The translations under genes and the position numbers were made by a program. DNA of 62,414 bases, the filler included. It is 11 parts of 11 records of this genome, joined end to end, with 100 filler letters (N's around TTAATTAATTAA, not from the genome) between each part and the next. Parts side by side here need not be neighbours in the genome. Positions count along the whole stretch, not along the records: positions 32,749 to 37,706 come from SRR7504441_8915; 10 more parts are not named here. One strand, 5' to 3'. The notes beneath the pieces were generated by a model. The model was not told the origin of the DNA. It did no database searches and was given only the letters and a program-made list of their open reading frames with translations. Shown in pieces: positions 1-62,414 of this stretch; the first letter of the stretch is position 1, and every line of letters starts with the position of its first letter.

Positions 1-336
1 ATACGACGTGTATGAGTACCGGTGGCGTCCGACGACCGGGCGCCGCCAAATCGGCTCGGGGACAGGCACGTGATCCTGCCCAAGGACATCTCCAAGCAGG
101 TACCCAAGGGCCGGTTGCTCGACGACCAGGAGTGGCGGACGCTTGGGGTCCAGCAGTCCCGTGGCTGGGTCCACTACGCCATCCACAGGTGACGCCCCCC
201 TCTCTCAGGCTGACCCGGGGGCAGGCCGGAGCCTCACATCCTCTTGTTCCGCCGGCCGATCGGCACGGACCCGCGGACCGGCAAGGTACCGGCCGACTTC
301 CAGCCCAACGCTACAGCCGACGCCGACCTGGCTTGA
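1..336 (+). CDS. CKS1: Cyclin-dependent kinase regulatory subunit (CKS/Suc1), 5' truncated; absent from the ORF track because of introns
   Basis: Removing GT-AG introns 22-65 and 189-224 gives [59 protein letters not shown], the canonical CKS signature; stop TGA 334-336. Confidence 0.97.
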
Positions 337-645
337 AGTCGGCCCGATGGGCAACGGGGAAGAGGGGGGGTGCGGCTGGCTGCACGGCGGTGCAGCGGGG
401 TTGGCGAGCATAGAAGCTCCAGCTCCGCGTTTTGTAGGCCTTTGGGCATCACTGAAGCTGATTCTGGTTCCAGACATCAATGTCGGTAAGGCTTCAATCA
501 GACGTACGTAGTAGTACGATTCTATAAGTATTAGTAGACCAATTATATAAACAAACAACCGTGAACAGATGTGTCTATGTAATGAAAAATGCGCCCCTTA
601 CACCAACATGCTTCAAAGGGCACCAGCAGCTGCGTACGAGTGCAA

Positions 646-2123
646 TCAGCCGACTAGCGCCTGCAGCAGCTCGAGCTCATCTTGGAGCTCCTCGCCGGCC
701 GCCTGCCCGAGCTCGCCCCGTCGCATCCCCGGGGGGCGCCTGCGCGACTGAGAGTCGGGCCTCCACCTGCTGCATCACCTCCGGGTCCAGCTCGCCTGTG
801 CCTGCCTCGCCCCGAGCCCGATGCGTGCGACACCAAGCAGGCCGAGCAGCTGGGCAGAGCCGAGTCTATTGTTCGTGTCCTCGTCGCCTGCACCCCGCAT
901 CAGCCCGACAGACGCGCCCCGCACCGAGCAGTCCCGCCGCCAGACCCGCCGCCCCGGCCTCTCTCGTGATCGCCACGTGTCGGTCGAGCGTTGCTTGGTC
1001 GCGCAGCTCGGGGTTGGGAGAGAGTAGAAACACCTGAGTGCATGTTGCTCAGCCGCTCGGCAGCAGCGCACCAGCAGATACAGACACTTGGCAGTGTATC
1101 GCGGCTGCGGCTGCCTCAGTCCTGACCGCAAGCTCAGAGTGTCGCCAGGTGGTACACCGTTAGTGAGCACGAGCAGTCCATCTCCGCAATCCACAAACGC
1201 GCGCTCGGCCTCGCGGCAGTTGCGGACCAGGCACGAGACCTGAACCAAGATCGGGCTGCCCGCTGGTGGGCCGCACCGCCAGTGTGGCCTTGAGCCGGGT
1301 GGCGGGGTCGGGGTCATTGACGGCCTGCACACACAGCTCACCAGCAGGAGCCGGCGGGCAAGTCCGACCATGTGAGTGACGTACGCCAGCGCCCCCAACT
1401 GGAGCAGCGCGGCCTGTGGGCGCCGTCAGCCCCGGGCCGGTCCGGGCGCGCCTGGCAGTAGGGATTGTTCTGAGCGCACACTGCAATCACTTGGGCTGCG
1501 CCCGACCGGAACAGCTGAGCACCGGACTCAGGCCGGGCGGCCAGGTGGACGGGCACCGGGAGGTCGGACCGGAGCATCTCGACCAGCGGCTCGATCTTCC
1601 CCATCTTGACCTGATTGCCGACTGAGCCGGGGGGGCCGGGCGGGGCACCAGGTTTGATGCGGCGTCTAGGTTCTCAACGATCTCGGTCAGGTTCTCGAAC
1701 TGATCACGAGCCTGGCCCAGCATCGCCCCGCCCAGCCCCGCGCCTCGCGCCTCATCCCCCGCTGGCAGTCCACCGGCTGCCCCCTCGACCAGCCGGTCCA
1801 CCGCCTGCCTCGGTCCAGTGACCGGCCGCAGCCTGCCGCGCGGACCTCGGCCATCAGCTTGGCCTCGTCGACCACCAGCTCCTCCATCGCCTGCCCCGCC
1901 GCTCCCCGGGCCCCGCGATGCGCCGGCCGCCTTCTCGAGCCACTGGCGCTTCTCTGCAGACATCTCGGTGGCCGCCGATTGGCCGGTGCCGTCCTAAGGC
2001 CGGCTGAGCAAGCGGGGGGCGGGCGGCACCTGGTAGGCTAGCGACCATTTGAGCAGTCCTAGCCACTCGCCTGCCCCCGGGCTGAGCTCCCACCCCCGCC
2101 GCCCTCCCACCCGGTGCACTCAT
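646..2123 (-). CDS. FES1: Hsp70 nucleotide exchange factor Fes1/HspBP1 (armadillo repeats), multi-exon
   Basis: Exon pieces WLGLLKWSLAYQ, DGTGQSAATEMSAEKRQWLEK-AMEELVVDEAK, EIVENLDAASNL, AAQVIAVCAQNNPYCQ, TRLKATLA-VSCLVRN match Fes1/HspBP1 motifs; ATG 2121-2123, stop 646-648; not every junction resolved. Confidence 0.9.
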
Positions 2124-2202
2124 TTCTCGTCGGTGGTTCGGGTGGAGCAACCACACGGCGAAAGTCGCGCACTCGGCGCACCTCCGGCCAGGGCGGGGGA
2201 GG

Positions 2203-3615
2203 ATGGAGGCGATCGAGCTTTCCAGTGGCGAGGACGAGCCTGCACGCGCGAGCCTTGTAGTCGAGTTGTCCAGCGAGGACGAGCAGGCTGAGGCGGTGCG
2301 CACCGAGGACACACTGACCATTGGGCTCCGCTCGCCGCAGGGCACTCTCAAGCTCCAGGTCTGCGCTGGGCATACAGTGCGATGGCTGCGCCGGGAAGCG
2401 GCCCAGCAACTCGGGCTGGCCAGCAGCTCTGTTCCGCTGCTGCAGATGGTAGCCAAGCCGGGGGTGGTGCTCACAGAGGACAGCACCATGGCTCAATTAG
2501 GAGTGCGCAGGGGCGACGTCTTCAATTGTGTGCTCGACCGCAGCAGTCCGGCCGGCGATCCAGTGCCGGACCAAGCGCGGCCGGCCGATTCCCCTGGACG
2601 CCGTGGCCCGATGGCTAAGAAACGAAAGCAGCGGGGCCAGACGTCGCCTGTGTCGAGGCCCAAGATGCAGCAGGGCGAGACGCGGACTGGGCCGACTCGA
2701 GAAGAACTGGACCGAGCAAGCCCGGCGCCCAAGATGACCAGTCTGCTTGTATACCTGTTTCCACAATGCTCCAAGTCCGCACTCAACAAGTGGAGAGTAG
2801 CGCATCTAAAGCAGCACCCAGGATGTGGACTGATCTCTGTGGTCGAAGCTTGCGATGACGCCCGCGAAGATATGGCAGTGAAAAAGCACAAGCCCACCAG
2901 TGACAGTGATAGGATCACCGCATGGCGAATGCAGCACGACGGGCTGGCCGAGGAGAACTTTGGAATGACGTGGCAGGAGCTCGCATACATCGAGGCGAGG
3001 CTGAAGGCCCGGGGGCAGCAGCGAGAGTTTGAAGAAGGTCTGGCTAATATCGGCGCAGTAGACGATGAGAGTGGGATCGCTTGCAATGTGTGCGGCGACT
3101 GCTTTGCTCTGGAGGACTCTGTGCACTGTGAGGGTAACTTACTGCTTGAAACTGTCTGTTAGGCTGCATTGGACAGGTGACCAGATCCACTTCATTTGCA
3201 AACCGTGCTTCAGAATGTATGCCACAGTAACCATGGAGAGCGGCGATCACATGTCTGTGCCGTGCATGATGCCAGCGTGCGGCGCCCTGTTTGCTGGCGC
3301 TACGGCTGCTCGTGGTCTGGGAGGGCTTGATATACTTATCATGACTGAGAGACAAGCTGCACTAAACCAGCGAGTGGCGCTCGCCGGCAAAGCGGTGCTG
3401 AAATGTGTATGTGGCACTGTTGGCGTTGTGCTAGCGGAAGATATGAACAACGGGCGTGTCGTCTGTCCGGGCTGCGCTCATGTGTATTGCGCCAAATGTG
3501 GGAACGACGACCATCCATTACAAGATTGCCCTCCGCCCAAAGGTCTCGCCATGCTTTTGTTCACGGTGATTGTGTTCACAGAGACAATTGCTTGGATGGA
3601 TAAGCACTCAAAGCC
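2203..3615 (+). CDS. RBR-type (RING1-IBR) E3 ubiquitin ligase with N-terminal ubiquitin-like domain, 3' truncated
   Basis: Ubl-like segment LTIGLRSPQG...DSTMAQLGVRRGDVFNCV; RING1 CNVC...HCEG/DQIHFICKPC...VPCMMPAC across intron 3134-3176; IBR KCVCG...CPGCAHVYCAKCGNDDH...C. Confidence 0.8.
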
Positions 3616-3715
3616 NNNNNNNNNNNNNNNNNNNNNNNNNNNNNNNNNNNNNNNNNNNNTTAATTAATTAANNNNNNNNNNNNNNNNNNNNNNNNNNNNN
3701 NNNNNNNNNNNNNNN
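3616..3715. other. Artificial contig linker
   Basis: 100-nt N-run with TTAATTAATTAA six-frame stop core. Confidence 0.99.
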
Positions 3716-4173
3716 ATCGCCGACAAGAAGGCCGCTGAGGCAGCTCTGCGGCATTTTAACGGAAGCCCGGCTTCTAATAACGACGTTACCAACGGTTACG
3801 AATCAAAATGGTTGCAGGCACTCACTCGTACGCGGGGCGGCACCCATCGCCAGGCGGTTCTCGGCGGGGATCTACTGCCCGCAACGGGTTAATTAATCTA
3901 CTAGCCGATGACGCCGATGACTCAATCGCCCGAAGTTTAATAAGTGCCTCAATCGTGCCTCAACATGTCACACAACACTCACAACCACAATGTCGCCTGA
4001 GCGCCACTCAGCGCCACCTTCAGCTGACCTAGAGCTAGCGACGCTAGCGCGTATACTTCTTGGTTATCTCCTGGAACTTGTCGACACACCGCTGGTACGC
4101 ACAGTTTGGACCGGCGATGGCGGTGACCTTGTAACGCGCGACCTTGGACGGCCACAGCCCTGGGGTGTTATCC

Positions 4174-4740
4174 TCAACGCTGTTCGGCTGCCACCAGGGC
4201 CCGCATGGTCCCCGAGAGCGAGTCTAGCCCTTGCCGGATGCACAGGGGCACCCCGTACTCGGGCCCGCTCGCCAGTCCCGGCCACGCCCCGATCCTCTCT
4301 CGGTCTTCCGGCCCAGCCGGCTGGCCGTTGCTCACCGGTACTCCCACAGCCCACACCCCGTCCGGCTCCAGCTCCACACGCAGCTCCGCGTGGCCGCGCC
4401 ACACCGCCGACTGCCCATCTGCCTCCTCCCGCCAGCCCAGCCGCTGGGTCTCCGCCACCGACCGGCCGGCGCAGCTGACCAGGAAGCCGCCGGCGCTGAC
4501 CGAGCGTGCGAAGCCCAGGTACTGTGTGCGGACCGCCTGGGTGAGGCTCCAGTCGGTGGGCTGGAACAGGAGCAGCTCTGCACGGGCCCGACGCAGCCCG
4601 CGGCAGCCCGAGACGGCGGCCACGCGCGTGCGGGCTGGGTAGTGGGGCAGGAGCCGGAGCACGGCCAGGACCAGGTCGGTGTCTTGCATAAACGACTGCA
4701 CTGCAGTCGACTGCCGGGCTGGTTCGTCGTCGGCTTGCAT
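4174..4740 (-). CDS. Hypothetical protein (weak F-box-like N-terminus); ends uncertain
   Basis: 188-aa ORF with protein-like composition; DTDLVLAVLRLLP...RVAAVS loosely resembles an F-box; divergent from ATG16. Confidence 0.4.
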   Translation of the reverse strand: MQADDEPARQSTAVQSFMQDTDLVLAVLRLLPHYPARTRVAAVSGCRGLRRARAELLLFQPTDWSLTQAVRTQYLGFARSVSAGGFLVSCAGRSVAETQRLGWREEADGQSAVWRGHAELRVELEPDGVWAVGVPVSNGQPAGPEDRERIGAWPGLASGPEYGVPLCIRQGLDSLSGTMRALVAAEQR

Positions 4741-4935
4741 GGGACGTTTCCTTCACCTTGGCCAACCGAACGGATCGTCTCTTCACCGCCTCCAGGGCCG
4801 GGGCGAGGAGCGTCTATTTAGAAGGACTTGAGTCGACCTGGTCGGACCGGTCCACCTGGCTCTCGGTGCCTCCAGATCTGCTTTAGGCCCAGCCCACTGC
4901 CCCCGCAACAGCCGCTCGAACACAGTCATTGCCAG

Positions 4936-6603
4936 ATGCTGGCAGCACTGAGGAGACGGGACGGCCAGGAGGTGGAGGCTTTCGCCCTGGTGATCCGGAG
5001 CTACGCAACGGTCCTGGCGGCCAGCACCGCGGCGCAGAAGCAGCTGGTCGAGCACCGGCGCCGGGCGGACGAGCTGCAATCGGCCAACGAGGCGATGCAG
5101 CATGAGCTGGGCAAGGTGGCGGACCAGGGCGGCCAGATCGTGGACACAGCCAAGGTCAACATGCTGGAGGATCGGATCGCCGAGCTTCAGCAGGAGCGGG
5201 GCGACTTGTACCAGAAGCAGGCTACGCAGAGCAACAGAATGCTCGAGATGAGCTCCGCGGTGGAGGACGCTGAGGCGACCACCCGCCGGTACAAGGATCA
5301 GATTGATGGGCTGCAGGACCAGATCACCGGCAAGCAGGCCGAGATCGCCCAGCTCAACAGCGCGCTCGACACGGTGAATCTGCAGTCGTCGGATTGGCAG
5401 AATAAGGCGGAGTTGCTCGGTGGGAACCTGGAGGAGTTGCGGGGCAAGCACGAGGAGCTCCGGCGGCTTCACGAGGAGCTGGTTGGCCGATGGGTGGCCA
5501 AGTCGGAGGAACTGGGGCAGCTGCATAACGAGCTGAACCAGGCCCGGAAGAAGCTGCAGGAGGACATCCGAGCCTTCCAGCTGTTGGAGGCAATGCGGAG
5601 AGACCAGGGGACAGCGGGAGAGGCAGGGGTGGACATTACAGCGAGTGGGATTGATAACGAGTTTTTCACTCCTTCAGGCTTCGCTCAGGTGCCAAAAACG
5701 CTCAAGACTGTGCTGAAGGCGCACACTAAGGACGCGTATATGGTATCGTACAATCACAACACCGGGGCTCACTTCACCAGCTGTGGGAGTGACAAATACC
5801 TCAAGGTGTGGCAAGTGATGGGCTTGCGCGAGGGCGGCGAGAACCACACCATACGCCAGCCGCAGGCCGTGCTCTCAGTGGCCTGGTCGAGCGACGACAG
5901 TATGTTGATCACGGGCGGTGCAGACAATTCTGTCCGGCTTTACCAAGCCAACACAGGCAAAGAGAAAAGGGTTTACTCCGGACACCGGGACAAGGTGTAC
6001 AACGCTAAATGCTTCCCGGATTGCCACCACGCGGTGTCGGTGTCGCACGATCGTTCTGTCAAGTATTGGGACTTGGACTCGTCTGGTCGCTGCCTGAGCA
6101 CCTTCCTGAGCACCTCGATGATCAACGACGTGGACGTGCCCCGGGACGGGATGCTGGCTTGCACGGCCCACTTTGATGGCTCGATCCGCTTCTTCGATCC
6201 TCGAACCAAGCAGGAGGTGCAGAAGATGCAAGTCCACGAGAACCATGTCAGCTCGGTCAGCTACCTCCCGGACTCGTCTAGACTTGTCACGGCATCGAGA
6301 GACAACGCACTCAAGCTCATCGATGTCCGGATGTACGGCGAGCTGTGCGCATTGCGCTCCCCGGAGTTTCGGAATAGTTCGTCCAATAACAAGTGCGCGG
6401 TGTCGCCGGACGGCAAGTATGTGGCTGCTGGCTCCCAGTCGGGCGCTGTGCTGATTTGGGACCTTCAGACCTCCGAGCAAGTGACCAGCTTAATCGGAGC
6501 TGAGTGCCCCAAGGAGCAATCCTATTCGTGCTCGTGGTCGCCCAACGGCCAAGAACTAGCGATGAGCGATCGGGCTGGCAACTTGGTGATTTGGACTTGC
6601 TGA
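4936..6603 (+). CDS. ATG16: Autophagy protein 16-like (ATG5-binding helix, coiled coil, WD40 propeller)
   Basis: N-terminal LAALRRRDGQEVEAFALVIRSY resembles the ATG16L1 N-terminal helix; long coiled coil; seven WD40 repeats ending LVIW; start codon uncertain. Confidence 0.9.
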   Translation: MLAALRRRDGQEVEAFALVIRSYATVLAASTAAQKQLVEHRRRADELQSANEAMQHELGKVADQGGQIVDTAKVNMLEDRIAELQQERGDLYQKQATQSNRMLEMSSAVEDAEATTRRYKDQIDGLQDQITGKQAEIAQLNSALDTVNLQSSDWQNKAELLGGNLEELRGKHEELRRLHEELVGRWVAKSEELGQLHNELNQARKKLQEDIRAFQLLEAMRRDQGTAGEAGVDITASGIDNEFFTPSGFAQVPKTLKTVLKAHTKDAYMVSYNHNTGAHFTSCGSDKYLKVWQVMGLREGGENHTIRQPQAVLSVAWSSDDSMLITGGADNSVRLYQANTGKEKRVYSGHRDKVYNAKCFPDCHHAVSVSHDRSVKYWDLDSSGRCLSTFLSTSMINDVDVPRDGMLACTAHFDGSIRFFDPRTKQEVQKMQVHENHVSSVSYLPDSSRLVTASRDNALKLIDVRMYGELCALRSPEFRNSSSNNKCAVSPDGKYVAAGSQSGAVLIWDLQTSEQVTSLIGAECPKEQSYSCSWSPNGQELAMSDRAGNLVIWTC

Positions 6604-7001
6604 AGGCTACAATAACTAATCCGGCAAGGGACTGGTGATCTCGACGCTTGAGGGGCCTACTCTTACGCAGGGCAAGTGATTAGTAAGACTAAGTAAGGCT
6701 TAGTGATGATTAGTGCCGCTCGGGTGTACCTCCAGGGGTGTACCTAAATTTGTAAGCTTACATGTATTTGAATTTGTGCGCGTTCTCATTCAGGACTTTT
6801 CATTCATTTTGAAAATATTAGTAAATGATTGCATTATCACTTTAGGCTTGGGCACTGGTTAGACCTCTAGAGTTATACTGCGTAATCACAATTGTTACAT
6901 TGAACACTGATTTGTAATGTCAAACCGGTCGATTGAAAGAATTATGGTGCCACATGCGCTCATGGCAAAATGCTTGTGAACAAGTCGAGGTGCTGAGGCG
7001 G

Positions 7002-8737
7002 CTAGGCGCCCCGGGTGGAGCCTGTGGGTGGCGGCGAGATCAGTCTAGGCAGCGACGGTCGGTTACGATAGTGCTCTTCCCATTTGCCGGCAGTCATCTC
7101 CTTAACCGACTGCTGGCACTGCTGCATGCTAGCCGCAAGCACCGCCGCTTTGGCCGATTCAGGCGTGTCCGTGGGCTCCACCGGCGTGAGAGGACTGGTT
7201 GAGACGAACGCAGCCCAGGGCGAGACTGACGGCCCTGAGAGCATCCGACCACTTGGGGTGGCTTGCAGGCCCATCGGCGACAGCTGCCACCCGACGACCC
7301 TTAGAGCCGCATCGGAGGCCCACCGACCTGGCTAGCCGGGCCCGCCGCCCGCTCGCGGTCGCACGCCGCGGCCGCCACCCGTAGCTCTCCGATACTTGCT
7401 TCGACCGTCTTGGCGCTGCCCCAGGCACTCAGCCGCGGGCCGCAGCACACACGCACTCTGAGATGAGCTCCGCGCTGAGCTCGGACAGCTCGGCCAGCGC
7501 TTGCTGCTGCTCGGCCAGCGCTTGGGCGTGCTGTCCTGGGGCCGGGCAGAGGTAGCTTTTCTCTGGCTGTCGGCCCTCCAAGCGATCGAGCGTGCGGCTG
7601 AGAGTTTCGAGCGAAGCGTTCCAACGATGAACCTGGCTGGCTAGGTCCACCTCCGGCGCCCCAAGCGGCTGGGTCTCGACCACAGTGCTCGCCTCCAGCA
7701 CGTATCTCGGCTCGGGGTGAGCAATCATGTCTGCCAGCGCGCCTGCAAGCGGGTCAGCCCACTCCGTGCGATCCGGGCACCGGCGCTGGCCTGCGCACGG
7801 GCCTGCTCCTGGCTGAGAGAGTTGAGCACCTCGCAGTTGGCGCTCATCAGCGAGCTTCGCTGCAGAGCGGCCATTTCGTTGTAAATGTTAGGGTCGGTCT
7901 GACCAGCACCGTCAGCAGCCTTCCGAGCAAGCTCGCGCCTGTGCCTCTAGTTGCTTGCTCTCCTGGGCGATCGATCGCCGCTTCTCTACCAGCGCCCGGT
8001 ACCGATCATTCAGCCGCGAGGCGGCCGCTTTGCGCTGGATCCGGAGCTCGGAGAGGTGGTCGGTCAGCCGGACAAACTTATCAGACTCGACCGCCACCTT
8101 TGCCTGCGCCACGGCCTCGTCTCCGGGCCCGGGTGCGGGGCCACCTTGGCGGTGCGAAGCAGCAGCCGGGCGTGCGGCACGTGCGACGGCTCGAGCAGGA
8201 GCGGGGGCGGCAGATCAATCTCAGGGAACTCCTGACGAGCCTGATGCTCCAGCACGTGGGTGGAGAGCACACACAACGGATAGTACAGCCTGCGCCCAGC
8301 GTGACCAGCCGGCAGCCGCTAGCGCGCACCGCTCGCCGCAGTCGTCCAGACTGCTCTTGCGGAAGGTGTTGCTAGGAATGTGCCGCTGCTCCTGGAGCAG
8401 GTGGAGCAGCTGGTACGCCTTGGTCTTGAACTCGCGCATCCGGCTCTTGTCGTTATATACAGGGAAGCAGGTCCGGAACTCCTGCCCCGGGTCCGTGTCA
8501 GAGGCGCCCTGGCGGAGCGGGCACCTTGGGCGCCTGGTCGGGGAAGCGTTTGCCGAGCAGAAAGTTGAGCACCACCTCGAGCGCCGGCGAGTTCCGCGTG
8601 AGGAAGGCCGACTCGGTCAGCTCTAGCGAGTGGCGCCGGGACTCGGCCGCCGGGTCAAACCCGAGCAGCAGCATGTTGGTCCAGTGCGTCCGGGCCAGCC
8701 CACTGGCAGGCCGCGCTGCGGCCGCTGGCTGGGCCAT
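7002..8737 (-). CDS. HAUS6: HAUS augmin-like complex subunit 6, multi-exon; 3' end approximate
   Basis: HWTNMLLLGFDP...NSPALEVVLNFLL...FRTCFPVYNDKSRMREFKTKAYQLL...RKSSLDDCGER...LCVLSTHVL matches the HAUS6_N domain; coiled-coil exons follow. Confidence 0.82.
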
Positions 8738-8870
8738 CACAGCGCAAGCGAGCGGGTCGGAGCGGGGCCTTTTGGATCAAACCCTGCTTCTTCCTCGACT
8801 TCCGTTGACAGTGCCAACGGCAACAACCGCCTGCCAGGCCTGCGAGGGGCTCTCGGCGCTTCGTGCAGCG

Positions 8871-11800
8871 ATGCGGGGCTCGACCCGGCTGTCCCGGGGG
8901 GGCAAGACGGCCAAGCGCGGGACGCGCCGTCGGCCGGCTCCAGCCGCGGTGGCGGTGGAGCTATCGCGGGAGGAAATCAGTTTCCACCAGGAGTACCTGG
9001 ACACGCCGGGAGGCTCGCTGGTCAGACAGGTGGGACCGCCCTGCCCCCCCGGGCTTACCGGCGGGGGTCGCAGGAGGTGGTGGCGCACCCGCGGCTGCCG
9101 CTGATGGCCTGGGCCGACGGCGAGATACCGGGTTCGGGTGTGTTGATATGCCGGATGGCGGACGGAATAGGATCGTTCAACCCGTTTAGCTGCCACACCA
9201 GCTTGTCGGCAGAGCAGCGGATCGAGGCGTCGGCCTGCGACGCCGGGGCCTGGGGCCGGCTGCTCGAGGGTCAGACCGTCACTGCACTCTGCTGGGGCTG
9301 CTGTCACACGCTGTTCGCGGCCACCCGGAGCGGGATAGATATGCTCCGACTGCGCGGTGCCGGCCCAGGGCGGGCGGCGGCGGCAGCGTGGGGGGGCAGG
9401 CACCACCTCGCGGGCGCAGCTGTCGACCAGCAGCTGGGTGGAGTACCCCAAGCGCGGCGGGATGTTAAAGGTGCCACGACTAGCCCGCCCTCACCGCCCC
9501 CTGCCTGGCTCACGCCGCCGGGCAGGTGTACAGCGGTTTTGGGATGTGGAGCTCCCGGTACGTCCAGCTCAAGACCAACCAGCTGCACGTCTTCAAGAGC
9601 AAGGGCGACAAGGCGCACGAGAGTCTGATCCCTCTGGTCGGGGGCAAGGTGGAGCGCACCAAACCAGATACACTGCTGGTGCCGGCCTTGCCCTCCCCGG
9701 CGCGAGCCGGCCGCAGGTGTCAGCCCGGCCGCAGCTCGGGCAGTCTGTCGAGCTGTACGACCCTTCACCGCCTGTGATTGAGGAGTGGCTCGAGACAATT
9801 CAGGTGCTGCAGCCTCGCCACACTCGGCCAGCCCGCTCTCAGGCCAGTCTCACCGCCGAAGCCGAGCACAACACCCGCGTCAGCTCGAGCGAGCGGATGG
9901 CGGCCTCGCGCGCCGCAGAGGAGCTCTCGGCTGCTGTATCCGGTGGCGATAGACTGACCAGACCCTTGTGAGTGCTCGTGCCAGGTGAGCTGCACCGATT
10001 TGCGCGGACGCTAGACTGCCAGTGGTACTCTGTAGGCAAAGTGCGCTGCCTCTCCCGTCCCCGCTGACCCTCTGGCCGCAGCTGGTGGCTGAGCCCGGCG
10101 TGACGTTTGATGCGCTCACTTCGGCCCCACTTCGGCCGTGCCCGTCACACCAGCTGGGCACTCCCATCGCCACAGACTCCCTGGTACTCGGAGTGACCAG
10201 CACTGGCGCGCTCCGGCTCTGGGCCGTAACCGCTGTCCCGCCATCTGAGCCGAGTGTGGTAGAGTTCTGCCCTCCGAGTGCCCCGGGACCGGCCACGGTG
10301 GTCGCAGCGATTCCACAGACGACTCTCACGTGTACCGATCCGCGGCTGCCGATGGTGGCGGTCGGGTATCTGGACGGGTCTGTCGAAGTGCACACGATTG
10401 CCGGCCCGTCGACTGAGTTTGACTCAAGCTGGGAGCCACTTACTCTCTGGTGTCGGTTCAATGCAAATGGACACGGGGCAGCCGTGACCCACCTGTCCAT
10501 GGCCTCGTGCTTCAGGCTGGCCGTGGTGTGCACCGACGCGCCCGACGTGGTCCGTGTGTTCGAGGCCGAGTCCTCGCTCGAACGGTTTGAGAAAGAAGCT
10601 GAAGTGTGTGCTCCTCTCGTTGTCGAGGAGCCCGACAGCGCGCCAGGCACGCCCAGCTCTCAGCCGGAAGGCTGCTCGGAGCCGTTCAGCCACAGCGTGA
10701 CCACCATCCAGTGGCTGCAGGTGCCGGGCTGGCACTCGGCGCTCTCAGTCACCTCGGGAGGGGTGGTCGAGCTGTTTCAGAGGCAGGAGCTTAACGGCAC
10801 AGGCCAGATGGACACGTTCGGGCGGCGGGTGGGTGAGACTCTGGGTATGGTGGCCGGGAGCAGCTGGACATGGGGCGGGGTGTGCGTGTGTGCGGCCGAG
10901 GGAAACCTGTACGCTAGGCCAGCCCCGCGCGGCGTGGTGGAGCAGATGGACCCGTCGAGTGACCTCCCGGTATACCACCCCGGCATGCTGATCGAGCTGG
11001 TGGCTCTCGGGGCCCGGAACGTGGCCAACGCGGCCATCCGGCACATGTGCGACATTCACCAGCAGTGCTGCCACCAGGGCGAGTCTGAGCTGCCGGCGGT
11101 AGACCTAATGGCCAAGCTGCAGCTGCCCACTGCCCAGCTGCTCGACAACGACGCGGCCCAGGCGCCTGTGGTTGCTTTGGACAGGCTGGAACAAGTGCTG
11201 GGGGCGCCGCACCCGGCCATGTTCCTGGCGTGCGGCTCGGATTGTCCGGTCTGGTTCCGGCTTGTGTTGAATGCGCTGCACGCGTCGAGTGGCTGCTTTG
11301 ACAAGCGGGCCTCAACGGCGCTGTTCTTCTTCTCGATGGCGACGCAACCAAATGTGACAGCCAAGTGGGGGGTGATCAAGCCGGACGGCGTGGTCAGCTC
11401 GCTGGCAGTGGCCTGGGCATTCCATGCCGGTGCGGCTGGTGTAAAGCTGGGCGTGATCGGAGGGGCAGGTGACCAGCAGGAGCTTGTCACGTTCGTCAAC
11501 AGCAGTCCCATTGTAACTCAGACCTCGCCAGTTGGCAAACCCAAGCCCAAGAGGCACATCCACTCGTCCAGGTCAGCCAGCCGACGGCCTTCAACTCTGA
11601 CATGCGTGTGCCACAGGTCTTCTCTGCGCTTGTCCGCAGCAATTGGTGCGTCGGGTTCCCAAGCTCCCTCGATCAAGAATCACTCTGCAATCACCGAGCT
11701 TGGCCCGCTCGACCCGCTCGAAGGCTTCTCGCTCTCTCCTGTCAGCACGCCCACAGGAGCTGAATCTCCTCTGGGGTCGCCGAGCTCTCTACGGATGCGA

Positions 11801-14550
11801 TCCCTCTCCTCCAACTGGGATCTATTCGGTGCAGACTCGCCACGCTCACCCAGGCGCGAGGCCTGCGTCACGCCGTCATCCCCGCTGCATCGCCAGATGA
11901 GCAAGGAGCAAGCAGATTTGAATGCACTCGCAGCGGCAGCTGAGGAGCAGGAATCCGCTGCAGCCCCTTACGCAAACACTGGATGCGAGTGGGAGCGGCA
12001 CCGGATCATGGGATTGCCCCTGTGGCTGAGGGGCGCCGATGCGCTCAAGAAAAGCGCAGAAGGACTCTGCACGCAGCTCACCAAACGCCTCAAGCTCAAT
12101 GCTGCGACCAATCTGCCAGTGGTCGTGGACCTGACGGCCCTGCTTTATTGCGCCCTCGGCAAGGTCAAGGTCTTACAAACCGTTTACAAGGCCATCGTCA
12201 AAGACCAGAAGATCGCAGACTTCCTCAGCGCAGACTTTAGTGATCCTGCCCAGCAGTCCAAGGCTGCTAAGAATGCATTCAAGCTCCTGTCAATGCACCG
12301 CTATCACCTTGCCGCGGCTTTCTTCTTGCTCGGGAACCAGCCTACGCATGCTCTTAGCATATGTGCCAAGCAGCTGAATGATATGGTCCTCGGATTCTTG
12401 TTGGCACGACTGCTGCCTGACTCACAGATGCTTTCGCTCTACATTAACGACTTTGTCATCCCCAACTGCCAAGATAACTGCCTTCTCAGCGTCATGCAGT
12501 GCTGGTAATCCGTGCTTGCCCATCGAAGTGTTTTGATTCAACTGTAGGCTGGATCCAGACCTCGACCTGCACAGGCTCGATGCAGCCAATGGCGGCCAAG
12601 TACTCAGCGCACTGCTGGTTGAACCAGCCCAGCCAGCTGCACCTCCACTCAAGGCTAGATGCTACTCAGCAGCAGCAATCCATCTGCACAACACAATTGC
12701 ACCATCTGTAAGTGCAGCATTGCAACGGCCGGTTGAGTGTGCTGAGCAGGCCCGCGTCTTTGAAGATGGCTCGCCTGCTGGGTTGGCTGCAAGGGCCATT
12801 GTGTACAAATACCTAACAGCTGGATATCCAGCAGCTGCACTGTTGGTCTCAGCCAATGCTGCTTCGCAGACAATAGAGCCACAGAGGACTGTGATCGAAG
12901 CGATTCTTGTGCATTGTGTTGCTCGATTGCTGATGGCATCCAAGAATGGGAGCAGCACATTTGGTGGAAGTGAATGCGACCCGATCCACCTAGTGGAGCA
13001 AGTGAGAGCCTGTCTGCCAAGCTCGCTGGAGCAGGACCACACCACTGAGATCCTGGCCATGTTTGCGGACGGTTGTCGATGCCGTCGCCAGCTTAAGTCG
13101 CGCTGCATTGCTTCAGCTGCGGCCCAGGGCCCCAAAACAGTGGTGCACATCCTCTGGAATGAATGCAGGCAGACGCTGGTCGCTCTGTACCGGTATGGCC
13201 GTGGTGCTGTGGATGGCGACAAAGATACTCTGGCAGAATGGAGGCCTTGCGCCTACGCTTGGGTCACGAGGCTTAAAGAGGTGGTTGACACAGAGAATGA
13301 GCTATTAAACCTGGACGCATTCAAAGACTGCCAGCTAAGTGATTGTCAAGCAGCAGCTGCAGAGGAGGACTCGGAAAGTTTACCTTTCCTCACCTGGGAG
13401 CAGGCCCGCTGCCATATCCGCGCTCATACCATCTGTGTGGCGATGGCAACAGCGCTATGTTACCGGAATTACTCCTTGATACAGCGTGTGCTCCAGCTGG
13501 AGCGAGAGGAGCTTAGCCTGGCCGCGCTATCGGCGCTGCTGAGTACCATCCTGGAGGAAGAGCATCTGGATGACCCATTGATGGCATACAACACCACGCC
13601 ATGCGCCTCGCCTACCACCATGCGATCCGACTCGATGGGCAGCCCAGGCGGGTGCACTCCGGAGGCAAGAGTCTACTCTGAGGAGGAGAGGGTATTTGCT
13701 CAGATGGCACTTGTGGTGTGCACTGCGCTTCGGTGCCTGTTGCTACGAGTGCTGGGCGAGGGGGTCTTTGCGCCTTCACTCAAGACTCTGCAGGCGCTTG
13801 GCTGGTTTAGGCACGGCTCTGAGGCTGGTGGCAGGTTCTCGGCTGTGTTGATGCCTGGCAGAGCGGCTACGAACGAATGGTGCCTGCAGCAGTCTGGACT
13901 TGCACTGATAGCCGGGGGTAACAGGTTCAGTCTGGGCTCAGCCGCGAATCCCTCCGGAGGGAGAGCTCTGTGAAGAGCCCTGGAAGCCACATTGAGGGGA
14001 TCGCCAATACTTTAGAGGCCGAGTTCTTGCAACCAGGTACTAACGCCCAGCTAGCAGGTCGCCACAGCGGGTGGCTTCAGGTGGGCTTCATCATACCGAA
14101 GAGGCGGCACAGCTGTGGCTGTGGCTGCGGCAGCACCCCGATGTGGAGGACATGGTAATCTACGAGAAGCACACCGGATGGGTGCAGATCAAGTCTCGAT
14201 GGAACACTGGCGCTCGATTCCTTGTGCTCGAGCGTAACTGCCTCGGCATCTTTGAAGTCGGAGAAGCTGAGGCTAATTATTCTGATACCACCGCATGGTC
14301 GCCACCTCTCAAGAACTATACCGTGTCGGCTGGGGGGCAGGATGAGCAGCAAGAAGACGGCATGTGTACGGTGGTGCTGACCCCACTGAGTCACAAGAGC
14401 CAGTTCAAAGGATACACCTTTCTCTGCGAAACAGAGGAGGAGCAACGGGAATGGGTCCGGCGCCTGGAACGCCATTGCTGCGATGCCTCGAAGGCTGCGG
14501 CAATGAACGAGGTGCGCTTAAGTATGGAGGCGATCGTTGGGAAGCGCTAG
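8871..14550 (+). CDS. RAV1: RAVE complex subunit Rav1/DmX-like protein with two PH domains, multi-exon
   Basis: LPVYHPGMLIELV; WERHRIMGLPLWLR; ALLYCALGKVKVL...KIADFLSADFSD...KAAKNAFKLLSMHRYHLAAAFFLLG (Rav1p_C); WD-like strands; PH-like segments at about 9450-9810 and 14160-14480; exons linked by short introns such as 12505-12548. Confidence 0.8.
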
Positions 14551-14842
14551 TTAGCCTGAGATTGGCGCTCACGCCACCGACCTGCGGCTTATACTGGCGG
14601 CTCCTCAGATTAGCGCTACCACCACCGACCGGCGGGGCGGGTCGACTGGTGGTAGTGGATACTTTGATAGTATGCGTGCTTCATCGTATTAAGAATTAAA
14701 TAAAAGATAACCTGAAAACGTTAACTGCTTTATTGATGCGTTGAGTACTAGCCGGCTTGAGCTCCATAAAATGTCATGTATTGCGTACAATCATGCATGT
14801 ACCTGATCATTACTGGTGGCGGCAGGGGAGCAGTACGTGCCG

Positions 14843-14942
14843 NNNNNNNNNNNNNNNNNNNNNNNNNNNNNNNNNNNNNNNNNNNNTTAATTAATTAANN
14901 NNNNNNNNNNNNNNNNNNNNNNNNNNNNNNNNNNNNNNNNNN
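14843..14942. other. Artificial contig linker
   Basis: N-run with TTAATTAATTAA. Confidence 0.99.
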
Positions 14943-15006
14943 AGTAGTAGTAGTACTGTAGTAGTATCCTTTTTTAAAAGTATAGTACAGTCGTACGATC
15001 ACGCAG

Positions 15007-16143
15007 TCAGCTCGCCAAGTGCTCCAAGTTCCGGAGCACCGCCTCGGCATTCTGCGAATCTGGGTCGCGGAACACTGCCGTGCCTGGATTGGCCGCAAAC
15101 CTGGCTGCGGCTCGGTCCAGCCGCTCATCCACAGGCAGCTGCACCAGCACGGCCAGTGGCTGGCCGCACATCTCGGCAATCCGCTCCAGCAACATCCAGG
15201 CGAGTGTGTCGTCGGACTCAGCGTCATGCTGCAGGTGGGTCGGCAGCCACAGCAGCGCGTCAAGCCGCTCGGCGCTCTGCAGCGCATGGTTGATCGCTTC
15301 GAGCGCAGCCACAATCTGTGGCTCGGCCAGTGTGCTCCCCAGCGGCGCGCTGTCACGATGAGCCTGCTGGTCAGGTGGGTGATTGATCGCCAGAGCCAGA
15401 TTGACCACATCTCCCAGGCAGCCGTCCGGCCCGTACCCGTTAAGTGCCTTGCACAGCCACCGCACCGAGTGCTGCTCCAGCGTGACCCCTTCGTCCGGCG
15501 CGGGCGAGGCTCGCAGCGCCGCCGCAACATGTGTGTCAAACCCGAAGCACCCGAGCACCTGCTCAAAGTGGAGGTGGGAGGCCCAGTCCGCTGGCAGCCC
15601 GCACCGCTCGCTGACAAACGCCTGCCAGCTCTCGTAGCTGCTGATCTCGCCCGGCTCCAACCGCTCAAAGCCGTCAACAAACTTTTCCAGCCGATCAGCT
15701 GCCGCCGCGTTGTCGGCTCCCGCCAAGCTGCGCGCCGCCTCGACTAGAGGCCGGATCTTGGCAGCCTTCCGTTGGATGAACGTGGACAGCCGGCAGCTGG
15801 GCAGCCTGACACCCAGCCGGTCTGACACCCGCCGCATAGCCGGGCCTTCGAACAGGTCCATCACAGCTCGGCAGATCCGCGGCCCGAACACAGGGGCGTC
15901 GAAGTCGAGCGCGTGGTCGGCTAGGAATCGTTGCACGCCCTGGCGCCGGTTGAACGGAGGGAGTGCGCACCGGAGCGAGATCGGGCAAGCGGGACCCATC
16001 CAGCGGGCGAGCTCGGCCTGCAGCAGGGCCGTCTGCTGGCCGCAACTGAACAGCCTGGCGGTCTGCCGCCTCTTGGAGCGCCGCAAGCGCGCCAGTACGA
16101 CCGATGCCGCGGCCAGCACCACTGCCACCGGCGCCGAGTGCAT
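15007..16143 (-). CDS. Hypothetical protein with N-terminal hydrophobic anchor
   Basis: Continuous ORF of about 378 aa from ATG 16141-16143; AVVLAAASVVLARLRRSKRR anchor; C-terminal HDAESDD acidic motif. Confidence 0.65.
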   Translation of the reverse strand: MHSAPVAVVLAAASVVLARLRRSKRRQTARLFSCGQQTALLQAELARWMGPACPISLRCALPPFNRRQGVQRFLADHALDFDAPVFGPRICRAVMDLFEGPAMRRVSDRLGVRLPSCRLSTFIQRKAAKIRPLVEAARSLAGADNAAAADRLEKFVDGFERLEPGEISSYESWQAFVSERCGLPADWASHLHFEQVLGCFGFDTHVAAALRASPAPDEGVTLEQHSVRWLCKALNGYGPDGCLGDVVNLALAINHPPDQQAHRDSAPLGSTLAEPQIVAALEAINHALQSAERLDALLWLPTHLQHDAESDDTLAWMLLERIAEMCGQPLAVLVQLPVDERLDRAAARFAANPGTAVFRDPDSQNAEAVLRNLEHLAS

Positions 16144-16259
16144 CGACTCCGCCGAGCCCGGCTGGAGGGACACACCTACCCACCGCTGTCCGGGCAGCTG
16201 CAGGCAGGTTCAGCCAGGTTGCCGTTTGGCGCCCTGCACTCCACCACAGCGGCGGATCT

Positions 16260-17384
16260 ATGGCCACCAGGAGCTGGAGCGAGGCCAACCTGCAGGCCAA
16301 GCGGCGGGCCCAGGCGCTGGCCCACAAGCAGCCGCCGCCGCCGGACCCGGCCAGCCTGTTCAAGACCGCGGTGGCCAAGGTCTCTTTCGGGGCCGACTCG
16401 CGTAAGGAAGCGGTTGCCGAGCTGCAGCAGCTAACCGAGCTTGTGGAGCGGCACGAGCTGTCGGTGCCGGAGGCTCAGATCCAGCGGCTGCGAGGCTCTC
16501 TCCAGGCCGATCCGGCCGTGTGGGGGGCCGAGGTGAACTCGGCTCTCGAGCGACTCAAGCGGGCGGCCGGGCTGGAAAGAGTGCAGAAGCGTGCCGACCA
16601 GCTGGTCAAGGACGAGGCGGCGGCGCAGCAGAAGGCGGAGGCGGACGGGGACGCGATGCAGCGGATGCTCACCGCCCGCAGGGCCCGGCAGCAGGCCGGG
16701 CACACTGCGGAGGCCACGCAGGCGATGGCGTTGTCCCTGGATCAGGAGCTGAAAGCTGCCGAGGTGCACATCGCGATGCTGCGCTCGCGGCTGGCCGAAG
16801 TGCGCACGAAGAATCAGGACGCGCGGAGGCTGGAGGGCCTGTATCGAGCCGAGGAGGAGAGGCTGGTAAAGGAGATTGACCCCGCAGCTGCCCTGCCCAG
16901 GGCCACACCTGTGGTCCGGACTAGCCCAGGTCTCTCTTTGGGCACGCACGTCATCCAGACCTTCCCGGCAGTGGCCGGGCCCGGCCAGGTACTCTACAGG
17001 CCGCCCTTCGGGACCGGGTCTAGCCCACCAATGCCTATGGTCTACAAGGCTGGTGGTGTACAGGCCTGGAGTTCTGCAGTGGTGGAGGCAGGTGCAGACC
17101 CGTCGCCCAAGCGGACCAAACGGTCCAGGTTGCAGCCTGCGGCCAGCAGCAGGGCGCAGCCGGCGGCAAAGCGAGTCCGGGGGTCAGCATCTCTCCCGAT
17201 GGAGCCTAGAGCGCCGGCCCTAGGGCTGGCTCTGCCGAGGAACGATGTGGCTCCTCCTAGACCTGGGGCAGTGGGCCGATTAGCCCAGCAAGTTGTGGCG
17301 AGCCCGCGCAAGATGTTCCTTGCGGCGGTGCAAGCCCTCGGCTCGCTCACGGGCCGGAAGCAGCCGGATGAGCCACAAGGCTAG
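16260..17384 (+). CDS. Hypothetical coiled-coil protein
   Basis: ORF from MATRSWSEAN; heptad-rich first half, Pro/Ala-rich tail; followed by AT-richer 3' region. Confidence 0.65.
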   Translation: MATRSWSEANLQAKRRAQALAHKQPPPPDPASLFKTAVAKVSFGADSRKEAVAELQQLTELVERHELSVPEAQIQRLRGSLQADPAVWGAEVNSALERLKRAAGLERVQKRADQLVKDEAAAQQKAEADGDAMQRMLTARRARQQAGHTAEATQAMALSLDQELKAAEVHIAMLRSRLAEVRTKNQDARRLEGLYRAEEERLVKEIDPAAALPRATPVVRTSPGLSLGTHVIQTFPAVAGPGQVLYRPPFGTGSSPPMPMVYKAGGVQAWSSAVVEAGADPSPKRTKRSRLQPAASSRAQPAAKRVRGSASLPMEPRAPALGLALPRNDVAPPRPGAVGRLAQQVVASPRKMFLAAVQALGSLTGRKQPDEPQG

Positions 17385-17629
17385 CCATGGTTTGGTGGTC
17401 GACAGTTGTTGGCTATTTATAAGCTATTTAGAACTCCTCAAGCATAGAACTTAGTGATCCGACGTAGATCCGACGAGTGGCCAGGGTGGTTGATATGTCG
17501 ACAATAACGTACTACGTATATCGTTTTAAAATTAATAAGCTTACATAATTATTGATCATCGTCTAATTCGAATCATTGTACAGGTCAGTAGTAGAGGACT
17601 TGCGTCGAGACCGCTGACATAGCAACTAC

Positions 17630-19042
17630 TCACAAAATGACACAACAGCCACCGCCGCTCTCCGGCTGCTTGGCAGCCTTGTCCATCTCTGGGGCTGGCT
17701 TGCCCTCCACTGCCTGCTGCGAGCTCCGCTTTGCCTCACCCGCACAGTGGTCGGGTTGCTCCTCCCCAGCGGGCATGTGGTGGCTGCTCTTACCCTTGCA
17801 GCAAGGCTTCTTCGGAGGGCCGGCCGCCTTCCGGTCCGCGAAGTATCCCTCGACCGCCTTGGCGGCCTGGGTCTGCTCGGGCCTGTCGCCTGCCTCCTCC
17901 GCCTGTTGCTTCAGTTGCCTCAGGTACTCGATGTGAGGCTCCAGCTTGTCCAGAGCATCCAGCTGAGCGTACTCGTCTACCAGGCAGTTCAGAACCTTCT
18001 GGGCGTGCCCCGGCTCGATCCGCCGCATCACCAGCGCAATGCCCTGCGACGAGCGCGCCTGCTCGCTTGGCAGCCTCGCCTCCGCCTCTCTCAGTTGACT
18101 AAGAGTCAGCTCTTCTTCAACAAGCAGGTTACGCGCCGCCAGCCGGAACGCGTTCGCCCCCGCGCCCAGCGCTGCGGTGCTCTCGGCCTGCCGGGCGGGT
18201 CGGGACGGCGGCACTGGCCAGGCGTACCGTCGGCTGCGCTTCCAGGTACGCGATCGCCTTATCAGGCTGGCGGGCAAGGTGTGACTTTGAAAAGTCCAAC
18301 AGCCCAGCCACTGCATATGACGAGCCGGCCGCCGCCGCAAAGCAGAGCGGAGTCCAGCCCACGAACCGAGGGTGCCTCGAGTGTGGCACTGGGTCGAACG
18401 GCGCGGCGGTGGTGCTGAGCATTTTCTGCCGCCACGAGTGAGGACAAGGCAAAGCCGGCGGCTGCCTTGATCAATTGGGCTGATATGTTCCCGCCGTCCG
18501 AGTCCACCCCGGCCGAGGCACAGGCCAGATGGAGCGGGGACATTCCCAGATTGTCCGGCGTCTGCAGCGCAGTGCTTGCGGACTTGCCCTTCAGGACCTG
18601 GCTAGGCTCGGCTGGCGCATAGCCCGGTGGGGGTACCCCCGCGTCGCTCAGTAGCTTCCACGCGTCGAGGCTGCGCTTGCGCTCGGCCATCTCGGCGACC
18701 CAGTGAAGCACAGTCCAGCCGGCCTTGTCGGGTTTGGTTAGCAGCTGCGGGTCGCCGGCCTTGTCATATAGCGCTTTGACAATGGCCTTCCGGTTGTCCG
18801 CAGTGCCCTTTGTGCTGAGTACCGCCGCCGTAAACGCTGTCCGGCCGTGCTGCCGCCGGCGGTCAGCCGGGTCCAACAGCCGAGCGCACCCGGCCCCACT
18901 GGCAGCCTGGGTCGCCGCCGGCTTCGAGGCTGGCCTGCACCCGCTTGGCGTCGCCGGTCTCGATAGCTTCGATCATGCCGAGATTCACCCCGCTCACGAC
19001 GATTTCTTCGTCGTGCCCCTCGCGCCCGCACATACACGCCAT
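17630..19042 (-). CDS. Ankyrin-repeat protein with C-terminal CaaX box, multi-exon
   Basis: Ankyrin motifs HGRTAFTAAV, DKAGWTVLHWVA, DNLGMSPLHLAC; ends GGGCCVIL*; starts MACMCG. Confidence 0.8.
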
Positions 19043-19106
19043 ACCGGCGCCGCACACCGAGCAGAGCAACAGAGCACTATTCCAGACAATGTCAGTAGCC
19101 TGATAG

Positions 19107-19206
19107 NNNNNNNNNNNNNNNNNNNNNNNNNNNNNNNNNNNNNNNNNNNNTTAATTAATTAANNNNNNNNNNNNNNNNNNNNNNNNNNNNNNNNNNNNNN
19201 NNNNNN
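19107..19206. other. Artificial contig linker
   Basis: N-run with TTAATTAATTAA. Confidence 0.99.
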
Positions 19207-19395
19207 ATCGCCTCCGCTCCGTGTTTCTGTACCGCTTACAACAGCTGACATTATGTGCTCCATTTGAGCCCGCAGTCCAAGCTATCTCGGATCATAGATC
19301 TAACGGCGACTGGCAATCGTGGCGGGCCGACGACCTCGAGCTCGAGCTGCGCCAGCACCGGTTCAGCCCGGCCGGTGCGGGTAATAAGGCCGGCA

Positions 19396-21777
19396 ATGGG
19401 CGGTAAGCGGGGGGAGCTGCTGGAGCAGATCGAGGCCTGCACGGACTTCGACGAGGTGCTTCGCCTTGACGGGGTAGCGCACCAGTTGCCCTGGGCCCGG
19501 GCGATTTGGGAGTCCAAGCTGAAGCGGGACAAAATGTCGGCTGTCACGCCTGGAAGTCCCCGACGCGACGCGGATGCACTGCTCAGTCCCCGACACGACG
19601 CGGATGCACTGCTCCGCTCAGCGTCGCAGCTGCGCGTCAAAGCGGACAAAAGCAGTGGCCCGATCTACCATCTGGTTCGATGGCCGATCGTGATTGGCCT
19701 GGTGCTCGTGATCAGCGTGCAGGCCCTGCTGTATCTGATGGTCCGGCTGGCGGTATTCGGGTGGGAGCTGAAGCACTGGGCGCGGTACCGGGCCCTGGCC
19801 GACGCCCGCACATACGAGGAGTGGAAGCTGGCGGCGGTGGCGATGGACCAGAGCCAGGGGGCGTCGTGCAGCTCAGCCTGGACGGAGGAGGAGTCCATAC
19901 TGCTGAGCCAGACGCAGGCGATCCGACAGCTGATCACGGGCAAGCAGCTTGGCCGTCTGGTCAAGGAGCTCCGGCTTGCCTGCAGCATCCAGCGGAGTCG
20001 CGGCGCTGCTTATGAGGTTTTCTTTACTAGGAGCCACACAGGGATCAACCAAACATTCCGTGCGTACGCCGACACGGTAGTACATGGTCTAAGGCTGGTC
20101 TCTGGCTCGGAGCATGCAACCGGGCGCTTGTACGAAGAGCTATCTCAGAGCTACGGTCAGTCTGCGTTGCTGCTCAGCGGTGGGGCTGGCAACGGGTTTT
20201 ACCACCTCGGGTGCATCAAGGCGCTGCTAGATCAAGGATTGCTCCCCAAGGTCATTTCAGGCTCTTCAGCCGGCGCGCTGATGGCAGCTTTCGCGTGTAC
20301 CCGGGATGAAAAGGAGTTGGCCCGGGCGCTCCGCGACCCCGAGGCGCTGTGTAAGCTGTTCAGCTCCAATGAGGAGCCTTTGAGCGTCAAGCTGGGCAGG
20401 CTGTGGCGTCGGGGTGTCTTGTTTGACCAGGATCAATGGACTGAAAAGCTCCTGGTGCTCACTGGTGGGGCTATCACCTTCCAGGAGGCACACGAACTGA
20501 CTGGTCGAACATTGTGTATCTCTGTATTCGACGGTGCAAACCGGGCGATCTTGTTGAGTCACGCGACCACGCCAAACGTCCTAATTCACAGTGCTGTGCT
20601 AGCGTCAGCCGCAGTGCCTAGAGTTTTAGAGCCTCAATGCTTGTATGTCAAAGCGCCGGATGGGTCGATCAAGATCGATCAAGACTATGGATCACTGTGG
20701 CGTGATGGCTCGATTAAGGTCCCGGAATATGCATTTCTTAATCTTAAGTAAAGATGCAGGAGGATCTTCCCTTCACCAAGCTGCAGCAACTGTTCAACGT
20801 CAATTTCACGATCGTCAGTCAGGTCCGAAAACCAAAAACATACCAAAGTTCAGCCCCTGGGCCGCAGGTTGAGCCTCATATCGTCCCATTCTTCTACAGC
20901 AACAGGGGCTCTGCGGGTGAGCCGACCAAGCACCGGTCAGGCCAAGGGTTCAGAGGCGGATTCCTTCTGGCTTGGGCTGAGAGCATCCTAAAGAAGGAGA
21001 TGCGCAAGTGGTTTGCTGTAATGAGGGACTTCGATCTACTTCCTTCTTTCTTTGGGTGCAACGTACATAACTTGTGGTTGCAACAGACTCACGGCATTGC
21101 GAGCAGCCGGGGCCGTGAGCTCACATGGCCGGGTACAGGTGATGTAAATATAGTGCCCCCGCTCAGATGGCGAGATTACTTTTCTTTGATAAGTCAGCCC
21201 ACTGCTACAGACATGATGAGGTGCCCGCATTTGAGCCCTATCCTGCGGAGCTGTCAGTGTGTAGGTATATGCTAACCTTGGAGAGGGTTACCTGGCGAAA
21301 GGTGGGCTGGATCCAAGCACACCACTCAATTGAGCTAGCGCTTCAGTCTTTGACTAACGGCGCGGGCCTACACACGACCGCACATGCGGCTGAGGCGGAG
21401 GAGGCTATGTCATCAGAAAGCTTTGATACTGTCAGAGCTACTCGAGATGCTGCTGTGGATGAACTCGGCAAAGTGGTGACTGTGGCTCATGATTTGACCA
21501 ACCAAGTTCGCTTGCTCAGGCGTCGTTCACATGGTAATCCGAGAGCCTATGCATGCTGCGATTATGATCGGCTTTGTTTGTGCCAGTTTACCATGCCGTA
21601 ATTCTTGGATTTATTGTGCTCATCAATTTGATTCTATGGAAGCATCGCAATGTACTTATAGACAGCACGGATGAAGCTCTCGATACGCTCCTAGAGCTCT
21701 CCGGTATCTCGCTTTGGTATTTCAGTCAAGGCTTGACAATCACCTACTTGATCGTTGTTGTTTGTACGGAATATTAA
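19396..21777 (+). CDS. Patatin-like triacylglycerol lipase (SDP1/TGL3-5 family), multi-exon; ends approximate
   Basis: ARTYEEWKLAAVAMD; LLLSGGAGNGFYHLG; nucleophile ISGSSAG; WRDGS; DLPFTKLQQLFNVNFTIVSQ-VEPHIVPF. Confidence 0.92.
19555..19614 (+). repeat. In-frame 30-bp tandem duplication (SPRRDADALL/SPRHDADALL)
   Basis: agtccccgacgcgacgcggatgcactgctc followed by a copy with one mismatch. Confidence 0.9.
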
Positions 21778-21954
21778 ATTGATCCTTGGAAAACTTAAGT
21801 TATGTGGGTCTTAAGGGCTCCAACTTTCTAATAAATATAACTATGATACTTGGAAGACTTAATGATTCTGATTATTGGTTCTTTTTTATTTTTGTCATTT
21901 TGAAACATACATAATTTTGAAATTAAATGCTTGTGCGCACATTTTTAAATCACA

Positions 21955-24661
21955 TCAGTCATCTTCTTGCTCAATAACAACCGACTGAAGAGCCTCGTAT
22001 TGGCATTCCAAGTGCGACTTGACACACGGACCGCGGCAGCAATTTCTTATGTCAAAGCACCAGCTGTTGTCGCCGCTAGCTGGTTCTTTGAGTTCCTCGT
22101 CATACGCGGCCTCGTCTTCAGCAGTGATGTCAATGCAACGGACTTGCTTCGATGGCGAACCCAATACCATCGTTCCAGGTGGTACAGGGATTGGTCCAAA
22201 GGTCTTTGACAGACACCCAATTGTCGCTCCATCGCTGATTGTATCGCCTGCCATTACCATGGCCAATGGATGGACACAGGCATTAATACCGACTGTCACA
22301 GGCCTGTGGAACAGACAGCCATGCTCGTAGATGTGAGCCATGATTCCACAAGCTTCGTTGACCACTGCGCCATCGCCGATTGTGATGAGATCGTGATCAT
22401 ACCCACAAAGCATGATATGCGAGCCCCCAAACACTGACACCTTCGCCCCCAGGAGCTTGTAGATGATCCGAGCCCACACAGTGCCATTTGCAAATGAATT
22501 GAAGATAATGGGAAGGAAACTCCCTGTAAGCATTACGTAGGTCTGATAGGTCTGAACAAGAAGGTCGTACCTGCGTAGCGATCCCTCCCGGAATCGCCAC
22601 ATTGTAAACCACTTCATCAGGATCACAGAGATACCAAGTGTGAAGGCAAATACTGTGACGAAGATTAGATAGTTGATTGTAAACCGAGCTGCTACGACGA
22701 GCCAATGATCGGTGTGGTCATCCCTATGCCAGTGAACAAGATTAAAGAAATCGTCTCCGAGTCCGTGACCGGTTAGCTTTGTCACTTCAATGGCTGCAAC
22801 CACGCTTGCCGCGAGAAGAACCAGCAGAATAAGCAATCTGAAGATCAGTTGGAAGCAGCACCGCACTACCCAGTCAAATAAAGAAAGCCCAAGGTATTCA
22901 ATCTCGGCACGCTCAGATGGGCGTTTCTTGATCTTGAATGCTGGATTTCCGAAGTACACCCAATGATCCGGTACTGCCACACCTGGAGGCACACGAGTGC
23001 TTGCTCCGACACTGCTTCCAGTACCCACAGATGTGCCTGCCTCGAGAACTGATAGCAGGCCAAGCTCGCTCCCGTCACCAACAACAACACTGTCATAATC
23101 GTGAACAATTACTCCATTCTCGAACCTTTCCACAGAGCAGCGGATACCGATGGCAGACACCTCACAATTTTCACCAAAGCGAATCAAGTCAGCCTCCAGA
23201 GGGTTGAAGGCCAGTGCTACTATGTGCGTAGACAGTTTTGCAGAGCCGCCGTAGAACCACAGCATCGCGTTGTACAGTGGTGAGTGACCATACAGATAAG
23301 TCAGAATCAAGTCAGCAATCCTCTTGAATCGCCAGACAAGATCCTCCACAAGCTTGTACCACACATTCTCACGCAGCCGAGACCGAGGCCGAGCACTACC
23401 AAAGAGCACCCATTTGATCAGGACCGAAGCTACCAATGCAGCCAGACACGACAGAATAATCGCAAGTGCGACAGCAATCGTGGTTTCCATGGTGGAGGAT
23501 CCCAAGTCCTTACTGAATACATACCACAGCTTGAACATCAGCAATGAGCCCAAGTAAGGCACCGCAAATGCGTTTAGGAGAACCACGAGACTGCTCAAAT
23601 TAAGTTGGTTTTGCTGTGTCGCAGGAGAAGTACCGCTTAGACGTGCTGGGTTGCCTTCATACTCCGAGTTTGGTTCCAGCTGTGTTAGTGTTGTGACACA
23701 AGTCAGTGAATTGAGTTTGCACGATGCATGAACTATGGATCCGGGCTCCATTGTGGAATTGTAATCCAAGAAACAGCCTTCATGCACACGAACAGGAGCC
23801 AGATAGAGTCGCACTGGATCTGCATAATGAATGCCAGTTATGAGGTTTGCCCGAACAACTGAATTCCGATCTACATGAACAAGATCAAAATTCCTAACAA
23901 AGCTGGTGAGTTTGCTGCCAATAGAGATGTCTGCACCCAGCAACTTGTAAATAATGTTGATTGATACATTGCCTTGAAACATGTACCCAGCCATCGATTC
24001 CCATGCGCCCACCACAGAATTCATCAAGTGCCATCTCTGATAGAACCAACTACCCCGGACAAAGCAGCCCTGGGGATAAATTCCAATCCAAAGCCACTTG
24101 GAAACAATCGTCATTAGTGTCGAGGCAAGAATGAATACAATCATCATCAAGGGCTGCAAGTACAAGAACTGCTGCTCAGTCCAGTCATCACGGGCAAATG
24201 GCGCGTGATAAAACCAAACTGCAGGGAAGAGTGGGAGCCCGACAATCATGAGTAGCACGTAGAGGGGAACGAACAGAGTTTGCCACAAAAAGACAAGCGG
24301 GCTTGGCATTGGACAGGAAGAGCTAAGTGATGTTGGCTTGAAAGTCTGCAATTGTTTTCTCGTGGCAGGCTTGTGCCCGTCAAGAGGTGGGGTGCTCGTG
24401 CTCTGAGTGTCATCCTGGTCTGAATTCGACTCACTCGTTGTAACTTTTTGCCTTGACATGCTTGGATTCTTGCTCCAGGCACTGGGAGTGTAGTCAGAGT
24501 TGGAATTCAGGCCGATGGAGCCCAAACCAGATTGTACAGAATCAGCATGCGCTAAAGTCTGAATCGGCGAAACTTGAGTCATGGAAACATTATGTGCTTT
24601 CAGTGCAAACTCAGACAACCGGGGAATCAGGGCAGCCTTGACTTGAGGCTCGTTCTCTAGC
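21955..24661 (-). CDS. Pls/PosA-type NRPS C-terminal region (three TM + hexapeptide/acetyltransferase-like modules), 5' truncated
   Basis: Three units of TM-KW...(Y)KLLGA..DL(I/V)...P-V-x-V...G(N/S)P: SKWLWIGIYPQG..FYQRW..YKLLGADI..EGNPA; IKWVLFG..SPLYNAML..DLIRFGE..FGNPA; MKWF..GTVWARIIYKLLGAKV..DLITIGDG..AHIYEHG..LGSPS; frame open to contig edge. Confidence 0.85.
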
Positions 24662-24761
24662 NNNNNNNNNNNNNNNNNNNNNNNNNNNNNNNNNNNNNNN
24701 NNNNNTTAATTAATTAANNNNNNNNNNNNNNNNNNNNNNNNNNNNNNNNNNNNNNNNNNNN
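24662..24761. other. Artificial contig linker
   Basis: N-run with TTAATTAATTAA. Confidence 0.99.
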
Positions 24762-25344
24762 TGAATAGTATCTACTCGGCGCTCTCCTCATATGATTATC
24801 TCTCAATACTCATACTAGGTTAGCAACCGACTCGGGGCTCATAAGCGACAGTAAGTGTATTAGTCAATCTAATTCTACCCGTAGGCAAGGCTTGTTCCTA
24901 ATCTGGACCATACGCACCTTGCGTTGCTCACAACACTCGAGGAGATGGAGCAGCATATCGCGCCCAGCCCCCACCCCGCATGAGCCGCTGCCGCCAGCCG
25001 CCGCCAGCCACCACCACCAGCCAGCTCATCATCAGCAAGTTGGGAGACGGCCGGCCAGCTATCGGGGTGGGTGACAGTACTCATTGCCCGTGCCGCGCGG
25101 CAGGAGGGCCGCCTGCACCGGGTACACTGCCAAGACAGCGCCGCCCCGAGCGCCGCCAGGTCTTCGGCCGGATCCCCCCGGGCACTGCCGCGGGGAGGGA
25201 CCGCGCCAACCATGACGATTACATGACGATAACGGAACCTCCTCTATGTTTCGATAATGGCTCGACAAGTTTAAATTCATGATCGCACCATGCAAGTTTT
25301 TATAAAGATTTGACGGGTACGAATACGTACGCAGAAATCAATCG

Positions 25345-25420
25345 CGAAAGTAAAGTTGCAACCACGAAAGTAAAGTTGCAACCGCATTTCACTTTGCAAC
25401 CACGAAAGTAAAGTTGAACC
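25345..25420. repeat. Three copies of a 20-bp unit overlapping the end of the DUF5054 gene
   Basis: cgaaagtaaagttgcaacc at 25345 and 25365, third copy (one base shorter) at 25403. Confidence 0.9.
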
Positions 25421-27686
25421 GGAAGCGTGCAGCGGCGTCCTCGGCAACGAACGGGTACCAGAGAGGATAATTGACATCCCACAGATTGTTTTGCAGTATG
25501 AAGTAGAGCCCTTGGCTGGCTTGCTCTCTGCTGAGAGGCACTAGCGGAGTCGGGAATGCCGACTTGAGGCCCACAGATACCAGACCCGAGTCAATAGGCA
25601 CCGCGGTCAACTCGCCCCCGCTGTGGCGCAGCGTGGCGCCGCCATCGCCAACAGCGTGCAGGTGGGTGCTGCCGCCGGGCATCACATTGTCCGCTGAAAC
25701 TTGCTGGCCGAGCTTGTCAAGAACCCAGGGCTGGGCTGAGCCGGGAGGCGTCACAGGGAAGTTGAAGAACAGAGCCTCAGGCAGCCTGGTGGCGCTCTTG
25801 TTGGCCCAGCTGAGGTCTGCAGACACTGTCGCAGCGTCTGTTGGGAAAGTCAGCACCACAAACGCCTCTGCCGGGGAGCCATACAGCTGGTGAGCCCTGG
25901 AGGGCATTTCCAGGTGTACTAGTAGCTTGTCCTCGCGCTGGCTGCTCGACCGATACAGCCGAACCAGCCTCGGCTGCCAAACCTTGGACTCTGCACAACC
26001 CATCGGCGAGGCACACGTTTCGTTATCCAGCCCAACCTTATCGTAGCACGTACCCCGCCCCCAACCTTGAGTGAAGTTTGCCCGAAAATGGCTGAAGTCT
26101 TGCTGCTGGTTGTACGTGCGGTACTCAAGCCCAAACAGTCCACCCGTCCCAGCCCACTGGTGCTGGCCGGTCTGCATGCTTGAAACTGCCCCAGTGCTGT
26201 CAAACCTCAACTCAAAGTGCGCGGTCCGGATCGTTTCAGCTTGATCTATTGGCTCAAATCCGGACAGATCAGGCAGAGCTTGTGGGCTGCTCCGGCGCAG
26301 CTCATCGCGTATCCTGCCGGCCAACTGCCTGTCGGATTCCGAGCTGTCAGCAGCCTGGAGCGCCTCTATTGCCCAGTGGGCGTACTGCCTCTGCTCCAGC
26401 CACGACTCGGCCCACGTCCTGAACTTCTGGCCGATCGGGCCTGGGGCCGCTAGGCGGGCGGTCAGGTTGTGGTTGGTCCAGCCAGTCAGCTCCGCAATGC
26501 CGTGCAGACCAAATGTGTGCTCTGTCAATTTGAGAAGCAGCCGGGAGAAGTTGCGAAAGGCCGCGTCATCCATGCTGCACCCGCCATGCTCCAGGCAGCG
26601 AGTGCGCTCGCGGGTGGCAGTCCGGAGCATCTTGGCCTTTGTGCTATCCGCTTGGCTGCCGTATACCCAGGTGTCACCCATCTCAGTTGTCACCACGGGC
26701 AGCGAAGCAGTGCCGTGCCTAACGAGCGCGCTGATGAAGGCGTCAAAGCTCGACCCAACCACCTGGGCGCCCGGGAAAAGCTTCTGCACGCACCCATGTG
26801 TGGTACGCGCCTCGTCCGGGAGATGCGGCCCTTGGTTGTCTCCCTTGAAAGCATAGACGAGCGCTTGATCAAACCCTGGCACAGTGACAGCATCTGACAG
26901 GTTGCTGCATAGCGCTGGCGCAGTCAGCCCGAGCGCCTCGTCATCCCAAGGCCGCTCGGACGCGCGCTCTGAGTCTCCGTAGCCCCGCGGGTGCAGCATG
27001 CCAATCACCCACGTGCCGCTGGCCGGATCCGTCCAATTGAAGATCGGCGGCACGTGCGGAGCCTCAATCTGTCCGTTGGCACCCTCGGCGAACGCCAGGA
27101 TGCCCTCCGCTGCCATGATCGGTACCGTGCTCCGGGTTGCGCCCGGTACATCTCGCTGGCTGATCACCGTCTTGCGCGGCAGCCCGAGCCGGTCGTCGAG
27201 CCGGTGAACAGTCTGGATCCCGGACCGGAACAATTCCTTATCGGCCAGCTCGGGCTCACTGTTGTGTGGGAACCCGTGGTAACGGACGGTCCCATCGGCC
27301 AGCAGGCTGGTAAGCAGGGCGCGCTCGGTAGCGTTTGGGCAGAGCACGCAGCCAGGGTTGAAGTCGGGTGTGGGCTTGCCCAGCCCGCCGGGGCAGTGGA
27401 GCCCGAGCCGGGGCGGGCAGTCGAGGAACAGGTCGACCAGATACGCGTGGGTGGTGTAGACAAACATAGGCGGTTGGCCGGGCCGGCTGAGCGCCTTGGC
27501 AGTCGCGGCGGCTTGCGCGAAGTATTTGTGGAAGTAGATGTTGGTCACCGAGGCCGCGTTGTTGGTAAAGCCCACGTCCAGGTGGTTCATGTACACTACG
27601 TGCACCTTTCGCACCGGCTGTGCTCGAGCACAGCCGGCAGCCCAGAGCAGAAGGAGGAGCAAAGGCTGACGGCACCGTTTCTCCAT
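25389..27686 (-). CDS. Secreted DUF5054 / GH38-like putative glycoside hydrolase
   Basis: Signal peptide MEKRCRQPLLLLLLWAAGCARA; VRKVHVVYMNHLDVGFT; ISQRDVPG; DNQGP; EMGDTWVYG; EHTFG; NKSATRLPEALFF; NNLWDVNYPLWYP; no introns. Confidence 0.85.
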   Translation of the reverse strand: MEKRCRQPLLLLLLWAAGCARAQPVRKVHVVYMNHLDVGFTNNAASVTNIYFHKYFAQAAATAKALSRPGQPPMFVYTTHAYLVDLFLDCPPRLGLHCPGGLGKPTPDFNPGCVLCPNATERALLTSLLADGTVRYHGFPHNSEPELADKELFRSGIQTVHRLDDRLGLPRKTVISQRDVPGATRSTVPIMAAEGILAFAEGANGQIEAPHVPPIFNWTDPASGTWVIGMLHPRGYGDSERASERPWDDEALGLTAPALCSNLSDAVTVPGFDQALVYAFKGDNQGPHLPDEARTTHGCVQKLFPGAQVVGSSFDAFISALVRHGTASLPVVTTEMGDTWVYGSQADSTKAKMLRTATRERTRCLEHGGCSMDDAAFRNFSRLLLKLTEHTFGLHGIAELTGWTNHNLTARLAAPGPIGQKFRTWAESWLEQRQYAHWAIEALQAADSSESDRQLAGRIRDELRRSSPQALPDLSGFEPIDQAETIRTAHFELRFDSTGAVSSMQTGQHQWAGTGGLFGLEYRTYNQQQDFSHFRANFTQGWGRGTCYDKVGLDNETCASPMGCAESKVWQPRLVRLYRSSSQREDKLLVHLEMPSRAHQLYGSPAEAFVVLTFPTDAATVSADLSWANKSATRLPEALFFNFPVTPPGSAQPWVLDKLGQQVSADNVMPGGSTHLHAVGDGGATLRHSGGELTAVPIDSGLVSVGLKSAFPTPLVPLSREQASQGLYFILQNNLWDVNYPLWYPFVAEDAAARFRFNFTFVVAK

Positions 27687-27780
27687 CGGTTCCGTTATTA
27701 TTATTGCAAGCGGAAAGAGCGGGATAAACCTCGACACTCGGACAATCAAGGAGGTCGCCAATCTGGTTCCCAAACTTAAA

Positions 27781-28270
27781 ATGACTGATGGACCACGGGC
27801 CGGGGAGTTTGTAAGCAAGCACAAGCTCTCACTACTCCAAAAAATAACTTTCAGACCGAACGAGCTGATAAAACGGGTGGTTTCACGGTCTGGACGGCCG
27901 CCAGTATTGGTGATCTGATCCGGCTGGAGCTCGAGTTCGAGGTCAAGGACAGCTCTGGAGAGACAACCGACGTGGTTGTGCACGCGCAGTTGATGCGGGA
28001 CACTGGATACGGGCTGGGCGGACAGGTCGCAGGACACGTGATCGAGAACTTCTACCACACCTGCTGAGAATGAGGCTCGTGCCACTTACCTCGCACGGAT
28101 GCATGCAACAAGTGGAACAGGAGCTTGAGTCTCCTGTTCCAGATGTGGGACTTCACCTTCAAGCTGTGCAAAGGCAAAGTAGATTGCTTCGATTGCCACA
28201 CCATGGACTTTGAACATGATGCTTATCACCAGTCAATGGCCGGGGCTCTGCTGGAGAGGAGCAATCGATA
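27781..28270 (+). CDS. Possible short multi-exon hypothetical gene
   Basis: ATG 27781; GT-AG intron 27811-27854 keeps frame (MTDGPRAGEF-TERADKTGGFTVWTAASIGDLIRLELEFEV); later exons unresolved. Confidence 0.3.
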
Positions 28271-28430
28271 GACAGCAGCAACAGGTCAGCAACAACAACA
28301 ATCCGGGCAAAGACTCGGGACGATGACCACCTTACCGAGCTGGCGCTGGTTTGCCCCGGTGGCCGTATGGCTGGCGTGCTGGGTCTGGGGCGGCGACAGC
28401 CACTACCAGTGCCCCCCCCCCCCCCCCCCC

Positions 28431-28530
28431 NNNNNNNNNNNNNNNNNNNNNNNNNNNNNNNNNNNNNNNNNNNNTTAATTAATTAANNNNNNNNNNNNNN
28501 NNNNNNNNNNNNNNNNNNNNNNNNNNNNNN
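28431..28530. other. Artificial contig linker
   Basis: N-run with TTAATTAATTAA. Confidence 0.99.
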
Positions 28531-28563
28531 CGTGCGGGAGCACGGCTGCGACCACGTCCTGAG

Positions 28564-29394
28564 ATGGGAGCCCGGCCCCCCGAACTACCGCCAGACGGTG
28601 CGGAGGGCGGGAGGGCTGGTAGGCTGGATAGCGAGAATGAACAGCCATCTGCTAGGATATCCATTAGATATCCATTCAATAATTATTGTCTTCGCGTGGT
28701 GTCATCGGATGGTGTCGGCAAGCTCAGGCCAAGCTGGCCTGGGCGAAGGAATGCCCTCCCTCAGTGCACTCATGCAGGCAAAACTGCATATCTCTATGAC
28801 CACATCCTGATTGTTGAATACATCATTGTTGCATTCCTGGCCTTCGAACTGATTCTGCAATGCCACTGGGTATTCAGCCAAACTGCAAGTGCTTTCACGA
28901 GTAAATTACATGCGCCAGTCAGCCATCGCATCCCGATCTTAGTTTTGTATGCTTGCTTCACTGGCGCCTGGAGCATGATTAATCTACCGCTGATCCTCTC
29001 ATCTGACCAAAAGACGTCAGATAAGCCACCCAATCTGCACGCACCCGACGATCAATGGCTCACATGGATTGAAGAGGCACGTGCAGCCATCATGACGCTT
29101 AGAGAGACGCTGGGTGAAGTTGCTGGAAATGCGGCTGCAATTGCGGTGGCAAAGCACATAATCTACGGTGCGCGCCAAAACCAACAGTGCGAAGCTAGAA
29201 TGGACCAACTAGCGTTGTTTCTGCCATCACCGCACAATGCCGATTGCAAGCTTGTCAACGACGAGATTGAAAAAAATTCTACAAGTTCCACGACTCCTAA
29301 AGTGCTCTGTGAGCTGGATCGTTACCATGAGTTACAGAGAAATTCTACAAGTTCCGGACTCGTGCGAGCATTGCACGAACTGAACTGTAACTGA
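28564..29394 (+). CDS. Hypothetical membrane protein
   Basis: 276-aa ORF with two hydrophobic stretches; no recognised motif. Confidence 0.4.
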   Translation: MGARPPELPPDGAEGGRAGRLDSENEQPSARISIRYPFNNYCLRVVSSDGVGKLRPSWPGRRNALPQCTHAGKTAYLYDHILIVEYIIVAFLAFELILQCHWVFSQTASAFTSKLHAPVSHRIPILVLYACFTGAWSMINLPLILSSDQKTSDKPPNLHAPDDQWLTWIEEARAAIMTLRETLGEVAGNAAAIAVAKHIIYGARQNQQCEARMDQLALFLPSPHNADCKLVNDEIEKNSTSSTTPKVLCELDRYHELQRNSTSSGLVRALHELNCN

Positions 29395-29575
29395 AATGTT
29401 TTATTTGGGTTTGTATTCGATACTTTAATATGTGCGCACCTTGTTTAGCACCCGAAAACAGCCGAAATCACGATCTTGACAAACCGAAACGGATTACAGG
29501 GTTAAACGAGTCATCGTAACTACCGTCGGTAGCACTTGACGAGACATCGTGAAGGCATCATGAAATTCATTTAAA

Positions 29576-32500
29576 TTAGACGGCAGCCCTTTTACTACTA
29601 TTACCTTCACCAGGCACATCCTCCGGCCAAAGCAAGGCGTTGATTTGTTCCATCATGGCCTTTTGCACCCCTTCACGACCACGTTCAAAGTGCTGCCTCG
29701 CAGAGGTGCACCGCCGCTGGTCGTCGAACACTAAATGCATCACCTCCTGCTTTTGGTTTCCACGCATTGCCACTTGCAGCACCCTAGGATCGGCTCGCGT
29801 CGGCTTGGCTTCGACATACTGCAGCGGATGGACCACCCGAACAAACGCCCACGACATCTTCTTCGGGTCTGGGTCTGGGTCCACGATCACCAGAAACGCC
29901 TGGTTGATCACAATATAGCGAGAGACCGGCCTCATCTGGGCTGTTGTCTTAACCCCGCAAGCAATCACGTCCTGGTCACTCAGGTCTATCGCAGAATCAA
30001 GCTCAAACGTGTTGGTGGCTCTCCGGAGAGGTAGTGTGGAGTCAATCTGGCCTTGGAGTTCGTGCATCATCCTTCTGATCAGCAGGAACACCTGTATGGC
30101 CTTGCGAGTTATTTCCAATTCATTCCGGGGCTGTCTCATCGACAGATCTAGGCTCGACGCAGCTGCAGAAGTAGCCGGCAGCAGCAAGAATGACCCACGC
30201 ATCAGCTGGCTCATCAGCAAGCGCTGCTTTGTGCTATCGACTAGTATATCCGCCTCCGAATTGTTAACTTCTGCCTCGAACATGTCTAGCAGCACGTTGG
30301 CCATTGTGCCATACACTCGATTTCGAAGGAAGCTTCGAGCCAGCGAATAGCTCCGCTGGGCCATACTCCAGTGCTTTGGGTGGAGCAGCGGCTGCTTGCA
30401 AGGGGTCGAGCTCCGCACAAAGTTGAGCACCAGGGATGCCGCGACTTGGATCGTAACAGTCCTGCAAGTGGGATATCTGCACCACACCACATTCAGACCG
30501 CCGCAGCGCGAGCTAGTCACCTGCACAAGACATGCAGCAGTTTTTCGACCGTCGCGCCGGGGTACTCCTCAATGTGACCAGCCTCGCCCGATTGGGGCGA
30601 CGGCGGGCTCGCGAGAGGATCATTTACGTCCTCACTGTGCCTCACAATGATATCGCCCGCCAGCCCGCCCCGAGGTATCTCGCCAAACTGCATTAAGTGC
30701 CTCTCAGCAGCCATCCGCTCCTCCTTGGTCATCTGGCTCAGCTCCGACGGCGAGAAATGCCGCTCAGGCTCCTCCTCGAACTTGAGGTCTCCACTTGGCT
30801 GCTTGGGCATTGCACCCGTCCGCATGATCGCACGCTCGGCTTCCATCCTCTCTGCTTTGCTCATTGAGTCGCCACTCACAACTCTCTCCTTGCCCGGGGC
30901 ATCGCTCATCAGTTTCCGCTCGTTCTCCATCCGCTCCAGCTTTAGCCGCCGCTTCTCCTCGTCGGCAGGATCCGCACAGTTCCTCCTCGATTCCTCCTTG
31001 GATCCCTCATCCCCCGCAGCTGCAACCACACTCAGCACCTGCAGCCAGGCACGACCCACTGGCGCTCTCATCTGCTGCCTCTTCCGGCTCGGCGCCGGCT
31101 GTCGCAGCAGCCTCTTCCTGTGAGCAGCCGTTCACACACACAGCTCGGGCTCGGGCACACCTGCTGCTCTTCTCCAGACTCAACCGATGCTTCGAGGTGA
31201 GACGGATTCTGCATCAGCTGTCGCTCGGCGGCTATCCTATCCGCCTTCTTCTTCTTCTGTTCGGGCGACTTGCTGAGCGGCTTGCCCGGCGGGCTATCTG
31301 ACTCTACTCGGCCTCGTACTGAGGCGAGGAGCTTCTGGGCCGAAGACATCTGCCAGCTCTCATCGCCAAATATAGACGACTCGGCCGTGGGCGACTCAAA
31401 GCCCTCGGTGAGCACAGCCAGCTGGGACTGCTCGTTGTGGAACCGTCGCGGGAGCAGGCCCACACTGGCCAGCATGTGGTGACTCATCATCCGATTAGAT
31501 ACAAACACCTAACCAGCGGTCAGCCGTGTGATTAGGAGGCGGCCACCTGGATGAGGCAGACAGCGGGCAAGACCAGCTCCTCGTCTTTGTGGTTAAGGTG
31601 GCCGAGCAGCTCCTCGCGGTATATATTCCCGGGCCGTGCCGGGCTGGCAGAGGCCGGGCCGAGGGCGAGCACGGCCACAGCGCAGCTAAGCAAAACTTGC
31701 TCGTCACTCACTGTCTGGCAAAGCTGGGAAATGGCAGCAGTCAGGACGGCGGGGGTGCTTACACATATGATCATTATTATCATCATATATAGTTGCACCT
31801 GGAGGAGCACGAAGTAAACTAAATCGGCCGACAGATGAATCGAGTCGTGACCAACGTCAGAGAGCATGTCGCCCAGCCCCGGCACAGTCGCCAGCAGCAG
31901 CGGCTTCACAAAGCTCTCGCTGCGCACCGCGGTCAGCCCCCCCGCCGGTTCCCGCGCCCACCTGATCACAGCGCGTGTGAGCTGCTGCAGCTCCGTCCAG
32001 TCGATCGCGATCAGGTCGTTCAAATAGTGCAGAAGATCCAACAGCTCCTCAATCCTCGACTCGAGCCTGCCCAGCCTCAGCGGCCAGCCCGGCGGCCCGG
32101 CCACTTGGAGTGCGCGGCCTGGTTTAGCGTGGCGTTGGCACATTCGATGCCGAGGTTGTGGACCACCTCAATCAAGTTATCGATTACCCCCGGCAAATAG
32201 TCGCTCCTGCGGCACCCGGTCAGCCGCGCGGCCGGCGGCGGGGCACTTGGCGTGCTCGAGCACAAACCCGCGCATCCTTTCGTCCTCCACCGAGAAGACT
32301 TGCAGCGTGAGCGTCCTGACCTGCCTCCGGAGTCGTGCGCGCGCGAAAGCACGGTGGGACCGCTATCCGGACCATGCTTTCAGGGTGCTTGAAGTGCCGG
32401 ACCGCCTCGGTGTAGAGCACGAACTGCTGTTTGTTGTGATTATAAAAGAACTGAACAGTGTCCTGCAGGAGCTCAGTCAGCTGATTCGATTCGCGCAGCG

Positions 32501-32648
32501 CAGCGCGCAGTCGCAGCCACCTTATTCAGCTTGAGAGAGAGCGCCTTGACGAACGAGATGTAGTACGAGATGTAGTCGATGTCCGAAAACTCAAACTCAT
32601 GCTGAATCAGCTCATTCACCCGGTTGTTGGAAAGAATAAAGTAAACCT
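29576..32648 (-). CDS. CLEC16A: CLEC16A/TT9 (FPL domain) endolysosomal trafficking protein, multi-exon, 5' truncated
   Basis: VYFILSNNRVNELIQHEFEFSDIDYISYYISFVKALSLKLNK-DTVQFFYN...LYTEAVRHFKHPESMVRIAV-RTLTLQVF; LHYLNDL; C-terminal RKAIQVFLLIR...FDDQRRCTSARQHFERGR. Confidence 0.92.
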
Positions 32649-32748
32649 NNNNNNNNNNNNNNNNNNNNNNNNNNNNNNNNNNNNNNNNNNNNTTAATTAA
32701 TTAANNNNNNNNNNNNNNNNNNNNNNNNNNNNNNNNNNNNNNNNNNNN
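32649..32748. other. Artificial contig linker
   Basis: N-run with TTAATTAATTAA. Confidence 0.99.
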
Positions 32749-35700
32749 CGACTTCCCCGCGGAGAGCTACTGGGGCATCGCCGACCTGTAAGCATCATGC
32801 AGCCCGGGCCCTCTGACCAGCTGGCAGCGCGCCCAGGAGCATCATCCCGTTCAAGGACGGCGCGGCCAAGCACGCCCAGGCCGGCGCGGTGTTGCGGGAC
32901 GATGACCTCCGGCACGGGATCGCCGAGGTCCCAGCTCCCGGCTGGCGGGGTCCAGCCCGTTGGGTCAGGCCATGATCCGGTACCGGGCGCGCCATAGTGC
33001 GATGACGCACCGGATGCTGTGCCAGGAGCTCGGGATCGCGCCGGCGTTCTTTGTAGGTCTGTACGCGGTGCGGACTGTGGCTGGCTCAGCTGACCAGGGG
33101 AGCAGGGATTGCTCTCGGCCAGCGGGTGGCCGGAGGACGATACGGGGGAGCTGACGGTGCTGGAGCAGAGCGGGCAGTTGGGGTTGGTGGCGCATGCGGA
33201 TGGGGTGGTTGCAGAAGGCTTCGTCGCAGATGGGCTGGTAGCCCGACGTTGCAGATACGGCTCTGGGCTCTCAGGCGTGAAACCGTTTGTCGAGGCTGTG
33301 AACTATGTCCGCTGTCTGGAATTACCAAGCCAGGAAGCCTATAAACAGTGGAGCAAGAGCGGCTTACGGCCATCAGACATCCCGTCCGATCCTGCGCTAG
33401 TGTACGGGGGGCATGGCTGGCAGGACTGGGGCCATTGGCTAGGCACGGGCACCGTTTCCAACGCAAATAGAGTATTTCGTCCGTTTGCTCAGGCGGTGAT
33501 GTTCGTTCGGTCGCTCAGGCTGCCGAACGTCTTGGCCTGGAGGGAATATGCCAAGAGTGGCAAAAGGCCCGACGATATTCCATCCAACCCCCAGAAGACG
33601 TACGCAGGGAAGGGCTGGCAGAATATGGTACACTGGCTTGGTAACGGCAAGATTTCAACAGCCAGGGGAGGCTGCATTTCCGCGGAAGCAGCTGCGGTGC
33701 TGCCCCCTGCTAGGCTTCCGCAGGGGCTGCTCATCAACCATGGGGGAGTCCTGGAGCCTGCGAATACGTTGCGCGACCCCGCCCCGGACGATGCACAGCG
33801 CTTCACGGGTGGCGGCTTGGCGGACCAGCTAGCTGCAATGCCTGGGCCTCAACCGGCACATCGCTACGAACATGTACCTCCTCCGAGTGACTGCGAGCCT
33901 GCTGGTTGGCAGGATGTGGTGTATGAGATTCAGCGGCAAGGCGCCACTCACTGGTGGGACACAGAGGCTCTCGCGGGGCTGGCCTCGGGCTCTAGCAGAA
34001 CTCCAAGGCAGGTCCCTCCGCCCAGTCTGCAACACGGCGCCGACGACGGGAATTCCTCTCCTGCTCCTCACCATGCATTGAATGCAATTCCGTCCATCAG
34101 TCCCCGGATCGATACTCCCAGTGGTAACAACATCCAAACCGGTCCGCAGCCTCGCCGGGTGAGTTTCCACCGGCCTGTGGTTGTGCCGCGTCGCCTCCCC
34201 CCGCCGAGTGTGAACCATACTACTGTACCCGACGTTCCTGGTGAGGTAGCACAGTTTATTCAGGATGACGACGAGGAGCGAAATGCGGAGGAGCATTTTA
34301 TTCTGGGCGGCGACGAGGAGCACACTATGGACTACAGCGCTGACATGATGATGATGTCGGGGGTTGAGGTCCTACCACCCGGGCTGCCCTCCTATGTGGA
34401 GATGCAGACGCAGTCAAATGCAAGGCACGAGCGCGCGGTGCAATTCGACTCTCTGAGCAAACTGCCCGTGGTCGATGTGGAGGCCGTCAGGCAAGTCGAG
34501 ATCCGGCTGACTAATTGGATCCGTACACGGGTTGAGCGGGGAGAGCCAGTGTATTTGCGCCAAGTGCGCAACTCGTTCCATAAGCAGCACCGGGCGGCTG
34601 GGGGGACTCCGCAGGGCCTGGGCATGGCGATTCATGAGGCGCTAGTCCTTACAGGCGCCACTGTGACGCAAGGGCCCATGCCTGCTAATTGCAAGCGGAA
34701 GCCTGGATCGAGATTGCCCCGAGCTCCTACGAGCCCAGCCGGGATCCGGGCGGTGGAGGAGCAGATGGTTACCTGGGCGGCCGACAAGGTTACGCGTGGG
34801 CTGCCTGTGACCAGCAAGAAGGTGCGTGACAAATTCCATGTCCAGCACAAGGACGCCGGTGGTACCCCTGAGCAGCTGGCGCAAGCCCTCAAAGACGTGA
34901 TGGCGGCAATTGCTGCCCTGAGCAGCTCTGAGCATGGCAGTTCACCGCTCGCACTTAATGACACACAAAGACAAGATGAGACCTCTGGCCAAGGAGAGCA
35001 AGGACGGACACAGCAGGCTGCTCAAGAGGCAACCGCCGGTGAACAAGAGCAAGGACAGATACAGCAGGTTCCTGAGAGGACGCGAGCCTCCAAGGGTCGT
35101 CTCCCCCCAGCTCGACCGTTTGCTGAGGCACTCACGTTCGCCCGTGCGCTCGGGCTGAAGGGCCAAAGAGCATGGACGCAGTGGTGCGCGAGTGGGGCCA
35201 GGCCAGCCGACATTCGATCCAACCCCCAGAAGACGTATGCCGGGAAGGGCTGGCAGGGCTGGAGCCACTGGTTAGGCAACGGTGTAGTGACACCCTCTGT
35301 CTGTACAACGGGCAGCGCTCTCATGGAAAGGAGCAGAGCAGATTTGCGTACATGGCAACCTCCATCGGGCCTGCCGGCAGCAGCAGTGATAGTGATGCCA
35401 GTGGGATCAGTCGTTGCCTCGAGAAAATCTGCGTTTAGTGTCGACAAAAGTACTGCCGACGAAACAAGGGACAGCAGGGGCAAGGGGGGCAGGGCCTATA
35501 GTACCGACCACAGACAGGCCGTTGAGTCCGTGAGCCTCCAGGCGCTGAAACAGAAAATGGACCTGCCAATCGCTGAGGCTGCCAAGTACTTTGGCATCCC
35601 CCTCCGTTGCTTTCAGAGGGTAGTCTGCCGAAAACACGGGATCCAGCGGTGGCCCTTTCGGCACAAAAGGAAAAAACAGGCGGCGGCCTTTCCAGTGCAA

Positions 35701-36012
35701 GAGGAATTTGTGGTGGAGAGGATTCTGGCCGAACGGGAGGCTAAGTCGGGTGGCAACGAATACTTGGTCGAGTGGGCAGGCTACGATACCGATGAAAACA
35801 GCTGGGAGCCCGAAGAGTCGATCGAGGATACGGCTGCGCTCGACGACTGGCTCGAGCAGCAGAAGGACAACCAGTGTTTGGTGGAGAGGACGAACGGGCT
35901 TCAGCAACCAGCCAGGGCACGTGAAGAGAAACGGGATAGAACAAACAAGCTGAAACGCAAGCGCGTATCAGAAAATGAAGACGGCGGGAGTACGAGCGAT
36001 AAAGGTCAATAG
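32749..36012 (+). CDS. Multidomain chromatin protein: (PWWP-like tail) + 3 phage-integrase repeat units + RWP-RK + chromodomain, 5' truncated
   Basis: Three short introns join 32750 in frame to ORF 33109; repeats (K/R)PF..A....L.L....W..SG.RP.DI.S.P...Y.G.GW....HWLG; VSLQALKQKMDLPIAEAAKYFGI...CRKHGIQRWPFR; EFVVERIL...EYLVEWAGYDTDENSWEPEESI. Confidence 0.85.
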
Positions 36013-36129
36013 TGCTTACGGCGATTTGGTAATCACATGACTTGCAATTGTAATCAAGACAAATTATACACGCACGTGGATATCACCACCCGTGGCTGGA
36101 TCTTAGCTGCATGCAGCCGTGGTTTTAAA

Positions 36130-37320
36130 TCAATCTACTAAAACCTGGTTCACGATCGCCTCGAACTCGTCGATATTCGAGCTCCCAACCAACGCACACC
36201 GCAACTGCTGGCTAGTATACGGTCCTAAATACTCGAACACGCATCGGTGACCTTTGCCGCTCCGACCGAGCATCCACATTATGTGTCCCCGAACCCAACT
36301 CACGTCCGGAGGAGGCCATTCCCGGGCCAGCGCCAGATACTCGAGGGCCACAGCCCTAATCTCAGCAACAGACGGCTCCTCGTCGTCCTTGCATTGCTCA
36401 AACAATAACGGATTGACTAAGACCCCCTCCCCTGACATCAGCCCAGCGGCCCCTGTATACGCTAGGTTGTACGGCACGTCGGCTCTGTAGCTCGTATTCC
36501 CGTTAGTCATCACTGGAATCCTCACGCCGGCCACCACCGCAGCGACTGCGTCCAAGTCTGCCGCCCCAGCCCGCTGCTTCCGCCGCTCTGGCGGGGGCCG
36601 CCTCCTGCCATGGACGGCGAGCGCCGAACAACCTGAGCGTTCGAGCATTCTGCAGAACTGGATCGTGTCCCGCTCCGAGTCGAGCAGCCGAATCTTACAA
36701 AACACTGGCAGCTCGATCCGGGCGGCCACAGCGGCCACTATCTCGGCCACTCGGGTCCAGTGCTCCCTCTCGAGGAGATATGCACCGAACAAACCCTCCT
36801 GCGCCTGCGGCAGAGGACAGCCCAAGTTTAGGTCAACCGCGTCGCAGAGCGGCGCAACCAGCGCGGCCGCATCCGCCACTAGAGCGGCATCGTTGCCGCA
36901 CAGCTGGACCACCAGCGGCCGGTCTGCCGGGCAGCTCTGGAGCCGGTCCCGCCGATAGGCTGGGTCCCGGACTAGCCGGTCGCTGAACAGCATCTCCGTG
37001 TAGCAGAGATCGGCCCCGTGGCGCCGGCAGAGCAGCCGAAAAGCCAGGTCAGACGCCCCGACCATCGGTCCCACCACCCGACCTATCCGGAAGTCCACTC
37101 GGCGCGCGTGCGGGCGCAGCCTCTTGGCTGGGCGAAGCGGCTCCTGCTCCGCCGGGGGGCTGGGGGCAGCATAGTCCGGGCTGTCGCCGCCATCATACGC
37201 TGGACTTTCGCGGCCAGTATAGTTTGGGCTGTGGCCATCGCGGCCAGTATAGTCTGGGCTGTCGCCGCCAGCAGAGTCCGGGCTGGAAGCAGCATAGGCC
37301 GTGCCAGCAGCGGGCAGCAT
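36130..37320 (-). CDS. DUS1: tRNA-dihydrouridine synthase (DUS1-like)
   Basis: PMVGASDLAFRLLCRRHGADLCYTEM; DRPLVVQLCGND; DAVDLNLGCP; PVFCKIR; LAVHGR; IPVMTNGN. Confidence 0.92.
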   Translation of the reverse strand: MLPAAGTAYAASSPDSAGGDSPDYTGRDGHSPNYTGRESPAYDGGDSPDYAAPSPPAEQEPLRPAKRLRPHARRVDFRIGRVVGPMVGASDLAFRLLCRRHGADLCYTEMLFSDRLVRDPAYRRDRLQSCPADRPLVVQLCGNDAALVADAAALVAPLCDAVDLNLGCPLPQAQEGLFGAYLLEREHWTRVAEIVAAVAARIELPVFCKIRLLDSERDTIQFCRMLERSGCSALAVHGRRRPPPERRKQRAGAADLDAVAAVVAGVRIPVMTNGNTSYRADVPYNLAYTGAAGLMSGEGVLVNPLLFEQCKDDEEPSVAEIRAVALEYLALAREWPPPDVSWVRGHIMWMLGRSGKGHRCVFEYLGPYTSQQLRCALVGSSNIDEFEAIVNQVLVD

Positions 37321-37365
37321 GGCTCCGAATATAAAAAAAATTGCCGCGGATTTCGATTCATCAAC

Positions 37366-37706
37366 ATGGCCACCGGGACTTGGGCCGTGCTGGGTGGGAT
37401 TCTGCTGTGCACCGCCGGGCTTACGCACCGGCTCCCGTGGTCGACCGGGCTGGAGGAGACGGAGAGGCTCACCCGGGCCTTCATGACGGGGATGTGGGCC
37501 GGCGCGGACCCTGACACCTGCGACCCGCTCTCCCTGACCACCGGCCAGATCCTGGCCCAGTGCCGGGTGCCGCGGGTCAGCGAGGGAGTGGACGTGGTGG
37601 TCTTCCTGGTCTACAGCGCGGCGCTCTTCATGATCAACTGGGGAGTCCGGATTGCGCTGGTGCAGCCGGTGGCGGCCGTCATGCTTAAGGCCGGCGCCAT
37701 CTCCAC
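37366..37706 (+). CDS. Membrane protein N-terminus, possibly ceramide synthase (LAG1/TLC family), 3' truncated
   Basis: ATG 37366; DVVVFLVYSAALFMINWGVRIALVQPVA resembles the helix preceding TLC domains; catalytic motif not in window. Confidence 0.45.
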
Positions 37707-37806
37707 NNNNNNNNNNNNNNNNNNNNNNNNNNNNNNNNNNNNNNNNNNNNTTAATTAATTAANNNNNNNNNNNNNNNNNNNNNNNNNNNNNNNNNNNNNN
37801 NNNNNN
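37707..37806. other. Artificial contig linker
   Basis: N-run with TTAATTAATTAA. Confidence 0.99.
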
Positions 37807-40133
<2,327 letters not shown>

Positions 40134-40413
40134 GGATAATGTCCTCTTGTAAGCTTATATCATTATATAAGATATCTCGAAGCTTGGTATGGGTGCGTCA
40201 TACGTAGATACGACGTCATCATACGAATAGATCAGATCTAGTCAATCATACGTAGATACTATATAGTACTACGTCATCATACCAGGGCAGCTACATGCTA
40301 GCTACATGCTACATGACATTGTACAGCTTATTACCTGGTTCGTACTTGGTAGAGCTTTTGCCGGCCGCTTTTACGGGAGCAGTGTTAACCCCGGGTCCCC
40401 GGCGCTGGGTGGG

Positions 40414-42470
<2,057 letters not shown>

Positions 42471-42631
42471 CGAGCATGATGGTGTGTTTGCCCAATGTTT
42501 CCCCCAAGTTTTCATACATGTATAAAAGATGTGATTACATTAATTTCATTATAACTTCATGATTTATCGCGACTCGTTGAACTTGTTCGAGAGCTGCAGC
42601 TTTTAGTTGATCACATTAAAGTTTTACTCCT

Positions 42632-44201
42632 TCAGGTGGAGTAGCGATGCTTTATGCATGCCTGTAGCCACTCGACCACCACCTTGTCGAGATACGACGG
42701 CTGCCAGACGGCTGGACCTAGAAAGGTGTGGTGACCGCCAGTGTGGTGTGATGCCAGGGCGATGTTCGGGTTGGGCTGGGCTCTTGTCTGTCGGCTGGAA
42801 GGCCTCTGGTCCACAAACAGCCGGTGTTCGGGCATCTCAATGAAGCTCTCCTTGGGCTGACCAAAATGATGATGTGCCTCGGCAACGTGATTGGCGTCCA
42901 CAACTGTCCCGACATTCAGCTTAGCCAGGCCTCAGGCACTCACTTGGGTCATTCTCGCCGTAAAAGAAAAGTGTAGGCACAGCCACTTTACCCAGCACGT
43001 CGGCGCGGTTGGGCGAGGCGGCAAGCAGGTAGTCATCCAGGTCGGTCCAGGAGGGCTCGGCCTGCAGATGCAGATCCACATTAGCGTAGATTTGCCTAAA
43101 GCTCCGCTGGGCCGGGAGGAGCCGCTCGACGTCGATCCCTGCCTGCTCTCTGAGCAGCTGCTTGTTCGGGAGCAGCACTGTGTCCACCATCGACCTGCGC
43201 AGGATCCCGTCGAGCAGCCTGGCCTGGTTCTGCAGGTAGAGCGACGTAGCCACCGCCGAGAACGGGTTACCGCAGCAGCACGCTCCGAGCAACTGTGACG
43301 GGGTCGATCCGGCTCTGTGCCCAAGAAAGTTGGTTAAGATCATGCCCCCGAGAGAGAAGCCCACGGCTAGCAGCGGGGCGGTCGGGTAGCGTTCGCACAC
43401 CGTCCGCAGCGCCAGCTCCGAGTCTTGCACTCCAATGTAGCTCTGCACCCTCGGGGAGCTCAGCTTGTTTTCGCCACAGCCTCGGCGCACATACACACAG
43501 CAGCGCATTCGGTCAGCTTCCGGCAGAGCACTAGTCAGCAGCTTGATCAAACCCGCCATGTACCAGGGAGCCGACCCCTCACCGCCCGCCCCCTGCTTCG
43601 GACCGCAGCCACCGACGTTGCCCGGGAAAATTACTACGATTGGAGTCTCGGGCGGGGCCGGCTGCTCGGGGTGAAACCACTCTAGCCGCAGTGTGCCCCC
43701 GTCGGGCGTGGCCACTGGCTGGACGGCCTCGGGCGGGTGCCAGGCCTTTGCGAAGTTCCAGCTGGCTCGGCAGCCGCGGATCACCCCGCCCAGCGCTGTG
43801 TGCATCAGGCCACCCCACCAGCCGTAACTCCACAGCGGGAAAGGAACGAACACCCTCCCCAGGGCCGGGCAGTCGGCCAGCCGCCGCTCGCAGTTCGAGC
43901 CTCTGCAGAAGCGCAGCTCCGGCGCCCGCAGGTTGTACATGTAGAGCAGCAGGCTGATCGGTGGCAGAAGCAGCCCAATCCTGCCCCGCCGGAGCACCAT
44001 GGCGATCAGCACGAAGTTGCGCACTACCCAGACGACAGAGGCGAGCGCCAGCACCCGCAGGCTTGTGGTAGTAGAGCTATGGGGCACCAGCCGGGAGATA
44101 ATGTAATCTTGGCGGGCGATCAGCACCAAAAGCCCGAGCAGCACCGGGTTGGCCCCCGCGCTGAGCACGTACTGTCGTGCGCTGAGCAGTGACTGCAGCA
44201 T
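42632..44201 (-). CDS. Alpha/beta hydrolase, ABHD1-3/YheT/Eht1 family
   Basis: GLMHTAL; TPDGGTLRLEW; RRGCG; nucleophile GFSLGG; ENDP; TGGHHTFL; N-terminal TM helices; one intron near 42930. Confidence 0.88.
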
Positions 44202-44353
44202 TGTGCTCTGTTGTGAGGCCCTCCACAGACACCGCTGTCCGGCTGTGATCACACCGGACAGCGTGCTCTGCGTCGGTCTTCACAGGTTACATCGGCGCTA
44301 CACCGTAGCGCTAGAATACTGTCGTCTTGCTGTTATTTCGTTAATGCAGCTTG

Positions 44354-44453
44354 NNNNNNNNNNNNNNNNNNNNNNNNNNNNNNNNNNNNNNNNNNNNTTA
44401 ATTAATTAANNNNNNNNNNNNNNNNNNNNNNNNNNNNNNNNNNNNNNNNNNNN
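44354..44453. other. Artificial contig linker
   Basis: N-run with TTAATTAATTAA. Confidence 0.99.
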
Positions 44454-44474
44454 TTGAGTAATAATAAATAATAA

Positions 44475-47468
44475 ATGAGAGAGCGAGCTCGGCAACGGAA
44501 AAGGACCAAGCTTGAGGCAACTACCGGTCAGCGGGAGGGTGTCGAGATGGTCGTGACCCAGATTGCCGAGGCGGTGGCCTCGCTGGCGGGGTTCCTACTG
44601 GCCTCGTTCGAGTTCTTTGCCGGGTTCTTCGGGATCTTCTTCGTGGTGCTCCTGTGGGGCACCACCGAGAACTGGAAGTGGCACTCGCACAAGAGCTACG
44701 AAAACGTGCCCGCCCGCCCCCGGGCCGGGTGACCAGGCTGGCAGGCGTTCTGGGGGGTGGTGAGCCTGTGGGCAACCATCACGCTGGTGGTGCGCTGCCA
44801 CGGCAGTGAGTACTTTCCGGACTCAATAGCGTTCAACCTGGTGCTGATCCTGACCGCCCCCACTGTAGTGATGGTATGGCACCGGCACACCCAGAAGAAA
44901 GGGATGACCCCGCTCGGAGGGGACGCGCGGGACCTGATGCTCCGGCGCCGGAGGGTCACTCTCCGCCGGTCGCTATCCTTCGCCCAGCTGGATCTGAACT
45001 CTTCAGAGGCCAAGAAGGCCATGTGCGAGGAACTGGCCAGCCTGGTCAAAGACCTAGACTATGGGCACATGGCGCTCCGGACTGTGCGCTCCAACACTAT
45101 ACAGGCCAAGCAGAAGCAGATCTACAAGATCCTGTACGCTGCCTCGCGCGACGAGCTCAATTTCCTGCTTTGCGGGTCGGAGGTCAATTTCGCAATGATG
45201 TTCCTCAATGTGAAAGACTACGAAGTGTTTGATTTCCCGCTCCGACGATCAAAGTCCGGACTGTTCACCCGGATGCAGGGCTCGATCTCGCCCACCGGTC
45301 GGATACAAAGCGCTCCGCTCGACGGATACATGTCCGACTCGTCAGAGGGCAGCGACCCGCAGGAGCCTGAGCAGGCCAGCCCACAGGAGCAGCTGGGTGC
45401 CCGGACTAAGGTGCTCAAGCTGCTGTGCGAGGACAGGCTGGACGAGCTGGACACTGACAGCAAGGTGCGCGCCCGCAGCCTGGACCGCGAGCCAGCGCAG
45501 GTGGTACTGATCGACGCGCTGATGAAGCTAGGACTGCAGGCCTCGCGCCCTGGCCAGCGGGCGACTGATAGGGTCAGCAGGCGCATAAGATGAACGAGCA
45601 GTGGTTGTGGGCGATTGTGCGGTCCACGGAGGCAGGCGAGCTGATGAGACTTAAGAATCTGATGGACAGCAAAGGTGCTGCCTGGGCCTGTGACACACCG
45701 ACAGCTGGGCAGGCACTTACCACACGCTGTGCAAGCTAGTGTACACAGATATCCACAACAACCGGGTGAAGGACATGGTGCTTGCGCACATCGAGCGCGA
45801 AGGCGCGGTGCTGCGGCAGCGCAACCTGTGGAGAGCAATGTCCGAGGTGCTGCGCAGGCGGAGCCTTTTCCCTCAGGACTGGCTGGTCGAGGGGGTGGAG
45901 GTTGGCTTCTTGGAAACTGAGCCGGTGGTCGGAATCGCCCGCAGCCTGTGCTCGAATCGCAACTTGCGTGGGACGTTATTAGCTCCGATCAAGATCCTGT
46001 CAGACCTCGACGATACGCTGTATTGCTCCGGCGGAGACGGTATAGGCGGGGTGGACCACCGGTTGGGCAAGCACGAGCTGTACCCCGGGGTGCTGGCTTT
46101 TCTGTCGGCGGTGGACAATGGGCCTATGCTAGGCGCCGGGATCGCTAAGCCGAGCGTGGGCAATTTGGTGTTCCTGTCAGCGAGGCCGCACATATACAAG
46201 AATGTGACAGAGACGTACTCGTATAAGTTATTCGACGCGCTGCAGAGAGAGCGCGGGCTGCACTGCACACCCACCTTGCTCCCTGGAGAGCTCAGGCGCT
46301 CTGGGTTCTGGAGCTGGGCTGATAGCTGTGGGCAGGTCTTCGCTGACGAACATTGGAATTGCGGAGAAGAAGATAGACAACTTCACTCGGTGCAGCCCGC
46401 CGGGTCTAGAGCTCACGGCGCGGCAGGTATCGCAAGCTGTACCCAGAGTACAATTTCGTCTTCATAGGTGACAACGGGCAAGGCGATGTGGTGGCCGGAG
46501 CAGCGATGCTCAAGCAAGATCGAGGCTGCTTGGCAGTGTTCATTCATTTAGTCCAGCCCATCGAGGCCACCCCCGGCTACTCGGCCCAGGAGTGTGAAGA
46601 GTGGGACACGCTCGGGATCCGATTCTTCAAAAACTATGCAGACGCTGCCTTCCAGGCGTATCAGATAGGGCTGATTGCGCGCACGTCGCTGCAGCAAGTC
46701 GCGGACCTGACAGTGACAGGATTCGGAGGACTGCCTGCCCCGAGCGGCATGAAGCAGACCTCGCTGAGAGGGATGATGCGCAGTCAGATTGAGGAGGCCG
46801 TTGAGCTGATTCGGCCGCTGGTCTCGCCGCAATGGGAGCCAGCGCTACCACCACCGGCGGATCAGCCCGAGCCCCGGAGTTCTGAGCTTGATCTGATAAG
46901 CCCTAGAGATCGGTCTACCACTTGGGCCTCGGCGCACACAGGCATGCCAGAGGATGGCGCCGGGATCGCGAGGGTGGAAATGCTGGAGGAGATGGAGGAG
47001 ATCATCGAGGAGCTCAAGGACGCGAACGCCGCGCTCGAGACAAAGTTGGAGCTGCAGCTGGAGACGATGCGGGCGGAGGTGCAGGCGGTGCAGGAGGATT
47101 TTAAGGTCCGGCTGGAGCAACTAGAGAACAGCTCAGCAGAGCAGCTGCTGCTGCTGCAGACGCAGCTGCAGGCCAGGGAGGCTGAGGAGGCCAAGATGCT
47201 TGCCTCTTACCGCAGGTGCTGGCTGGGTGCTACGGCTGGACTGACTGTGGCGTGCAGGCTGCTAGTGTGTGTGGTGGCGGTAGTGATGCTTCACTTGGGG
47301 CGTGATATCTTGGAAGCGTTCCTGGGCTGGCGAGACTCGGCCTGGGTGGCGGGTATGGTCGGATCTTTGCTGGTGTGGATTCACTGGATTACGACCTCAT
47401 TACTCAGTGTATTGATGCTCGTGCTAGAGTCTGTATACTCGCATTTATATGAGGGGTCAAACGTATAG
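44475..47468 (+). CDS. Membrane protein with App1-like (HAD, DUF2183-type) phosphatase domain and coiled coil, multi-exon
   Basis: KILSDLDDTL (DxDxT), YPGV, LVFLSARP, FVFIGDNGQGD; TM helices at both ends; coiled coil about 46980-47200. Confidence 0.75.
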
Positions 47469-48064
47469 CCATAAATGATCACGAGTTAATCACGAGTACA
47501 TGTACATGATTACAATGATTACTCATGTCGCCCAAATGTCGCCCTAATGTCGACCCGGACCGGCTTGTAATAATCAATGTTCAGGATTGTTACTCCTACT
47601 CCTTGTGTGGCTTACTCCTACTCCTAACTAGTGCACAATTATGCTGGTAGAACCGAAATCTGAAAGTAACGCTTAGGGACCATTCATGAACGATTCAAAG
47701 CGGAGGAGACAGACTAAGTGCATGCACACGCCTGGGCCAAGCCTCTGGGCACCGCACGACTTTAAAGCATGACTCACACAAAGACTGCAAACCGCCAGCA
47801 AAGGTCAGTGCCACAGACCTGTCATGATACTGTCATAATTATGTGTGTTCCGAGCGCGCAACCCATCTGGGGCAGTTGGCTGTTCTATTTTGACAGCCAG
47901 CTTGCACTCGATGAGTCACGAGCTCAGCTGCACAACGCAGAGCTAGGCACACAGAGTGGTTCAATCAATGCCACAAGGCCAGCAGAAGGCCGACCAGGCG
48001 GCGAGGCTGCTATTCCTCGCCACACTAGTATATACACCGCTATGTACAATCAGCCAAAGATCAT

Positions 48065-49228
48065 TCAGTCCTCCTTTGACAGGTCGGTCCAAGCAGATCC
48101 GAGCCCCGGCAGCAGCGCAGCAAGCCCGGCACCGGTGGCAGCTTCCGGTGCCACAAAGTTGTTGAGCTTGAGCTCGCGGAGCGGCAAGCTCTTGTAGATC
48201 TGAGCTGTCGAGTCGATATGATACTTGTGCAGTGCAGCCCCAGTCATCTCTCCGTCGACCTCCAGCTCCGCCCTCCGCATCCGGAGCCCGTGCTCGTGTT
48301 CGGCCGCCTGGATCGTCCGCTTCCGCTCGGCCGCCTGCACAGCGAGCTGGTGCTCGAGCTCACGCTGCTCCATCTCGCGCGCCCGGCGGGTCTCGAGCTC
48401 GCGCCGATCGTTCTGGAGCTGTCTCTCAGCCCGTTCTGCCTCAGCCTCGGCCCTTGCCAGCCGCTGGAGGCCTTCAAGCTGCTCCCGTCGGGTAGTCTCC
48501 TCGGCCCGGGCCTTGGCCTGGGCCACGGCTGTCTCCGCCCCGAGCACGGCCATCTCCCGTTCGTGGGCCGCCCGCTGCTCGGCCAAGAGCTTGGCCGAGC
48601 GCAGGCGGACGGATTCTGCCTTGACGTGAGTGTCCTGCCGGTACTCGGCTTGCAGGTCCTCGAACAGGGTCTTGGAGCAGATGTGCACGTCGGTGATCTC
48701 GAGCGTCTCGAGCCATACGCCCCAGCCTTTGGTGGTGGAGAGCATCTCGGCTTTGACAGCCTCCCGCAGACCCTCCCGATCCCGGAGGACGGAATCGAGA
48801 GTGGAGGTGGCCACTTGTTTGCGCATCAATGACTCGGCCATCCCCTTGAGGTTGTCCTCGGCCATCTTCTGCCCGCCCCCCTGCACCATCTTGAAGTATT
48901 TGAAAGGGCCGTCGTCAGTCCGCAAGACCGAAAAGACCGCAAACCCGGTGACCTGGACGCCCTGCATCTCCGCGGTGGTCTGCTCGGCCGCGAATGAGAC
49001 CTTGGTGAGGACAGACGGGAAGGTGACCGCCGTCTCCATCGGCCAGACCCAGGCCTTGAGCCCGACGCCGGCCAGCCGCTGCTCGCCGTCCTTGATGACG
49101 ATCAGCCACTCGTTCGGCTCGGCGCTGGTGAGCGTGGGCAGGTAGCAGCGGAGGGCCAGCAGCCCGGCCGCCAGCAGCGCCAGCCCGGCCGCCGCGTAAA
49201 AGGAAATAATCATCCAATCCATATCCAT
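48065..49228 (-). CDS. SPFH/band-7 (flotillin-like) membrane protein
   Basis: N-terminal TM; AEPNEWLIVI; TAEMQGVQVTG; LDSVLRDREGL; GWGVWLETLEITDV; Ala/Glu-rich coiled coil; alternative start 49294. Confidence 0.88.
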   Translation of the reverse strand: MDMDWMIISFYAAAGLALLAAGLLALRCYLPTLTSAEPNEWLIVIKDGEQRLAGVGLKAWVWPMETAVTFPSVLTKVSFAAEQTTAEMQGVQVTGFAVFSVLRTDDGPFKYFKMVQGGGQKMAEDNLKGMAESLMRKQVATSTLDSVLRDREGLREAVKAEMLSTTKGWGVWLETLEITDVHICSKTLFEDLQAEYRQDTHVKAESVRLRSAKLLAEQRAAHEREMAVLGAETAVAQAKARAEETTRREQLEGLQRLARAEAEAERAERQLQNDRRELETRRAREMEQRELEHQLAVQAAERKRTIQAAEHEHGLRMRRAELEVDGEMTGAALHKYHIDSTAQIYKSLPLRELKLNNFVAPEAATGAGLAALLPGLGSAWTDLSKED

Positions 49229-49339
49229 GTTGTGCTTTGGTGTTGCGCCTCCTCCGGTTCCCGGGCTGCGAACCTTGCGATAACCTGCTTCCATATTTGG
49301 AATAAATTTTATTATAGACTAACGGTACCTCAGGTAGCA

Positions 49340-50944
49340 ATGCGGCGCAGGTTGCTGCTGGCCGTGCTGCTGGCCGCGCTGCTGTACGCCGCCAGGGCGA
49401 TGGAGCTGGAGCGCAAGGTGCTGGCCGGGTACCAAGGCTGGTTCGACACCCCGTGCTCGGGGAGCGGCCGCGGCTGGGTGCACTGGGCGCCGGGCCGGGC
49501 TCCGAGCGCGGCCGACGTGACCTTTGACGCCTGGCCGGACACGTCGGAGTACGGAGCAGACGAGCTGTGCCCGACCAACCTGAGCTACCCGAACGGAGCG
49601 CCGGCCGGGCTGTTCAGCGCGTACAACCCCAAGACGGTCCGCCGGCACTTTGAATGGATGGGCCGCGACTCTGTGGACGGTGTGTTCCTGCAGCGATTCC
49701 TCAGCGAGACGCGCAGCCAGTCCGGGCGACACTTCCGGGACCGGGTGACTGCCAACGTTAAGGCAGCCGCTGAGGCTACCGGCCGCGGCTGGTGCCACAT
49801 GTGGGATATTAGCGGATCGCCCGAAGCGAGCCTGGTGGCCGACCTCCAAGCCGACTGGCGGCATCTGGCGGCTAGCGGGCTGGCCAACGGCAGCTCGGCC
49901 TACCTGCAGTACCGCGGGCGGCCGGTGGTGGCGGTGTGGGGCCTGGGCTTCACCGACCGGCCGGGCCAGCCGGAGCAGGCGGTCGAGATCGTACAGTTCC
50001 TGCGCGCACAGGGCGCCGCAGTGATGGGCGGCGTCCCGACTAACTGGCGCACAGGCACTGGCGACGCCAAGCCCGGTCCGGAGTGGGCGCGGGTATTTGG
50101 TTCGTTTGATGTCCTGAGCCCGTGGGCAGTCGGGCGGTATCACAACCAGGCGGGCGCCGACCTGTTCAGCAAGCAGAACATTGTGCCGGACCGAGCCCTG
50201 ACGGAGGCCCGTGGGCAGGGGTACATGCCGGTCATCTTCCCGGGCTTCAGCTGGGCCAATCTGGCAGCGCATTCTGGGCAGAAGATCAGCGGGGCGTTGA
50301 ACCAGATCCCGCGGGACGGCGGTCGGTTCCTTTGGCGGCAGGCGATGAATCTGATCAGCGCCGGGTGCAACTTGAGCTACTTAGCCATGTACGACGAGGT
50401 AGACGAGGGGACCGCCCTCTTCAAGATCGCGCCCACCAAGGCCGCGCTGCCTGCCCAGGGCCAATTTGTCTCTCTTGACATCGACGGCGACGCGGTGCCA
50501 GCAGATTGGTATCTCCAGCTCGCCGGCAAATTCGGGGCAGTGCTGCGCTCGGGCACTGTAGCTCCGATGCCACCCGTGCCTGGCAGCAGCCCGGCCACCC
50601 ACGAGGTCGAGCTTGCGTATAGAGGGATACTAGCGAGAGAGGCAGACCCCTCTGGCCTGGCTGAGTATGCTCGGGTGCTTGAGAGCGGCCAAGCCAGTCT
50701 AGTGAGCGTGTGCGACGAGCTGTTCCAGAGCCGTGAGTTTGTGGGCCACAGATGGAGCCCCGAGCAAACGGCTGTTCAGCTGTACAAGGGCATACTGAAC
50801 AGGACCGCCACCGGCGGAGCGCTGCAAGACACTGAGCGCGATATCGAGCAAGGACATGCAGCTGCGGCGGCTCGGGCAACAGACATGATTAGAGCTTGCA
50901 TCGCGCACACAAGCGGCGAGTGCATGCCCCAAGAAGCGCATTGA
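49340..50944 (+). CDS. Secreted GH71/GH99-like glycoside hydrolase with C-terminal DUF4214-like domain
   Basis: Signal peptide; KVLAGYQGWF; GWVHW; WPDTSEY; RHFEWM; DGVFLQRF; SPWAVGRY; IFPGFSWAN; AMYDEVDEGTA; tail AYRGILAREADPSGL and QLYKGILNRTA. Confidence 0.88.
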   Translation: MRRRLLLAVLLAALLYAARAMELERKVLAGYQGWFDTPCSGSGRGWVHWAPGRAPSAADVTFDAWPDTSEYGADELCPTNLSYPNGAPAGLFSAYNPKTVRRHFEWMGRDSVDGVFLQRFLSETRSQSGRHFRDRVTANVKAAAEATGRGWCHMWDISGSPEASLVADLQADWRHLAASGLANGSSAYLQYRGRPVVAVWGLGFTDRPGQPEQAVEIVQFLRAQGAAVMGGVPTNWRTGTGDAKPGPEWARVFGSFDVLSPWAVGRYHNQAGADLFSKQNIVPDRALTEARGQGYMPVIFPGFSWANLAAHSGQKISGALNQIPRDGGRFLWRQAMNLISAGCNLSYLAMYDEVDEGTALFKIAPTKAALPAQGQFVSLDIDGDAVPADWYLQLAGKFGAVLRSGTVAPMPPVPGSSPATHEVELAYRGILAREADPSGLAEYARVLESGQASLVSVCDELFQSREFVGHRWSPEQTAVQLYKGILNRTATGGALQDTERDIEQGHAAAAARATDMIRACIAHTSGECMPQEAH

Positions 50945-51179
50945 CGAATTTAATTTTAAGCTTTGAAATATTATGTACCAATAGTGTGCAATGTGACTAC
51001 AATGTGACTGGATGTGTAATGTTAATGTATAGAAGCGCACCCGCTGTGCACCCGCCGCTAGTTTGAGCTAGCCTTACCTATGCAAACGCCATTACGAAGC
51101 TGCACTGTATGTGTTAACATTGACGTCCAGAATCTAAATTCTTAACGTAGCCAATACTCAATACGCCGGTACCTGGGTG

Positions 51180-51279
51180 NNNNNNNNNNNNNNNNNNNNN
51201 NNNNNNNNNNNNNNNNNNNNNNNTTAATTAATTAANNNNNNNNNNNNNNNNNNNNNNNNNNNNNNNNNNNNNNNNNNNN
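51180..51279. other. Artificial contig linker
   Basis: N-run with TTAATTAATTAA. Confidence 0.99.
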
Positions 51280-54200
51280 GTTTCTGGGGTGGTGACTCAA
51301 GGCCGACACCACCACAATCACAACCAATGGGTCAAAAGCTACACTGTCAAATCAAGCGAGGATGGCACTTCCTGGCTTGACGTTGATGGCGCCAAAACCT
51401 TCCCAGGAAATTTTGACAAGGACACTCAATTGAGCCAAAGCTTCTCAAAGCCAGTGCAAGCACGCTATATCAAAATTCTTCCTGAAAGCTTTCAGTCGCA
51501 TATCGCAATGCGTGCTGGTGTGATTGTGGTGTCGCGTGCTGATGTCAAATTGATCGGCAGTAACACCTGGCAGGCCCAGAATGTAGTCGATGCAAGCGCC
51601 AGCCACTCTGTGGCTGGCAATCCTTTCAGAGTCAAAGCCGACGAGTTGTCTATGGTGTTTGACCTGAAGACGCCGCACTACATCGATCAATTCAGAGTGT
51701 ATGGCAGCACTTACAAAGCGTGTGCCAAAAAGGTGGATCTGTACTACGGTGACAAAATCTCAGGTCCCTGGACAAAGGTTGTAGACGATCTTGAGATCGA
51801 AAAGGAGGAGAAATGGTTCACCTCATCTCGATTCAGCCTGGTGAAGGCACAGTACTGGAGGACTAAGTTCAAACAGCGCAACGGAAAGACTAAGATCGAA
51901 GTAGCGGAGGTCCAGTTCCATGGCAGCCGGAAGGCATCGCCCAAGGTAGCTGCGTTGAATGCATTTTCCAAGAACGAAGGCAAGCAGCTGGGCGGCACTT
52001 ACCAGACTTCAGACATCACATCCGAGTACTGTGCCTCTCTCTGCTTTGCGGCTGCCAAGTGCAAGTCGTTCAATTATGACCGAGTCAACCAGCGGTGCAG
52101 CCTTAATGAAAAGACTCAGGCCTCGGCCCAAAACCAGTACTCGAGCTCGGACGACCAAGATTACTATGAGAAGATCCCGAGCATGCGCAAGCACGGAGAG
52201 GCCAAGGCCTGCGAGCTGAGGAGGTGCAAGCATGACTGCAAAAAGCGAGGCAAATGCGACGAGAAGACTGGCCGGTGTAAGTGCGACAGCAAGTACTATG
52301 GAGACCACTGCCAGTTCACAAAATGTCAAGCCCAGAAGAAAGCGTTCTTCCGCAAGTCCAATCCAATGAGCTGCAGCGCCAGCGGCAAGTGTATCCGCAG
52401 GAGCGGCAAATGCCGCTGTCGGAGCGGGCACCAGGGCTCAGGATGCGAGGAGCGCAAGTGTCCAAATAAGTGCTCCGGGAAGAAGAAGGGCAAGTGCAAC
52501 CCTGCTGACGGCAAGTGCCAGTGCACCAAGAATTACACTGGTCGGGACTGCAACCTCAAGCGCTGTCCGAGGAACTGCAACGGCAACGGCAAGTGTGATC
52601 ACGAGAGCGGCAAGTGCCTCTGTCGGAGTGGGTACAGCGGAGACCAGTGTGTCAAGGACAAGCCGTGCAAGTCGACTACAATGAATTGGTGGGAATCGTT
52701 CAACGGCCAGGGCTGGTCGACCTGCCCGTCCTCGAGCATTCTCACAGGGCTGTACCGGAATGTCAAGGGCTGCGAAGGCCTGTACTGTGTAGAGATGGCG
52801 CGATGCTCGGTCCCGTGCGCAGGCAAGACTGAGAAGAACATCGGCAACTGCTACCACCCGGATTGGAGCCAGAGCATGTCCCAGCGTGGCTGGGCCAAGT
52901 GCGAGACAAATTATTTCCTGGCTGGGCTGTACAGAGAGGACTGCCACTCGCTCTACTGTCTGAGCAGGGCCAAGTGCTGCGAGGTCTCAGGCTCGGAATG
53001 GGACAAGTGCACGACCGTCAACTGGCGGGAGCAGATGTCGGACAAGGGCTGGGCATATGCTCCCGGGGCTCTGTTCCTCACAGGGCTGCTGCGGGTGGGA
53101 GACAAGACGCAGAGCCAGAGCAACGGGATAAGCAACATCATGATGGCTTCAGCTTGCAAGTTCAAGAAACGCCCCAAGATCAAGTATTGTGGCGACGGCA
53201 AGAGAAGCACAGAGATCAAGGAGGGATGCGATGACGGCAACCAGTACAGCGGCGATGGCTGCTCTAGCACGTGCAAGGTGGAGAGCGGCTGGAGGTGTTC
53301 GCACTCGAGCACTCCGCTGGTAGTCAGCGACCTGTCGCCTTCTGACTACAAGGAGCTCAAGGGCGGGCTTGGGCACGGCAAGAAGTACTACATTGATGAG
53401 AGCTTCACAACCGGCGAGGTCAAGGATTCGAAGCTTGGTGGTGAGTATGCAATCATGACCAAGAATGCTGATAAGGGGTCGGATACCTCAATCACTTTCA
53501 AAGTGAACCAGAATGTTCGCGTGTTTGTGCTGCTGGACAGCAAGTTCCCTGGAGTCTCCAGTGGCACCCTCCCTGCGTGGGTAGCTGATCGGTTTGTCAA
53601 GACATCTCGCAAGCTCCCAGTTCACGGCCGCGAGACAGGAGCACACTTTGTTGTGTTCAGGTCTAAGCACATCCACACAGCAGGCACTGTGACAGTCGGG
53701 CCCTCCTCAGGGAGCAAAGGACCGGCGCAGCACATTGTGGTTGTCAAGCGGGCGATCTGCAACGAGGTAGTGCCGTATCGGAAGGGCTCTGCCAAACTTG
53801 TGGGCCGGATGAGCTTCTACCACTTGGAGCGGAAGCTGCAGCGGGACGCTTCGGGCAAGTCGGTCTGTGGCTCCGGATTCCATGTGTGTAACTACCAAGA
53901 GACTACAGTGTATGGCGTGATCCACAGGGAGGGTCTCTCAGGGAGGTCTGGCTGGATCGTTGGAGGTTTCTCCAACTGGTGGCGGCACCGGCGGTCGATG
54001 TGGAATGGACAGGACTCGATGCAGTGCCGCTGGTGGCAAGGCCCGCGCTGGTGGGGCCGGTGGGGCCCATACAAGGGTCGAGTTCACTGCTCTCACAGAT
54101 GGCACCGGTCGCCAGTGGTCTGCTGCAGCAACCAGCCGGATCGCGAGGAAGCGGCGGTCAAGCAAGGACCTGTTGTCAACTACTGGCACCTGAACCACTT

Positions 54201-57200
54201 GCTGAATCGCGACTGGCAAGGCCGGCGGGTGTGTGGGGGCGGCTGGCATGTCTGCAACTACGCCGAGACTACAGTGTACGGTGCAATGAAAGGACACACG
54301 TTCGCAGGGCGCAGGCACCTCTGGATCACTGGCTCTTTCTCCAATTGGGAAAGGCACCGAAGGTCGGTTTGGAACGGGCAGGACTCGACTTGGTGCCGTG
54401 GCGGGCGGTACCCATCTTGGTGGAACAAGTATCACCATTATCACGGGCTGGTGCACTGCCTGCGCGGCCACCACAGGCTGCCTGTGGCCTGCTGCAAAGA
54501 CCGGATGGCGCAGCCCAAGGCACGGTATAACGATCGGTTCAAGAACGGCCCTAGGCTGAATGGATGGCACGTGCAGCACAGGCTGAATCGGAACTGGCGG
54601 GGCGCGAGGGCGTGCGGGACTGGCTGGCATGCGTGCAATGCGCAGGAGGTGCTAGCGTATGGGACTTACTTCCACGCCAACCTGGGTGGGAATCAATGGA
54701 TGGTCGGAGGGTTCTCAAACTGGTGGCGGCACCGGAACTCGATCTGGAACGGCCAGAGCGCCGTCCAGTGTCGACACTGGTGGAAGATGCCGCTGCTGAT
54801 CTCCAAGTGGGGCCCGTACTTTTCGAACATCCACTGCGTGCACAAGTGGCACCACACGCGGGTCGCTTGCTGCTCAAACAGTGGCTTTCCCAAAACTGCA
54901 GTCGGCGAACTCAACTTGGCGCCATTCGCCACCTTAGCTATATCCAGTGGCAGCTGGAAGGCAGGAGCAGTTGACGGTGTGAAGAAGGAATGCTCTGGCG
55001 GTGGTGGGTGCGGGGGAAAGGTCTGGAGAACCAACAGTCCGATTGGGGCGTGGATCAGCTTCGACTTTGGGGCACCAGTCGAGATATTTAAAGTCGTGGT
55101 GTACAACCACAACCACCCTTCGACTGGCGACGTTGCGACCGCTGCTGTCGAGATCTCTGATAACAACAACAGCTGGCGCCGAATCGCCACGATGAGCCTC
55201 TCAGATACGGCTGGGGCGCAACCGAATTACCCACAGACGCTTCACGTGATGGACCATGCAAGATACTGGCGGCTGAAGATTCTGTCCACGCACAGTGGTG
55301 GTGGAGACAGTGGATTTGCAGAGGTCGAGCTATACAAAGAGGGCAAAGGGACAGATCTCAACTTCTTCAAGCTGTATGAAGAACACAAGATGGATGGACA
55401 CGTTCTCAAGACCCTCGACAACCACGGTCGGATGCAGTGTGCGACTGATTGCACCCAGGAAGAGGAATGCAAGTCGTTTGTTTACTACCAAAGTCAGACA
55501 AAGTGCATACTCCATAAGGAGAACCGCAATATCGGCAGCGCATACCAGGCGGCCAGCAGTGGGATTGACTACTACGAGAAGGTTGTCGATAAACACTCGA
55601 GAGGCTACTGCAAGCACCGAATGACCGACTATCGGGGTACTATTGCCGTCACTCGTCGTGGCGCCGATTGCCAGAAGTGGACTGAGCAATACCCTCACAG
55701 ACACAGCAACACTCCGTCGAGAAGGCCGGGAACAGGAATCGGGGACCACAACTATTGCCGGAATCCGAGCAACTATCACGGAGGAGCCTGGTGCTACACT
55801 GCAGAGAGCGGCCGACGGTGAGGTCTCGAGCGTTGCGCGGTGCTAAACTTGTGCTCTCAGGTGGGATCGATGCAACATCCCGAGGAATGAGAAGTGCGGT
55901 GTGATGTACTCTCGCAACATCAGGGGCGGCGGAGGCTGGCATCGGCGCGAACCAAACTTGCGCATTTATTCAAAGACTGCAGCAGCCAGCGTTCGGCTCG
56001 AGTCTCGCAAGCCAAGCGACCCCGAGGAGGTCTAGCCCCTGGCCGAGCAGCCCGTGAGTGCTTGGGCTGTCAGGTGTACATTGAGCTTCGGAACCGGAAC
56101 AGAAACGCGGCATGGGGGATTGGGATGAATGACGACTTCAACTTGTGGTGGTGCTACGGCCGGCTGGGCACTATGAACAAGCGGCACTGTGCCATGTACA
56201 TTGAACCGTCCGGCAAGGTGCACATCTTGGGCAAAGCAAAATTCGATAAAGTGCCCAACAAGAAGCCTCCAGGCCACGAGGAGCTCGAGCAATCGACCGC
56301 ACTGCTCCAAGAGGAGGAAGAGCTAGACTATGCCCCACAGCAGGCTTACCCCAACTCGCAGCAGATGCAGCTCAATCCACTTCCCCCGCAGCAAGGATAC
56401 CCGCAGCCTGGCTACCCGCAGCAGCCGCCTCCGCTGAATCCCGGAATGCAGCAACCAATGAATCCTGGAATGCAGCAGCCGGGGATGGCGCCGGGCCAGC
56501 CGATGCAGCCAGGCTATCCTCAACAGGCCTATCCTCAGCAGGGGCCAATGAACATGCCACAGCAGCCGATGCAGCCAATGCAGCCGCAGCCGCAGCCGCC
56601 AATGCGACAGAACAGGGCTCAACGGTTCCAGCAGTTCCCTCAAGAAAAGTCTGAGAGCTCCGAGCTGCTCCTGCTCCAGGAGAGATCCACTGAAGTCACA
56701 GACTCCAAGGCAGTCGCAAAGACCGAGACCAAGGCCACAGTAGACACCGAGCTGCGCGAGAAAGCCGACAAGCAAATCGGAGGCTCAGGCCGGCGTGAGC
56801 CTGTTGCAACGTGGTATGCGTATTACGACGATTGCTCTATCCGGTTGGAGTCGCACAACCGGCGCCAGGATCACCCGGTGTACTTTGAGCTCCGGAACCA
56901 GAACAGTGATGACGCCTGGGGGATTGGTATGTCCAACAACAACCGGCTCAAGATCGGGTACGGTAAGCTTGGCAAGATGGCCGAGAAGACAGTGTCGATG
57001 GAATTCGTGGCAGGCCGGAGCAAGAAGGTGATCTTCCACAAGGATGTCGTGTTCCACAAGCGGCCGAGGTTCCCTGGTGATGGATTCCCGGACTTCAGGA
57101 ACAAGATGAAGATCGGGTCACTGATTTCCCTCAAGGGTGGTCGCCAGCGCTGGCGGAAGCACTGTGCAGATGAGGGCTGGAGAGTGGTGTGCAATCGGCC

Positions 57201-58803
57201 GTGGGCTCATCAGTGGGAGAAGTTCAGAGTGTACAATGGTGGAGGAGGCCGGGTCGCCCTCAGGGGCGGCCGAAGCCGCCGTTTCTGTGCAGACGAAGGT
57301 TGGACAATCCGTTGCAATCGGCCGTGGATCCAGCAATGGGAGAAGTACCAGGTGCTGGATGCTCGGAATGGCAAGATTGCGCTGCGAGGTGGCCGCGGGA
57401 GGAGGCTCTGCGCCGACGAGGGCTGGAGAGTGGTATGCAATAGGCGGTGGATCCGGCAGTGGGAGAAGTTTGATGTGCATTGCTTCTCTGGCTGTGCTAA
57501 CGAGGAGGAAAGAGACGCAATGACCACGCTCGGGGAGGGCGGCTCGGACCCGTCCACTGCTTGGAGGGCCGGCCACAACACCACGCACAGCGAGCGAGCA
57601 GCAAAGGCCAAGATGAACACGGCCGCGCGAGATCTGTCTGCCGAAGAGAAGAAAGCGGTTCGGATGGAATTCAGGAACGAACGCAAGCGAAAGATCTTGG
57701 CAAAGAACGTGACGCGGGCCGAGAGCGCTATGCGGAGTGTGTCGGCCAGCTTTGAGCATACTGATACCAGCATCGATGTGGAGACAGTCGGCGCTGAACG
57801 CGAAGTGGAGCGCGCTCAAAACAAGCTGAAGCAAGTGGTCAAGAAGAGCTTGTTCGCTGAAGGGGCCAAGCCCGGAGAGGCCGACTCCGAACTGATTGAG
57901 GAGGCCAATCAAGAGCTCGAGCGCGCGCAAGGCAAGGTGGAGAGCCTGCAAGCCAAGACGACCGCCAAAGAAGCCGACCCTTTGCACAAGTTCGAGAGAG
58001 TGATCGAAACAACCGAGCGGGTGCTCGGGTCGGCAATGCACTCGACTGGAGACCCACTTCTAGTCGCGGCCACGAACGCCACAGATGCAGCACAAGAGCA
58101 CAAGCCAGCAACCGACTATGCGGCTCAATCCGAGAGCTGTGCAGCTAAGCGGCTGGCGGCTGTGATGAGCACCGAGCGGGCGGTGCGGGCGCGGGTCCAC
58201 AGGGTGCAGCTGCACATCAAGCTCCAAGTGCGCCGGGTGAGGCAGCGGCTGACTGTGCTGCACCGACGGAAGGGAACGATCAAGCGCGAAATGAAACAGC
58301 TGGTCGATACAAATCGATTCACAGGCGGCTCTCGACAGCTTTCGCACAAGCTGTTCGAGCTCAAGCGATCGGCCCGGAGGCTGCAGGCCAAGCCAATCCA
58401 AGGCCAGCGCGAGCTCTCACGGCTCAAGCGCGTGAAGCGGATGCTGGTCGGGGCAATTTCGAGCCTCAAGAACCAGCTGCCAGCTCAGCACCAGCTGCCG
58501 CAGTCGACAGCCATACCGCCATCCGATCTGTCAACGCTCACCAAAGCCGACTTCTCAGAGGCTAGAGTGTGCACCGGCGGCTCGTCCTCCCGGCAGCTGA
58601 TGAGCGCCGTGCATGCACTGAACGAGGCCGGAGCCCAGACTGGTCGGCGCTGGTGGAGTTGGCACCGGCGGAGGTTCAACATGGGACAAGCCACGTACGC
58701 TTACCGGGCAGTCGATCCAGCCGTGGTCTACTACTCGACCAACAACGACGTGAGCATTCGGGTCGAATCGCGCAAGTGGTGGGACCCGGAGCAAGTTTAT
58801 CTG
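51280..58803 (+). CDS. Giant extracellular mosaic protein (F5/8C, PAN, EGF, Cys-rich, kringle, fascin-like, unnamed repeats); both ends truncated
   Basis: ORFs 51289 and 55894 are joined by introns 55818-55860 and 56030-56073, which complete the kringle (NYCRNP..WCYT..RR-WDRC); discoidin TQGR..QWVKSY..ARYIKI; PAN CKSFNY; EGF repeats; CGDG..EGCDDGNQYSGDGCS. Confidence 0.9.
56325..56645 (+). repeat. Pro/Gln/Met-rich low-complexity coding repeat
   Basis: YPQ, PGMQQP and QPMQP units. Confidence 0.85.
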
Positions 58804-58903
58804 NNNNNNNNNNNNNNNNNNNNNNNNNNNNNNNNNNNNNNNNNNNNTTAATTAATTAANNNNNNNNNNNNNNNNNNNNNNNNNNNNNNNNNNNNNNNNN
58901 NNN
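58804..58903. other. Artificial contig linker
   Basis: N-run with TTAATTAATTAA. Confidence 0.99.
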
Positions 58904-59353
58904 ATGTCTATTCGTGCCAGAGCCGGACTATCCAGCTCCACAGGATCTAATTGTCCTCCTCCACGACCAATTTGGACCTTGGCGGCGAAGAGATGCTGTG
59001 CGCGATGACCTCGCTGTCCGAGCAGTCGTCGGAGAACGTGATGCAGCTCATTGGGGACATCAGGAAAGCTGGCGGGCGGGGTCTATCTAGCTCGGTGCTA
59101 TATAGCATATGCATTGATAATACCGCGATACCGGTAATAGCGAAGTGAGCTAGCGAGGTGCTCGGGTGCTAGGTTCGAGTAGCTACCTAATTTCGCCAGC
59201 CTAAGAAACAAAATGTCGGGTGAGCACAGGATAGTCTATAGAAGCCGGCCTGAGTCAGTCGCGATCATCGCAAGCATGCACCTGCAGCTGGTCCTGGTCC
59301 GATCAGCGAACGTTGTTGTGAGCCGTCAGATAAAACGGGTGCCGAGACCACGG

Positions 59354-60136
59354 ATGGAGGAGACTCCGATGTGGACCCAGCCGGGGCCGGCAAGCCGGCG
59401 CCCATGGGAGCTAGCTGTGGACCGGGCCTTCCACCACCTAGATTTCAACCACGATGGCACCGTCTCCCGCCGGGAGTTGCTCCGGGCCTCCCGCTCAGAC
59501 CCAGAGCTCCGGCGGCTGCTCGGGCTGGCCACTGACAAAGACGTTGAGAGCTTTGAAGCTGCCTTCGCCGAGATGGATGCAGACAAGTCCGAGGCGCTCG
59601 ACTTCAAGGAGTTTCAGACCATCACCAAGCGGCTGGTGCCGCACCTGTCGCCCATGAATGATCCGGCCAGTGCCCACAAGCCGCCAGCCCGGACGATTTT
59701 CCTGTCCATGAAGCCGACCGACTACCGGCGATTCCAAGGCGGGCGGCTGCTTGTGCAGGGGATGATCTGGGGGGCAGGCTGGGCGCCGGTGGAGCTGAAG
59801 CGCGACGGTGAGGCTACGATCTTCAAACCAAAGTTTGCTTGCCTGGAAGAGATGCGCGAAGCCATGCAAAGCGCCCAGGCCGCGCCACGGGGAGCGTTCA
59901 GCCAGGGAGCGGACGGCGCCCGGTTTTCGACCAAGCTGCCACCGCAGCCGGACTTCTTGCCGATGCGACCTCAAGACTATATCGACTCTGTGGGGGGTAG
60001 AGTAGCCATGCTGCCTGAGGAGTGCCACGCCGTAGGCGGCTGCACCACATTCCGCCCCGAGGAGGAGCTGTGGGGCAAAAAGATGTTTGCCAATCTGTCG
60101 CCCCGTTACATTGAGACACTAGATAGGTCCTACTAA
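59354..60136 (+). CDS. EF-hand calcium-binding protein with unknown C-terminal region
   Basis: Paired EF loops DFNHDGTVSRRE and DADKSEALDFKE; start may be upstream (59213). Confidence 0.82.
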   Translation: MEETPMWTQPGPASRRPWELAVDRAFHHLDFNHDGTVSRRELLRASRSDPELRRLLGLATDKDVESFEAAFAEMDADKSEALDFKEFQTITKRLVPHLSPMNDPASAHKPPARTIFLSMKPTDYRRFQGGRLLVQGMIWGAGWAPVELKRDGEATIFKPKFACLEEMREAMQSAQAAPRGAFSQGADGARFSTKLPPQPDFLPMRPQDYIDSVGGRVAMLPEECHAVGGCTTFRPEEELWGKKMFANLSPRYIETLDRSY

Positions 60137-60503
60137 CCATGTAGGCGCTCGTAATACCTCGAAACGCCGTTTAAAATTTAGACAAACTGTGCATAAAAAG
60201 AAGAGTGCATTTAGACATGTAGCATACGATATATGTATACGGGCATGCAAGGCTATGCTCATGACCTTCATTTTAACAATTTGCAGTTGCTGTACCGGTA
60301 TTGGTACATGGTACAGAGACCCGGAGACCTCTAGCTCCGTGCGAGGTTGTCGACGTTGCCCAGCGTCGTGTGCTGATGCCGTCTCTAGCAGCAGGACCTA
60401 AGCAGGACCTGCCGTGCCGCTGCTCCGCTGCACCAGAGTTGCATTTAAGTTGCATGCATAACATAACGGTCGCCAACTGCCAATCTCTTGGGACTGCGCG
60501 GTT

Positions 60504-62414
60504 ATGGCGACGACGCCGGGGCAGACCCCGGGGCAGGTGGCGCTGGTGGACCGCAGTCGCCGGGTGCCATCCAGTCGGGGTACAGATCTGCTTGATCAGG
60601 TGGCGCGCACTCGGCGCGCCGGCCAACTCGCCTCCGCCGGGCTGGATCGGCTGCTGCTCCGGCTGACCCAGATGGCTCCGGCGCACAGCAGCGTGCACGC
60701 CATCGTGCTGCGCATGGCCACCCTCACCGCCGGTTGCGTAAGCGGCAGCGAGGCGATGCCCTTCGTGCAGCTCCCAGCAACACGGCTGGCTGACGAATTC
60801 TTTGAGCGACGCAGCTTCCGGGCGGCAATTGAGTCGGTCTGCGCCGAGCTGGAGAGAAACCAATGCAAGGCTACCGCCGAGATGCTGCGGCGGCTGCTGG
60901 AGGAGTTGGTCCAGATCAACGGGCTGTTGGTACTGGATGGGCTGATTTTAGGCGCCGAGGTAGTGGAGGAGACGGCTGTCGCTCAAGTGTCGGTCAGTAC
61001 TCGGACGGTGGTGCGGCAGGGCGAGGCGCAAGGCGGGGCGGTGGCGCTCCGGGCGGTGAAGGAGGTGGCGGTGGCGCATGCGGCCGAGGAGGTGCGGCTG
61101 GTGCGGCGGCAGGCAGCCGAGCAGCTCAGGATGCTCGAGCTTCACCTGACTGCCCAATGGGACATTGAGCGCGCCACAATCATCGAACAAGCCACCCAGA
61201 AGGGCCGTTCGTGGAGAGCCGAGGCCGCGGTCAGGCGGGAGGCGGCCGCCGAGGCGCGGGCTGAGGCGGCCGAGCGGGACCGTGACGAGTGCCGTGGGCT
61301 GCTGAACGAGATACAAGCTGCAGTCTTAGTAGAGCGCGAGGAATTCAGAAAGCAGTTACAGCTGGCTCAGCAGCAAGGCAAAGACGAGCTTGTGGCAGCT
61401 GTGACGAGAATCCAGACGGAGTCGACACAGAGCCTGGTCACTGAGCAGACAAGGGTGACTACGCGAGTGGCTGAACTCGAGTTGAGGCATGAGGAGGAGC
61501 ACAAGGAGTGGATACTAGCCAGCGAGGAGCAGCACAAGGGGCTCAAGGAGGAGCTGCACACAGCACAGACCGCCAAAGCTGAATTACAGCGCCGATTAGA
61601 ACAGCTGCAGCTGCAGCACCAGCAGCTGAGTGCAAGCTTTGATGAGATCCCGAATAAGATTGCAAAAATGGAGGCAAAACACGAGGCTGATCTGTATATT
61701 TGGCAGTCAGCCGCTCAGGAGAAAGTGCAGATGCTCGAGAATGCGGAGGCGCAGTTGGCTCGGGACGCGAAGAACGCCGCAGAGGCGCGCGATGGCCTCG
61801 AGGCAGCGATTGCGGAGGCAGTTGCAACAGCAGAAGAGGCTGAGCGTTGCGCCGGGATCAAGCGCTTGGAGCAAGCACTCGCGACCAAATTGGAGGAGCA
61901 GGTAGCGATTGAGGCAGCGGCGGAGGCCCGTTGTAAGGTTAGGCTGGCCGAGGCCGAGGAGAAGTGCAAGGTTAGACTGGCTGAAGTGCAACAGCAATCC
62001 AGTGAACGAGAGCAAATGCTACTCGAGGAGCTGCGGGCCTCACAAAGAGCGGTTTCTGCTGCTGCAAAGGCGGCGGCACAGGGCAAGCATGATGCGGATG
62101 TTAAGCTCACCCTCGAGATTGAACGAGAGAGGAAGTTAGCTCAAAAGCAAGTGTCGGAGCAGGTGGCAAAGCAAGTTGCGGTCGAGAAGGCCAGGTATGA
62201 GAAACAGGTGCAAGAAGAGCTGAAGCCGCAAGCCATCTCAAGCCAGCAAGAGACGGTAGTCATCAGGAGCATGCAACAGGAGCCAAAGGAGGCAGTCAAG
62301 AGCATACAGAAGGAACCGGAGCTGCAGGCAGTTTCCATTCAGAGGGAAGCAGTCAGAAGCACACGAGAGGAGCAAATATCGCCACAGCCCATCCCAGGTG
62401 AGAGGACCGGGTAC
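60504..62414 (+). CDS. Long coiled-coil protein, 3' truncated (missing from the ORF track because no stop falls in the window)
   Basis: Frame from ATG 60504 (MATTPGQTPGQ) reads open to the window end; E/Q/A/R-rich heptads. Confidence 0.8.
   Translation, partial: MATTPGQTPGQVALVDRSRRVPSSRGTDLLDQVARTRRAGQLASAGLDRLLLRLTQMAPAHSSVHAIVLRMATLTAGCVSGSEAMPFVQLPATRLADEFFERRSFRAAIESVCAELERNQCKATAEMLRRLLEELVQINGLLVLDGLILGAEVVEETAVAQVSVSTRTVVRQGEAQGGAVALRAVKEVAVAHAAEEVRLVRRQAAEQLRMLELHLTAQWDIERATIIEQATQKGRSWRAEAAVRREAAAEARAEAAERDRDECRGLLNEIQAAVLVEREEFRKQLQLAQQQGKDELVAAVTRIQTESTQSLVTEQTRVTTRVAELELRHEEEHKEWILASEEQHKGLKEELHTAQTAKAELQRRLEQLQLQHQQLSASFDEIPNKIAKMEAKHEADLYIWQSAAQEKVQMLENAEAQLARDAKNAAEARDGLEAAIAEAVATAEEAERCAGIKRLEQALATKLEEQVAIEAAAEARCKVRLAEAEEKCKVRLAEVQQQSSEREQMLLEELRASQRAVSAAAKAAAQGKHDADVKLTLEIERERKLAQKQVSEQVAKQVAVEKARYEKQVQEELKPQAISSQQETVVIRSMQQEPKEAVKSIQKEPELQAVSIQREAVRSTREEQISPQPIPGERTGY

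Follow-up and report, generated by a model that had tools for sequence, protein, structure and literature searches.

We found a single exon that encodes an RWP-RK domain, a chromodomain and three repeats of the INT_rpt type, and we confirm that this fusion is real. The modules follow one another as two adjacent repeats, an acidic linker, two copies of a second helical unit, the third repeat, the RWP-RK domain, the chromodomain and a charged tail (Table 1). In our judgement the exon probably belongs to a nuclear gene of a marine eukaryote, encoding a multi-module, chromatin-associated protein that would bind DNA. The architecture is a real and previously undescribed one assembled from known domains, being unusual rather than revolutionary. 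The excerpts of the literature that name RWP-RK together with a chromodomain or with PWWP describe no RWP-RK-chromodomain fusion.

Gene structure and coverage

The window, that is, the whole stretch of 62,414 nucleotides that was analysed, is made up of 11 contigs of about 3.6-11 kb each, with spacers of the form N44-TTAATTAATTAA-N44 between them; the assembly is fragmented. Other contigs of the window encode ATG16, Rav1, CLEC16A and thioredoxin reductase. The fusion gene lies on a contig of 4,958 bp (32749-37706), whose first base is the start that the earlier note gave for the whole feature. All the RWP-RK, chromo and repeat domains fall inside one open frame of 972 codons on the + strand (33094-36012). 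Base composition predicts a stop frequency of 0.035 per codon in this frame, so that the probability of meeting no stop over 972 codons is about 1e-15. Coding potential in the main frame is mostly positive along it and is low in part of the acidic Pro-rich linker (33661-34458). The NCBIfam profile search of the protein returned no family at E ≤ 1.

Upstream of the main exon, the spliced reading that had been proposed is supported: the putative exons have positive coding potential in the claimed frames, and their GT..AG joins (introns of 49, 41 and 53 nt) are stop-free. On the contig that follows in the window, the thioredoxin-reductase gene requires introns of the same size class (53 and 38 nt). 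Putative exon 1 comprises 12 codons and ends in phase 2 at the donor CCT/GTAAGC, and putative exon 3 contains an in-frame ATG at 32972. Together, exons 1 and 2 are the segment that had been compared with the tail of a PWWP domain. The barrel carrying the PWWP motif, like the greater part of any such domain, would fall upstream of the contig edge. Taken singly, the frames of exons 2 and 3 had no Pfam match at E ≤ 10, and exon 2 had none among PDB sequences at E ≤ 10; the likeness to PWWP gained no support from these searches. The contig edge cuts off the 5' part of the gene, and the protein is at least about 1,040 residues long.

Table 1. Features of the fusion gene (positions along the window; residues numbered in the 972-codon frame; a slash marks an exon-intron boundary)
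Feature	Position	Strand	Description
Putative exon 1, running off the 5' end of the contig	32750-32787	+	weak coding potential, +2.0, in this frame only; stop-free join
Putative intron 1, 49 nt	32788-32836	+	GT..CAG
Putative exon 2	32837-32927	+	highest 5' coding-potential peak, +16.0, in this frame
Putative intron 2, 41 nt	32928-32968	+	GAG/GTCCCA .. GGGTCAG/; coding potential switches frame
Putative exon 3	32969-33052	+	coding potential +3.4 to +10.4 in this frame
Putative intron 3, 53 nt	33053-33105	+	TTT/GTAGGT .. GGAGCAG/; coding potential switches to the main frame
Main exon, stop codon included	33106-36012	+	972-codon frame (opens at 33094); P(no stop) about 1e-15; mostly positive coding potential
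INT_rpt-type repeat 1, residues 62-119	33277-33450	+	best single-unit match 52% identity, to P0128
INT_rpt-type repeat 2, residues 128-185	33475-33648	+	basic, pI 10.6; 60% identity to a unit of helicase P0002
Acidic Pro-rich linker, residues 190-455	33661-34458	+	pI 4.9; 13% Pro; no recognised domain
Unit B copy 1, residues 462-520	34477-34653	+	basic predicted three-helix bundle; internal duplication
Unit B copy 2, residues 548-606	34735-34911	+	internal duplication; helix pattern as in copy 1; pLDDT 41-54
INT_rpt-type repeat 3, residues 673-730	35110-35283	+	basic, pI 11.0; 62.5% identity to a unit of P0141
RWP-RK domain, residues 812-857	35527-35664	+	Pfam PF02042, 38.6 bits (cut-off 29.3); profile positions 1-45 of 49
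Chromodomain, residues 872-920	35707-35853	+	Pfam PF00385, 52.9 bits (cut-off 25.1)
Charged C-terminal tail, residues 921-972	35854-36009	+	13 K+R; KLKRKR stretch

RWP-RK domain and chromodomain

Both domains that had been placed near the end of the frame, an RWP-RK domain at about 35530-35665 and a chromodomain at about 35700-35850, pass their Pfam cut-offs at nearly those positions, the second starting 14 residues past the first in the same frame. The canonical motif of the RWP-RK family is RWPxRK. Here it reads RWPFRHKRK, with RWP exact and one extra residue, ahead of K, separating the R-K pair. The position of the domain near the C-terminus and the lack of PB1 (neither PB1 nor GAF was detected by Pfam in the protein) recall the short RKD/MID-type members and differ from NLP/NIN. 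The present protein departs from the RKD/MID type in its far greater length (1,040 residues or more), in the chromodomain directly after the RWP-RK domain, and in having three INT_rpt units plus two other helical units.

The chromodomain had 72 matches among PDB sequences at E ≤ 1; every one of the 60 listed is a chromodomain protein, with Chp1, CDY/CDYL and HP1/CBX at the top (3g7l, Chp1, E 1.8e-9; 2dnt, CDYL, E 2.2e-9). In the alignment with Chp1 (3g7l), F872, W894 and Y897 stand opposite Y, W and Y, in columns that we take to be the aromatic-cage positions, so the cage that had been described as intact F/W/Y is indeed retained. The first cage residue is F, a feature of CBX7-type proteins, instead of Y. 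With the HP1, Chp1, CDY-CDYL and CBX chromodomains the present one shares the Pfam model match and the aromatics at the three cage positions, and it differs from them in lacking a chromoshadow, CoA-pocket or helicase partner domain and in being joined to a predicted sequence-specific DNA-binding domain. In a single-sequence AlphaFold2 model of the C-terminal half, the pLDDT of the chromodomain and the RWP-RK domain was mostly below 50, and the chromodomain was drawn without strands. The KLKRKR stretch of the C-terminal tail may be a nuclear-localisation signal.

INT_rpt repeats and a second duplicated unit

Self-comparison of the protein recovered the three repeats of about 58 residues at exactly the coordinates first reported, with pairwise identities of 30/58, 30/58 and 36/58. 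Their assignment to Pfam INT_rpt (PF14882) did not come from the direct score: repeats 1-2 (residues 58-189) reached 17.8 bits against a cut-off of 26.5, repeat 3 alone had no match, and the family is absent from the whole-protein Pfam listing at E ≤ 1. It comes from relatives. By phmmer the repeats match many-repeat proteins at E 3e-163 to 2e-65 (best 150 relatives), and the INT_rpt cut-off is passed by 32 of the relatives that were scanned. Single units are 50-62% identical to units of these relatives, and the columns F, A, L, W, P, IP, P, Y, GW and WLG are conserved in both. By this homology to members that pass the cut-off, the repeats belong to the INT_rpt family despite their sub-threshold score, and the resemblance to PF14882 that had been noticed stands in this indirect form.

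The origin that had been proposed for them, recruitment of a phage- or virus-type repeat, is not borne out. Among 38 scanned relatives, the domains found beside INT_rpt were SF2 helicase (26), Mrr_cat_2 nuclease (15), Methyltransf_8 (3), Integrase_2 (1) and TIR_2 (1). Moreover, the nearest relatives of repeats 1 and 3 form a separate subgroup with the signature HWLG (9 of 163 relatives), whose proteins look eukaryotic when their sequences are judged by eye. In view of these partners and of the closeness to the HWLG subgroup, the Pfam name is historical and says nothing about origin. Over 164 proteins, our own three units included, HWLG units number 58 and DWLG units 659. The N-termini of P0038 and P0132, which are Tudor-like in look, had no Pfam support at E ≤ 5.

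The known INT_rpt/PHINT_rpt proteins are bacterial or phage SF2 helicase-Mrr nucleases, integrases and stand-alone arrays. They share with the present protein the unit of about 58 residues and its signature F..A...L..W...P..IP..P...Y...GW....WLG. In contrast to them, the present protein has three units only, two adjacent and one 490 residues away, ends the signature in HWLG where the majority there has DWLG, and places the units in a protein that appears to be eukaryotic and of chromatin type and that has no enzyme domain. AlphaFold2 modelled repeats 1-2 with a mean pLDDT of 89.9, each unit consisting of two longer and two short helices. Foldseek matched this model to nothing in the PDB (best E 4.0), VIA-align gave no significant match (best Z 3.2, a RepB origin-binding domain), and the repeat sequences had no match among PDB sequences at E ≤ 10.

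Self-comparison also revealed an additional duplicated three-helix unit, which we call unit B and which is absent from the earlier note (duplication score 81). Copy 1 was modelled by single-sequence AlphaFold2 with a pLDDT of 78-95 over model residues 1-70. Copy 2 weakly matches HTH_Tnp_Tc5 (E 0.028, 14.8 bits against a cut-off of 22.2). The unit B model had only non-specific matches to generic three-helix folds (Z ≤ 6.9), none by Foldseek at E ≤ 0.001, and its sequence had none in the PDB at E ≤ 10. Repeats 2 and 3, both unit B copies and the RWP-RK domain are all basic (pI 9.3-11.2). A match of 33 residues with 38% identity to the unit B region, at locus L001, is spurious; it sits in a bacterial cytochrome-oxidase operon.

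Search for the same architecture

Searches of proteins, metagenome contigs and viral contigs turned up no relative that shares the architecture, which we count against our reading. With residues 780-972 as query, a word-indexed protein search over lengths of 534-1701 gave 466 candidates, none at E ≤ 0.001, and shorter proteins gave 540 candidates, none at E ≤ 10. Loci resembling the C-terminal 192 residues were sought in metagenome contigs (128 pattern matches, none confirmed) and in viral contigs (6 pattern matches, none confirmed). The ESM Atlas had no usable match for residues 790-935 or 440-972. Whole-protein searches were dominated by repeat proteins: the 13 matches of one search each covered only 13-15% of the query, and among the best 150 phmmer matches the best stretch lay in residues 50-208 for 147 and in residues 669-731 for 3.

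Discussion

With the repeats, the RWP-RK domain and a chromodomain with its cage residues all on one exon, it is fair to read the protein as a factor that would bind DNA and is coupled to a reader of methyl-lysine. This is the part that survives of the earlier proposal of a transcription factor coupled to histone-methyl readers; the phage-type recruitment attached to it does not. In the mechanism that we propose, the helix-turn-helix of the RWP-RK domain would recognise a DNA sequence and the chromodomain, of the HP1/CDY/Chp1 type, would bind a methylated lysine, with H3K9me or H3K27me the likeliest marks. The activity of the protein, which we infer to be nuclear, would then be confined to, or favour, its own sites in marked chromatin, or the protein would help to establish such chromatin there. 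The three INT_rpt units and the two basic unit B copies would probably give extra contacts with DNA or partners, and the acidic Pro-rich linker may be a flexible spacer or an effector region. In favour of this reading we also count that the partners of INT_rpt are almost all nucleic-acid enzymes (helicase 26/38, Mrr-type nuclease 15/38, integrase 1/38), that several of the modules are basic, and that the gene has ordinary eukaryotic surroundings. On the other side we count the sub-cut-off INT_rpt score, the lack of a significant structural match for the repeat model, the low-confidence model of the RWP-RK domain and chromodomain, the extra residue in the RWP-RK motif and the failure to find the contig in any RNA sequencing run. 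The same logic of a DNA-binding module combined, in one polypeptide or complex, with methyl-lysine readers is known from ARID4A/B (Tudor/PWWP-like domains, an ARID DNA-binding domain and a chromo-barrel), from CHD1 and from the fission-yeast CENP-B homologues with Chp1. Their DNA-binding folds are unrelated to the present one, they are not known to contain RWP-RK or INT_rpt, and we claim no homology.

It is also conceivable, though we hold it unlikely, that the protein belongs among the usual RWP-RK regulators, such as those acting in nitrogen response or in gamete programmes, and that its chromodomain and repeats are protein contacts or neutral additions that read no histone mark. RWP-RK is the sole module here with a well-established regulatory role. 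Chromodomains can also be protein-protein modules, some of them binding non-histone partners, and cpSRP43 appears among the weak PDB sequence matches of our chromodomain (E 0.013-0.025). In addition, domain shuffling is frequent among protists, which tempers the significance of the fusion as well. Against this account, aromatic residues are kept at all three cage positions, and histone methyl-lysine readers match at E about 1e-9 where cpSRP43 reaches about 1e-2.

Somewhat less probable still is an origin from a mobile element or virus, domesticated or active, in which the chromodomain would direct integration or binding towards heterochromatin, as it does in chromoviral integrases, and the INT_rpt and transposase-like HTH units would be integrase or transposase relics. 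Such an origin would fit the naming of the Pfam family after integrases, with Integrase_2 beside INT_rpt in 1 of the 38 scanned relatives, and the weak, sub-cut-off HTH matches (HTH_Tnp_Tc5, E 0.028-0.067; HTH_psq, E 0.1; HTH_23, E 0.042); the missing 5' end also leaves room for an upstream catalytic domain. However, Pfam finds no integrase, transposase, reverse-transcriptase or DDE domain within the 972 residues, the other 10 contigs of the window hold no second copy of the locus, and the chromodomain is closest to the classical HP1/CDY/Chp1 readers. The setting is likewise that of a host gene: codon usage matches that of other host genes on the contigs, the putative tiny introns are of the host type, and a housekeeping Dus gene lies 120 bp downstream, convergent with the fusion gene.

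A chimeric contig or a decaying pseudogene is very improbable: the assembly is fragmented into contigs of about 3.6-11 kb, no RNA sequencing run containing the contig was found, and public metagenome contigs cover it in short pieces only (two DNA datasets with 0.09 and 0.07 of its sampled words, in pieces of 39-255 bp, none of which spans a domain boundary), but a stop-free run of 972 codons has a probability of about 1e-15, RWP-RK and Chromo are both intact in one frame, and near-identical pieces from two independent studies lie inside it (e.g. 34289-34452 and 34699-34912, with 2 differing letters each).

Returning to the reading of a reader-coupled DNA-binding factor, we put forward only tentatively that the protein stands for a new class of transcription factor, in which a marine-protist RWP-RK domain is fixed to a heterochromatin-type chromodomain, possibly with an N-terminal PWWP-like reader, and which would hold the first INT_rpt repeats in a eukaryotic chromatin protein. 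RWP-RK factors govern nitrogen responses and sexual and life-cycle switches in plants and algae, and to our knowledge the way in which they meet chromatin is little understood. If the reading is true, one polypeptide would recognise both a DNA sequence and a methyl mark on histones, and it could either nucleate silent chromatin or interpret it at particular sites, such as repeats, mating-type or life-cycle loci. The reading would also indicate DNA binding as the function of the INT_rpt repeat. The occurrence of this repeat in a eukaryotic protein whose other parts would bind DNA and chromatin gives that idea more weight. A natural fusion of RWP-RK with a methyl-lysine reader offers the testable hypothesis that some RWP-RK factors may act through marked chromatin.

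Domain architecture and working model

The RWP-RK/chromodomain gene brings known domains together in a new combination, and its architecture is very probably real: a 5' part, possibly another reader, then two INT_rpt (PF14882) units, an acidic, proline-rich linker, two copies of a second duplicated segment (unit B), a third INT_rpt unit, RWP-RK, the chromodomain and a basic tail. As the most likely working model, we favor a chromatin-tethered, sequence-specific DNA-binding protein. In this sense, RWP-RK would read DNA, the chromodomain beside it would read H3K9me- or H3K27me-type marks, and further contacts to DNA or to partners may come from the INT_rpt and unit B modules, which are basic (pI 9.3-11.2 in four of five).

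Table. Features of the gene, its contig and the window.
Feature	Residues	Nucleotides	Strand	Remarks
Main open frame		33094-36012	+	single frame, 972 codons
Putative exons		32750-32787, 32837-32927, 32969-33052, 33106-36012	+	GT..CAG joins
INT_rpt repeats 1, 2, 3	62-119, 128-185, 673-730	33277-33450, 33475-33648, 35110-35283	+	self-comparison of protein
Unit B copies	~462-520, 548-606	34477-34653, 34735-34911	+	two basic predicted three-helix bundles
RWP-RK domain	812-857	35527-35664	+	Pfam 38.6 bits, cut-off 29.3
Chromo domain	872-920	35707-35853	+	Pfam 52.9 bits, cut-off 25.1
Dihydrouridine synthase (Dus) gene		36133-37704	-	Pfam Dus, 203 bits; sole other gene on contig 32749-37706
Thioredoxin-reductase gene		37808-40130		Thioredoxin, Pyr_redox_2, Pyr_redox_dim
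Surface-protein frame		51280-55818	+	1,513 codons; open at left contig edge
Spacers		3616-3715, 14843-14942, 19107-19206, 24662-24761, 28431-28530, 32649-32748, 37707-37806, 44354-44453, 51180-51279, 58804-58903		

The earlier note had read an RWP-RK domain at about 35530-35665 and a chromodomain at about 35700-35850, and Pfam finds both there above cut-off. A comparison of the C-terminal 192 residues with solved-structure sequences gave 72 matches at E<=1, and all 60 of the matches listed are chromodomain proteins, the best being fission-yeast Chp1 (3g7l, 1.8e-9), CDYL (2.2e-9), CDY (3.9e-9) and HP1/CBX1/3/5. The F/W/Y aromatic cage proposed for this domain is also present, with F872, W894 and Y897 opposite Y, W and Y of Chp1; from HP1, Polycomb and CBX structures we take these columns to be the methyl-lysine cage, and F872 at its first position is the CBX7-type state. 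Residues 455-935 were modelled without an alignment because no relatives were found; in the model, overall quality is low (mean pLDDT 48.5) and the chromodomain is unfolded. An ordinary RWP-RK factor, with additional modules that read no histone marks, is an unlikely alternative.

Searches that need shared short words or near-identity returned no related protein, metagenome or viral locus or Atlas cluster for the C-terminal half, and for that reason they indicate the lack of a close relative rather than uniqueness. No fusion of RWP-RK with a chromodomain or with PWWP was suggested by the titles and abstract openings from a full-text literature search; in those papers naming RWP-RK together with chromodomain or PWWP that were examined, the terms concern different proteins.

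INT_rpt units, unit B and their relatives

Self-comparison recovered the three repeats of about 58 residues exactly where they had been described, and their pairwise identities (30/58, 30/58 and 36/58) show that the copies are old rather than recently duplicated. The earlier note had also called them PF14882-like, which holds as homology to INT_rpt proteins but not as a direct Pfam score: the whole-protein scan did not list INT_rpt at E<=1, repeats 1-2 together reached 17.8 bits, below the cut-off of 26.5, and repeat 3 by itself gave no INT_rpt match. The Pfam model handles few, divergent units poorly, and it phases the unit differently, its position 1 falling at 'DIPSNP' of the gene's unit. 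Among 1.84 billion representative proteins, exhaustive searching with phmmer found 5,831 at E<=0.001; the best 150 of these (E 3e-163 to 2e-65) have 3-12 matched stretches each, the best stretch lying at residues 50-208 in 147 and at 669-731 in three. A precomputed PF14882 label stands on eight of 13 matches from a word-indexed search, the INT_rpt cut-off was passed by two relatives (P0140 and P0017), by 23 of 38 further ones and by seven of eight 'HWLG' relatives, and single units of the gene share 50-62% identity with those of relatives. Taken together, these comparisons identify repeats 1-3 as INT_rpt units, a homology that is beyond doubt. A metagenome contig of DNA run X2 joins 33384 to 33600, omitting 215 nt; 17 other letters stand at the join, and the shorter side is only 23 letters long. 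Most likely it comes from a different gene or organism with a related repeat unit, rather than being a variant of this locus.

In the AlphaFold2 model of repeats 1-2 (32-row alignment, mean pLDDT 89.9), each unit begins with a pair of 9-10-residue helices, and two short helices come after them. Nothing significant was found for it among solved structures (best Foldseek E 4.0, best VIA-align Z 3.2), so the fold gives no function. Unit B, absent from the earlier note, was detected by self-comparison (score 81); copy 1 is predicted with confidence as a three-helix bundle (pLDDT 78-95, modelled without alignment), and the helix pattern recurs in copy 2, there at low confidence. Its fold matches are generic helical bundles only (Z<=6.9), Foldseek giving none at E<=0.001. 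The sole metagenome match to unit B, at 7028-7129 of locus L001, is part of a cytochrome c oxidase operon of bacterial type and was rejected as a chance match.

Unit B also matches HTH_Tnp_Tc5 weakly (E 0.028; 14.8 bits, cut-off 22.2), a lead and no more. The INT_rpt family was formerly PHINT_rpt, a name found in a table of PMC8078820. Partners were surveyed by Pfam (E<=1e-5) in 38 relatives, a sample biased toward multidomain proteins (33 picked for the largest non-repeat parts, plus five top matches): SF2 helicase domains (ResIII/DEAD/Helicase_C/SNF2) occur in 26, Mrr_cat_2 nuclease in 15, Methyltransf_8 in three, Integrase_2 and TIR_2 in one each, and RWP-RK or Chromo in none. The label 'phage-integrase repeat' is thus historical, and the proposed recruitment of a repeat of phage or virus type finds no support. 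Derivation of the protein from a mobile element is improbable. Three relatives (P0069, P0095 and P0040) join INT_rpt arrays to an SF2 helicase, with Methyltransf_8 (Rrp8-type) at the C-terminus, unlike the common Mrr-helicase architecture.

Open frame, 5' exons and contig context

That the fusion is an artefact is very improbable. At a local stop probability of 0.035 per codon, the 972-codon open run has P ~1e-15, and coding potential (trained on nine other window genes) is positive for most of its length and dips only in low-complexity linkers. Near-identical pieces (39-255 bp) from two DNA runs of two studies, which contain 9% and 7% of the contig's sampled words, lie inside the RWP-RK and Dus genes and bridge no domain boundary.

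Upstream of 33094, coding potential is +2.0 at 32749, up to +16.0 in a second frame at 32839 and +3.4 to +10.4 in a third at 32929-33019, with the main frame thereafter; these jumps exactly match the spliced 5' exons first proposed by inspection. Their four-exon join is stop-free (1,039 codons and a stop), with introns of 49, 41 and 53 nt. Tiny introns seem typical of this genome, since the thioredoxin-reductase gene of the next contig has two GT-AG introns, at 38701-38753 (53 nt) and at 38844-38881 (38 nt), whose removal keeps conserved sequence in frame. The exons are therefore plausible, the gene continuing past the contig edge. The suggested PWWP domain drew no Pfam match at E<=10 from the exon 2 and 3 reading frames and no match to PDB sequences at E<=10 from exon 2; by eye, the 5' peptide passes from a strand rich in aromatic residues through 'PF' to a helix, an order that would suit the last part of a PWWP barrel, as a resemblance only.

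The window was built from 11 separate contigs, each junction being 44 N, TTAATTAATTAA and 44 N, so neighbors across a spacer are not genomic neighbors. Position 32749 is base 1 of a 4,958-bp contig (32749-37706), hence a gene reaching it is truncated, and the gene as recovered is incomplete, its 5' part lying beyond the edge. The Dus gene is convergent with it (stop-to-stop gap 120 bp); its frame stays open as far as the contig's right edge, and its N-terminal part is long and of low complexity. Genes of the remaining contigs are plainly eukaryotic in kind (ATG16-WD40, Rav1 C-terminal, patatin, CLEC16A, high-molecular-weight thioredoxin reductase, Band 7 and F5/8-C/EGF/PAN proteins), and window G+C is ~50-68%. 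The frame at 51280-55818 resembles a large surface protein of the adhesion type; its domains are F5/8 type C, EGF-like, NedA-like galactose-binding and PAN.

The HWLG subgroup and implications

All three INT_rpt units of the protein end in HWLG, and most units overall end in DWLG (58 HWLG, 659 DWLG and 80 other endings in a set of 164 proteins, the gene's own units included). Nine HWLG-dominant relatives, top-ranked for repeats 1 and 3, look eukaryotic, judging their sequences by eye; repeat 2 is nearest to a unit of a helicase. In two HWLG-type relatives, P0038 (~residues 95-160) and P0132 (~90-130), N-terminal stretches appear Tudor-like or Agenet-like by eye, Pfam giving no match there at E<=5. 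This likeness, if true, would tie the HWLG subgroup to chromatin readers more widely. The RWP-RK/chromodomain fusion is itself specific and testable, and it bears on the function of INT_rpt.
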